From: Gammaproteobacteria bacterium
Lineage (GTDB): Bacteria; Pseudomonadota; Gammaproteobacteria; SZUA-229
Direction of reading: 5' to 3'
Assembly: GCA_029882395.1 (NCBI GenBank)
Contig: JAOUKT010000002.1
Span: 50,165 to 114,164 of the forward strand
Length of the DNA: 64,000 nucleotides
Part shown: positions 1 to 64,000 of the stretch, piece by piece
How positions within the stretch are numbered: position 1 is the first letter of the stretch
How the letters are laid out: the number at the start of each line of letters is the position of its first letter
Program-made: the position numbers and the translations under genes
The notes under the pieces: model-generated
What the model was told of the DNA's origin: nothing
The model's input: the letters and a program-made list of their open reading frames with translations, nothing else
Databases searched by the model: none

Positions 1-202
1 TTGACATATCATCCTGCCATTTTATCCGCTGCCTGTTAAGCATTTTTTCGTGCAGGTAAGGAATGATGATCAGAATTGCAATTAAGACCCATGGCAGCGG
101 GTGAGTAAAACCGAGCATGAAAGCCAGGGCGGTTGTGATTAACAATGCCATGATTAAGACTGACAGCAAAAACATGCTGATACCTTTGGTCAGGGTATTC
201 AT
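1..202 (-). CDS. Small membrane protein, truncated by window start (hydrophobic MNTLTKGISMFLLSVLIMALLITTALAFMLGFTHPLPWVLIAILIIIPYLHEKML...)
   Basis: Read by eye on the minus strand from an ATG at 202, in a different frame from the listed ORF 36..266. It has two clear hydrophobic helices and runs off the window edge. Confidence 0.35.
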   Translation of the reverse strand, partial: MNTLTKGISMFLLSVLIMALLITTALAFMLGFTHPLPWVLIAILIIIPYLHEKMLNRQRIKWQDDMS

Positions 203-449
203 CTACTGATGCCTGTGAAATGAATGCGTGAGCGAAGCATGTTCTGATATATACCCATTTCAGCATTGTAGTGTAATGGCTTGATTATCAAGTGATTTGA
301 ATCAAAAACCTGATGGTTTTATTGTAAATCAGTGGTTAGTCATAGGCTAAGGTGATTGTGCTTTATAAGTAAAACTGTTTGGCAAACGGATGGTGGCATG
401 TTTATAGTCAGAAGTAGGCTTACATAACTGCATAACAAGGAGTCCGCTT

Positions 450-1025
450 ATGTTAAATCACTTCACGTCACTAAAGCATTCAAAGTTGCAGCACGGCGTT
501 GTTTTAAAGCCGGATGCAGATGGCGCCGGCGTTTCAAAACATTCACCTGCGACAGAGGTGATGACCGATTTGCAGCATGCCGCAGCATATACTATCAGTC
601 CCGCTGCATCCATTGTGGAAGCGGAAAAAAAGATGATTTTATGTGCGGTCAGGCTTTTGTTTGTAACAAATGCTGACAATGAGCTCGTCGGCCTGATCAC
701 ATCGACCGATATTTTAGGCGAGCGGCCGTTGAATTACCTGCGTGAACACAGCGGCAGGCGTGATGCGATAATGGTGCAGGAAATTATGACTGATAAAGAA
801 GGTATCGAAGTGATCAGTTATCCTGAGGTGGTGCGGGCTTCGATCGGTGACATTGTGACTACGTTTCATGCGGTAGGGCGCCAGCATGTGCTTGTGGTTG
901 AGCGCGATACGGTGCGTGGTTTATTTTCTGCCACAGAAATATCACGTCGACTGGGTGAGTCGCTGGTGCTGGATATCAGGGCCAGAACGTTTGCAGAACT
1001 CGAAGCAGCGTTAGTTGCTCATTAG
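450..1025 (+). CDS. CBS domain pair protein
   Basis: Two CBS-like segments (VMTDLQHAAAYTISPAASIVEAEKKM... and VQEIMTDKEGIEVISYPE...VRGLFSATEI). RBS-like AAGGAG sits upstream of the ATG. Confidence 0.7.
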   Translation: MLNHFTSLKHSKLQHGVVLKPDADGAGVSKHSPATEVMTDLQHAAAYTISPAASIVEAEKKMILCAVRLLFVTNADNELVGLITSTDILGERPLNYLREHSGRRDAIMVQEIMTDKEGIEVISYPEVVRASIGDIVTTFHAVGRQHVLVVERDTVRGLFSATEISRRLGESLVLDIRARTFAELEAALVAH

Positions 1026-1040
1026 CCTCATAGCCAGAGT

Positions 1041-1092
1041 CTTGCATGCATAAAAAAAGGAGCCATTTGGCTCCTTTTTTTATGCATGCAAG
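1041..1092. terminator. Bidirectional rho-independent terminator, a 52-bp perfect palindrome (cttgcatgcataaaaaaaggagcca tt tggctcctttttttatgcatgcaag)
   Basis: Perfect inverted repeat with A-run and T-run flanks, lying between convergent genes. Confidence 0.7.
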
Positions 1093-1100
1093 CTGCTAAA

Positions 1101-2282
1101 TCAAGCGGTCTTGGGCTGCATTGTGTAATGCGACAGGCTGTCAGCAAACTCTTTCAGTGACTGTATGCCCGTTGCTTCTGCTTTTACAACCCAGTCTTTC
1201 AGGGCCTTTACCAGCTCTTCGTTATTGCTGACTTGCGTTTGCCATACACTTTGTAGTTCTTTACGTTTTTCGTAAATTGTCTTTAGTACCGCATTTTGTT
1301 CTATGATTTCCTGAATGCGTTTGCGGTCTTGTTCAGTGATCAGTGATTCTTCGCGTGAAAGAATCTTGGCGGCTTTTGTGAACAGGGGCTTGTTATGCGC
1401 ATCTGCCTGAGCCGCTTCCTGATCAACCAGAGGCATTACCACTTTCTTTGCATAAGTGGCCATAATCTGGAAACGGTTATCGAATATCGCCGCTAAGGTG
1501 TCGGTATCGATAATGCTTTTGCTGGTATCCGTTTGCGCCTTAGGAGCAACACGCTTTATTTTTAATAAGCCCAGCAGTTTAAAGATATTGATATACATCC
1601 AGCCGATATCAAATTCATACCATTTGCTGGAAAGTTTTGATGAGCTGGGAAAAGTATGGTGATTATTATGCAGTTCTTCACCACCGATGAGGATGCCCCA
1701 GGGCACAATATTGGTTGATGCATCGGCGCATTCGTAGTTGCGGTAGCCCCAGTAGTGACCAATGCCATTAATCACGCCGGCAGCAAATAATGGAATCCAT
1801 GCCATTTGAACGGCCCAGACCGTGATGCCGGCAGTACCAAACAACAATACATCAATGGCTAAAAAGATCATGATACCGGTGCGACCATGGGGCCGATAAA
1901 CTTTACGTTCCAGCCAGTCTTCGGGCGTACCTTTACCGTATTTTTCCAGTGTTTCATCCGTCAGGCCAGCGCGATAAAGCTCTGCACCTTCTTTTAATAC
2001 TTTACCGATGCCCAGTATAACGGGGCTGTGGGGGTCTTCTTTTGTCTCGCATTTAGCATGGTGTTTACGATGCAGGGCGGTCCAGCCTTTAGTTGCCATA
2101 CCGGTTGTCAGCCAGAGCCATAAACGGAAGAAGTGTCTGAGGATGGGGCCTAATTCCAGGCCGCGGTGGGCTGAGTAGCGATGCAGGTAAACGGTAACGC
2201 TGACGATAGTAATGTGAGTAAAAAGCAAAGTCATACCGACTATTTGCCAGACTGAAAAATCTAAAAGACCGTTGTACCACAT
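1101..2282 (-). CDS. Membrane acyl-CoA/phospholipid delta-9 fatty acid desaturase (DesA-like, about 390 aa with C-terminal extension)
   Basis: Three histidine boxes HRYSAH, HRKHHAKCE and HNNHHTFP, plus N-terminal TM helices. Length matches the Pseudomonas DesA type. Confidence 0.85.
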   Translation of the reverse strand: MWYNGLLDFSVWQIVGMTLLFTHITIVSVTVYLHRYSAHRGLELGPILRHFFRLWLWLTTGMATKGWTALHRKHHAKCETKEDPHSPVILGIGKVLKEGAELYRAGLTDETLEKYGKGTPEDWLERKVYRPHGRTGIMIFLAIDVLLFGTAGITVWAVQMAWIPLFAAGVINGIGHYWGYRNYECADASTNIVPWGILIGGEELHNNHHTFPSSSKLSSKWYEFDIGWMYINIFKLLGLLKIKRVAPKAQTDTSKSIIDTDTLAAIFDNRFQIMATYAKKVVMPLVDQEAAQADAHNKPLFTKAAKILSREESLITEQDRKRIQEIIEQNAVLKTIYEKRKELQSVWQTQVSNNEELVKALKDWVVKAEATGIQSLKEFADSLSHYTMQPKTA

Positions 2283-2347
2283 ATTCTATATCTCCTATTA
2301 GAGAGTAACAGTTCTGTTTTGAGGAATTACAAAACAGATTAAATTCT

Positions 2348-2872
2348 TTAAATATCAACTAATTGCAAAACACCAGAGGACGCTTTGTTGTTAGTCTGTT
2401 TGATGCGAAGACTTTTAACGGCCGCTTTGTCCTGACCTCTTTGTCCGGGCAGGGTGGCTTTCATAATGCTGTCGCTAAATAAAACAGACATCTGGTTGTT
2501 GCCGGTGGCTCCCTGCTGTACGGCCCAGCGTATGATAACCTGATATGCGTCGTCATTCAGCTTTAACATGGCAACTTTCTGGGATTTATCAATCTGATGC
2601 TGATGGATATCTTTTAATAAATCATCAATATCCCTGAACTGGCGAGCATCATCAATGTTAAGTCGTTTTTTAGTCGTTCGCGGCAGTTTATGCTTGCTTA
2701 ACCATTCACTGACGCGCACGAAAAACATCTGTTTATCGTAAATACCTTCGGTGATAGCCCATTCGGCAAGCTTGTCAAAAGCCTCAAGGCTGATGGCTAT
2801 CTGATGTGAGGCCTTGGTTTTTATGGCCCTGGCTTTTATCAGCTGCTCAAATCTGTTTTTTACCACTTTCAT
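2348..2872 (-). CDS. Hypothetical protein (174 aa, basic, no recognisable motif)
   Basis: ORF only. It lies in a locally AT-rich stretch and is divergent from the RHH gene. Confidence 0.4.
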   Translation of the reverse strand: MKVVKNRFEQLIKARAIKTKASHQIAISLEAFDKLAEWAITEGIYDKQMFFVRVSEWLSKHKLPRTTKKRLNIDDARQFRDIDDLLKDIHQHQIDKSQKVAMLKLNDDAYQVIIRWAVQQGATGNNQMSVLFSDSIMKATLPGQRGQDKAAVKSLRIKQTNNKASSGVLQLVDI

Positions 2873-3158
2873 ATTGACGCTAAAAAATCCTGTTTGCGGC
2901 CGTGTAAACGTGCAACAAATCTAACAGTTAAAAGAAAAATCACAACTTAATTATTATGAGTGGTAATTTATGTTTAAAGTATTTGTGATATCAAGTACTT
3001 TAATCAGAATTCAAGTCTATGATTTAGTGGTATTTTTTTAAATTTATAGAAATAATCTTTGTTTATGGCCACCATTGCTATATAACGTGTTGTTTTAAAT
3101 CTCTTTTAGTAGTGGCTCTGTATTACTAACTTATTGATCTTATGGAGTATTTTTACAG

Positions 3159-3461
3159 ATGATAGAAAAGAAGACCAAAGGTCATTTAGGTGTTTTAGAA
3201 AGGGCCAAAGTGAGCCATGAAATGGCTGACTTTATCACAAAAGAAGCGGTCAAAACGGGCGCCAGCCGTAGCCAGATAATACGTGATGCATTAACGCATT
3301 ATATGTCTTATGAGCAATCTAAAGTATTGGCTGAAGTTCAGTCACTGAAGGTAATGACTGCGGATTTAAATCAGCGTTTGCTGGCCATGGGCCAGTATGA
3401 GCAGGCGCGTTTTGACCAGCTGTTAAAGGCGGTGAAAGCCTATCGTAAGCCACTGAAATGA
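3159..3461 (+). CDS. Ribbon-helix-helix (CopG/Arc-like) DNA-binding protein
   Basis: N-terminal RHH-like signature RSQIIRDALTHYM, small size, coiled-coil-like C-terminus. Confidence 0.45.
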   Translation: MIEKKTKGHLGVLERAKVSHEMADFITKEAVKTGASRSQIIRDALTHYMSYEQSKVLAEVQSLKVMTADLNQRLLAMGQYEQARFDQLLKAVKAYRKPLK

Positions 3462-5369
3462 TTATTGATTAAGCATTAAATAGCTTTTGAGCATCTGTGG
3501 GTAGTTTTCCGGGTCTTCGTTAAGTTTGTGATGGAATGAATGCAGGCTTTGTATGGCTAGCTGTTTCCATTTGGGGTATGTCATTAATCGGGATAACTGA
3601 AATAAATTCTCGATGCTGATGCTATTGGCTGAAGGTAGCGAGCTGTCGTAGATTTCTTTTGAGCGAACCAGGATGTTTTTATCAGTGGCGCTAGTATCAA
3701 AAAAGCCGTGATTGACGGGGTCGTAAAATATGTTTATTTGTTGCCGGGTGAGCTCATTGGCCCAGATAAGCCACTGCCTGTCCCTGGTGCTTTGGTAAAG
3801 GCTGATTAAGGCATTGCTTAAGTAGGCGTAATCATCAAGGTAGGCTTCACCGGAGCGTTTGCCGTTACGGTAGCTGCGATAAAGTTGTTTGCTTTTCGGG
3901 TTGTAGAGATTCTGGTAGATAAAACGCGCCGCGTTTTCCGCGGCTACGCGGTATTTTGGAATCTGGAGCTGTGCCGATGCTTTTGCCAGGGCTTTGATTA
4001 GCAGCGCGTTCCAGGCGGTGATGATTTTGTCATCAAGGTGAGGTGCAGGCCGTTTTAATCGTTGCTGCTGCAGTTTGCTTAAGCCCGATTGTAAACGTTT
4101 TTCGGCAGTGACCAGTTTCAGTGTGAGGCTTTTGGCAGTCTGCTGCAGGGAGTGTTCTGCGTGTAAGATATTTAGCCCGGTGAACTGCATTTCAGGGTCG
4201 CTTTCAACGTTGCCGTTTTTCAGTATATTGAAGTGTGAATTAAACAGTTTTTGTTCAGCCGGGTTTAAAAGTAGCTCAAGTTCAGACTTTTTCCAGACGT
4301 AATAGGCGCCTTCCCCGTGTTCAGATGGTTTGTCGGGCCGCGTACTGTCAGCATCATAAGCAGAATAAAAGCCTCCCTCGGGGTGGCGCATTTGATTGAG
4401 TACAAAATCAAGGCTTTGCTGGATGGGGCGGTGATATTTGTCAGGATCGGCGGGTTTTTGTGCGTCAAGCAAGGTATTAATCATGAGGCCCTGGTCGTAC
4501 AGCATTTTTTCAAAATGAGGGACTCGCCATTGTTCGTCGACAGAATAGCGATGAAAACCGCCGCCAACCTGATCATAAAGGCCGGCACGTAAGATATGAT
4601 CGAGAGTGCGGCTGACCATTTCATGCGAACGGCTGGCGGGCTGGCTGATGCTGTATTGCAACAAAAAATCAAAAATAGCGCTGCGTGGAAACTTGGGAGC
4701 ATGACCAAAACCGCCGTATTCTTTGTCGAAACTGTCGGTGAAATGCCGGAAAGCGTTTTCGATGCTGGAGAATTTAAGCTGGCCTTTGGTGTGCTTGTTT
4801 TGTAAATGTGAGCGAATGATATCGGTCACCTCATCGGCGACGTTATTGACCTTTGATCTGTCATCACTCCAGAGTGTCACCACACTGTTTAAAATTTCTT
4901 CAAGACCTTTATGCCCGTCTTTGCTAACTGGCGGCAAGTAAGTCGCGGCAAAGAATGGCTTCAGCTGGCTATTGGCAATGATAGTGGTTGGCCAGCCGCC
5001 ATAGCCGGCTAATATTTCCGCCGCTGTGATGTAGATGCGGTCAATATCCGGTCGTTCTTCCCGGTCGACTTTAATGCTGATGAAGTGCTGATTGAGAATT
5101 TTGGCGATGTTTTCATTTTCAAAGGACTCGTGTGCCATGACATGGCACCAGTGGCAAGTCGAGTAGCCAATTGAAATGAACAGTGGCTTATCTTCTTTGC
5201 GGGCCTTGTTAAAGGCTTGCTCTCCCCAGGGGTACCAGTCTACCGGGTTATAGGCATGTTGCAGCAAGTAGGGGCTGGATTCATTAATAAGCCGGTTGGC
5301 TGGGCCTTTGCTGGCAGCGGCTGCATTCAACTGGGTGAGCAATAAACAGGTGATGAACAATAATTTCAT
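3462..5369 (-). CDS. Thioredoxin-domain protein, DUF255/YyaL family (N-acylglucosamine epimerase-like C-terminal domain), secreted
   Basis: Signal peptide, then the hallmark [47 protein letters not shown]. Confidence 0.8.
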
Positions 5370-5645
5370 GATGACTGTGTTGTTATGTGGTTGTTAACTA
5401 TGACATCGAATGCCTGATTTTATTCCCATTATATGAAAAATAACCGGCGCTACTAGCATAGTATCTATTTGAAGCTTGGAGATAAATACAAGGCTTTATG
5501 CAATGATCAGCGGGCTGTTTTTAATGCCTGTCATGGCTAATGATGAGCAGGATTTGTGCAGCAGTTAAAGCGACTGTCGAAGTGACTAATATAATGAATT
5601 AGCTCTGTCTTTTTTATTCTCATGGTGTAAGCTAGGCAGCTGTTT

Positions 5646-7250
5646 TTGCTTGATAACCAGCTACCGGCATTGAGTTTGTATTCAAAATTTCATCAACGTT
5701 TAAAGGCTTTTAATTCGACCGCCTCGGCTGATATCTTTCAGTGTGGCGGTATCGGGCTAGAGAAAGAGAGCCTGCGGGTTTCCTCAGCCGGTACACTGTC
5801 ACAAAAGCCGCACCCTGTTGCGCTGGGTTCTGCTTTGACTCACCCCAGTATTACCACCGATTATTCAGAAGCATTACTCGAGTTTATTACGCCGCCTTTC
5901 AAAGACGTACTGGAGTCGATGGATTTCTTGCGTGATACCCAGCAGTTTGTCTATAGCCAGCTTGAAGACGAGTTGTTGTGGTCGGCCAGTATGCCTTGCG
6001 TGGTGGCCGGAGAGACCAGTATTCCACTGGCGAAATACGGTAATTCAAATCTGGGGCAGATGAAAACAGTTTATCGGCGAGGGCTGGGTCACCGTTATGG
6101 CCGGGTCATGCAGGTGATTGCAGGCGTGCATTACAATTATTCATTCAAAGATGAGTTCTGGTCACATTATCAGCAGTTAGAGTCCGATACCGGTAACGCA
6201 CAGGATTTTATTTCTGCGCGTTATTTTGATGTGCTGCGTAACCTGCAACGTTATGGCTGGTTAATTTCCTATCTTTTTGGTGCCTCGCCTGCCATATGCA
6301 AATCATTTCTTAATGGCCAGCAAACTAATTTGCAAGAATTTAATGAAAACTCATTTTATGAACCCTACGCAACCTCGTTACGGCTGGGTGAAATTGGGTA
6401 TCGGAATTCGCGCGAAAGCGAAGTTGGCATAACGGCCAATTACAATAGTCTGCAGGAATATATAGAGGCGCTAAGGTGTGCGATCGAAACGCCTTATGCT
6501 GGTTACGAGGACATCGGTATTGTAAAGGACGGCGTCTACCAGCAGCTTAATGCCAACATCCTGCAGATTGAAAATGAGTATTACAGCAGTGTCCGTCCCA
6601 AACAAATATTACAGGGGCTGGAAAAGCCGGTGAATGCCTTGCGCGACCGCGGGGTGAGGTATATAGAACTGCGCTCGGTGGATATCAGTCCGTTCGACCC
6701 GTTAGGCGTTAATGAAGACCAGCTTCGTTTTATTCAGGTGTTTATCATTTTTTGTTGTTTGCAGCAGAGCCCGGCTTTCGGCAGTGCTGAACGCAAAATG
6801 ATTGATGCTAATTTATTACTCACGGCGCACAGGGGGCGTGAGCCTGGCTTGATGCTGGATACACTAAAAGGCAAGCAAGAACTGAAACAATGGGCAGCTG
6901 AAATTCTTGATCAGTTAATGCCGCTGGCAGATGTGCTGGACCAGAGCCATACAGGCAGCCCTTACAAAAATGCCTGCGAAAAGCAGCTTGAATTAATAGA
7001 GCATGCTGATAAAACACCGTCGGCAATGATTTTGAATTCGATGAAAGATAATGATGAAGGTTTTTTCCATTTTTCCAAACGCATGTCGGATAAACATCAT
7101 CAGTATTTCAATAACCTGCCGGTTATCAAAGAGCGGCAGTCGCATTTTCAGGGCTTAGCTAAAGAGTCATTGTTAAAACAGCAGGCGATTGAAGCGGCGG
7201 ATCAGCAATCATTTAGTGAGTTTCTACAGATGTATTTTGATCGCTGCTAG
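5646..7250 (+). CDS. gshA: Glutamate--cysteine ligase
   Basis: GLEKESLRV...HPVALGSALTHPSITTDYSEALLEFITPP matches the conserved enterobacterial-type GshA N-terminus. Length about 530 aa. Start codon is TTG. Confidence 0.9.
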   Translation: MLDNQLPALSLYSKFHQRLKAFNSTASADIFQCGGIGLEKESLRVSSAGTLSQKPHPVALGSALTHPSITTDYSEALLEFITPPFKDVLESMDFLRDTQQFVYSQLEDELLWSASMPCVVAGETSIPLAKYGNSNLGQMKTVYRRGLGHRYGRVMQVIAGVHYNYSFKDEFWSHYQQLESDTGNAQDFISARYFDVLRNLQRYGWLISYLFGASPAICKSFLNGQQTNLQEFNENSFYEPYATSLRLGEIGYRNSRESEVGITANYNSLQEYIEALRCAIETPYAGYEDIGIVKDGVYQQLNANILQIENEYYSSVRPKQILQGLEKPVNALRDRGVRYIELRSVDISPFDPLGVNEDQLRFIQVFIIFCCLQQSPAFGSAERKMIDANLLLTAHRGREPGLMLDTLKGKQELKQWAAEILDQLMPLADVLDQSHTGSPYKNACEKQLELIEHADKTPSAMILNSMKDNDEGFFHFSKRMSDKHHQYFNNLPVIKERQSHFQGLAKESLLKQQAIEAADQQSFSEFLQMYFDRC

Positions 7251-9121
7251 ATTGTTAGCGTTTTTTTTTGTTCGTGATGAGCTGGCAGCGTAACAAAAAA
7301 CGTACTGCCGAATCCGTATTCACTTTCAAACCTTATTTGTCCCTGCATTTTTTCAACCAGCTTTTTGGTAATTGTCAGGCCTATGCCGCTGCCTTCAATT
7401 TTTCCGGGGTTAGCAAGTGCGCGTGAAAAAGGAGCGAAAATTGTATCTTTTAGTTCGTCTTTTATGCCAATGCCGGTATCTTTAATGCTGAGCTGGTACT
7501 CGCATTGATTTATAAGCCGCAGATCGATGGTTATCAGTCCCTTTGGTTTGTTGTATTTGATTGCGTTACTGATTAAGTTTATGCAAATTTGTTTCAGGCG
7601 CTGTCTGTCAGCCATGACAGGGCATTGGCCAGAGGACAGATGCCTGATAGTGACACTGTGCTGGTTGGCAATGGGTTTAACTAAGCCTATGCAGTCGATT
7701 AATATCTCATTCCAGTTCAGGACTTCCATAGTGCTTACATCTTTTCCTGATTCGATTTGAGACAAATCAAGGATTTCATTAACCAGTGATAACAGGTGTT
7801 TGCCAGCGGTTAAAATTTCGCCGGTGCTGTCAAGGATTTCAGGGTTGTTGTGGGCCTCGAGTCTGACTAGCTGGCTGTAGCCCAATATGGCGTTTAAGGG
7901 TGTGCGGATTTCATGGCTCATTTGTGACAGAAATTCAGATTTTGCATTGTTAGCATGCTCAGCAATAAGCTTCGCGCGCGCCAGCTGCTGTTCGGTTTGT
8001 TTGTGCTGCTGGATTTCATAATGTAATTTGCTGGTTCTTTCTTCAACCAGTTCTTCCAGCTGTTGCTGGTGCTGGTAAAGTGCTGTTTTTGAGTTGGCGA
8101 GCTTGCGGTTAATGGAAAACAAATAAAGTGTATAAACGAGAATGGCAATCAAAAAACCGATGCAAAGAAAAATTAACTCTGTTTCTTCATGCCATAGATT
8201 GCTAAGCGTGATGTGACGGTATTTGATATCAGCAATCAATTGATTGACTTCACTGTAATCAAGTGGTGCCTGCCAGTTAATATACCTGCCGTCAATGGCT
8301 GCCTTTGAATCCGCTTCTATCTCAAGCAGGGCATGAAAAACTTTGTTAGACAGTATGCTGTCAACATGACCAAGTACAGAAAACGGCCATTCCGGGTAAA
8401 GCCTTGTGCTATGAATACTGGAAAGCTTATCTTGCTGTTGATTTATAATTTTAAGCTTATTGGGGGCCAGATTGTTTTCTGCAATTAACTGCTCGATGAT
8501 GCTGCTTCTGACGACACCAATATCGACTGTTTTGTTGAGAACGGCATTGATAACAGACTGGTGGGAATTGTCATCGCTGAATTTAACATCGCTGCTGTCT
8601 TCATAAGGGTCGATGCCATGAAATAATAATTCCCTATAGACCATTTTCCAGCCGCCAAACGCTTCGGGGTGAACGCCCATGATGCTTTTGTCTTTTATAT
8701 CACTCAGAGTATTGATATCGGCATTGTCAGAATGGGTGAAAATAACGCTGGAGTAAAAGCTCGAGGCTAAACCATCGGCTTGTTTTTTGTTGAGGGTTAA
8801 AATGCGGGTTGCGCCGTAGCGTTTATTAAGGTCGGCATAAGCCAGAGGGGAGGTCAGTACAAAGTCAATGTTTTTATTTTTTACGCTGCGCCGCATTTTT
8901 GCGAAATCGATAATAGGAACTAGTGAGAAATGATAACCAGGAATTTTTTGGCTTAAGGCGGCGGCAGTTGCAGCCCACTGATGGTTCGCTTTTTCAATAC
9001 CGTTAATGGCGCGCACACCGATGCGTAACTCCTGGTCTTTATTTTGAGCTGATAATGTCGTTGTCACCAGCAATAATGAAATAAAGAAAAAACGTTTCAG
9101 GCGAGCAAGAATCTGTCTCAT
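7247..9121 (-). CDS. Sensor histidine kinase with periplasmic PhnD/SsuA-like solute-binding domain
   Basis: Signal peptide (start moved to the internal Met MRQILARL...), PBP-like periplasmic domain, one TM helix, coiled coil, HisKA H-box FLSQMSHEIRTPLNAILGYSQL, HATPase G-boxes. No receiver domain. Confidence 0.8.
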   Translation of the reverse strand: MRQILARLKRFFFISLLLVTTTLSAQNKDQELRIGVRAINGIEKANHQWAATAAALSQKIPGYHFSLVPIIDFAKMRRSVKNKNIDFVLTSPLAYADLNKRYGATRILTLNKKQADGLASSFYSSVIFTHSDNADINTLSDIKDKSIMGVHPEAFGGWKMVYRELLFHGIDPYEDSSDVKFSDDNSHQSVINAVLNKTVDIGVVRSSIIEQLIAENNLAPNKLKIINQQQDKLSSIHSTRLYPEWPFSVLGHVDSILSNKVFHALLEIEADSKAAIDGRYINWQAPLDYSEVNQLIADIKYRHITLSNLWHEETELIFLCIGFLIAILVYTLYLFSINRKLANSKTALYQHQQQLEELVEERTSKLHYEIQQHKQTEQQLARAKLIAEHANNAKSEFLSQMSHEIRTPLNAILGYSQLVRLEAHNNPEILDSTGEILTAGKHLLSLVNEILDLSQIESGKDVSTMEVLNWNEILIDCIGLVKPIANQHSVTIRHLSSGQCPVMADRQRLKQICINLISNAIKYNKPKGLITIDLRLINQCEYQLSIKDTGIGIKDELKDTIFAPFSRALANPGKIEGSGIGLTITKKLVEKMQGQIRFESEYGFGSTFFVTLPAHHEQKKTLTI

Positions 9122-9216
9122 TAGGCTTATATTGTTATAGTTGTATCTAAATTGAATGAGTCTGATTGTATAGAGACTCATATACCTTGTAAAGAATAAG
9201 GTTATTAGCAGGTGTT

Positions 9217-9678
9217 ATGAGTTGTTATTGTGGTTCGGGTGAGTTGTTTGAAGTGTGCTGCCAGCTGCGTCATCTTGTGCATGAGCGGGCTGATACGGCT
9301 GAAAGTTTAATGCGCGCTCGCTATAGTGCTTATGTGCTGGGAATGACTGAGTTTCTAAACAGAACATGGCTGGATGGAGACGGTGTTGAATCAGCAGCTG
9401 ACCTAAAGGTGGTCAATTGGTGCGGGCTTGACATAGTGTCGACCCGAGCAGGCATGAAGTCTGATAGCGAAGGCTGGGTAGAATTTAAAGCGTATTTTAT
9501 TGAACATGACAGGCTTTTTTGTTTGCATGAAAACAGCCACTTTGTACAAAACCAGGGGCACTGGTTTTATAAAGAGGGAGAGTTATATCGGCATGAACCG
9601 AAAGAGCTCGCTCTTAATGCGGAGTGCCCGTGTGGCAGCGGTAAAAAATACAAGCGCTGCTGTCGTCGGCAGTTGTAA
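9217..9678 (+). CDS. ychJ: YchJ family protein (UPF0225) with SEC-C zinc motifs
   Basis: N-terminal CYCGSG and C-terminal CPCGSGKKYKRCC SEC-C motifs. Confidence 0.8.
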   Translation: MSCYCGSGELFEVCCQLRHLVHERADTAESLMRARYSAYVLGMTEFLNRTWLDGDGVESAADLKVVNWCGLDIVSTRAGMKSDSEGWVEFKAYFIEHDRLFCLHENSHFVQNQGHWFYKEGELYRHEPKELALNAECPCGSGKKYKRCCRRQL

Positions 9679-10065
9679 AGTTAAAATTGATCTAGCGCAT
9701 ATTTAATCAAATAATTGTTTGTTAACATTAGTTTTAGCAAATTAACTAATGCCAATAGATGCCTTTATTAAATAGTTATATTGTTAATTTCATTTATTAT
9801 TCTATTATTCTATTATTCTATACTTATCTTTCAACCCCTATTCTATAAGCCTCTTAGCCACTGTAAGGCATTTATAATATTTTATATGGGATGATAAAAT
9901 ACTTTTTATTGCCGTTTTCATGATCTTTGTAGGCAGCGCGCTAAAAATCTATTATTCTGCGATGGCTTAAAGTTTGAAATACTGCATAAAAGGTATGGTA
10001 TTTGTGCTGATTATGCGTTGGATCCCTTTAAGTATAAAAAATGTTAATAATAAATGGGGGATGGC

Positions 10066-11202
10066 ATGTCAGTACTACTCCGTACAATTAAGGCGATAAG
10101 CCTAATGTTCGTTAGTACCGAACTGTTTGCGGCAGCGCAAATGGACCTGACACCTGGTGTGACTGCAATCAGTCAAGAGGTTTACGAGCTCCACACATTA
10201 ATATTGTGGATCTGTGTAATCATCGGTGCCGGTGTCTTCGGTGTAATATTTATATCTATATTCAAACATAGAAAATCTAAGGGCGCCGTTGCGGCGAACT
10301 TCCACGATAACATGACTGTTGAAGTCTTATGGACTGTTATTCCGTTTTTGATATTGATTGGTATGGCTATTCCAGCTGCCAAGACATTAATTAAAATGGA
10401 ATCGCCAGCTGATGATGCAGAAGTGACGATTAAGATCACAGGTTATCAATGGAAGTGGAACTACGATTACATGCATGAAGGTTTTAATTACTTCAGTAAT
10501 CTGGCTCAAAGCAGCAAAGACGCGGTCAATTCAGATAATCCAAAAGACCGGGAAGGTATTAATTATCTGTTAGACGTGGATAACCGTATGGTTATTCCTG
10601 CAAATAAAAAGGTTCGTTTTCTGATGACGTCAAATGATGTTATCCACTCCTGGTGGGTGCCTGATTTTGCGGTTAAGAAAGATGCGATTCCAGGTTACAT
10701 CAACGAAGCATGGACGATTGTACCGAAAGAAGGTGTCTATCGCGGCCAGTGTGCCGAGCTTTGTGGTAAAGACCACGGCTTTATGCCGATTGTTGTTGAG
10801 GTTAAATCAGAGGCTGATTACGCGGCCTGGGTTGCTGAGAAAAAAGGTGTTGCCGCAGCGGCCGCAGCTGGTGACAGCAAAACCTGGACAATGGATGAGT
10901 TAATGGCAAAAGGTAAGGATATCTACAATGCCTCTTGTGCCGCTTGTCATATGGCAGAAGGTCAGGGTATACCTGCTGCAGGTTTCCCGGCACTTAAAGC
11001 TAGTGCTATTGCAACAGGGCCTGTTGCTGCTCACTTAGATATCGTTATCAATGGTAGTAAAGTAAATCCTGCCATGGCTGCTTATGGTGCTCAGATGTCT
11101 GATGCCGATCTTGCAGCAGTAATTACTTACGAGCGAAATGCTTGGGGTAACAATACTGGTGATGCCGTTCAACCTGCCGATGTAAAAGCGGCTAGAAAAT
11201 AA
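10066..11202 (+). CDS. coxB: Cytochrome c oxidase subunit II with fused C-terminal cytochrome c domain (caa3-like)
   Basis: CuA site HSWWVPDF...CAELCGKDHGFMP. C-terminal CAACH heme-c motif. Start placed at the second ATG, after GGGGGA. Confidence 0.9.
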   Translation: MSVLLRTIKAISLMFVSTELFAAAQMDLTPGVTAISQEVYELHTLILWICVIIGAGVFGVIFISIFKHRKSKGAVAANFHDNMTVEVLWTVIPFLILIGMAIPAAKTLIKMESPADDAEVTIKITGYQWKWNYDYMHEGFNYFSNLAQSSKDAVNSDNPKDREGINYLLDVDNRMVIPANKKVRFLMTSNDVIHSWWVPDFAVKKDAIPGYINEAWTIVPKEGVYRGQCAELCGKDHGFMPIVVEVKSEADYAAWVAEKKGVAAAAAAGDSKTWTMDELMAKGKDIYNASCAACHMAEGQGIPAAGFPALKASAIATGPVAAHLDIVINGSKVNPAMAAYGAQMSDADLAAVITYERNAWGNNTGDAVQPADVKAARK

Positions 11203-11217
11203 TTGGGGGATGCTCAA

Positions 11218-12783
11218 ATGAGTGATGATCATCACGATCATAAGCCTACGGGCTTAGGCCGCTGGTTATTCAGCACCAACCACAAAGACATCGGAACGAT
11301 GTACCTATGGTTCAGCTTTATTATGCTGTTCATCGGTGGTGGTATGGCCATGATAATACGCGCCGAGTTATATCAGCCTGGTATGCAGCTGGTAGATCCG
11401 GATTTCTTTAATCAAATGACTACCTTGCACGGTCTGATCATGGTATTTGGTGTGATCATGCCAGCCTTTGTTGGTTTTGCGAACTGGTTAGTGCCAATGA
11501 TGATTGGTGCACCGGATATGGCATTGCCACGTATGAACAACATGAGCTTCTGGATACTTCCCTTTGCTTTTGGTACGTTGCTTAGCACGCTGTTTATGGA
11601 AGGTTCTGCGCCGAACTTCGGCTGGACTTTCTACGCACCGCTATCAACCACATACGGGCCGGCATCGACGGACTACTTTATCTTTGGTGTTCACTTAATG
11701 GGTATCTCATCCATTATGGGTTCGATCAACGTTATCGTAACCATCCTGAATATGCGTGCGCCTGGCATGACATTAATGAAGATGCCTATCTTTGTCTGGA
11801 CATGGTTAATCACCGCTTTCTTATTGATCGCGGTTATGCCGGTGCTTGCAGGTGTGGTAACAATGATGTTAACTGACCGTAACTTCGGTACTTCGTTCTT
11901 CGAAGCCGCAGGTGGTGGTGATCCGGTTATGTTCCAGCATGTATTCTGGTTCTTCGGTCATCCGGAAGTTTACATCATGATCTTGCCTTCATTTGGTATC
12001 ATCTCGCAGATCATTCCTACGTTTGCACGTAAGAAACTGTTTGGTTACAGCTCAATGGTGTATGCAACCGCATCGATTGCGATTTTGTCATTCATCGTCT
12101 GGGCGCATCACATGTACACAGTCGGCATGCCATTGGCAGGCGAACTGTTCTTCATGCTGGCAACCATGCTGATCGCAGTACCAACGGGTGTTAAGGTCTT
12201 TAACTGGACGGCAACTATGTGGAAAGGTTCGCTCACTTTCGAAACACCTATGTTGTTCTCGGTTGCTTTCATTATCCTGTTCACCATCGGTGGTTTCTCA
12301 GGTCTGATGATGTCAATCACGCCAGTGGATTTCCAGTATCACGATACTTACTTCATCGTGGCTCACTTCCATTACGTTCTGGTTACCGGTGCATTGTTTG
12401 CGATCTTCGCAGGTGCGTATTACTGGCTGCCTAAATGGACCGGTAACATGTATGACGAAACACTGGGTAAAGTCCATTTCTGGATTTCACTGGTGTCGGT
12501 TAATGTCCTGTTCTTCCCAATGCATTTCTTAGGTCTGGCGGGCATGCCTCGTCGTATTCCTGATTACGCATTGCAGTTCACTGACTTTAACCAGATGGCG
12601 TCAATCGGTGCATTTGTATTCGGTGGTATTCAGCTGTTATTCCTTTACATCGTGATCAAGTGTATCCGCGGTGGTGAGAAAGCAACTGACCAGGTTTGGG
12701 AAGGCGCGGAAGGTCTTGAGTTTGAGCAATTGCCATCTCCAGCACCTTTCCATAGCTTCACTCAAGCTCCGGAAGTGAAATAA
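11218..12783 (+). CDS. coxA: Cytochrome c oxidase subunit I
   Basis: Canonical COX1 sequence (GGGDPVMFQHVFWFFGHPEVY, HHMYTVGM). Confidence 0.95.
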   Translation: MSDDHHDHKPTGLGRWLFSTNHKDIGTMYLWFSFIMLFIGGGMAMIIRAELYQPGMQLVDPDFFNQMTTLHGLIMVFGVIMPAFVGFANWLVPMMIGAPDMALPRMNNMSFWILPFAFGTLLSTLFMEGSAPNFGWTFYAPLSTTYGPASTDYFIFGVHLMGISSIMGSINVIVTILNMRAPGMTLMKMPIFVWTWLITAFLLIAVMPVLAGVVTMMLTDRNFGTSFFEAAGGGDPVMFQHVFWFFGHPEVYIMILPSFGIISQIIPTFARKKLFGYSSMVYATASIAILSFIVWAHHMYTVGMPLAGELFFMLATMLIAVPTGVKVFNWTATMWKGSLTFETPMLFSVAFIILFTIGGFSGLMMSITPVDFQYHDTYFIVAHFHYVLVTGALFAIFAGAYYWLPKWTGNMYDETLGKVHFWISLVSVNVLFFPMHFLGLAGMPRRIPDYALQFTDFNQMASIGAFVFGGIQLLFLYIVIKCIRGGEKATDQVWEGAEGLEFEQLPSPAPFHSFTQAPEVK

Positions 12784-12793
12784 GGAAACGACA

Positions 12794-13369
12794 ATGACTG
12801 ACCAGAACCAACAAAAAAACGAAAATAGCAAAGTGGTTAAAAAACTACTGCTGGCAACCGTCTTTATGTTCGGTTTTGGTTATGCATTGGTTCCCCTGTA
12901 TAACATTTTTTGTGACATAACCGGTTTGAATGGAAAAACCAGTGATCAAGCTGCTGTCGTTAAAGCGGCAGATATTGATAATAATCGCTGGGTAACGGTT
13001 GAGTTCATTGGTAATCTCAATGACAACATGCCGTGGAAATTCAGGCCGGCTATTTCAAAAATGAAAGTACGCCCGGGAGAACCAAGTCGAATCAATTATG
13101 TCGCTAAGAACGTATCATCCAGTTCAATTACTGGAAATGCCGTTCCTAGTGTATCGCCTGGACAGGCTGCAAAATATTTTACAAAGACAGAATGTTTTTG
13201 TTTTACGCAGCAAGAATTAAAGTCGGGTGAAGAAAAGGAAATGCCTGTAGTGTTTATCGTCGATAAAAATTTACCGAAACGCATAAATACGGTGACACTT
13301 TCTTATACATTCTTTAATAGTCCAGTGGCAAAGAAAGAGAAATCTTCTGTGTCGATGGCAAAAAAATAA
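12794..13369 (+). CDS. ctaG: Cytochrome c oxidase assembly protein Cox11/CtaG
   Basis: LVPLYNIFCDITG N-terminus and the CFCF copper-binding motif. Confidence 0.85.
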   Translation: MTDQNQQKNENSKVVKKLLLATVFMFGFGYALVPLYNIFCDITGLNGKTSDQAAVVKAADIDNNRWVTVEFIGNLNDNMPWKFRPAISKMKVRPGEPSRINYVAKNVSSSSITGNAVPSVSPGQAAKYFTKTECFCFTQQELKSGEEKEMPVVFIVDKNLPKRINTVTLSYTFFNSPVAKKEKSSVSMAKK

Positions 13370-13381
13370 AGGGTAAGTATT

Positions 13382-14251
13382 ATGTCTACAAATGATGGAT
13401 ATTATATTCCCGAACCCAGTAAATGGCCGATAATTGCAAGTCTTACATTATTTGTCACAGTGTTCGGAGCAGTAAATACAATTCATGGAACAAGCTTTGG
13501 TATGCCGATCCTCATGATTGGTCTCATATCTGTTTTAGCGATGATGTATGGCTGGTTTAGTACAGTTGTTGCAGAATCGCCTAGCTATAACGGCCAGGTC
13601 GATGTCTCATTCCGAATGGGTATGATGTGGTTCATCCTTTCTGAAGTGATGTTCTTCGCGGCGTTCTTCGGTGCATTATTCTACGCGCGTGTTTTAGTCA
13701 TGCCGTGGTTAGGTGGTGCCGGCAATAATGCGATGACGCATGAAGTGTTGTGGCCGACGTTTGAAGCCGTCTGGCCGATTCTGACTAATCCTGATAATAC
13801 GGCATTTGTTGCGCCTAAAGAAGCGATGGGTGCATGGGGTCTGCCAGCAATCAATACACTGTTGCTGTTAACATCTTCTGTTACTTTGACTATTGCGCAT
13901 CATGCGTTACGTAAAGGTGAGCGTGCGAAGTTAAATTTGTGGATGATTGTTACGCTGGCGTTAGGTGTCGCATTCCTGGTGTTACAGGTTGTCGAGTATA
14001 TGCACGCATATGACGACGCAATGGGTTTGACTTTGGCATCAGGTATTTATGGTAGTACCTTCTTCATGTTGACCGGTTTCCACGGTTTCCATGTAACGAT
14101 TGGTGGCATCATGATCGCGGTTATGCTGGTGCGTTGCCTGAAAGGTCACTTTACGGCAGATAATCACTTCGCATTCGAAGCGGCTGCCTGGTACTGGCAT
14201 TTCGTTGACGTGGTATGGTTAGGTCTGTTTATCTTTGTTTACATTTTATAA
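13382..14251 (+). CDS. coxC: Cytochrome c oxidase subunit III
   Basis: 7-TM COX3 fold with conserved FHGFHV. Confidence 0.9.
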   Translation: MSTNDGYYIPEPSKWPIIASLTLFVTVFGAVNTIHGTSFGMPILMIGLISVLAMMYGWFSTVVAESPSYNGQVDVSFRMGMMWFILSEVMFFAAFFGALFYARVLVMPWLGGAGNNAMTHEVLWPTFEAVWPILTNPDNTAFVAPKEAMGAWGLPAINTLLLLTSSVTLTIAHHALRKGERAKLNLWMIVTLALGVAFLVLQVVEYMHAYDDAMGLTLASGIYGSTFFMLTGFHGFHVTIGGIMIAVMLVRCLKGHFTADNHFAFEAAAWYWHFVDVVWLGLFIFVYIL

Positions 14252-14267
14252 AAAGCTATCTTGTGCG

Positions 14268-14298
14268 CGAGAGCAATGTTATAAACAAATTGCTCTCG
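14268..14298. terminator. Hairpin terminator between convergent coxC and the DUF2909 gene (cgagagcaat...attgctctcg)
   Basis: 10-bp stem. A T-run follows on the minus strand and a weaker one on the plus strand. Confidence 0.5.
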
Positions 14299-14330
14299 AA
14301 TCACAATATCCGCTTTTTAGTAAGTGAAGG

Positions 14331-14537
14331 TTAGGTAATTGCATGGGGTGTGATCCATCCCATGTAAGCTCCGAAGAAAATAAGAAAAAAGAGTAAGACA
14401 GAAAGAGCAATGCGATAAGTAAGCGAATTAACCACTCCATCGGGGTTACGTTCTTTGCGTACCATATGATATAGGGCTCTACCCAGACTCGCTAAGATCA
14501 TAAGTAAAAGAATAATGATGATGGATTTGAATAACAT
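14331..14537 (-). CDS. DUF2909 small twin-TM protein associated with cytochrome oxidase clusters
   Basis: 68 aa, two TM helices, resembles the small ORF found between coxC and SURF1 in pseudomonads. Here it lies on the opposite strand. Confidence 0.6.
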   Translation of the reverse strand: MLFKSIIIILLLMILASLGRALYHMVRKERNPDGVVNSLTYRIALSVLLFFLIFFGAYMGWITPHAIT

Positions 14538-14588
14538 AGCTATACCATTTTTAAATCAGTGAAAGTACACTGATTGTATATTGAATTG

Positions 14589-15353
14589 ATGACTCGAACT
14601 ATGCTGGATTTACGATTATTTACAATCAGGCTCGGGTCCTACGCGTTTAGTCCGAAATTAATACCAACAGTGGTTACACTGCTGTTGTTATATCTGTTGT
14701 ATTCATTAGGGCTGTGGCAGTTGTCACGTGCCGAAGCCAAGCAAAATCTCAAGCAGCAAATTGATACGCGTCGCGAATTAAAACCAGTTGAGCTGGAATT
14801 ATTGCCAAATGCCGATCAGGACAGGCAGTTTGTGCCCGTTACACTAAGGGGTTTTTTCGATACCAAAAAAAGCTTCCTGCTGGATAATAAAGTCATGGAG
14901 ATGAAAGCCGGCTATCAGGTGGTTACACCCTTTAAAAATGAAAGCGGTGGCTGGGTGTTAGTCAACAGAGGCTGGATAGAGAGGTCACAATACCGCACTG
15001 AGCTGCCAGTGTTCGGAACGCCTGAGGGCGAGATAACATTAGCTGGTTTCGTGCGCACCCCCTATGAAAAAGTCTTTATGCTTGAAGACCAGCAATATGA
15101 CCTGAGCCGGTGGCCAGTGATAATACAAAGCGTTAATATAGAAGAACTGGCCGGTGTTTTAAATAGTGAGCTAAAGCCATTTGTAGTATTGCTGAATCAG
15201 GACTCGGCAGCTGGTTTTAACCGGAGCTGGCCCGCTTATAAGTTAGATAGTCAAAAACACATTGGTTATGCTGTGCAATGGTTTGCTCTGTTTTGCGCGT
15301 TACTCGGCATATTTTTTATAGTTAACACAAAAAGAAATGAAAACAATGAATGA
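14589..15353 (+). CDS. SURF1 family cytochrome oxidase biogenesis protein
   Basis: Two flanking TM helices and SURF1-like core (LGLWQLSRAEAKQNL...GYQVVTPF...VLVNRGWI). Confidence 0.85.
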   Translation: MTRTMLDLRLFTIRLGSYAFSPKLIPTVVTLLLLYLLYSLGLWQLSRAEAKQNLKQQIDTRRELKPVELELLPNADQDRQFVPVTLRGFFDTKKSFLLDNKVMEMKAGYQVVTPFKNESGGWVLVNRGWIERSQYRTELPVFGTPEGEITLAGFVRTPYEKVFMLEDQQYDLSRWPVIIQSVNIEELAGVLNSELKPFVVLLNQDSAAGFNRSWPAYKLDSQKHIGYAVQWFALFCALLGIFFIVNTKRNENNE

Positions 15354-15948
15354 AGAAGTAAATAATAATAATTTTAAACCGTATATGTTATGGCTGCTGA
15401 TATTTACTTTCATTGCGCCAATTGCTGCAGCGTACTGGTTATATAACGTAGGCGGTACTGAGAACACGGTTAACCGCGGGGAATTTATCAATCCTGTGGT
15501 GCAGTTGCTGGATATGCAGCTGCAAACTGTCGGCGGAGAAGTTGCAACAGAAAAGCAGCTATATGGCCACTGGCATATGATGTTTTTTATGAATGCCGAT
15601 TGCGATAAAAAATGCGAAGAAACCATTTACACTATGCGTCAGATTAAAACCTCTTTGCATAAAGAGTCACCAAGGTTTGTTAATCTGCTGATCCATTTTG
15701 ATAAAAATATCAGTGATGAGTTCCGCGCCAAGATCGAGTCGCACTATGCGAATTTTGACCGTTATATTGGCGATAAAGAGGTGTTTAACCGCATGCTGGG
15801 CTATTCAGGTGAAGAGCTGGCAAATAAAAACATTATCTTTATGGTAGATCCGATTGGTAATGTTATTTTGAAATACAGCAGAGACAAAACCGCTAAAGAT
15901 ATTATCAGTGATATTAAAAGACTGCTAAAAGCATCGCAAATTGGGTAA
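15337..15948 (+). CDS. Membrane-anchored thioredoxin-fold protein, Sco-like paralog with degenerate CxxxC (FFMNADCDKKCEE)
   Basis: N-terminal TM helix. The CxxxC aligns with the Sco FxxTxCPDVCP region. Position between SURF1 and ctaA matches hypothetical ORFs in other cox clusters. Confidence 0.45.
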   Translation: MKTMNEEVNNNNFKPYMLWLLIFTFIAPIAAAYWLYNVGGTENTVNRGEFINPVVQLLDMQLQTVGGEVATEKQLYGHWHMMFFMNADCDKKCEETIYTMRQIKTSLHKESPRFVNLLIHFDKNISDEFRAKIESHYANFDRYIGDKEVFNRMLGYSGEELANKNIIFMVDPIGNVILKYSRDKTAKDIISDIKRLLKASQIG

Positions 15949-15952
15949 GACT

Positions 15953-16945
15953 ATGAAGAATCTATTAACACACAAACTAACATTTGGTACAGCGTGTCTC
16001 GCACTTGTTGTGATTTTACTCGGCGCATGGACTCGACTGAGTGATGCCGGTCTTGGTTGTCCGGACTGGCCGGGTTGTTACGGTCATTTAACCGTACCGC
16101 AATCAGAGCAGGCTTTGTCTAAAGCGAAAGAATTATTCCCCGAACATCAAGTGGTGGCTGAGAAAGCATGGCCGGAAATGATTCATCGCTATTTTGCGGG
16201 CACACTGGGTTTGCTGGTTTTTTTGATCACTTTTTTATTAATTAAGTATAAAGAACAAACAAAAGGCATGCTGCCGCTGGCCGTCGGGCTCAGTGTCCTG
16301 ATTGTATTCCAGGCGCTTTTAGGTATGTGGACGGTTACCCTGGGACTCTGGCCTTTAACGGTGATGGGGCACCTGTTAGGTGGCTTCGTGACCCTGAGTA
16401 TGCTTTGGTATATTACATTAAGGCTGCGCGATCGGCAGCTTGAATTTCATCAGCATGAATTAAAAGGCCTGGTGAAAATAGCGATAGTGGTGGTTATCTT
16501 GCAGATATTTTTAGGTGGCTGGACCAGCTCAAACTATGCCGCCATCATCTGTACAGACTTTCCGAGCTGTCAGGGCAGCCTGTTTCCGCCAATGGATTTT
16601 ATCAGTGCATTTCAGTTATGGGGGCATGGTGTTGATAATTATGAGTTTGGTATCTTAGGCAATGATGCGCGTGTAACCATTCAATGGACACACCGTTTAG
16701 GTGCTTATATCACCATCGCCGTTATCGGTTTTATGTTAATGAAAGTATGGCAATATAAACGCTTAAGAAATTTACTGAAAATCATTGCTGGCTTGTTAAC
16801 GTTGCAGGTGATTCTGGGTATCAGCAATGTTTTGTTTTCTATTCCGATGGCTATTGCGCTTGCCCACAATGGTATTGCGGTAATGCTGTTATTAAGTCTG
16901 GTAACATTATTTCATTATATGTCTTTGCCAAAAGAGAGATTTTGA
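15953..16945 (+). CDS. ctaA: Heme A synthase
   Basis: CPDWPGCYG motif, 8 TM helices, conserved His residues. Confidence 0.85.
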   Translation: MKNLLTHKLTFGTACLALVVILLGAWTRLSDAGLGCPDWPGCYGHLTVPQSEQALSKAKELFPEHQVVAEKAWPEMIHRYFAGTLGLLVFLITFLLIKYKEQTKGMLPLAVGLSVLIVFQALLGMWTVTLGLWPLTVMGHLLGGFVTLSMLWYITLRLRDRQLEFHQHELKGLVKIAIVVVILQIFLGGWTSSNYAAIICTDFPSCQGSLFPPMDFISAFQLWGHGVDNYEFGILGNDARVTIQWTHRLGAYITIAVIGFMLMKVWQYKRLRNLLKIIAGLLTLQVILGISNVLFSIPMAIALAHNGIAVMLLLSLVTLFHYMSLPKERF

Positions 16946-16947
16946 TT

Positions 16948-17850
16948 ATGAGTGAAGCGGATGCTGTAATGAATGAAACAGGCCGTGCAGGCTGGCACGA
17001 ATATTATGAAATGTGTAAACCGAAAGTGGTTGCGCTTTTAATACTGACGTCTGTCGTCGGAACCGTGCTGGCTTTTCCAGCCTGGGCTATTGAATGGGAT
17101 ATTTTGATTGTTGCAAACCTGGGTATTGGTCTGGCAGCAGCGTCTGGTGCTGCTGTGAATCAGCTGGTTGAATATAAAACAGATGCCAAGATGAGAAGAA
17201 CGGAAGGTCGGCCCTTACCAACGGGGCGCTTAAATGTTAAACATGCCTTTATCTTTGCCGTTGTGCTTGGCGCTGTGTCAATGGCAATTCTGGTGCTGTA
17301 TATCAATGTACTGACGGCCGTACTGACGTTTGCCAGCCTGATTGGTTATGCGGTGATATATACCATGTATTTAAAACGTGCTACGCCGCAAAATATTGTG
17401 ATTGGTGGCCTGGCTGGAGCGACGCCACCATTGCTCGGCTGGACAGCCGTCACAAACGCGGTCGATCCTTATGGGTTATTGTTAGTGCTGATTATATTTA
17501 CCTGGACGCCGCCGCATTTTTGGGCGCTGGCAATTCACCGACGTGATGACTACGCTAAAGTGGCTATTCCAATGCTGCCCGTTACCCACGGTATAAAATA
17601 TACAAAGCTGGCGATTGTCGCTTATACCATTCTGATGTTTATCGTCACCCTGTTACCTTATCTTGCCTATTATGCGGGCTGGATATATTTAACGGCGGCC
17701 GTCGTTTTGGGTGGCTACTTTATTTATAAGTCGTTTGAACTGATGTTTACAGAACGCGAAAAGGCAGCGATTCAGACCTTTGTCTATTCGATTAATTATT
17801 TAATGTTATTGTTTGTCGCTCTGGTGGCAGATCATTATATTTTGAGTTGA
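16948..17850 (+). CDS. ctaB: Protoheme IX farnesyltransferase (heme O synthase)
   Basis: UbiA-family motifs (NQLVEYKTDAKMRRTEGRPLPTGR) and TM topology. Confidence 0.9.
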   Translation: MSEADAVMNETGRAGWHEYYEMCKPKVVALLILTSVVGTVLAFPAWAIEWDILIVANLGIGLAAASGAAVNQLVEYKTDAKMRRTEGRPLPTGRLNVKHAFIFAVVLGAVSMAILVLYINVLTAVLTFASLIGYAVIYTMYLKRATPQNIVIGGLAGATPPLLGWTAVTNAVDPYGLLLVLIIFTWTPPHFWALAIHRRDDYAKVAIPMLPVTHGIKYTKLAIVAYTILMFIVTLLPYLAYYAGWIYLTAAVVLGGYFIYKSFELMFTEREKAAIQTFVYSINYLMLLFVALVADHYILS

Positions 17851-17853
17851 AAA

Positions 17854-18501
17854 ATGAATAAATTAACAAAGCTAGCGATGGTGTTATTGTTATCGATATT
17901 CTCTATGTGGGCCGGCTTTAAATTAAGCTCGGTGATTGATCAGGATAAAAACATAACGCCGATTATTGAAGGTACCGTGCTTCATCCTGCGCGGCAGTTG
18001 AGTCAGTTTCAACTGATGGATCAGCGCCGACATGATTTTGGGTTGCCGCAATTAACCGCTAAATGGTCTTTAATTTTCATTGGCTATACAAATTGCCCGG
18101 ATGTTTGCCCGAACACGCTTTCGGTTTTGAAGCAGGCTTACATCGATATGGGTGTTATAAAAATGGAACTGCCGCAGGTCGTTTTTGTGTCAATAGATCC
18201 GCAAAGAGATGATGCAGAAATTCTGGGTGACTATGTCTATTACTTTGACCCTTCGTTTGTTGCGATCACCGGCAAAAAAGCGGAGCTGGATAATTTGTCA
18301 AAGCAACTCAGTTCAGTTTATCTGAAAGCGGCGGGCGCTAGCGGCGACCTGACAAAAGATGATTATTTATATGACCACAGCGCTGCGATATTGGTAGTCA
18401 ACCCAAAGGCGCAGCTTCAGGCTGTTTTTACCGCGCCACATAATAAACTGGGTATAGTCGATGGTATGCAAAAGATTATCGCGTTCTATAACAAACAGTA
18501 A
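17854..18501 (+). CDS. SCO1/SenC copper chaperone
   Basis: FIGYTNCPDVCP CxxxC motif, downstream conserved His, N-terminal anchor. Confidence 0.85.
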   Translation: MNKLTKLAMVLLLSIFSMWAGFKLSSVIDQDKNITPIIEGTVLHPARQLSQFQLMDQRRHDFGLPQLTAKWSLIFIGYTNCPDVCPNTLSVLKQAYIDMGVIKMELPQVVFVSIDPQRDDAEILGDYVYYFDPSFVAITGKKAELDNLSKQLSSVYLKAAGASGDLTKDDYLYDHSAAILVVNPKAQLQAVFTAPHNKLGIVDGMQKIIAFYNKQ

Positions 18502-18948
18502 AAAATAGCCTGAGATGAGCTGTTTTCCGTCTGTCTCGGGCAATGCGTGTGAACATTAATCGGCCTCAATTGAATTTTTTATTTACTTTTCAGAGGCTTA
18601 AGAAATATTAGTTTATTAGTTTTTTCTGTCATACTTATGGATATAAAAACTGTTTGATTCATCAGTTTTTTTCTTATACTCTGTATAAGATTATATTTTA
18701 AAGGTATTTGAGCTTTAGAATTTAACCAGCTAAATAATAAACGTGATACGGCAGATTAAAATGCTGCGTGTTTCGTTTTCCCGACCAGGCTAATGAAACG
18801 TACTATGTCAGTACCGATTTAAAAGAGTTGCTTGTACTTGCGCTGTTAACACAAAAACAATGAACGGCCACCGTACTCTTTAGTTGAAATCGTTACACGT
18901 TTTATTGAAAGAGTCTGACAGCCTAACGAGGAATAAAGGTGGATACTC

Positions 18949-19773
18949 ATGAATGAAACAACCCTAAACCAGAATGATGATAGTCATACTGAAGAACTTA
19001 AAAGACAAAAAATAATTATTAATCAGCTTGATATCAGCAGTCCTGGAAAATGGCTGAAGGCAGGCTGGAATGATATCAAGACTACACCGCTGGCAAGCCT
19101 TGCATACGGCACTTTATTTGCTGCCATCGGCATGCTTCTGGTTTATGCCTATTCGAGTTCATCGCATCTGGTTTTTGCGATTACAACAGGCTTTCTTTTG
19201 CTGGGGCCTTTTCTGGCTGTTGGCTTATATGCCATAAGCAGAAACACGCAAGATACTGCAAAATGCGAAACAAAAATGTCTTTTTTTAAAGGTATTAAAG
19301 CCGGTTGTGGCAATCCTGATTGTATTGCAATGTATGCTTTATTGCTGGGCATCATTACGGTTGCCTGGGTAAGGCTGTCGGCAATACTGGCTGCTTTGTT
19401 TTTTAATTCGGCACTGCTAACCTCGCATGATATGTCAGTCATGGAATTATTGTATTCAGAGAACAGTGTTGGCTTTTTAACCATGTATATTGCGATCGGT
19501 GCCATAATTGCGCTTTTTGTGTTTTCGATAAGCGCGATTTCCATTCCAATGATTATGGATAAAGAGATGGATTGCATCACCACATCTATTACCAGCTTTA
19601 AAGCCGTAATGAAAAATAAAATACCAATGCTCTACTGGGCGATGTTAATCGTACTTTTTACCGGCATAGGCATGGCAACTTTTGGTATCGGTTTGATTAT
19701 CACTATGCCGCTGATCGGGCATGCAACATGGCACGCTTATCGTGACCTGATCAAGACTGAGCAAGCCGCGTAA
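18949..19773 (+). CDS. DUF2189-like integral membrane protein
   Basis: Multi-TM protein of about 270 aa with the N-terminal soluble stretch typical of DUF2189. Assignment is by resemblance only. Confidence 0.5.
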   Translation: MNETTLNQNDDSHTEELKRQKIIINQLDISSPGKWLKAGWNDIKTTPLASLAYGTLFAAIGMLLVYAYSSSSHLVFAITTGFLLLGPFLAVGLYAISRNTQDTAKCETKMSFFKGIKAGCGNPDCIAMYALLLGIITVAWVRLSAILAALFFNSALLTSHDMSVMELLYSENSVGFLTMYIAIGAIIALFVFSISAISIPMIMDKEMDCITTSITSFKAVMKNKIPMLYWAMLIVLFTGIGMATFGIGLIITMPLIGHATWHAYRDLIKTEQAA

Positions 19774-19783
19774 TAACAGCAAT

Positions 19784-19812
19784 AAAAAAGCCGGACAAGT
19801 CCGGCTTTTTTA
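19784..19812. terminator. Bidirectional rho-independent terminator (aaaaaagccggacaagtccggctttttt)
   Basis: GC stem flanked by an A-run and a T-run, between convergent genes. Confidence 0.7.
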
Positions 19813-19835
19813 TTTTCACACGCATAGTATCGAAA

Positions 19836-20210
19836 CTAATACATCAACAGATACAGTTCATTGCCTTCGATCGACAGGCTTAATTCTTCGAGGCTGCTGC
19901 CGGCACATGGCCCGGACAGGCAGTATCCGCTGTCTATTTCAAAAAGCGCATTATGTACACAGCACTGAATAAACGCATGATCAAGGTCAAGGAACTGGTT
20001 TTGTTGCCAGTTTAAACTGGCACCGGTATGCGGGCAGCTGTTCTTATAGGCAAAAAACTGACCGTCTTTGTGGATAACAAATATCTCGTGGGTCTTTCGC
20101 CTGTCTTCTAAACTGAATTCGCAGGCCCCCGGGTCAGCAATGCTGTCAAGCGTACAGAGTTTGAATTTCATGCGTTGCTCTATGCTCAAAGAATGAGATA
20201 ATAACAGCAT
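19836..20210 (-). CDS. Rieske [2Fe-2S] domain protein
   Basis: CPHTG...CCVHNA arrangement (CxH ... CxxH). Confidence 0.75.
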   Translation of the reverse strand: MLLLSHSLSIEQRMKFKLCTLDSIADPGACEFSLEDRRKTHEIFVIHKDGQFFAYKNSCPHTGASLNWQQNQFLDLDHAFIQCCVHNALFEIDSGYCLSGPCAGSSLEELSLSIEGNELYLLMY

Positions 20211-20236
20211 TTACTGACTTATAATTAGAAAAAACA

Positions 20237-21601
20237 ATGACATTAGAACAGCTGCTGTTGATTTCAATTACCATTTTGAGTGGCGTGATGCTGATAATAT
20301 TAATTAGTCAGCTGAGAAGGCAGGATGTCATGTCAGGCAGAGCTGATGAGCAAGCGCGGCAGTTCGAGATATTAAGGGCCCTTGTTGAGCAAAAAATTTC
20401 ACATATGCTCGAGTCAATGACAGCGTTTCAGAATCAGTTAAAAATCAACGAAATCGAAAGCCGTGAAAGTCAGAGTAAAAGAATTTCAAATCTAGAAAAA
20501 GAACTGAGTGGCAAGTTTAATGAATTCAAAACTGACATGGCTGAGCTGCTGTTTAAAAATAATGAGTCTAACCAGAAAAATCAGGCAGAATCACTAAAAA
20601 CGCTCAACCAAACACTGGTTGAAAACAGCAAACAGCAAAATGAACAGATTGCCAAATCGCTTAAATCGTATGCTGACGAGTTTGGTAAACGCGTCGACAG
20701 CCTGACCGATAAGACAGATTTCAGATTAAAAGAAATCAGCGGCCAGGTTGAGAAAAAGCTGGGAGAAGGTTTTGATAAGACCACAGAGACCTTTGCCAAT
20801 GTGCTCAAGCGACTGACATTGATTGATGAGGCGCAGAAAAAAATTACCGAGTTGTCGGGTAATGTGGTGAGCCTGCAGGAAGTGCTGGCCGATAAGCGTT
20901 CACGAGGTGCCTTTGGTGAGGTGCAGCTATCGGCTCTGGTGGCGAATGTGATGCCGGCGCAAAGTTATGCGCTGCAATTTGGGTTATCAAATAATACACG
21001 GGTTGATTGCATGCTATTCTTGCCACAGCCGAGTGGCAATATCGCCGTTGATTCCAAGTTCCCACTAGAAAGTTATCAAAAGCTGAGCGCCTTTGATGTC
21101 ACAGAGGCGGATAAACTCAAAGCTGAAAAGCAATTTAAGGCAGATATTAAGAAGCACATCAAGGATATAGCGGACAAATACATAATCCCGGGTGAAACGG
21201 CTGAGGGCGCGGTGATGTTCATACCGGCAGAGTCTGTGTTTGCAGAGATTCATGCGCATCACCCTGATTTGGTGGAAGAATCACAAAAGAAAAGAGTCTG
21301 GATGGTGTCGCCTACAACGCTGATGGCCGTATTAACAACCGCCAGAGCGGTTATCAAGGACGATGCAACACGCCAGCAGGTTCACTTGATTCAGGAGCAT
21401 TTATCCAAGCTATCGGTCGAGTTTGGCCGTTTTGGCAGCCGCATGGAGAACCTGTCACGGCATATTTCGCAGGCACATAAAGATGTCGGCGAGGTAAAAA
21501 TCACCGCTGATAAGATTAAAGGTCAATTTATTAGTATAGAAAAAGTGGAACTGGACGATATAACTAAAGAAATCGGTGTTTTAGACAGTAATGCTAAGTA
21601 A
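20237..21601 (+). CDS. rmuC: DNA recombination protein RmuC
   Basis: N-terminal TM helix, long coiled coil, conserved RmuC C-terminal core (RGAFGEVQL...VDCMLFLP). Confidence 0.9.
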   Translation: MTLEQLLLISITILSGVMLIILISQLRRQDVMSGRADEQARQFEILRALVEQKISHMLESMTAFQNQLKINEIESRESQSKRISNLEKELSGKFNEFKTDMAELLFKNNESNQKNQAESLKTLNQTLVENSKQQNEQIAKSLKSYADEFGKRVDSLTDKTDFRLKEISGQVEKKLGEGFDKTTETFANVLKRLTLIDEAQKKITELSGNVVSLQEVLADKRSRGAFGEVQLSALVANVMPAQSYALQFGLSNNTRVDCMLFLPQPSGNIAVDSKFPLESYQKLSAFDVTEADKLKAEKQFKADIKKHIKDIADKYIIPGETAEGAVMFIPAESVFAEIHAHHPDLVEESQKKRVWMVSPTTLMAVLTTARAVIKDDATRQQVHLIQEHLSKLSVEFGRFGSRMENLSRHISQAHKDVGEVKITADKIKGQFISIEKVELDDITKEIGVLDSNAK

Positions 21602-21678
21602 TATTACTGGTTTGGGAAATATGAGCTATAGTTTCAATACTTTATAAAAATGTTAGCTATTCCATGGTTTTAGATTAG

Positions 21679-22857
21679 GTGTCTGAGAGAAAGTCTGTTT
21701 TGAAAATTATTGTATCAGTTATCATTTTAACGATTGCACTTTCTGCTCTGCTGCTAAGCGTTAATATCGCGTGGTTGCAGCTTGTCATAGCGCTGCTGAT
21801 GTCTGCCGGTTATGCCCTGGCTGTGTCGCTGTATTATCGTCAGCAGCTTCAGCAACAAAATGAAAAAGTACCCGATGAAGAATTTACAGATCAGGTGGGC
21901 AAGCTTGTGCACCAGTTTTGTGATTTATCCATTGAAGTAGACCCATCGATGGAAGCGATTTCCCAGATCAAAAAAATTGTTAATGATTCGGTGATCAAGC
22001 TCAATAACAGCTTCCTGGCGTTAGGTAGCTTATCGGATCAGCAAAGCAATGAGCTCGAAGTCCTGGTTAAACATTTTTCAAGTGATGAAGAGGGCGACTC
22101 GGTCTCTTTCAGAAAATTTGCCGTCGAGCTGGAGGTGGTACTTAAGCAGTTTGTTGACATAATCGTTGATGTTAGTGATAAAGGTGTTGATGCGGCATAT
22201 AAAATGCAGGATATGATTTCTGTGATGGATGAAGTGTTTGACCGGCTTATTGGTGTTCAAAAAATCGCATCGAAGACAAATTTACTGGCACTAAACGCTG
22301 CAATAGAAGCGGCCAGGGCCGGTGAAGTGGGCCGCGGTTTTGCTGTGGTTGCAGACGAGGTCAGAGAATTATCCCAACAAACCAGCATTTTGAATGAAGG
22401 TGTGCAGGAAAGGGCCAGGGCGGCTAAAGAAGGCCTGATATCGCTGAATGATGTCATTGGCGAGATAGCACAAATGGATATGAGTGCTACACTGAAAGCG
22501 AAAGACAATATTAATGACATGTTGACAAGTATCGACTCCGTTAACACAGAAGTGGGCACGGTTATCGACAATACGGCGAAAATTGCCTTTGATATCCGTG
22601 GCCATGTCTCAACGGCCGTGATGGCCTTGCAATATGAAGACGCAGTTGTACAGCTGTCGACACATATTGAAAACCTTCAAAATGGTATTAACGAGAAGAT
22701 AAGCGTTTTTCAGTCGAACTCAGCGACACCGGTTAGTCTTGCACAACTAATAAGTATCAATGAATCGATTCAGAAAGTGGATAGAGAAGTAACAATGGCG
22801 CTGGAAGATAGCATTAGATCAACCTCTGTTGATTCTGGTGAAGTGGATTTATTTTAA
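21679..22857 (+). CDS. Methyl-accepting chemotaxis protein with minimal sensor (two TM helices, almost no periplasmic loop)
   Basis: Highly conserved MCP signalling hairpin [34 protein letters not shown] start. Confidence 0.8.
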
Positions 22858-22872
22858 TATAGAGAAAGCATT

Positions 22873-23178
22873 ATGGGTATAAGTAATCGTTTTATAAAAG
22901 AAGCCGGAGAATATCAGATAGCAGTCACTGGCAAGTTTGATTTTTCGCTGTTAAATGAGTTTCGTGATGCTTATGAAAGTGCACCGACAGACGCTAAAAA
23001 ATATGTGATTGATATGCGTGCCGTGGACATGATTGATAGTTCGGCTTTAGGCATGTTATTAAAAATGAAAAGGGCACTGAATCTGGCCGATGGCGAGCTG
23101 GATATCATTAATTGCAGCACTAATGTTAAAAAGATACTGATGATAGCCAAATTTGAACTGATGTTCTCAATTCAGTAA
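22873..23178 (+). CDS. STAS-domain anti-sigma-factor antagonist (HsbA-like)
   Basis: STAS fold motif IDSSALGMLL and small size. Sits immediately upstream of the RsbU/RsbW-like fusion. Confidence 0.75.
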   Translation: MGISNRFIKEAGEYQIAVTGKFDFSLLNEFRDAYESAPTDAKKYVIDMRAVDMIDSSALGMLLKMKRALNLADGELDIINCSTNVKKILMIAKFELMFSIQ

Positions 23179-23180
23179 AT

Positions 23181-24830
23181 ATGAAAATACTTGTCGTTGA
23201 TGATATAGATAAAAACCGGTCTATTCTCGACCGTTATCTGACAGCCAAGGGTTTTGATGTGATTACGGCCTCCTCAGGTGCCGAGTCGATCGTCATAGTA
23301 CATCAGGAAGAGATTGACCTCGTGCTGATGGATGTGAAAATGCCGGATATGGATGGTTATGAGGCCACCCGTCAGATCAAAGACATAGCATCGGAAAATT
23401 ACCTGCCCGTTATTTTTGTCACCGCCTTATCAGAAGAAGAAGCATTAGAAGAAGCGCTGGCGGCAGGTGGTGATGATTTTATAAGCAAGCCAATCAGTTT
23501 TGGTGTGTTGTTGTCAAAAATCAATGCGCATTCCCGAATCAGGGAACTTCATATTGAAGTCAACCGAAAAAATAATGAACTAATCACGCACAATATTCGA
23601 CTTAATCGGGAGCATGAACTGGTCTCGCATTTCTTTGACCAGGCACAAAAATTTTGTTTTTATGACGAAAAGATAGTTCGTTCATTCAGCATTCCAATGA
23701 GTACTTTCAGTGGCGACACGATACTGGTTGTGCGCAGGCCGCATGGCGGGCTGGCGATATTAATCGGTGATTTCACCGGCCACGGTCTATCTGCCGCCGT
23801 TGGCACGCTGCCTGTCTCGCAGGTTTTTTTCCAAATGGTGGAAGAGAATGCATTTATTGGTGATATTGCAAGAGAGCTTAATAAACAGGTGAATCTGTTG
23901 TTGCCGGTAGAAATGTTTTTTGCGGCATCGATTATCGAGCTTTCAGCCAAAGGTGATCGCCTGATGATCTGGCATGGCGGCATGCCAAATGCCTATTTGC
24001 TTGACCAGAAGACGAATGAGTTAACCACAATCAAAAGTGCACACCTGCCATTAGGTGTTCGTGAACAGGAAGAGTTTGATGATTCTGTTCAGCTGTTTTA
24101 TGTCAACCAGCATCATAAGTTAGTAAGCTTTACCGACGGCTTGTCCGAGGCAGAGAATACTGATCTGGAAATGATTGAGGCAGACATGATTGAAGATGCC
24201 ATAGTGGGCAGTGATGATATTATCAAATCAGTTATGGCGCTTTACCAGAGTTACAGTGAAGGCATCGCGCAATCAGATGACGTCTCCATTATCGAGCTGT
24301 CGTGTTTGCCGCTTGAGGCAGAAATAAAACCAGCGAATCCCGCTAACATCAAGGCCACCGTGCCATGGAATATCGAGCTTGTTGTTAATGACTATTTGCT
24401 AAAAAATGATGTTGTACAAAATATCATAGAATTAATCGGTGACTATACGCCATTAAAAGATCACAAGGGTATAATTCACACGCTGTTAACAGAGCTTTAT
24501 AGCAATGCATTGGATCATGGTATTTTAGGCTTAGAGGGTGATGCTAAAAATAGCGTCGAGGCTTTTGACCGCTATTACCTCGAACGTCATAAACGCCTGG
24601 ATTCATTAAAAGACTCATGCCTCACAGTAAAACTCAGTTATTTACCAGAAGAGCAGACGGCAGTGCTTAAAATCATAATGTCTCATAACGGCCGAAGCTT
24701 TAACCTTGATAACATAAAAGCCGCAGATGATGATATGCATGGCAGAGGCATGGACCTGATCAATGCCATATGTGAAGAGGTTGATTACAGTGATGAAGGA
24801 CGCTGTGTTAGCGTCGCATATCGTATCTAA
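23181..24830 (+). CDS. Response-regulator receiver + PP2C (SpoIIE-type) phosphatase + HATPase anti-sigma kinase fusion (HsbR-like)
   Basis: REC (VVDDIDKNR...LVLMDVKMPDMDG), PP2C (GDFTGHGLSAAVG), and C-terminal RsbW-like N-box and G-box (ELYSNALDHG, MHGRGMDLI). Confidence 0.8.
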   Translation: MKILVVDDIDKNRSILDRYLTAKGFDVITASSGAESIVIVHQEEIDLVLMDVKMPDMDGYEATRQIKDIASENYLPVIFVTALSEEEALEEALAAGGDDFISKPISFGVLLSKINAHSRIRELHIEVNRKNNELITHNIRLNREHELVSHFFDQAQKFCFYDEKIVRSFSIPMSTFSGDTILVVRRPHGGLAILIGDFTGHGLSAAVGTLPVSQVFFQMVEENAFIGDIARELNKQVNLLLPVEMFFAASIIELSAKGDRLMIWHGGMPNAYLLDQKTNELTTIKSAHLPLGVREQEEFDDSVQLFYVNQHHKLVSFTDGLSEAENTDLEMIEADMIEDAIVGSDDIIKSVMALYQSYSEGIAQSDDVSIIELSCLPLEAEIKPANPANIKATVPWNIELVVNDYLLKNDVVQNIIELIGDYTPLKDHKGIIHTLLTELYSNALDHGILGLEGDAKNSVEAFDRYYLERHKRLDSLKDSCLTVKLSYLPEEQTAVLKIIMSHNGRSFNLDNIKAADDDMHGRGMDLINAICEEVDYSDEGRCVSVAYRI

Positions 24831-24835
24831 CGGCG

Positions 24836-25060
24836 TTAAAGACCGGATAAGGCATACTGCACTATAGTGACCAGTACAGTGATGAAAAGCGCGGCAAAGA
24901 TTAGTCCGCCCAGAATATAATGCCAAAGTTTGCCCTTATTGAAGTCTCTTTGCCGGTTTTTTTCTGTCTGAACACCAAACATGGCCGCTAATACACTGCC
25001 AAATGTCTGAAGAAATGAAACATTATCTGTCTCTTTGGTATCATCTTTTTTTACTTTCAT
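24836..25060 (-). CDS. DUF2970-like small membrane protein
   Basis: 74 aa with a single C-terminal TM helix and the QTFGSVLAAMFGVQ motif typical of DUF2970. Confidence 0.5.
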   Translation of the reverse strand: MKVKKDDTKETDNVSFLQTFGSVLAAMFGVQTEKNRQRDFNKGKLWHYILGGLIFAALFITVLVTIVQYALSGL

Positions 25061-25148
25061 GACTCGCCCGGGTTTTACTATCAGTATCGATCAAGGTACG
25101 ATTATGCCTTAAACTAAATCAGAGTAACAGCCAGCCTAGGGAGAGCCA

Positions 25149-25505
25149 ATGAATAAGCTACTATTGATAAGTGTGTTGCTGATGAGTCAGCAGGTTATGG
25201 CGAATGAAGTAAAAATCGTTGATGTAAAGCTTGTTAAGAAAAGTGCTGAGCACTACCGGGTGGATGTGACTTTATTGCACGGCGATACAGGCTGGGATCA
25301 TTATGCGGACGGCTGGGAAATACTGGATCAGAATAAAAAGCGGATTGGGCAGCGAGTATTGGGCCATCCACATGTTAATGAGCAGCCTTTTACCCGTTCA
25401 CTGCAGAATGCTGAGATAGCAAAAGCTAACCAGCATATTTATATCCGGGCGCATGATAAAATCCATGGCTACAGTAAATTATATAAAGTTAAATTAAACA
25501 AATAG
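25149..25505 (+). CDS. Small secreted hypothetical protein (His-rich, signal peptide)
   Basis: Signal peptide MNKLLLISVLLMSQQVMA, followed by a roughly 95-aa mature protein of unknown family. Confidence 0.45.
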   Translation: MNKLLLISVLLMSQQVMANEVKIVDVKLVKKSAEHYRVDVTLLHGDTGWDHYADGWEILDQNKKRIGQRVLGHPHVNEQPFTRSLQNAEIAKANQHIYIRAHDKIHGYSKLYKVKLNK

Positions 25506-25514
25506 TGGTAAGAA

Positions 25515-28500
25515 GTGTCAGACATAGATTCAGTTGTTAAGCTAACAGAAACAAAAATCAGCCAGGGATTTAATAAGGATAAGGCCGGCTTTAAACGCCG
25601 CCTGAAACGGATTACAGCGAGTATTAAATCAGGCGATGCGGAAAAAGCCGGGGCAACACTGAATCAGCTGTTAAAGCAGGCTGAGCACTCTGCGACTAGC
25701 CTGCAAATAAAACGATCGGCGGTCCCTGAATTCGACTTTCCCGATAGTTTACCCATTACAGCCCGGTTAGCGGATATTGAAGCGGCCATCAATCAACACC
25801 AGGTTGTGATTATATGCGGTGAAACCGGCTCGGGAAAAACCACGCAGCTGCCAAAACTCTGCCTGAGAATGGGGCGTGGCATCGATGGCCAGATCGGCCA
25901 TACACAGCCGCGCAGGCTGGCAGCCCGCTCGGTTGCCGCGCGCATTGCCGAAGAGATGAATTCTGAATTAGGCGCAGCCGTAGGTTATAAAGTCCGCTTT
26001 AAGGACCAGTCATTGGATAGCAGTTATATTAAGCTGATGACCGATGGTATCTTGCTGGCCGAAATTCAAAAGTCACCGCTGCTGAAACAATACGACACCT
26101 TGATTATCGATGAAGCGCACGAGCGAAGCCTGAATATTGATTTTCTACTGGGCTATCTGAAGCGGCTGTTGCCGAAGCGGCCCGAGCTGAAAGTCATCAT
26201 CACCTCGGCGACCATCGATCCTGAAAAATTCTCAGATCACTTTGACAAAGCCCCTATTATCCTGGTCTCAGGCAGAACCTACCCGGTTGAAGTGCGTTAT
26301 CGCCCGTATGAAAAAATATCATTAAGCGAAGCCATAGCCGAAGCCGTCGATGAATTAATAAGGGAAAAAGAAGGCGATATATTGGTTTTCTTAAGCGGTG
26401 AGCGTGACATTCGTGATGCGGCAGAAGTGTTAAGAAAAAAACTGTACCGGCATACGGAAGTGCTGCCGCTGCTAGCGCGATTATCGGCTCAGGAGCAAAA
26501 CAGAATATTTCATCCCGGGGGCCTAAGGCGAATAATACTGGCGACCAATGTGGCTGAGACCTCGTTAACCGTGCCTGGTATACGTTATGTTGTTGACAGT
26601 GGTTTAGCGCGAATATCAAGATACTCATTCAGAAGTAAAATGCAGCGCCTGCCGATTGAAAGCATTTCAAGAGCCGCCGCAGACCAGAGAAAAGGCCGTT
26701 GCGGAAGGGTGGCTGAAGGCATTTGTATCCGGCTATATGATGAGCATGATTTTAATGGCCGGGCTGAATTCACGGAAGCAGAAATTCACCGCACCAACCT
26801 GGCATCTGTTATCTTGCAAATGGCTTATACCGGCATGGGAGACATGGAAAACTTTCCCTTTGTCGATATCCCCGACCCGCGGCTGATTAACGATGGTGTT
26901 CGTTTATTAAAAGAGCTGAATGCTTATGATGACAATGGCATAACGGCAACCGGCAGAGAAATGGCTGCTTTCCCGCTGGACCCGCAACTTTCCAGAATGA
27001 TAGTAGAAGCAAATAAGGAGAGCTGCTTAAAAGAAATGCTGATAATCGTTTCGGCACTGGCCATTCAGGACCCGCGCGAGAGACCGGTCGATAAACAGCA
27101 GGCAGCCGATGAGAGGCATCGGCCATTTCAAAACAAAAAATCAGATTTTCTGTTTTATATAAACTGCTGGCAGGCCTATCAGGAAAAAAGAAAAGAACTG
27201 TCGCAAAATAAAACCAGGCAATGGTGCAGCAAAAATTTTCTAGCCTATATGCGCATGAGGGAATGGCAGGATGTGCATGAGCAGTTAGTTTCGCAGGTAA
27301 AATTGTTAGGCTACCGGCTAAACATGAGTCCGCAACAAAAACAAAACAATGATGATAGCGAATATGATGCGGTTCACCGCTCGATTTTAACCGGCATATT
27401 AAGCCATATCGGTTTTAAAACAGAAGAAGAGCATTATTTAGGCACGCGGGGAAGAAAGTTTTTTATCTTCCCGGGCTCGGGCTTGTTTAAAAAGAAACCT
27501 AAATTAGTCATGGCGGCCGAGATAGTAGAAACCCAAAAAGTATATGCCAGGACAAATGCGGTCATTCAGCTGCAGTGGCTGGAGGAAAAAGCCAGGCACC
27601 TATTAAAATATCAGTATTCAGAGCCGCACTGGCAGAAAAAAACCTCACAGGTATCGGCCGATCAGTCAGCATTGCTCTATGGTCTGACAATTTATGCAAA
27701 AAAGAAAGTTAACTTCGGGCCGATAGACCCGGATGCAGCAAGAAAGATTTTCATCTGGGCACTGGTAAACGGCGAATACGAACCACGTGCCCGCTTTCTT
27801 TCACATAACCAGAGCCTGATGTCTGATATCCACCGTCTCGAAGCAAAATCAAGACGTCAGGATGTGCTGGTCGATGAGCAGGTGCTGTATGATTTTTATG
27901 ACCAGCGAATAAAACAGGGCATTGCCAACGGGCCGGCTTTTGAAAAATGGTGGCAGCAGGAAATGAACAGGCAGCCTGAATTATTAAACATGCAGCGTGA
28001 TGAGCTGATGCAGCATGATGCCAGTACCGTGAGCAAGGAGCAGTTCCCGGATGTAATGCGTTTTAATGGAATAAAGCTCAAACTTGAATATATATTTGAC
28101 CCCAAGCTAAAGCATGACGGCATTTGTTTGCACGTGCCGTTAATTGCACTGAATGCAGTTGATGCGGTGCGCTGTGAATGGCTGGTGGCCGGTATGCTGA
28201 GAGAAAAAGTAATCGCGTTAATTCGATCCTTACCAAAAACCCTGCGTAGAAATTTTGTGCCGGTACCGGATTTTGCTGATGCCTGTCTGCAAAGCATGGT
28301 GCAGGGAGAGCGACCCTTAACGGTTGAAATGGCGGCACAGCTAAAACGCATTACCGGTGTTAGCATACCTTTTGATGCCTGGCGAACAGACTTGCTCGAT
28401 GATTATTTATTTATGTCGTTCAAGTTAGTAGATAACCAGGGTGATGTGATTAAGCAGAGCAAGGATTTGCTGGGCCTGCAGCAGCAAACTGAAAGTGATG

Positions 28501-29405
28501 TGATCGTGCATGAGGTATCAGAAGATTTGTCAGCTTACGAAATTGACTCGGTCGTGCAGTGGGATTTTGGTGAGCTAAAAAATGAGATAGTGATTCAACA
28601 GGCGGGCATCGAGTTAACGTTCTATCCGGCGTTAAAAAAAGAAGGCAGTAAAGTTGCCTTGCGGCTGTTTGATAATCAGCAGCAGGCCGCACATTGCATG
28701 GGCAGAGGTCTCAGCCAGTTAATTCGCATTAATCTCTCGGAGCAGCTGCACACTATGCAGCAGACACAAAAAGGCCTGCAGGCGATGTGTTTATTGTATC
28801 GCAATATAGGCAGTTGTCAGGATTTAAGCGATGACCTGATGGCGGTGAGCATCAATGATGCGTTTGCACTGGATCCTTTGCCCTTAAACGCCAGTGACTA
28901 TCATAAAGTACTGCATGACGGCAGAGAAAAAATGTCGGATACTTTAAAAACACGTTACATGCAGTGTGCAGAAATCTTAGAGCTTAATCACGGTATTCAG
29001 AAACGCTTAAAGAAACTGCCGCTTAACCTGCTTGATGCCGGTTCAGATATACAGGATCAGTGTCAGCATCTGTTGTTTAAACACTTCATGCTGGAAACCC
29101 ATGCCAGGCAACTGTCATATTTTCCACGTTATCTTAAAGCGATCAATGCCAGACTGGACAAGCTGGAAAGTGATAATAGTAAAGACCGTGCTTTAAGGCT
29201 GAAAGTCCAGCCTTACTGGGATAATTATAAAAACCGGCTAAAGGCTTTGCAGCAACAAAAACATCAGTCAGTCGTGCTCGAAGAGTTTCGCTGGCTGATC
29301 GAAGAATACCGTGTTTCATTGTTTGCACAGTCACTTAAAACCGCTGTTCCCGTCTCTGAAAAACGGCTTAACCAATGCTGGGAAGAGGTGAAACTCGGTG
29401 TTTAA
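25515..29405 (+). CDS. hrpA: ATP-dependent RNA helicase HrpA (DEAH-box)
   Basis: GETGSGKTTQLP, DEAH, and full-length colinearity with E. coli HrpA (about 1300 aa). GTG start. Confidence 0.95.
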   Translation: MSDIDSVVKLTETKISQGFNKDKAGFKRRLKRITASIKSGDAEKAGATLNQLLKQAEHSATSLQIKRSAVPEFDFPDSLPITARLADIEAAINQHQVVIICGETGSGKTTQLPKLCLRMGRGIDGQIGHTQPRRLAARSVAARIAEEMNSELGAAVGYKVRFKDQSLDSSYIKLMTDGILLAEIQKSPLLKQYDTLIIDEAHERSLNIDFLLGYLKRLLPKRPELKVIITSATIDPEKFSDHFDKAPIILVSGRTYPVEVRYRPYEKISLSEAIAEAVDELIREKEGDILVFLSGERDIRDAAEVLRKKLYRHTEVLPLLARLSAQEQNRIFHPGGLRRIILATNVAETSLTVPGIRYVVDSGLARISRYSFRSKMQRLPIESISRAAADQRKGRCGRVAEGICIRLYDEHDFNGRAEFTEAEIHRTNLASVILQMAYTGMGDMENFPFVDIPDPRLINDGVRLLKELNAYDDNGITATGREMAAFPLDPQLSRMIVEANKESCLKEMLIIVSALAIQDPRERPVDKQQAADERHRPFQNKKSDFLFYINCWQAYQEKRKELSQNKTRQWCSKNFLAYMRMREWQDVHEQLVSQVKLLGYRLNMSPQQKQNNDDSEYDAVHRSILTGILSHIGFKTEEEHYLGTRGRKFFIFPGSGLFKKKPKLVMAAEIVETQKVYARTNAVIQLQWLEEKARHLLKYQYSEPHWQKKTSQVSADQSALLYGLTIYAKKKVNFGPIDPDAARKIFIWALVNGEYEPRARFLSHNQSLMSDIHRLEAKSRRQDVLVDEQVLYDFYDQRIKQGIANGPAFEKWWQQEMNRQPELLNMQRDELMQHDASTVSKEQFPDVMRFNGIKLKLEYIFDPKLKHDGICLHVPLIALNAVDAVRCEWLVAGMLREKVIALIRSLPKTLRRNFVPVPDFADACLQSMVQGERPLTVEMAAQLKRITGVSIPFDAWRTDLLDDYLFMSFKLVDNQGDVIKQSKDLLGLQQQTESDVIVHEVSEDLSAYEIDSVVQWDFGELKNEIVIQQAGIELTFYPALKKEGSKVALRLFDNQQQAAHCMGRGLSQLIRINLSEQLHTMQQTQKGLQAMCLLYRNIGSCQDLSDDLMAVSINDAFALDPLPLNASDYHKVLHDGREKMSDTLKTRYMQCAEILELNHGIQKRLKKLPLNLLDAGSDIQDQCQHLLFKHFMLETHARQLSYFPRYLKAINARLDKLESDNSKDRALRLKVQPYWDNYKNRLKALQQQKHQSVVLEEFRWLIEEYRVSLFAQSLKTAVPVSEKRLNQCWEEVKLGV

Positions 29406-29469
29406 ATGCAGGCTGGCAGTTTATAGTCTATAAATAATTAAAAGATAATAATGGTTAAATCCAGATTTT

Positions 29470-29766
29470 ATGGACGAAGACAATAAGATAAGCGATCTGC
29501 GCAGTAATATCCGGCATCCAATAGAAGTGCCTATCAGGCTGATAGATGAAAATGGTGCCGAACATAAAGCCGTCTCGGGAAATGTCAGTGACTGTGGATT
29601 GTATCTAAGCATCACGCTGGAAAAACGCCCGGCCATAGAAAGCATTGTACAGGTTCAGGTGATGACACCTCTGGGTGATGGCAGTGATGCGCCGATTAAC
29701 CGGGCACGTGTTATGCGATATGGTGCCGATGGTGTGGGCCTGATGTTTCTGCTTGAAGAGAAATAA
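29470..29766 (+). CDS. PilZ-domain protein (putative c-di-GMP binding)
   Basis: RxxxR-like NIRHP motif, then DCGLYL. Small beta-barrel size. Confidence 0.45.
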   Translation: MDEDNKISDLRSNIRHPIEVPIRLIDENGAEHKAVSGNVSDCGLYLSITLEKRPAIESIVQVQVMTPLGDGSDAPINRARVMRYGADGVGLMFLLEEK

Positions 29767-29770
29767 AAAA

Positions 29771-29844
29771 AGCCCGGATCAATGATCCGGGCTTGCCGTA
29801 TTCACCTGGAATTAAAAAGTGCCTGCACTTTCTGGTTCCAGGTT
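29771..29844. terminator. Pair of hairpin terminators serving convergent genes (agcccggatcaatgatccgggct; acctggaa...ttccaggt+tttt)
   Basis: The first hairpin is preceded by an A-run (serves the minus strand). The second is followed by TTTTT (serves the plus strand). Confidence 0.6.
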
Positions 29845-29864
29845 TTTAATAGCTTTCCAATAAC

Positions 29865-31250
29865 TTAGTTATCCAGCTCAATCACGGTGACAGCGAGACT
29901 GCCGTCACTATTCAAAGTACCGTTGGCATGAATTTCGATATCTGCAGTTATGCCAGTTGGTACCGTTGCTGCAGTGGTATCTAGCGTAATGCCGGCGATG
30001 CTCATCACGCCCGCCGCATCGATAGAAACCGCGCCTTCGAGTTCAACCGTAGTTGAAGTCGATGAACTGCGTTCGATGCTGAGCGCAATATAGCCGGTGC
30101 CGGCGGCATCGGGTATCGCATCAACTTCAATCCGGTCAGTGCCTTCAACAATTGAACCGAGATTAAAGAACTGTACCGGTGTGGCAGAGTGATCCATCAT
30201 GATCGTCTGGTTTGGCTGAACCGAGATAGTAATGCCGGCGAGTGTGATGGTGTTATTGACAGTGTCTGTCGCTGAGGCAATGGCTTCAACTTCAATTTTT
30301 CCCGGGTGATCATCATCGCTTTCAGCTTCAATGCCGGTGATCAGCAGCTCGGTTCCCGAGACTTCTATATCAAGGTCAATCATGTCGCCGACTGCGTAAG
30401 CTGATACATCGATTCCTGCAGGCACAGCAAAAGTCTGGCCATTAACAGTGATGGTGTTAGGAGAAGATGCCGTGTCCAGTGAAGTGATTAAACCTTCAAC
30501 TTCAAGCTCTTCGCCGTGGTCACCACTGACGCCGTATGCACCGTCATTTTCTAATTCAACTTTGGTTGCGGCCAGAACATTGGCAACCGGTGCAGAGGTG
30601 CTTTTAACTTCAACATAAAGACCATCTGCCAGGTTAGCGGCTTCACTGGTATCCGCATTTGCATAATTAACTGTCATAGAACCCAGTGTGAAAGTCATCG
30701 CCTGTGCATCAAGTGCAGAAACCAGGCCTTTAACTTCGATTTCTTCGCCATCGACATAACTGCCTTCGAGTTCAATAAAGGTGGCATGGATGCCGCCGTT
30801 GCCATCAGGGTAACCACTGATTTCGACTTCATCGCCAACGAGCAAATCATCAATCAGTGCGAAACCTTGCAGGTTAGTGCTGTTATCAACGGTAATCGAC
30901 TGGCCCATTACGATCAGTCCGCCATTGGCCACAGTCTGTGTTACCACGCCTTCAAGTTCATCATCAAATGAAATGGAGAGCGCGTTACCGTTGGCGCCAT
31001 TGTCAGAGCCTGTTAAGTTTACAATCATGCCAACATGTAAATCCGCTTCAGTGGCCGGCACTCCGTCAATCGTTACGCTGGTGCCATTGGTTTCAAATTC
31101 AACGCCGTCTACATAAACGCTACCGAAGCCGGTAATACGCCCTGAAACATTAGTTGCGCTGGAAGTATTGTTGCTTGAAGAAGAGCAGCCGGCTACGCCG
31201 ATCATTACCGACATCATGGCGGCATATAAGCCTGAATATTTTAATTTCAT
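29865..31250 (-). CDS. Repetitive beta-rich lipoprotein (DUF5666-like)
   Basis: Lipobox VAGC and a Ser/Thr-rich linker. Repeated VxVDGVEF-like beta segments. Start chosen at the second Met, which has an AAGGA RBS. Confidence 0.55.
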   Translation of the reverse strand: MKLKYSGLYAAMMSVMIGVAGCSSSSNNTSSATNVSGRITGFGSVYVDGVEFETNGTSVTIDGVPATEADLHVGMIVNLTGSDNGANGNALSISFDDELEGVVTQTVANGGLIVMGQSITVDNSTNLQGFALIDDLLVGDEVEISGYPDGNGGIHATFIELEGSYVDGEEIEVKGLVSALDAQAMTFTLGSMTVNYANADTSEAANLADGLYVEVKSTSAPVANVLAATKVELENDGAYGVSGDHGEELEVEGLITSLDTASSPNTITVNGQTFAVPAGIDVSAYAVGDMIDLDIEVSGTELLITGIEAESDDDHPGKIEVEAIASATDTVNNTITLAGITISVQPNQTIMMDHSATPVQFFNLGSIVEGTDRIEVDAIPDAAGTGYIALSIERSSSTSTTVELEGAVSIDAAGVMSIAGITLDTTAATVPTGITADIEIHANGTLNSDGSLAVTVIELDN

Positions 31251-31444
31251 GTTAGTTTTCCTTAATAGTTTCATTTGCTTTCAGTAAACAGAACGGGGAA
31301 ATAAAAAAAAGCGTTCCATCAGAATCGAATAACGCTCAAGAATGTGATCGAGTGCACAAAAAAATGGCTAAATGGCTCGCCGACGCTTTTTTTGGTATGA
31401 TTCGCGTCCATTTGCTTAAGTCATCACGTTAATCGAGGTACTGC

Positions 31445-32968
31445 ATGTTCCAACTAGGCTGTAAGAGTCGGGTTTGTTTTCAAAATGAAATTCTATCTGG
31501 TCTGACGGTCGCGCTGGCACTGGTGCCAGAAGCAGTGGCTTTTGCTTTTGTGGCGGGTGTTGATCCACTGGTGGGCTTGTATGCGGCTTTCATGGTAGGT
31601 TTGCTGGCTTCTATTTTTGGTGGTCGCCCGGGCATGATTTCGGGAGCCACTGGTGCAATGGCTGTGGTGATGGTGGCTCTGGTGGCCCAGCACGGGGTTG
31701 AGTACCTCTTTGCTGCAGTGGTATTGACCGGCCTGATACAGATTCTGGCAGGTATCTTACGCCTTGGTAAATACATTCGAATCGTGCCGCACCCGGTCAT
31801 GCTGGGTTTTGTGAATGGTCTGGCGATCGTGATATTTCTGGCACAAATACAGCATTTCCAGTTGCCTGGTAGTGGCGGTGAGTGGATGTCAGGTGTAAAT
31901 CTGGCCGTGTTTGGTGGTTTGATTTTGCTAACCATGGCGATTATTCACTTTTTACCAAAACTGACCACCGCTATCCCTTCCTCACTGGCGGCTATTCTAG
32001 TGGTTTCATTTATTGTTATTGGCTTTAATGTTGATACCAATACCGTTAGTGATCTGGCAACTATTAAAGGCGGTTTCCCTGAGTTTCATATCCCGAGCGT
32101 ACCGTTTACGTTAGAAACGCTTTATATTATTTTCCCCTACGCGATTGTTCTGGCGGCAGTGGGTTTAATCGAGTCCTTATTAACACTGACGCTGATCGAT
32201 GATATTACCGGTACTCGTGGCCGCGGCAATCGCGAATGTGTGGGCCAGGGTATCGCCAATACAGCGACTGGCTTCTTCGGCGGCATGGGCGGCTGTGCAA
32301 TGATCGGTCAGAGCATGATAAATGTAAACTCAGGCGGCCATCAGCGTCTCTCGGGTATCTCAGCGGCTCTCTTTTTGCTGATGTTTATCATGTTTGCATC
32401 CAGCCTGATTGAGCAAATTCCGATGGCGGCATTAGTCGGTGTTATGTTTATCGTGGTTATGGGTACCTTTGAATGGTCGAGTTTCCGCATTATCAAAAAA
32501 ATACCAAAGACGGATGCCTTTGTGTTGATCCTGGTATCAGGCGTCACTGTCTTCACTGATCTGGCAGTAGCAGTTATTGTGGGTGTGATCGTGTCAGCGC
32601 TGTTTTTTGCCTGGGAGCATGCCAGCCATATCAATGTGAAAAGCTTTGATAATGAAGATGGCTCACGAACATATGAATTAAACGGGCCGTTGTTTTTCGG
32701 TTCAGTGAAAAACTTTCTTGACCTGTTCACGCCCGGTGATGACCCTGATGATGTCATTATTGAATTCCAGAATTCACGGGTGGCGGATCATTCAGCGATA
32801 GAAGCGATTGATAATCTGGCAGAAAAATACATTAAAGCCGGTAAAAAATTACATTTACGTCACCTCAGTCCAGAGTGCATAGAGCTTTTGAGCAAAGCCG
32901 GTGATCTGGTAGAAGTGAACGTGATGGAAGATCCTACCTACCATGTGGCGGATGATAAATTAGCTTAA
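31445..32968 (+). CDS. SulP family anion transporter with C-terminal STAS domain
   Basis: SulP core with STAS tail ([12 protein letters not shown]). Confidence 0.9.
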
Positions 32969-33848
32969 GTGATATTGAATGCACTGTTGACCAGGTCAAC
33001 AGTGACATTAGCTTTATAACGCTAAAGCTTAAAAGCGGCCATTTATAATTACTTTGATTCTGCTCATCAATGCGGCTGCTCGCTGCCATTCTGTCATGTT
33101 AGGCTAAACTGAACAGCAATACTATTTTGGTCTTAGAAAAGCAATACCTGTCAAACAGGGATGCCTAAGAATGAGAGTATTGGTAAATAATAGTTGTGTA
33201 ACGGCTTAGCATTATGTCTGGCATCATCAATTATTCGTAAAAACGCTATCGAGATTCTCCGATCAGCGTCAAAACAAAAACAAGACTTTGTCGATGTTCG
33301 TGACACCCTTTTAGCCATGCCATTTTACAAAAAAACATTTTCTGGCTGCTTTGTTGCGGCCAAGTAAGATTGCGCCGGCTTGTTGCTATCAGCCTAAGGC
33401 ATTAATGATGATGGCGCGCCTTATAGTCTGGATGGACAGATATCGGTCATTACAGTTTGAGGCGTTTAGACTGGCAGGCTTGAGGTCTCGTCTGCACAAA
33501 CAGTGCAAATACAAATGCCTAAAGCCGGAACAGGATTGTGTAATAGCTGATGCCAGTCAGCTACAAACCATAACTAATATAAGGTTGAAGATAAAGTTGT
33601 CATAGACTATTAATATAATGGTTATTGATCATATTTATGATTAAATCAGGTCTCACTAAGACGGAATTGAACCATCATAAAATAACCTCACAGGTTTCCT
33701 GCTCACATTTAATACGTTCGAACCAGGGAGCAGCCCAATTGTGGCTGTCGATATTCACAAAACCGAAACAGATTTTACGAAAAAAAAACCTAAAATTAAC
33801 TACTTAGGCACTCTTTTGTAAACGTACAGGCGGTAATGATAAAAATTT

Positions 33849-36800
33849 ATGTCAAATGGAACGATTAAATTAGGTGTGATGCCGCCGCTGACCGGTTTAG
33901 TGGGCATTTATGGTTCAGAAATTGTGCATGCTGCAGAAGTCGCTTGTCAGGAAATTAATGAGAATGGCGGTGTACTGGGTAAACCACTGGAACTGGTCAT
34001 AGAAGATGACGGCAGCCTGCCGCAAAGTGCAGTCGCAGCGGCTAAGAAACTGGTTGTTGAGCATCAGTGTAGTGCGATGATAGGAAACCTGCTCTCTAAT
34101 TCACGCATTGCCGTGGCCTATCAGGTCGCTGAGCCGAGCAGGGTGCCGCTAATTAATTTCTCATTTTATGAAGGCAGCATTCTCAGCCGTTATTTTTTCC
34201 ATTTTGGCGCCCTGCCCAATCAGCAAATAGATAAAATGATTCCATACATGTTTAAACAGTATGGCTCGCGCATGTTCTTTGCCGGAAATAATTATGAATG
34301 GCCGCGTGGCTCGATACATGCGGCTAAAAAAGTGCTGACAGCAATAGGCGGCGAAATAGTAGGTGAAGAGTATTGCCCGATAGGTGTCGCAGCGGAGCAG
34401 ATTGAGCAATTACTGGATCAGCTTGAGGCGGCCAAACCCGATGTTTTTGTGCCCTATTTTGCCGGCAATGACCAGGTTTTGCTATTGACACGGTTTACAG
34501 AAAGAGGCCTTAAAAAACGCATGGCCGTGGTGATGGGTCATTATGACGAAATGATGGCGAGCCAGTTACCTGCTGAAGTGCGTGAGGGCTTCTATTCAAG
34601 CAATACTTATTTCATGACCATTGATTCTGAGCAAAACCGGAATTACCTGCAACGCCTGGCGAGGCTGGCGGATGTTGACGGCATCTGGCCACAAGGTAAT
34701 GGCATACTGACAAACTTTGGTGAAGCTACCTATGCCTGTGTAAAAGCATTCGCTGTGGCTGCCAACTCAGCTGGCTCGGTGAACGCAGAAGACCTGGTAG
34801 ACGCGTTAAAAAATATAAACATATCGTCGCCTCAGGGCATATTAACTATGAACCCTGAGCACCATCATGCAACCGTTAATACGTACCTTTCGCAATGTCA
34901 GTCTGATGGACAGTTTAAAATCATTGAACGTTTTGGTGCCATCGAAGCGGCGATACCTGAGCGTTATAATCATCAGCGTATTACCGATCAGGCAACCGTT
35001 GAAGATGATATTCGACTTCAGGCACGGATACTGGAGCAAATGTCAGATGGTGTCTTGTTAATCAGTTCGAGTGACAGCTCAATTATCTATTCCAATGCGG
35101 GCGCCGAGCGCATCCTTGGCTACGCTGGCGGAGAAATGTCAGGGTTTTTATTGTCACAAATAATGGCTGACAATTTAGAAAACACGCAGACGAGTGAGAG
35201 CATCGTAAAACAATTGACCCAGAAAGGAGAGTGGCAGGGCGAAATTAGTTATGCGAAAAAACAAGGTGACGCTATCTGGTGCTTTGCCACAGTGACGACA
35301 TTCACACACCCGGTTTACGGTGAAGTATGGCTGGCTGTTAACCGGGATATTACTGAGGAAAAAAAATCAAAAAATGAAATTGAACAAAACCGGGCACGAT
35401 TCGAATCAATGTTTGAAGCAATTCCGGATGCTGTCATTTACGCCGATACAGACAGAAAGATAAGGCTGGTCAATAAAGCCGCGGTTAAGTTATTCGGATA
35501 TGAAATATACGAGCTAGAGGGCAGGTCAACTGACATTCTTTATGCCGATACAGAGGATTTCAAAGAACAGGAAAAGCGGCGATATACCAGTCATAGTAAA
35601 ACAGCTTCTCCGCGTTATGAAATGAACTACCGGTGCAAAGATGCAAGCGTATTTTCGGGTGAAACACTGGCCACGGCTGTGAGCTCATCGGCTGGAGAAA
35701 TACTGGGATATTTAGGCATTATTCGCGATGTGTCAGAAAGGAATCAGATCGATGCCATCTTTCGATCACTGGCCACCGGCGCGTCGGGTTTAAAATTCGA
35801 TGCCTTTATCAACGATGCACTGTATCGTTTAACAGAAATATACAAAAGTCCGTTTGCTTTTGTCGGGCAGTTATTAACCGATGGCAAACACGTGAAAACA
35901 CTGGCCGTGTATGCAAACGGTAGGATAGTCGATAACTTCGAATATGCGTTAAAAGGCTCTCCTTGTCAGGATGTTATGGATCATAAAAAAGAAATAATCC
36001 CTAAAGATGCATCGAAACTGTACGCCGGTGACAAGCTACTGGTGGATATGCAGATTGAAAGTTATTTTGGTTTACCACTGATTGCATCGGATAATTCAGT
36101 TATCGGTATTTTATCTATCATGGACACCAGGCCTGTAGAAGTGAGTGATTGGGCCAGATCTATACTGGAAGTGTTTGCCACGAGAATTGCCGTCGAGCTG
36201 GAAAGGGAGATTTCAAACCGGGAGCTGCGACAGCACAGAGAACATCTGCAGGAACTGGTAGAGCTGCGCACAACAGATTTGATCATGGCCAGAGATGAGG
36301 CCGAGAAAGCCAATGCGGCCAAATCAGAATTTTTATCGCACATGAGTCATGAGTTGCGTACGCCAATGAATGCGATACTGGGCTTTGGCCAGTTATTAGA
36401 AATGGATTCCGATACCTTTGACGAAACCCACAAGGCAAATATTCAAGAAATCCTTGATGCGGGTGGGCATCTGTTAACACTGATCAATGAAGTGCTGGAC
36501 CTGAGCAGAATTGAGTCGGGTAAGTTAGATATGTTGATGAAAGATATTGCTGTTGATGAGGTGTTATCCCAGTGTTTGAAGCTGGTAGCTAGTCATGCGG
36601 ACGAACGACAGATTGAAATCATAGACCACTTAAGTGGTAACGGTTATCATGTTAAGGCCGATTTGACGCGTTTGAAACAGGTCTTTGTCAATTTGCTCTC
36701 GAATGCGATTAAATACAACCGAAGCCAGGGTGCTGTCACACTGGATGCTGAGCTGACTGAAAATAATTATCTGCGCATCAGCGTATCGGATAATGGTGAG

Positions 36801-36992
36801 GGCATATCAAAGCAGGATATCGACAAATTATTCAAACCGTTTGAGCGCCTCAATGTCGTGGACAATGTTGAAGGTACCGGCATAGGGCTGGTGATTACAA
36901 AACACCTCGTTGGTTTAATGGGCGGCAATATAGGTGTCAAAAGTGAGCCCGGTAATGGCAGCGTTTTCTGGATAGAGTTGCCGCGTTGTTGA
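33849..36992 (+). CDS. Cytoplasmic sensor histidine kinase: type-1 periplasmic-binding-protein-like (LivK/AmiC-like) domain + 2 PAS + GAF + HisKA + HATPase
   Basis: No signal peptide or TM helix. PBP1-like N-terminal domain (LGVMPPLTGLVGIYG...), H-box FLSHMSHELRTPMNAILGFGQLL, and HATPase motifs at the C-terminus. Confidence 0.85.
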   Translation: MSNGTIKLGVMPPLTGLVGIYGSEIVHAAEVACQEINENGGVLGKPLELVIEDDGSLPQSAVAAAKKLVVEHQCSAMIGNLLSNSRIAVAYQVAEPSRVPLINFSFYEGSILSRYFFHFGALPNQQIDKMIPYMFKQYGSRMFFAGNNYEWPRGSIHAAKKVLTAIGGEIVGEEYCPIGVAAEQIEQLLDQLEAAKPDVFVPYFAGNDQVLLLTRFTERGLKKRMAVVMGHYDEMMASQLPAEVREGFYSSNTYFMTIDSEQNRNYLQRLARLADVDGIWPQGNGILTNFGEATYACVKAFAVAANSAGSVNAEDLVDALKNINISSPQGILTMNPEHHHATVNTYLSQCQSDGQFKIIERFGAIEAAIPERYNHQRITDQATVEDDIRLQARILEQMSDGVLLISSSDSSIIYSNAGAERILGYAGGEMSGFLLSQIMADNLENTQTSESIVKQLTQKGEWQGEISYAKKQGDAIWCFATVTTFTHPVYGEVWLAVNRDITEEKKSKNEIEQNRARFESMFEAIPDAVIYADTDRKIRLVNKAAVKLFGYEIYELEGRSTDILYADTEDFKEQEKRRYTSHSKTASPRYEMNYRCKDASVFSGETLATAVSSSAGEILGYLGIIRDVSERNQIDAIFRSLATGASGLKFDAFINDALYRLTEIYKSPFAFVGQLLTDGKHVKTLAVYANGRIVDNFEYALKGSPCQDVMDHKKEIIPKDASKLYAGDKLLVDMQIESYFGLPLIASDNSVIGILSIMDTRPVEVSDWARSILEVFATRIAVELEREISNRELRQHREHLQELVELRTTDLIMARDEAEKANAAKSEFLSHMSHELRTPMNAILGFGQLLEMDSDTFDETHKANIQEILDAGGHLLTLINEVLDLSRIESGKLDMLMKDIAVDEVLSQCLKLVASHADERQIEIIDHLSGNGYHVKADLTRLKQVFVNLLSNAIKYNRSQGAVTLDAELTENNYLRISVSDNGEGISKQDIDKLFKPFERLNVVDNVEGTGIGLVITKHLVGLMGGNIGVKSEPGNGSVFWIELPRC

Positions 36993-37054
36993 AAAGTACA
37001 GATAAAAAAAGAGTTAGGTTTATAGCATCATAAAAACATTACTGGTTAAATAAA

Positions 37055-37420
37055 ATGAAAAAAGTAGTTTATATAGAAGATAACCCCGCGAATCAACGAC
37101 TGGTAACACAGGTGTTTAAGCGCCTGCCCAAGCTGGAACTGCTGAATGCGGATGAGCCGATATCAGGTCTGGAATTGATTGAGAAACATCAACCGGACCT
37201 GATATTGCTGGATATTAATCTGCCGGGAATGGATGGTTTTGAAGTGTTTAAGCGTCTCAGAGAAAAACAAGGTTGCGAAAATACCCCTGTTATCGCTATC
37301 AGTGCCAACGCCATGCAAGAAGATATTGACAAGGCGCTGGCGCTTGGCTTTGATGACTATATTGTGAAACCGGTTAATATCAGTGCTTTGCTGCAGGTTT
37401 TAGAAAATACATTGCAATAA
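37055..37420 (+). CDS. Single-domain response regulator (CheY-like)
   Basis: VVYIEDNPANQ...LILLDINLPGMDG...KP motif. 121 aa. Confidence 0.85.
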   Translation: MKKVVYIEDNPANQRLVTQVFKRLPKLELLNADEPISGLELIEKHQPDLILLDINLPGMDGFEVFKRLREKQGCENTPVIAISANAMQEDIDKALALGFDDYIVKPVNISALLQVLENTLQ

Positions 37421-37473
37421 TTCTGAGCTATTTATAAACAGTGAGTCGTAAATAAAAAAATTTTTATTTACTG

Positions 37474-38061
37474 CTATTTCATCACCATAATTAAAGTTGG
37501 AATATTGTTTTCTATTAACTGGTCACGTACTTTATTTAAAGAGCGTTTTCCAAGAATCGGGCCGACCTTAACCCGGTACCAGGTGTCATTGTTTATTTGA
37601 GCCTGCTGAATGCTGGAAGTGATGCCCAGCAGGGCCAGCGTGGCACGTCGTTTGTCCGCATCGCTGTTGGCCTGAAAAGAACCTACCTGTAAAAAATAAG
37701 TCTTCTGGTTTTTAGCCACAGCTGAGTCTGTTTTTGGTTGTGTAACAGTGCCGTCTTTATTCTGAATTTCAGACTCGGGCACAAAAACTTCGTAGTCTTT
37801 TAAAATAGTATAAAAATCAAATTTTGGCACATTATTGTCCGGCGTGCTTTTCTGCTGGTTTTTTTTCACATCTTTGTGCTGTTCGGTTTTTTTGATTTCC
37901 TGATTAACGGCCTCAGAAAAACTGACCTTGGCTTTGGGCTGGGTTTGCAGGTAAGTAAGCAGTGCGACAAATAAGCCAATGGATAAGCCGGCGAATAGCC
38001 ATAAAAAGCCAGAAGCTGATTTTTTTGCAGGCTGCATTCTGTTTTTCATATCACCCGGCAT
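37474..38061 (-). CDS. SPOR-domain protein (peptidoglycan-binding, cell division associated)
   Basis: N-terminal TM helix, low-complexity linker, C-terminal SPOR (YFLQVGSF...WYRVKVGP). Confidence 0.7.
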   Translation of the reverse strand: MPGDMKNRMQPAKKSASGFLWLFAGLSIGLFVALLTYLQTQPKAKVSFSEAVNQEIKKTEQHKDVKKNQQKSTPDNNVPKFDFYTILKDYEVFVPESEIQNKDGTVTQPKTDSAVAKNQKTYFLQVGSFQANSDADKRRATLALLGITSSIQQAQINNDTWYRVKVGPILGKRSLNKVRDQLIENNIPTLIMVMK

Positions 38062-39863
38062 TACATGACCTCGGGTGCGCTAACACCTAACAGCTTGAGG
38101 CCGTTGGCGATCACATGGCGACAGGCAATAATCAGGTTAAGGCGTGCATCCCGAAGGTTTGCATCATCAACTATAAACTGGTGGGCGTTGTAATAGGTAT
38201 GTAACTCACTGGCCAGTTCACGCAGGAAGTGTACCAGTAGATGTGGTTCGGTTTTGATGGCAGCCGATTCCACTGTGTCGGCATACTGGTTGAGTTTTTT
38301 GATCAGTGCGGTTTCATGTGATTCGTTTAATAATTCGATATTCTGCTGGCCATTGGCAATATCATGAATCAAGTTTTTTTCATTCATCTGGCGCAGAACG
38401 CTGCAGACCCGGGCGTGTGCATACTGGATATAATAAACCGGGTTGTCATTGCTTTGTGATTTGGCCAGATCAAGATCAAAATCCAGATGCTGTTCACATT
38501 TTCGCATGACGTAAAAGAATCGTGCCGCATCATTGCCGACTTCTTCGCGTAATTCACGCAAAGTCACAAAGGAGCCCGAGCGCGTCGACATCTGAACTTT
38601 TTCACCGCCGCGGTAAAGGTTGGCGAACTGCACCAGTAATACTTCGAGCTTATCGGCATCATCGCCCAGTGCCTGTAAGGCAGCGCGGACTCGTGGCACG
38701 TAACCGTGATGATCCGCTCCCCAGACGTCGATAACAATGTCATAACCGCGTTCAATTTTAACCATATGGTAGGCGATATCGGAAGCGAAATAGGTGGTCT
38801 GGCCATTGTCGCGTTTCACCACACGGTCTTTCTCGTCACCGAAGTCTGTGCTGCGGAACCAGAGTGCGCCGTCTTTTTCATAAATGTGCCCGGCTTGTTG
38901 TAAACGCTCAATCGCCTGCGATACCAGGTTGCGGTCTTCAAGCGTGCGTTCTGAATACCAGTCCTGATAGTGCACACCAAAGTGTTTTAAGTCATCACGA
39001 ATATCACCGATGATGGTATTTAAACCGGTATCAAAAATAATGCGGTACTGTTCTTCACCTAATAGAGTTTTGGCGCGCTCGATCAGGGCATCGATATGTT
39101 TTTCTTTATCGCCGCCGTGTGGTTCATCAGCGGGAATAGCAGACATCAGTTCTTCATGAGAGAACACAAATTTATCAACATATTCAGCTTCAATTTCCGT
39201 GGCAATATCATAAACGTAGTCACCTTTATAGCCGTTAACAGGAAATTCAAAATCGATGCCGCATTTTTCAAGATAACGTAACCAGATACTGGTCGCCAGA
39301 ATATCCATCTGACGGCCGGCGTCGTTGACATAATATTCGCGGTGCACTTCATAACCAATGGCTTCGTATAAATCCGCCACCGTTGCGCCATAGGCTGCAC
39401 CCCGGCCATGACCAACATGTAACGGCCCGGTGGGGTTAGCGGAAACAAACTCAACCTGAATTTTTTTACCTTTACCGAACTCGCTGATGCCAAACTGATC
39501 AGCCTGATCAAGGATCTGCTGAACAATCGATAGTGTAGAGCCGGATTTGATAAAGAAGTTTATAAAGCCGGGGCCTGCTATCTCGACTTTTTCGACTAAA
39601 TCATTTGCCGGCAAACTGTCAATCAGGAGCGCGGCTATCTCGCGCGGATTTTTAGCCGCGGGCTTGGCCAGCATCAGCGCCAGGTTAGTGGCAAAATCAC
39701 CATGAGACGGGTCTTTGGTGTTTGTAAGCTGGATACCGGGCTGACAGTCAGCAGGGATTTGACCGCCAGACTGTAAGTTTTTAACAGTCTGATCAAGTAA
39801 GTCTATTAACGTGTCTTTCAAGGCTGGTCCCGCGATATATTGTTGTCTGAGTAAGTGACTCAT
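38061..39863 (-). CDS. argS: Arginine--tRNA ligase
   Basis: HIGH-type HVGHGRG and the KMSTRSG motif. Conservation with Pseudomonas ArgS begins at LKDTLIDLL, so the true start may be the TTG at 39821. Confidence 0.95.
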   Translation of the reverse strand: MSHLLRQQYIAGPALKDTLIDLLDQTVKNLQSGGQIPADCQPGIQLTNTKDPSHGDFATNLALMLAKPAAKNPREIAALLIDSLPANDLVEKVEIAGPGFINFFIKSGSTLSIVQQILDQADQFGISEFGKGKKIQVEFVSANPTGPLHVGHGRGAAYGATVADLYEAIGYEVHREYYVNDAGRQMDILATSIWLRYLEKCGIDFEFPVNGYKGDYVYDIATEIEAEYVDKFVFSHEELMSAIPADEPHGGDKEKHIDALIERAKTLLGEEQYRIIFDTGLNTIIGDIRDDLKHFGVHYQDWYSERTLEDRNLVSQAIERLQQAGHIYEKDGALWFRSTDFGDEKDRVVKRDNGQTTYFASDIAYHMVKIERGYDIVIDVWGADHHGYVPRVRAALQALGDDADKLEVLLVQFANLYRGGEKVQMSTRSGSFVTLRELREEVGNDAARFFYVMRKCEQHLDFDLDLAKSQSNDNPVYYIQYAHARVCSVLRQMNEKNLIHDIANGQQNIELLNESHETALIKKLNQYADTVESAAIKTEPHLLVHFLRELASELHTYYNAHQFIVDDANLRDARLNLIIACRHVIANGLKLLGVSAPEVM

Positions 39864-39993
39864 TTTACATCGACTCAGCCATAGTCGCAAAGCAGGAGAG
39901 ATATAAACTAGACTTATTTGGAAATTTATCGTCTACTCAGACCGCACAGGCTGTAGATTTTGTAGTCAATACACTGAACAGGGATATTCTTGC

Positions 39994-40635
39994 ATGAAAG
40001 TACTGTTAATTGATGATCACCCTTTATTTATTGAAGGCATCCGTGGTGTATTGTTAAAGCTGGCCGAAGGCATTGTGATCGAGGATGCCGGCAGCTGCGA
40101 AGAAGCGCTGGCGATGACTGCGACCGACGATGATGTGGATCTGGTTTTGCTGGATCTGAACCTGCCGGGCATGTCCGGTCTTGATGGCTTGCAGCTACTG
40201 CGTCATCAGTTACCTGCCAGCCCTATCGTTTTGCTCTCTGCCTCAGAAGACCGCAATAAAATCCTACACGCGATTGAACTGGGTGCGAAAGGTTATATTC
40301 CCAAATCATCGGCGTCAGATATTATTATCAGCGCCCTGCAACTGGTGTTATCCGGCGGGGTGTACCTGCCGATGGCGGTGCTGGAAACCATTAATTCAAC
40401 CCAGGCTAAAACCAGTAATGCCGAAGGCCAGACACTGACACTTCGCCAGGTGGATGTATTGAGCCTGTTAGCAGAAGGCCTATCCAACAAAGCGATTGCA
40501 AATCGGTTGAATATGGCAGAAAACACGGTGCGCGTGCACGTCAGTGCGATCTTGCGTTTTCTGGATGTGACCAACCGCACAGAAGCGGGAGTGGCCGCTT
40601 CGCGCATGGGCCTGTTATCCGAGAGTGAAAGCTGA
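39994..40635 (+). CDS. NarL/FixJ-family response regulator (REC + LuxR HTH)
   Basis: VLLIDDHPLF...LVLLDLNLPGMSG. C-terminal LuxR HTH (LTLRQVDVLSLLAEGLSNKAIANRL). Confidence 0.9.
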   Translation: MKVLLIDDHPLFIEGIRGVLLKLAEGIVIEDAGSCEEALAMTATDDDVDLVLLDLNLPGMSGLDGLQLLRHQLPASPIVLLSASEDRNKILHAIELGAKGYIPKSSASDIIISALQLVLSGGVYLPMAVLETINSTQAKTSNAEGQTLTLRQVDVLSLLAEGLSNKAIANRLNMAENTVRVHVSAILRFLDVTNRTEAGVAASRMGLLSESES

Positions 40636-40643
40636 TCGCGGCG

Positions 40644-64000: not shown

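Follow-up and report, generated by a model that had tools for sequence, protein, structure and literature searches.

In Shewanella oneidensis, the genes SO_2117-2119 encode McpA, CrsA and CrsR and are co-transcribed according to RT-PCR (PMC9855816). They head the che1 operon (F7, stage 2) and are followed by cheY1-cheA1-cheW1-aer2-cheR1-cheD1-cheB1. CrsR phosphorylates CrsA, and both CrsR/CrsA and the HsbR/HsbA pair of Pseudomonas aeruginosa are partner switches binding RpoS, HsbA carrying a phospho-serine switch on Ser56 (PMC6482189). For its part, McpA of S. oneidensis has the chemotaxis kinase CheA3 as its signalling target and influences swimming, and no effect on CrsR was reported (PMC9855816). 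More generally, the stage 1 and stage 2 F7 clusters include a unit made of an mcpA-like gene, an anti-sigma antagonist gene and a serine phosphatase gene, in that order, and this three-gene block moves as a whole, lying at the 3' end of the cluster in stage 1 and at its 5' end in stage 2 (PMC7184735). McpA-like genes have been stated in a review always to neighbour an F7 cluster (PMC7534058). They co-evolve with F7 genes, yet the receptors physically join the F6 array, and the literature calls it unclear and puzzling what these receptors, and the ancestral F7 system of stages 1/2, are for (PMC7184735, PMC7534058).

In the window, i.e. the whole 64-kb stretch of DNA analysed here, we found three genes in this same order on the forward strand, with gaps of 15 bp between the receptor and STAS genes and 2 bp between the STAS and regulator genes. 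Their features are the following:

21679-22857, + strand: McpA-like methyl-accepting chemotaxis protein (MCP), 392 aa (Pfam MCPsignal, E 2.7e-20)
21700-21837, + strand: membrane hairpin of two adjacent hydrophobic helices (hydropathy scan; alignment of trio-linked MCPs)
22312-22341, + strand: receptor hairpin tip, residues 212-221, conserved in all aligned trio-linked MCPs
22840-22854, + strand: C-terminal EVDLF tail, McpA-like signature (motif comparison)
22873-23178, + strand: CrsA/HsbA/SpoIIAA-type STAS anti-sigma-factor antagonist, 101 aa (Pfam STAS, E 4.5e-11)
23038-23040, + strand: codon of Ser56 in the DSSALGMLL motif, predicted phosphorylation site (serine invariance)
23181-24830, + strand: regulator of the CrsR/HsbR architecture, 549 aa, with a receiver, a PP2C phosphatase and a GHKL anti-sigma/Ser-kinase domain
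23187-23522, + strand: receiver domain (Pfam Response_reg, E 5.4e-28)
23331-23333, + strand: codon of the receiver acceptor Asp51, invariant in alignment A1
23742-24299, + strand: PP2C/SpoIIE phosphatase domain (Pfam SpoIIE, E 2.6e-28)
24363-24827, + strand: GHKL (Bergerat-fold) anti-sigma-factor/serine-kinase-like domain (AF2 model, Foldseek, profile search)
24492-24521, + strand: N-box ELYSNALDHG (E438, N442, H446, G447), invariant in alignment A1
24678-24701, + strand: non-canonical G1 box MSHNGRSF (alignment with homologues)
24738-24758, + strand: G2-like box HGRGMDL (G521-R522-G523), invariant in alignment A1

The positions and the two spacings given in the initial annotation were matched exactly by our ORF list. 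Its domain calls (MCP; STAS; receiver, PP2C and RsbW-type kinase) agreed with the Pfam scan and the C-terminal fold, and the HsbR/HsbA-type architecture that it had recognised, a STAS protein followed by a REC-PP2C-GHKL protein, was borne out by the domains. Nevertheless, CrsR/CrsA is a closer reference than HsbR/HsbA for this trio, because SO_2117-2119 presents the same mcpA-like/antagonist/phosphatase order. The two trios share a TM-anchored McpA-like MCP, a STAS antagonist and a REC-PP2C-GHKL regulator (565 aa for CrsR vs. 549 aa in the window), and the receptor tails are of the same type (EIELF vs. EVDLF); the window regulator is likened here to CrsR by gene order, architecture, size and published function. 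While the Shewanella trio continues into che genes, a convergent DUF2970 gene comes next after the window regulator, then a gene for a secreted 118-aa protein that has no Pfam match, and hrpA.

Also comparable is the tail of the Vibrio stage-1 F7 clusters (VCA1088 region of Vibrio cholerae; locus L089 of Vibrio aquimaris), L089 having the same order, mcpA-like, STAS and REC-PP2C-GHKL. The proteins of L089 share with those of the window 29% (MCP, full length, E 1e-43), 41% (STAS) and 30% (regulator) identity, and a neighbour-joining tree without support values places the window regulator on the Vibrio side. However, the Vibrio trio directly follows cheR-cheD-cheB of a complete F7 cluster, whereas the window trio is alone. 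In P. aeruginosa, the HptB-HsbR-HsbA system also has a STAS gene followed by a REC-PP2C-GHKL gene, and the window regulator shares about 32% identity with Pseudomonas HsbR-type proteins. The 30% shared with the F7-linked Vibrio regulator does not exceed this value, which counts against the reading of a detached F7 block. In contrast to the window, there is no MCP gene upstream, hptB lies immediately downstream, the G1 box is canonical (EDSGxGF) and McpA is located apart, beside the F7 cluster. More distant relatives are the SpoIIE/SpoIIAA/SpoIIAB and RsbU/RsbV/RsbW switches of Bacillus, which also combine a PP2C phosphatase, a phospho-serine STAS antagonist and a GHKL anti-sigma kinase, but with the phosphatase and the kinase as separate proteins, with neither receiver domain nor receptor gene, and with the sigma gene inside the operon. 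SypE of Vibrio fischeri, which acts on the STAS protein SypA, gathers a receiver, a PP2C domain and a kinase similar to RsbW in a single polypeptide, but in the order kinase-REC-PP2C and in a polysaccharide locus that is not known to include an MCP gene.

By its sequence, the first gene product is an McpA-like receptor. The two hydrophobic helices (approximately residues 8-28 and 31-53) are separated by a loop of 2-3 residues and lead directly into a cytoplasmic coiled coil. Neither a periplasmic sensor nor a HAMP domain was found in the hydropathy scan or in the alignment of trio-linked MCPs, which both agree with the earlier description of an MCP with almost no sensor and two adjacent TM helices. 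The 10-residue tip sits in a conserved block of 28 residues corresponding to the usual CheA/CheW-contact region, and no methylation consensus is recognisable in the protein. At position 2, the EVDLF tail does not have the aromatic residue of the CheR-tethering pentapeptide; the tails published for McpA-like receptors are EVELF, EIELF, DIDLF and similar (Supplementary Table 12, PMC7184735). All MCPs encoded directly upstream of a STAS-RR pair end in such a tail, and in the best 120 database homologues (278-420 aa, most of them 375-420 aa) the motif [ED][VIL][ED]LF is strict in 113 and replaced by a near variant in the other 7. Of the features retained by Ortega et al. 2020 for McpA-like receptors, an MCP domain with its tip, a TM region without periplasmic ligand-binding domain, and the tail motif are found here. 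Their class criterion is a heptad class that is either not assignable or 44H; simple counting gives coiled-coil arms of about 23 and 25 heptads. The receptor had first been considered unusual, an opinion that no longer holds in view of these McpA-like hallmarks and of the gene order already published for F7 clusters. The reading frame can start at GTG (21679) or, as in the NCBI annotation, at TTG (21700), giving 385 aa.

The second gene product has anti-sigma-factor antagonist features: a lone STAS domain of about 100 aa, encoded beside a kinase/phosphatase gene, with a serine in DS[SA]. It matches TIGR00377 (ant_ant_sig) with an E-value of 4.3e-10, below the curated cut-off. An alignment of 16 STAS proteins, drawn from free-standing loci, F7-linked loci and Pseudomonas HsbA loci, shows a serine at the position of Ser56 in all of them.

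In the regulator, alignment A1 shows no variation at the receiver residues D7, D8, D51 and K103, and D51 is found in 119 out of 119 homologues. The same 119 homologues all conserve the aspartates of the PP2C domain (D179, upstream of the Pfam match; D197-FTGHG; D319-G; D366-D367), which are intact and of the metal-binding type. The C-terminal domain is only weakly recognised by Pfam HATPase_c_2 (E 0.0022, 18.5 bits for a cut-off of 27.4 bits). However, the AlphaFold2 model of residues 390-549 has a mean pLDDT of 91, and its best Foldseek matches in the PDB are LvrC (9qih, E 2e-7), SpoIIAB (1th8/1l0o), RsbW (6m37) and UsfX (8ih8); the GHKL-domain profile also retrieves LvrC from the PDB (E 1.6e-8). 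In its modelled fold, this C-terminus is therefore clearly a GHKL domain of the SpoIIAB/RsbW type. By both profile and fold, the closest solved structure is that of Leptospira LvrC, a receiver-regulated anti-sigma factor crystallised with ADP-Mg (PMC13269768). LvrC differs from the window regulator in that it has no PP2C domain and a canonical G1 box (KDRGAGF), and its description includes neither a STAS partner nor an MCP (PMC13269768).

Then, we compared the neighbourhoods of the trio. The exact stage-1 F7 order was recovered on chromosome II of V. aquimaris (L089), with similar clusters in L011, L037, L042, L090, L091 and L093; cheY, cheA, cheW, an aer2-like 36H receptor gene, cheR, cheD and cheB are present in all these loci and in L020 and L028. 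Neither the 64-kb window nor the flanks of the free-standing loci contain this F7 che set. Trios that stand alone, with gaps of at most 32 bp, occur in five unrelated neighbourhoods, represented by the window clade (L001-L004 and L009), L005, L006, L007 and L094, and no F7 che gene was found within 10 kb of the trio in L001-L007 or L094. L007 is a partial exception, as its upstream region contains cheV and cheR at a distance of 4-6 kb. In addition, RR and MCP homologues of the window clade are found together on at least 17 further metagenomic contigs (contigs matched by identical length between the two homologue lists). Because the same trio recurs with comparably short gaps in many genomes and in unrelated neighbourhoods, its arrangement is not due to chance. 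Neither sigma factor nor che genes were detected among the Pfam-scanned ORFs of the window, in agreement with the initial statement that no cognate sigma factor lies there, nor among the genes called in the syntenic relative L001, where the calls cover the cox region.

Taken together, we consider it reasonably probable that the three genes form a single operon, that they are a detached, free-standing copy of the block normally found at one end of stage 1/2 F7 clusters, and that they work by a partner-switch mechanism. Alternatively, the block may have been relocated while still serving a complete F7 cluster (cheY-cheA-cheW-aer2-cheR-cheD-cheB) elsewhere in the genome, whose CheA would phosphorylate the receiver, a scheme already put forward for Shewanella Che1-CrsR. 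The trio is already known to travel as a unit (PMC7184735), most MCP homologues from cultured organisms lie in F7 clusters, and the fully conserved receptor tip implies an existing CheA/CheW partner. However, no che gene occurs in the window, nor in the 10 kb flanking the trio on each side in four of the five unrelated free-standing contexts, and the fifth, L007, has only its cheV and cheR. Moreover, the McpA-like receptors of the species studied so far join F6 and not F7 arrays (PMC9855816, PMC7184735). Such a relocated block is a serious possibility, although we give it somewhat less credit than a detached one.

Within the window and the flanks of the listed free-standing loci, the McpA-like gene does not adjoin an F7 cluster, and the published rule of a constant neighbourhood (PMC7534058) has to be qualified. 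The mcpA-like/STAS/REC-PP2C-GHKL block persists as an autonomous operon in several lineages where its F7 neighbours are gone. Its survival without other F7 genes in its neighbourhood suggests that the receptor functions together with the partner switch and not with the F7 array. The free-standing trio thus offers a minimal system and a concrete, testable hypothesis on the role of McpA-like receptors. All three protein families and the block itself were known, and what is new is the block standing alone, without adjacent chemotaxis genes; the advance is incremental, because the families are known and the mechanism is drawn from analogy.

By analogy with the studied systems, the regulator probably keeps a sigma factor bound and lets it go, the likely mechanism being a partner switch of the CrsR/CrsA type. 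As no CheA, CheW, Hpt or sigma gene was found within the 64 kb of the window, we infer both the input and the output of the trio. The GHKL domain would sequester a sigma factor whose gene lies elsewhere (in both studied systems, this factor is RpoS) and would phosphorylate Ser56 of the STAS protein. Once the receiver Asp51 changes its phosphorylation state, the PP2C domain would be switched on and would dephosphorylate the STAS protein; in this form, the latter would bind the GHKL domain and the sigma factor would be freed. The most speculative step is the input: most likely, the McpA-like receptor would join the chemoreceptor array of the cell, like McpA in Pseudomonas, Vibrio and Shewanella, which enters their F6 arrays, and would couple the partner switch to this array or co-localise them. 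The phosphodonor of the receiver could be CheA or a relay through a hybrid kinase and Hpt. That a chemotaxis-like input feeds a partner-switch output has in essence been published for Che1-CrsR as an unproven hypothesis; here, no CheA is adjacent.

The second type of phosphodonor leads to another explanation, in which an HsbR-type switch is driven by a hybrid-kinase/Hpt phosphorelay, while the MCP has a separate task as an ordinary chemotaxis receptor and lies beside the switch genes as a historical leftover. HptB indeed feeds HsbR (PMC6482189), and an ORF with an Hpt-like HSFKGSS motif lies right after hsbR in the Pseudomonas locus L012. In L094, genes for a hybrid histidine kinase, a receiver protein and a REC-Hpt-REC-EAL protein precede the trio on the same strand, 12 bp upstream, and the window itself contains hybrid and orphan kinases (40644-42467, 33849-36992 and 7247-9181). 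Shewanella McpA, too, works in chemotaxis (PMC9855816). On the other hand, no hptB-type gene directly 3' of the window regulator was found among the Pfam-scanned ORFs, the trio has no Hpt gene beside it, and the MCP is devoid of a sensor domain as well as of a recognisable methylation consensus. The very short gaps have also been kept in at least five unrelated neighbourhoods after the loss of other che genes, which argues for selection on co-expression. An Hpt-driven switch with an unrelated receptor is therefore rather unlikely in our opinion.

Finally, we examined the nucleotide-binding boxes of the GHKL domain, on which the initial call of a kinase depended. This call stands for the N-box and the G2-like box, both invariant, the Glu and Asn of the former being conserved in 119 out of 119 homologues; the G1 box is non-canonical, and the call is only partly contradicted. 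SHNGRSF aligns with EDSGKGF of the Pseudomonas HsbR-type proteins and KDRGAGF of LvrC, most homologues having D-x-G-x-G-F. In the window regulator, His502 replaces the adenine-binding Asp of GHKL proteins and the box has lost its second Gly, which means that activity as a kinase is not to be taken for granted. The partner-switch mechanism could then involve a pseudokinase, the GHKL domain only binding the sigma factor and the STAS protein, and Ser56 being phosphorylated, if at all, by another kinase. Kinase-inactive RsbW-type anti-sigma factors are said to exist, for example UsfX of Mycobacterium tuberculosis, and UsfX is among the structural matches of the domain. The HATPase_c_2 score under the Pfam threshold points in the same direction, as does the frequency of the substitution: His occupies the G1 Asp position in 45 of the 119 homologues, 37 of which also lack the second Gly.

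Against a pseudokinase, the other residues of the phosphorylation cycle stay conserved in these His-type homologues, a pattern predicted by an intact cycle. The N-box Glu, Asn and Gly, G521, G523 and the PP2C aspartates are present in all 45 of them, and His446 and R522 in 44 each. For comparison, G521 and G523 are found in the 118 homologues with either His or Asp at the G1 position, and R522 in 115 of these. The serine of the STAS protein is invariant as well (16 out of 16), and the F7-linked Vibrio regulator also has His, in a G1 box (EHNGEGF) that keeps the second Gly. If CrsR of Shewanella was also of the His type, its phosphorylation of CrsA (PMC6482189) would mean that the variant is competent as a kinase. 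On these grounds, loss of the kinase activity is unlikely.

Still less probable, in our view, is a self-sufficient McpA-like/STAS/regulator unit working with neither F7 nor dedicated Che proteins, in which the EVDLF tail would dock the regulator or the STAS protein and the His-Asn-Gly G1 motif would form an altered nucleotide site. If true, tail docking would place the partner switch at the chemotaxis array or give the receptor direct control over the switch, and such a unit would explain how McpA-like genes co-evolve with F7 genes while their products sit in F6 arrays. The widespread His-for-Asp variant of the G1 box deserves biochemical attention.

The trio lies on the forward strand between positions 21679 and 24830 and consists of three co-directional genes, encoding a methyl-accepting chemotaxis protein (MCP), a STAS protein and a regulator with receiver, PP2C phosphatase and GHKL domains:

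21679-22857 (+), ORF1, MCP, 392 aa
22873-23178 (+), ORF2, STAS protein, 101 aa
23181-24830 (+), ORF3, three-domain regulator, 549 aa

The intergenic gaps (15 bp between ORF1 and ORF2, 2 bp between ORF2 and ORF3) are operon-like, and the three ORFs and their gaps lie where the initial annotation had placed them. Pfam identified MCPsignal in ORF1 (E 2.7e-20), STAS in ORF2 (E 4.5e-11), and both Response_reg (E 5.4e-28) and SpoIIE (E 2.6e-28) in ORF3. The profile searches proposed in that annotation were therefore positive in Pfam for STAS and SpoIIE but not for HATPase_c_2, which stayed below the cut-off (E 0.0022; 18.5 bits vs. 27.4). The MCP may in fact start at a TTG codon at 21700, just preceded by GAGAGAAAG; the protein is 385 aa long in the NCBI annotation. 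Scanning of positions 21300-25300 found promoter-like sites only at chance level, with none in the gap between rmuC and the MCP gene, and no terminator between the trio genes or in that gap. When the upstream regions of four relatives were aligned, conservation was seen among close relatives only. We infer the boundaries of the transcription unit from synteny. Neither Rfam nor tRNA scanning gave a match anywhere in the window.

Two hydrophobic helices directly follow each other in the MCP (approximately residues 8-28 and 31-53), which has neither a periplasmic domain nor a HAMP domain. Its hairpin tip is fully canonical, and a regular-expression search for the methylation consensus had no match, which is a weak negative. 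McpA-like receptors have been defined by an uncategorised heptad class, a TM region, a strikingly conserved C-terminus and the absence of a CheR-tether pentapeptide (Ortega et al., PMC7184735), with the tails EVELF (PA0180, VCA1088), EIELF (SO_2117), DIDLF and TVELF (PMC7184735, Supplementary Table 12). The window MCP ends in EVDLF, and a McpA-like tail was found in all of its 120 best database homologues (113 strict, 7 close variants). These homologues, a Vibrio metoecus protein among them, are mostly 375-420 aa long; the few of 278-347 aa are probably truncated. Over its full length, the window MCP also shares 29% identity (E 1e-43) with the product of the McpA-like gene in the F7 chemosensory cluster of Vibrio aquimaris. 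Taken together, its tail, the tails of its homologues and this similarity identify it as a McpA-like receptor. Across the homologous loci, an x[VIA]xLF tail is present on every MCP identified immediately before a STAS-regulator pair, the other MCPs ending in EWEEF or in a different tail.

The upstream MCP had initially been considered unusual. This view was not upheld, as mcpA-like, STAS and phosphatase genes form a published F7 block. In the stage 1 ancestral F7 cluster, the order is anti-sigma antagonist, cheY, cheA, two cheW, aer2-like, cheR, cheD, cheB, mcpA-like, anti-sigma antagonist and serine phosphatase; in stage 2, the final three are relocated together to the front (PMC7184735). We recovered the exact stage 1 order on chromosome II of Vibrio aquimaris, and similar F7 clusters in six other loci (L011, L037, L042, L090, L091 and L093). 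In Shewanella oneidensis, SO_2117-2119 encode McpA, CrsA and CrsR and share a transcript with the che1 genes (PMC9855816). Through the CrsR/CrsA partner switch, in which CrsR phosphorylates CrsA, RpoS is sequestered and released, as it is through HsbR/HsbA in Pseudomonas aeruginosa (PMC6482189). The proposed likeness to HsbR/HsbA holds for the three-domain architecture, but CrsR/CrsA is the closer reference: the Pseudomonas hsb locus lacks an MCP and has an hptB-like ORF after hsbR, whereas the window trio includes an MCP and no hptB-like ORF. Most loci returned by a scan of genome contigs for regulator homologues were of the Pseudomonas HsbR type, and none came from Shewanella; for the comparison of G1 boxes, an F7-linked Vibrio homologue, obtained by tblastn in a plasmid collection, was used as a proxy for S. 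oneidensis CrsR. A literature search on VCA1086-1088 found nothing. As a hint only, a rough neighbour-joining tree of the regulators, without support values, placed the window clade on the Vibrio side, with the Pseudomonas HsbR group apart.

Other gene combinations were also found. Three F7 clusters (L020, L025, L028) have the STAS and regulator genes without McpA, and STAS-regulator pairs stand alone in Pseudomonas, Hahella and L008. Three cultured organisms show further variants. In Alteromonadaceae M269 (L092 10001-11251), the F7 cluster ends in the mcpA-like gene, with no STAS or regulator gene behind it. In Thiobaca trueperi (L091 10001-14090), cheB lies between the mcpA-like and STAS genes, and the 411-aa regulator has no GHKL domain. 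For the Sessilibacter regulator (L090 11576-13219), no receiver match was recorded. Chromatium weissei (L031 8199-11683) carries two tandem full-length REC-PP2C-GHKL paralogues of 585 and 577 aa, with no STAS gene upstream by BLAST.

The trio is thus the known McpA-like/CrsA-like/CrsR-like block, and what is new is its arrangement detached from F7. Among the Pfam-scanned ORFs of the window, and the L001 gene calls (a relative) for its cox region, we found no che gene, no Hpt protein and, in agreement with the initial annotation, no sigma factor. The trio is preceded by a cox/cta cluster, DUF2189, a Rieske protein and rmuC, and followed by a convergent DUF2970 gene, ending 5 bp from the regulator stop, and by hrpA. 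Relatives with regulators of 80%, 65% and 60% identity show a syntenic neighbourhood. According to a review, McpA-like receptors are in every case neighbours of an F7 cluster (PMC7534058), which does not hold at the window locus. Free-standing trios also occur in quite different neighbourhoods, with gaps of at most 32 bp throughout: in L005, with a regulator 42% identical to that of the window; in L006, from a 6.37-Mb genome; in L007, where flgAMN, cheV and cheR lie 4-8 kb upstream, recalling the Pseudomonas hsb locus; and in L094, where genes for a hybrid kinase, a receiver protein and a REC-Hpt-REC-EAL protein come before the trio, 12 bp ahead of the MCP. At least 17 further metagenomic contigs appear in both the regulator and the MCP match lists (paired by identical lengths). 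As this adjacency is repeated in many unrelated contexts, we rejected the idea that the MCP lies beside an HsbR-like pair by chance. On the 266-kb metagenomic contig of L094 (3355-13170), a gene for a phosphonate-binding protein also precedes the trio, on the same strand as the hybrid kinase, receiver and REC-Hpt-REC-EAL genes, and a second set (HDOD-SpoIIE, HATPase_c_2 and STAS proteins) is encoded farther downstream. In L005, genes for a phosphonate-binding protein and a large PAS-rich protein adjoin the trio.

Because the Pfam match to HATPase_c_2 was weak, residues 390-549 of ORF3 were modelled with AlphaFold2 (mean pLDDT 91, pTM 0.87, 61-sequence alignment). The top Foldseek matches in the PDB were all anti-sigma factors of the Bergerat/GHKL fold: Leptospira LvrC (9qih, E 2e-7), SpoIIAB (1th8, 1l0o, 1tid, 1til), RsbW (6m37) and UsfX (8ih8, 8jzt). 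A profile built from 16 C-terminal domains also matched LvrC (E 1.6e-8), an anti-sigma factor under receiver control crystallised with ADP-Mg (PMC13269768). Searched against the PDB as a single sequence, the domain gave only marginal matches, so that profile and fold searches were required to recognise it. In the regulator alignment, the receiver residues D7, D8, D51 and K103 are invariant, as are the N-box residues E438, N442, H446 and G447 and a G2-like G521-R522-G523. The phosphatase residues D179, D197-FTGHG, D319-G and D366-D367 are invariant in the 119 database homologues counted, and STAS Ser56, within DSSALGMLL, is kept in 16/16 aligned STAS proteins, in all context types.

Of the kinase boxes, the N-box and the G2-like box are therefore present, but the G1 box has no DxGxG. 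It reads S-H-N-G-R-S-F, where Pseudomonas HsbR-type regulators have E-D-S-G-x-G-F and LvrC has K-D-R-G-A-G-F. In the model, the histidine (position 502) sits at the end of a beta-strand, in the same place as the aspartate. This non-canonical G1 box is nevertheless widespread: the position is Asp in 73, His in 45 and Asn in 1 of the 119 homologues, and 37 of the 45 His-type proteins also lack the second glycine. Their other nucleotide-site, receiver and phosphatase residues are kept in 44 or 45 of 45. Since the histidine is so frequent and the remaining residues are conserved, the His-type box appears from the alignment to be a clade-level trait and not a lesion. Alternatively, the His-type GHKL domain might be a pseudokinase. 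His-type boxes occur both in free-standing trios and in F7-linked regulators (EHNGEGF in Vibrio, AHNGRGF in L037). A McpA-like gene lies upstream in every His-type locus with visible context, and in some Asp-type loci too (L006, L007, L011, L042).

Conserved as a unit, with its domains identified and its catalytic and acceptor residues intact except in the G1 box, the trio could, by comparison with CrsR/CrsA and HsbR/HsbA, act as a partner switch. A sigma factor, which is RpoS in the two systems studied, would be held by the GHKL domain, and the same domain would phosphorylate STAS Ser56. The phosphorylation state of the receiver would tip the balance towards the PP2C domain, and the dephosphorylated STAS protein would capture the GHKL domain, freeing the sigma factor. 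The sensor-less receptor is most likely a member of a CheA/CheW array, just as McpA belongs to F6 arrays (PMC9855816, PMC7184735). As the trio and the receptor tail persist after loss of the neighbouring F7 genes, we suggest, as a hypothesis, that the partner of the receptor is the switch itself. The trio might instead still serve an F7 system encoded elsewhere in the genome. It is also conceivable, as the L094 locus suggests, that a hybrid-kinase/Hpt relay feeds the receiver and that the MCP is functionally independent. The trio provides a minimal system in which to study the role of McpA-like receptors.

Any of the two-component genes of the window could supply the phosphodonor of the trio receiver. 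Their kinases are a phosphonate-binding-domain histidine kinase, a Peripla_BP_6-PAS-GAF histidine kinase adjoining a single-domain receiver, a hybrid HisKA-HATPase-REC kinase adjoining a LuxR-type regulator, and a GAF-HisKA_3 kinase with a LuxR-type regulator. These and other genes of the window are:

7247-9181 (-), 33849-37420 (+), 39994-42467 and 52561-54768 (-), two-component genes
1101-2282 (-), 393-aa ORF with a fatty-acid desaturase domain (11-213), then an ISL3-family transposase fragment (270-386)
29470-29766 (+), 98-aa ORF between hrpA and a DUF5666 gene
42585-46127 (-), 1180-aa ORF with only a weak PKD-like stretch in Pfam (E 5.7e-5, below cut-off)
46132-46512, adjoining 126-aa ORF with no Pfam match
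55215-63576 (+), dissimilatory sulfite reductase and accessory genes, dsrABEFHCMKL pattern

The 393-aa ORF may be a desaturase gene that has been cut short by, or joined to, a remnant of an insertion sequence. The orthologue of the 98-aa ORF in L003, another relative, is recorded as a PilZ-domain protein, and this ORF is a possible c-di-GMP receptor. The dsr cluster encodes two NIR_SIR subunits, DsrE, DsrE/F, DsrH and DsrC, together with a membrane protein of the nitrate-reductase-gamma-like kind, an Fe-S/CCG protein and a pyridine-nucleotide oxidoreductase; the host is probably a gammaproteobacterium that oxidises sulfur.

Follow-up and report, generated by a model that had tools for sequence, protein, structure and literature searches.

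The locus comprises two genes on the forward strand of the window, by which we mean the whole 64,000-nucleotide stretch of DNA that was analysed: a gene for a 1047-residue sensor histidine kinase and, 62 bp 3' of it, a gene for a 121-residue receiver, in agreement with the earlier note. Their features are as follows.

33849..36992, + strand, sensor histidine kinase gene, 1047 aa, soluble and cytoplasmic (ORF list and translation)
33861..34931, + strand, type-1 periplasmic binding protein (PBP1, Venus-flytrap) sensor domain of the amide/urea clade, residues 5-361 (Pfam, AlphaFold2, Foldseek)
34932..35045, + strand, linker with a PERY motif and a helix capping PAS1, residues 362-399 (family alignments)
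35046..35357, + strand, PAS1, residues 400-503 (Pfam PAS_9 match)
35397..35732, + strand, PAS2, residues 517-628 (Pfam PAS match)
35799..36200, + strand, GAF, residues 651-784 (Pfam GAF_2 at 651-783, GAF at 701-784)
36318..36521, + strand, HisKA, dimerisation and phospho-acceptor domain, residues 824-891 (E 3.5e-18)
36660..36983, + strand, HATPase_c, catalytic domain, residues 938-1045 (E 9e-28)
36993..37054, + strand, spacer between kinase and receiver genes, 62 bp (length verified)
37055..37420, + strand, stand-alone receiver, 121 aa (Response_reg at residues 4-116, E 1e-27)

A stop codon (TAA, 33840-33842) lies in frame 9 nt 5' of the kinase ATG, and the protein therefore has no N-terminal extension, while the match to the binding-protein profile from residue 5 leaves no room for a signal peptide. 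No transmembrane segment was found in the kinase, in which the highest Kyte-Doolittle mean over a 19-residue window is 1.49, against the usual threshold of 1.6. The earlier note had read the kinase as lacking both a signal peptide and membrane helices, with two PAS domains, a GAF domain and the transmitter following the sensor, and both readings hold, the order of the Pfam matches being PBP1, PAS, PAS, GAF, HisKA and HATPase. The Pfam scores of kinase and receiver are far beyond chance, and an identical kinase protein is present on two further public contigs. A scan of the 62-bp spacer found no terminator-like site on the + strand, and co-transcription of the two genes is therefore likely. The surrounding genes (SulP permease, SPOR protein, ArgRS) are uninformative on either ligand or output.

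By its motifs, the transmitter can be assigned to the class-I (HisKA) type with intact catalytic and phospho-acceptor residues. The H-box (SHELRTP) contains H834, whose codon at 36348-36350 was verified together with the motif, and the N, G1, F and G2 boxes are all present (NLLSNAIKY, DNGEGI, FKPF and GTGIGL). The PAS and GAF domains preceding it could bring extra or even dominant inputs to the kinase.

The receiver has all of its key residues (E8, D9, D53 with its codon at 37211-37213, S83 and K105), and a search of its ORF for further Pfam domains besides Response_reg gave nothing of substance. Its residues 3-121 are 57-58% identical to the receivers fused to the C-terminus of three homologous kinases (P0128, at 58%, P0136 and P0133), and a fused receiver matching it is found in 66 of 120 kinase homologues. 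One of these hybrids, P0128 (1177 aa), is 54% identical over 100% of our kinase and 77% identical in the N-terminal domain. Whereas the receiver is fused in such hybrids, it is encoded by a gene of its own here and at the locus of a 74%-identical kinase ortholog (L088), which has kept the same split and whose stand-alone receiver is 83% identical to the one in the window. The best NCBIfam matches are, again, receivers of hybrid kinases, namely BarA, HrmK and TorS, and CheY is absent among the best 25 hits. Judged by this kinship, the 121-residue protein is a hybrid-kinase receiver that has been split off, which makes a role in a phosphorelay likelier than direct control of a motor. We consider that it is most likely a phosphorelay intermediate. 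A precedent is provided by Thioalkalivibrio sp. ALE17, where a stand-alone receiver and then an Hpt-REC-GGDEF protein come after a family kinase, and a few members of the family have a fused Hpt.

The earlier note had offered two readings of the receiver, a CheY-like regulator acting for instance on motility, or a phosphate sink. A chemotaxis regulator of the CheY type was rejected, as no che or flagellar gene adjoins the receiver and its closest kin are the receivers of hybrid kinases; a sink is possible.

Single-domain receivers that act on protein targets are well established, and given this precedent the receiver might itself be the terminal output, similar to CheY or DivK, and in its phosphorylated state bind to another protein, for instance a second kinase, a diguanylate cyclase or the flagellar motor. 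This would fit a protein that consists of a receiver alone and has every phospho-acceptor residue, as well as the result that neither Pfam on the scanned ORFs nor a motif scan revealed an Hpt in the 64-kb window. However, the closeness to fused receivers of the same family and to those of BarA, HrmK and TorS, the lack of adjacent che or flagellar genes, and the position of the equivalent Thioalkalivibrio receiver ahead of an Hpt-REC-GGDEF protein all argue against it, and we regard a terminal role as unlikely.

Alternatively, the receiver might serve as a phosphate sink or feedback element that drains or gates the kinase, the true output being another regulator, for example the NarL-type protein encoded at 39994..40635. 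Genes for a membrane hybrid kinase and a NarL-type regulator do occur within 3-5 kb of the PBP1 kinase in the window and at two other loci (L088 and L090), and at L090 the PBP1 kinase has no adjacent receiver. However, the L090 proteins compared with those of the window are 82% identical for the NarL regulator and 74% for the hybrid kinase but only 52% for the PBP1 kinase, so that the proximity of the NarL gene looks like inherited synteny of close relatives, and the regulator adjoins a hybrid kinase of its own. We therefore hold this arrangement to be rather improbable, and the phosphorelay intermediate is the reading carried forward below.

The N-terminal domain of the kinase, which the earlier note had taken for a type-1 binding-protein fold of about 350 residues, has that fold. 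The Peripla_BP_6 search proposed there gave a strong match at residues 5-355 (E 3e-67; 228.1 bits, cutoff 31.7) that spans the entire profile, positions 1-343 of 343, and Peripla_BP_5 matches residues 6-361 (E 3e-62; 211.5 bits against a cutoff of 27). The AlphaFold2 model of residues 1-372 has a pLDDT of 95.8 and shows the two alpha/beta lobes and cleft of a Venus flytrap, and in Foldseek it aligns with 8tg1 at a TM score of 0.91 and with UrtA and AmiC at 0.90, its best PDB matches being urea-binding proteins, closed with ligand bound, and AmiC. Thus neither of the observations that were to overturn the earlier reading, a signal peptide or transmembrane helix on the one hand and a mismatch to PBP1 profiles on the other, was made.

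The domain belongs to the amide/urea clade, which includes UrtA and AmiC, and not to the Liv clade. Among solved relatives, its sequence matches 8tg1 at E 5e-40, UrtA at about 1e-33 to 1e-36 and AmiC at 8e-31, whereas its matches to LivJ (about 1e-7) and LivK (1e-5 to 1e-4) are weak, and in the comparison of folds no Liv entry comes higher than 21st. Of the label "AmiC/LivK-like" in the earlier note, the AmiC part thus stands and the LivK part does not, and a Liv-clade identity was dropped, with amide/urea proteins at 1e-31 to 1e-40 against about 1e-7 to 1e-4 for Liv proteins. An identity with UrtA itself was likewise rejected: the UrtA model TIGR03407 is the best NCBIfam match but scores 177.7 bits against an equivalog cutoff of 492.75, urea contacts are changed, the domain is not exported, and urtBCDE genes are not adjacent.

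The pocket was compared using the nine urea-contact positions of UrtA as the reference set (PMC10392092), the columns being mapped onto the kinase by alignment to UrtA and not from model coordinates. The corresponding residues of the kinase are L81, S83, N103, F106, E108, Y149, W151, A205 and H231, giving the signature LSNFEYWAH, where true UrtA and 8tg1 have WSYQEYFNS and AmiC has YSYPEYYVT. The urea contacts of UrtA include W120, S122, Y141, Q144, E146, Y190, N246 and S274 (PMC10392092), at which the kinase has L, S, N, F, E, Y, A and H, respectively, so that only S, E and Y are retained. Mutation of Gln144 or Asn246 in UrtA abolishes or strongly lowers urea binding (PMC10392092), and these two acceptors of the urea nitrogens are replaced by Phe and Ala in the kinase, with Trp120 replaced by Leu. 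The Glu is kept, as are the Ser and Tyr that bind the carbonyl. With AmiC, the pocket has in common just S, E and the Y that opens the Y-x-aromatic motif, so that the pocket comparison with AmiC suggested by the earlier note gives an AmiC-type domain whose pocket matches neither AmiC nor UrtA.

A cytoplasmic sensor of urea or short-chain amides similar to AmiC, through which the kinase would report the availability of nitrogen sources such as urea, acetamide or formamide, is suggested by the nearest solved structures, by the UrtA model at the top of the NCBIfam matches and by the retained Ser, Tyr and Glu. However, the score lies far below the UrtA equivalog cutoff, Gln144, Asn246 and Trp120 of UrtA as well as Tyr83 and Tyr104 of AmiC are replaced, and none of the scanned ORFs of the window was seen to encode a urease, an amidase, a Urt protein or an AmiR/ANTAR protein, and we give this possibility little credence. 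Based on its pocket residues, the domain is probably no urea sensor, and its ligand is probably a carbonyl- or amide-bearing molecule that is bigger, flatter and more hydrophobic than urea.

The kinase is one of many cytoplasmic signalling proteins with the PBP1-PAS combination, which form a large, widespread and uncharacterised family. Members of this family are found in Gammaproteobacteria, Gallionellaceae, Magnetococcales, Desulfobacterales, Myxococcales, Bdellovibrionales, Sulfuricurvum and spirochaetes, and the PBP1 domain nearly always starts within the first 20 residues of the representatives; among 120 homologues the leader preceding it is at most 32 residues long, and only 4 residues in 82 of them. 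The outputs comprise histidine kinases, hybrid kinases, GGDEF/EAL, HD-GYP and BLUF proteins (among 48 representatives, HATPase_c in 36, REC in 15, GGDEF in 7, EAL in 5, HD_5 in 2, Hpt in 2 and BLUF in 1). PAS is present in 47 of the 48, and GAF in a minority of members only. Public annotation lists PBP1-PAS proteins as "transporter substrate-binding protein", which needs correction.

Across this family the pocket hardly varies. Of 120 full-length kinase homologues, 118 have exactly the signature LSNFEYWAH; hybrids such as P0128 and L008 have it as well, and it occurs in 61 of the 72 top representatives of 50%-identity clusters, whereas the stand-alone exported binding proteins recovered in the same search have highly varied signatures. 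It is very unlikely that the flytrap has lost ligand binding and serves as a dimerisation or protein-docking module, with PAS and GAF as the true sensors: AmiC does work partly via protein contact with AmiR (complex PDB 1qo0) and the kinase has three more potential sensor domains, but nine identical columns across outputs and phyla, shared with bona fide ABC-transporter binding proteins, are the pattern expected of a conserved ligand site.

The flytrap and PAS1 form a conserved sensor cassette that travels together, given that PAS accompanies the flytrap in nearly all representatives and that residues 6-524 are 59.6% identical to the hybrid kinase L008 (945 aa), compared with only 34% for the kinase core. 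In family alignments of the linker that joins them, P370 and Y373 are invariant and R372 is nearly so, while in an AlphaFold2 model of residues 1-520 pLDDT falls below 50 at positions 377-394 of this linker.

The few exported ABC-transporter binding proteins that share the signature provide a lead to the ligand. Four of them (P0035, P0046, P0067 and P0069) are 51-61% identical to the flytrap domain with an identical nine-residue pocket and, unlike the kinase, have TAT or lipoprotein signals and function in transport, not signalling. All five exported homologues examined, whose signatures are unchanged or differ only slightly, are encoded first in LivHMGF-type ABC operons beside XDH-family molybdenum hydroxylases of the N-heterocycle type. 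The split large subunits of the hydroxylases in two of the five operons best match NdhL of the Eubacterium barkeri nicotinate dehydrogenase (1.4e-84 and 4.4e-63), and the hydroxylase of another best matches a CoxL-annotated chain (8uem), with quinoline 2-oxidoreductase and 6-hydroxypseudooxynicotine dehydrogenase close behind. This genomic association, in homologues that are 47-61% identical to the domain and whose hydroxylases are not orthologous across lineages, suggests a pyridine-type N-heterocycle as the ligand. A more specific proposal is that flytraps with the LSNFEYWAH pocket are devoted to sensing a pyridine-type metabolite in the cytoplasm, for example nicotinamide, nicotinate or one of their hydroxylated derivatives, and would couple the levels of NAD-related or heterocycle metabolites to phosphorelays and c-di-GMP turnover throughout the family. 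We consider this quite unlikely; if true, sensing of pyridine metabolites by the PBP1-PAS family would be a second-messenger input not recognised before.

Taken together, we hypothesize with moderate confidence that the locus encodes a soluble, cytoplasmic two-component flytrap sensor of a non-urea ligand, which relays its signal via a detached hybrid-kinase receiver. The flytrap and its dedicated PAS1 would read the intracellular level of a small molecule and pass the signal through PAS2 and GAF to the class-I transmitter, which is predicted to autophosphorylate on H834 and to transfer the phosphoryl group to D53 of the receiver. The receiver would most likely not be the final effector, but would pass its phosphoryl group on to an Hpt protein whose gene lies elsewhere, in a His-Asp-His-Asp relay. 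What kind of ligand is bound, which way regulation runs, which protein is the partner in the relay and what physiological output results are the parts of this model that we infer.

To our knowledge, the signal is still not known for most bacterial sensor kinases. The PBP1 flytrap with its PAS domain is defined here as a sensor cassette that is compact and soluble and occurs widely, with a pocket that is invariant across output types. Because the domain is soluble with a model of very high confidence, and the same pocket occurs in ABC importers whose operons hint at their substrates, identification of the ligand is practical, and one ligand identified would annotate several hundred signalling proteins together. 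The cassette is also a possible scaffold for a cytoplasmic biosensor. Further, the locus is a clean natural case of hybrid-kinase fission, with the receiver fused in some family members and detached in others.

Compared with known systems, the sensor domain is closest to periplasmic urea binders of the UrtA type (PDB 8tg1, 7s6e, 7s6f and 8hic), which are its best matches (5e-40 to 7e-33, TM 0.89-0.91, rmsd 1.8-2.0 A). These are exported transporter parts, whereas the domain described here is cytoplasmic and lacks the equivalents of Gln144 and Asn246. AmiC of Pseudomonas aeruginosa (PDB 1pea, 1qnl and 1qo0) is, like the kinase domain, a cytoplasmic type-1 binding protein without a signal peptide, and both conserve the Ser, the Tyr of a Y-x-aromatic-P-R motif and the Glu. 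However, AmiC stands alone and sequesters the ANTAR antiterminator AmiR, whereas here the PBP1 domain forms a single polypeptide with PAS-PAS-GAF and the histidine kinase. The fusion principle itself is shared with the Venus-flytrap kinases BvgS and EvgS and the HK29s of Geobacter, which combine a solute-binding fold with PAS and a transmitter and are often hybrid or unorthodox kinases with a phosphorelay. The sensor domains of those kinases are type-2 binding proteins located in the periplasm, between or after transmembrane helices, whereas the kinase described here has a type-1 domain at its N-terminus and is fully cytoplasmic with no membrane anchor.

The kinase locus is real, and its architecture is the one that the earlier note had read from the sequence. 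Both open reading frames begin and end where they had been placed, their sizes and the 62-bp spacer agree, and the order of binding-protein, PAS, PAS, GAF and transmitter domains is the one that Pfam returns.

Kinase and receiver genes with Pfam domains
33849..36992 (+), kinase gene, 1047 aa
kinase residues 5-355, Peripla_BP_6 (E 3e-67)
kinase residues 6-361, Peripla_BP_5 (3e-62)
kinase residues 400-503 and 517-628, two PAS domains
kinase residues 651-784, GAF
kinase residues 824-891, HisKA
kinase residues 938-1045, HATPase_c
37055..37420 (+), receiver gene, 121 aa, 62 bp after the kinase gene

The Peripla_BP_6 match upholds the assignment of the N-terminus to the type-1 periplasmic-binding-protein fold (PBP1), and the absence of a signal peptide and transmembrane segment also held. 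A signal peptide gained through a corrected start is impossible, because an in-frame TAA lies 9 nt 5' of the ATG and the binding-protein profile matches from residue 5. The Kyte-Doolittle maximum over 19-residue windows is 1.49, below the 1.6 customarily taken to mark a transmembrane helix. The H-box SHELRTP (H834) and the N, G1, F and G2 boxes are all intact, and the PAS domains carry no LOV-type flavin motif. Two other public metagenome contigs encode an identical protein; its NCBI name is 'transporter substrate-binding protein [Gammaproteobacteria bacterium]'.

Searched by sequence against solved proteins, the N-domain is nearest to the Caldicellulosiruptor urea-binding protein 8tg1 (5e-40), followed by cyanobacterial UrtA (7s6e, 7s6f and 8hic, 2e-36 to 7e-33) and AmiC (8e-31), with LivJ/LivK at about 1e-7 at best. 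An AlphaFold2 model of residues 1-372 (pLDDT 95.8) superposes on closed, ligand-bound urea-binding proteins, UrtA and AmiC with TM scores of 0.89-0.91. This ranking and superposition place the N-domain among the Venus-flytraps of the amide/urea clade. The description 'AmiC/LivK-like' thus stands in its first half, whereas the likeness to LivK is true at the level of the fold only. The domain is not UrtA itself, as it scores 177.7 on the NCBIfam UrtA model against a cutoff of 492.75.

The UrtA-urea structure provides a frame for reading the pocket. Nine cleft residues contact urea (W120, S122, Y141, Q144, E146, Y190, F192, N246 and S274), and urea binding is significantly reduced or abolished by mutating S122, Q144, Y190 or N246, and abolished in W120A (PMC10392092). 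We aligned these nine columns across UrtA, 8tg1, AmiC and the kinase.

Residues in the nine cleft columns
bona fide UrtA and 8tg1, WSYQEYFNS
AmiC, YSYPEYYVT
kinase, LSNFEYWAH

In this alignment the kinase keeps both residues that bind the carbonyl oxygen (Ser and Tyr), as well as the Glu, but the acceptors of the urea nitrogens are swapped (Gln to Phe, Asn to Ala), Trp has become Leu, and one His is gained. We infer a cleft that would still recognise a carbonyl or amide but would be larger and more aromatic.

This pocket is shared by a large set of proteins. With the whole kinase as query, more than 100 proteins were found that start with the same N-domain and continue with PAS domains and a transmitter. 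The nine-residue signature is identical in 118 of the best 120 homologues, and the leader ahead of the domain is four residues long in 82 of the 120 and never longer than 32. When 1.84 billion cluster representatives were searched exhaustively with HMMER, about 70 were found at 41% identity or more, almost all of them 700-1800 aa long and with a domain start inside the first 20 residues; 61 of 72 representatives carry the exact signature. Ordinary exported binding proteins lower in the same HMMER list show dozens of differing signatures, and the invariance therefore belongs to the sensor clade rather than to the fold. The flytrap pocket has been rebuilt, is invariant and probably does not serve urea.

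Giant proteins with repeated flytraps also occur among the representatives (P0254, P0302, P0308, P0313, P0316, P0333, P0345 and P0367), including a 3745-aa example with nine matched stretches; several giants of about 1500-1600 aa have a true urea-type (WSYQEYFNS) domain at both ends.

What follows the sensor varies. Among 48 representatives, Pfam found PAS in 47, HATPase_c in 36, REC in 15, GGDEF in 7, EAL in 5, an HWE kinase in 5, HD-GYP-type HD_5 in 2, Hpt in 2 and BLUF in 1. A scan of the genome collection with degenerate patterns, which also match ordinary UrtA genes, gave at least seven close loci, and genome loci hold the following architectures.

PBP1-PAS architectures at genome loci
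Bdellovibrionales, PBP1-PAS-hybrid kinase
Gallionellaceae, PBP1-PAS-GGDEF-EAL-BLUF
Myxococcales, PBP1-PAS-HWE kinase
Gammaproteobacteria and Magnetococcales, PBP1-PAS-GGDEF-EAL

Turnover of c-di-GMP is a recurrent output of the family. Conservation across members that differ in output covers residues 1 to about 525, the flytrap with the first PAS domain. For example, the kinase and the Bdellovibrionales protein are 59.6% identical over residues 6-524 and 34% in the kinase core. This conservation marks out a portable sensor cassette. An AlphaFold2 model of residues 1-520 is confident for the flytrap and the first PAS domain, with the linker at 377-394 disordered (pLDDT below 50), and does not show in what way the two make contact. 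At the end of the flytrap domain lies a PERY motif, of which P370 and Y373 are invariant and R372 nearly so in the family alignments.

A lead to the ligand comes from exported relatives. A handful of N-domain homologues at 47-61% identity carry TAT or lipoprotein signals; the signature LSNFEYWAH is exact in P0035, P0046, P0067 and P0069, and P0071 departs from it at two positions. In all five readable contexts, the gene for the exported protein is the first of an operon for a LivHMGF-type ABC importer. Directly beside that operon are genes for a three- or four-subunit molybdenum hydroxylase of the xanthine-dehydrogenase family. Frequent companions are amide/formyl hydrolases (FmdA_AmdA, PF04199, Amidohydro_2), RidA-like proteins, an FAA-family hydrolase and regulators of the GntR or cupin type. 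Two of the hydroxylases have a large subunit split in two and match best (1.4e-84 and 4.4e-63) NdhL of Eubacterium barkeri nicotinate dehydrogenase, likewise a short chain. An unsplit one matches best a CoxL-annotated chain, 8uem (2.8e-129), closely followed by quinoline 2-oxidoreductase (3.2e-124) and 6-hydroxypseudooxynicotine dehydrogenase (6.8e-118). NCBIfam returned only generic XDH-family matches below cutoffs for the hydroxylase operon and none for two Amidohydro_2 proteins, one of which was also compared with PDB sequences and matched none. The hydroxylases are not mutually orthologous, and the association is therefore with a class of chemistry rather than one pathway.

This neighbourhood and the pocket changes together point to a pyridine-type N-heterocyclic acid or amide. 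We regard a pyridine-type heterocycle as a tentative candidate for the ligand, and nicotinamide or nicotinate specifically as improbable. A neighbouring clade with the signature LSNYEYWA[AS] (31-38% identity) adjoins an isochorismatase-family cysteine hydrolase, whose best solved matches are entries deposited as cysteine hydrolases (6xix, 6xj4), RutB and biuret hydrolase; this shows that slight changes in the pocket columns apparently track different substrates. Four exported relatives of the flytrap (P0067, P0069, P0071 and P0080, at loci L003, L006 and L094) combine a twin-arginine signal with a conserved Cys-rich C-terminal tail (…GGCVAS..GCRPL…CPPFP), which is unusual in ABC-transporter binding proteins.

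The 121-aa product of the downstream gene is a Response_reg domain and nothing else (1e-27), with E8, D9, D53, S83 and K105 all in place, and a terminator scan found no terminator-like site between the two genes. The earlier note called it CheY-like; it is better described as the detached receiver of a hybrid kinase. Its residues 3-121 are 57-58% identical to the C-terminal fused receivers of the hybrids P0128, P0136 and P0133, and its best NCBIfam matches are the receivers of BarA, HrmK and TorS. Such a fused receiver is present in 66 of the best 120 homologues, and P0128 (1177 aa), which exceeds the kinase by one receiver's length, shares 54% identity with it from end to end. The 74%-identical ortholog at a syntenic locus (L088) also has a separate receiver, 83% identical to that of the window; therefore the split is real and inherited, not an assembly artefact. 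Kinase and receiver together are a hybrid kinase after gene fission.

Hybrid kinases normally feed an Hpt in His-Asp-His-Asp relays. Some family members have a fused Hpt; in Thioalkalivibrio sp. ALE17 a family kinase precedes a stand-alone receiver, with an Hpt-REC-GGDEF protein next in line, and a REC-HD-GYP protein comes after P0128. Given this background and these neighbours, the receiver would most likely provide the first aspartate of a relay. The roles proposed earlier, terminal output or a phosphate sink, are less likely alternatives. No Hpt was found in the 64-kb window by a six-frame motif regex or by Pfam on the ORFs scanned, small ones included. Inspection of the sequences of two ORFs of about 120 aa that lack annotation (25149..25505 and 46132..46512) showed that neither is Hpt-like.

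The immediate neighbours of the kinase give no clue to the signal; they are a SulP-STAS permease, a DUF5666 protein, a SPOR protein and ArgRS. Other features of the window are as follows.

Other features of the window
1101..2282 (-), one ORF with a fatty-acid desaturase domain (residues 10-212) and an ISL3 transposase fragment (residues 269-385)
7247..9181 (-), Phosphonate-bd (type-2 PBP, residues 63-294)-HisKA-HATPase_c kinase, 643 aa
21679..24830 (+), MCP-signalling-domain protein (392 aa), STAS protein (101 aa, 22873..23178) and REC-PP2C/SpoIIE protein (549 aa)
32969..33848, 880-bp gap upstream of the kinase with no convincing gene
39994..42467, convergent NarL-type regulator (213 aa) and multi-TM hybrid kinase (607 aa), 3-5 kb downstream of the kinase
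46132..46512 (-), 126-aa ORF with no Pfam match, adjoining a 1180-aa PKD-like-domain protein
52065..54768, rhodanese and a GAF-HisKA_3 kinase/NarL pair
55215..63576 (+), two NIR_SIR (dsrAB-like) proteins, a nitrate-reductase-gamma-like membrane protein, a 4Fe-4S protein and a Pyr_redox_2/Fer4_20 (dsrL-like) protein

In the 880-bp gap, promoter and terminator scans did no better than on shuffled sequence, and the sole Rfam match, to a snoRNA, was at the level of chance; the equivalent space in L088 holds DegV and transglutaminase-core genes. The NarL regulator and membrane hybrid kinase recur within a few kb of the PBP1-PAS kinase in L088 and in a further locus, L090. In L090 they are 82% and 74% identical to those of the window, whereas the PBP1 kinase is only 52% identical and has no adjacent receiver. 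With these identities, functional coupling of the kinase to the pair was set aside, and the proximity is best accounted for by synteny among close relatives.

The 7247..9181 gene encodes a second binding-protein-sensor kinase of the same window, and a stand-alone Phosphonate-bd protein adjoins P0128 in L091. The trio at 21679..24830 looks like a partner-switching module, and the trio recurs (402, 101 and 550 aa) some 4 kb downstream of P0128 in L091/L092. In the desaturase-transposase ORF an IS remnant has probably disrupted a gene or become fused to it, and the 126-aa ORF reads like a degenerate receiver domain. The window is metagenome-derived; its dsrAB-like and dsrL-like genes and an aa3 oxidase cluster suggest a sulfur-oxidising gammaproteobacterium as host.

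The cytoplasmic PBP1-PAS signalling proteins, of which the locus encodes one, form a broad and unstudied family. In the literature searched, which covered 8TG1, Legionella GGDEF-PBP proteins, kinases of the AmiC-like, urea-sensing and Peripla_BP_6 types, and nicotinate clusters that include Liv-type ABC transporters, we found no paper on them, although one could exist outside it. Within the PBP clan, SBP_bac_3 alone had been studied in c-di-GMP proteins according to a 2022 review. Members including P0121, P0187, P0192, P0200, P0203, P0209 and P0240 are signalling proteins of 770-1400 aa that NCBI titles after their first domain, as 'transporter substrate-binding protein' or 'ABC transporter substrate-binding protein'. 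Under such names the family escapes searches that rely on kinase or c-di-GMP annotation. In kind, the kinase falls among the known sensor kinases that carry a fused binding-protein domain; it can equally be seen as a case of AmiC-type cytoplasmic sensing.
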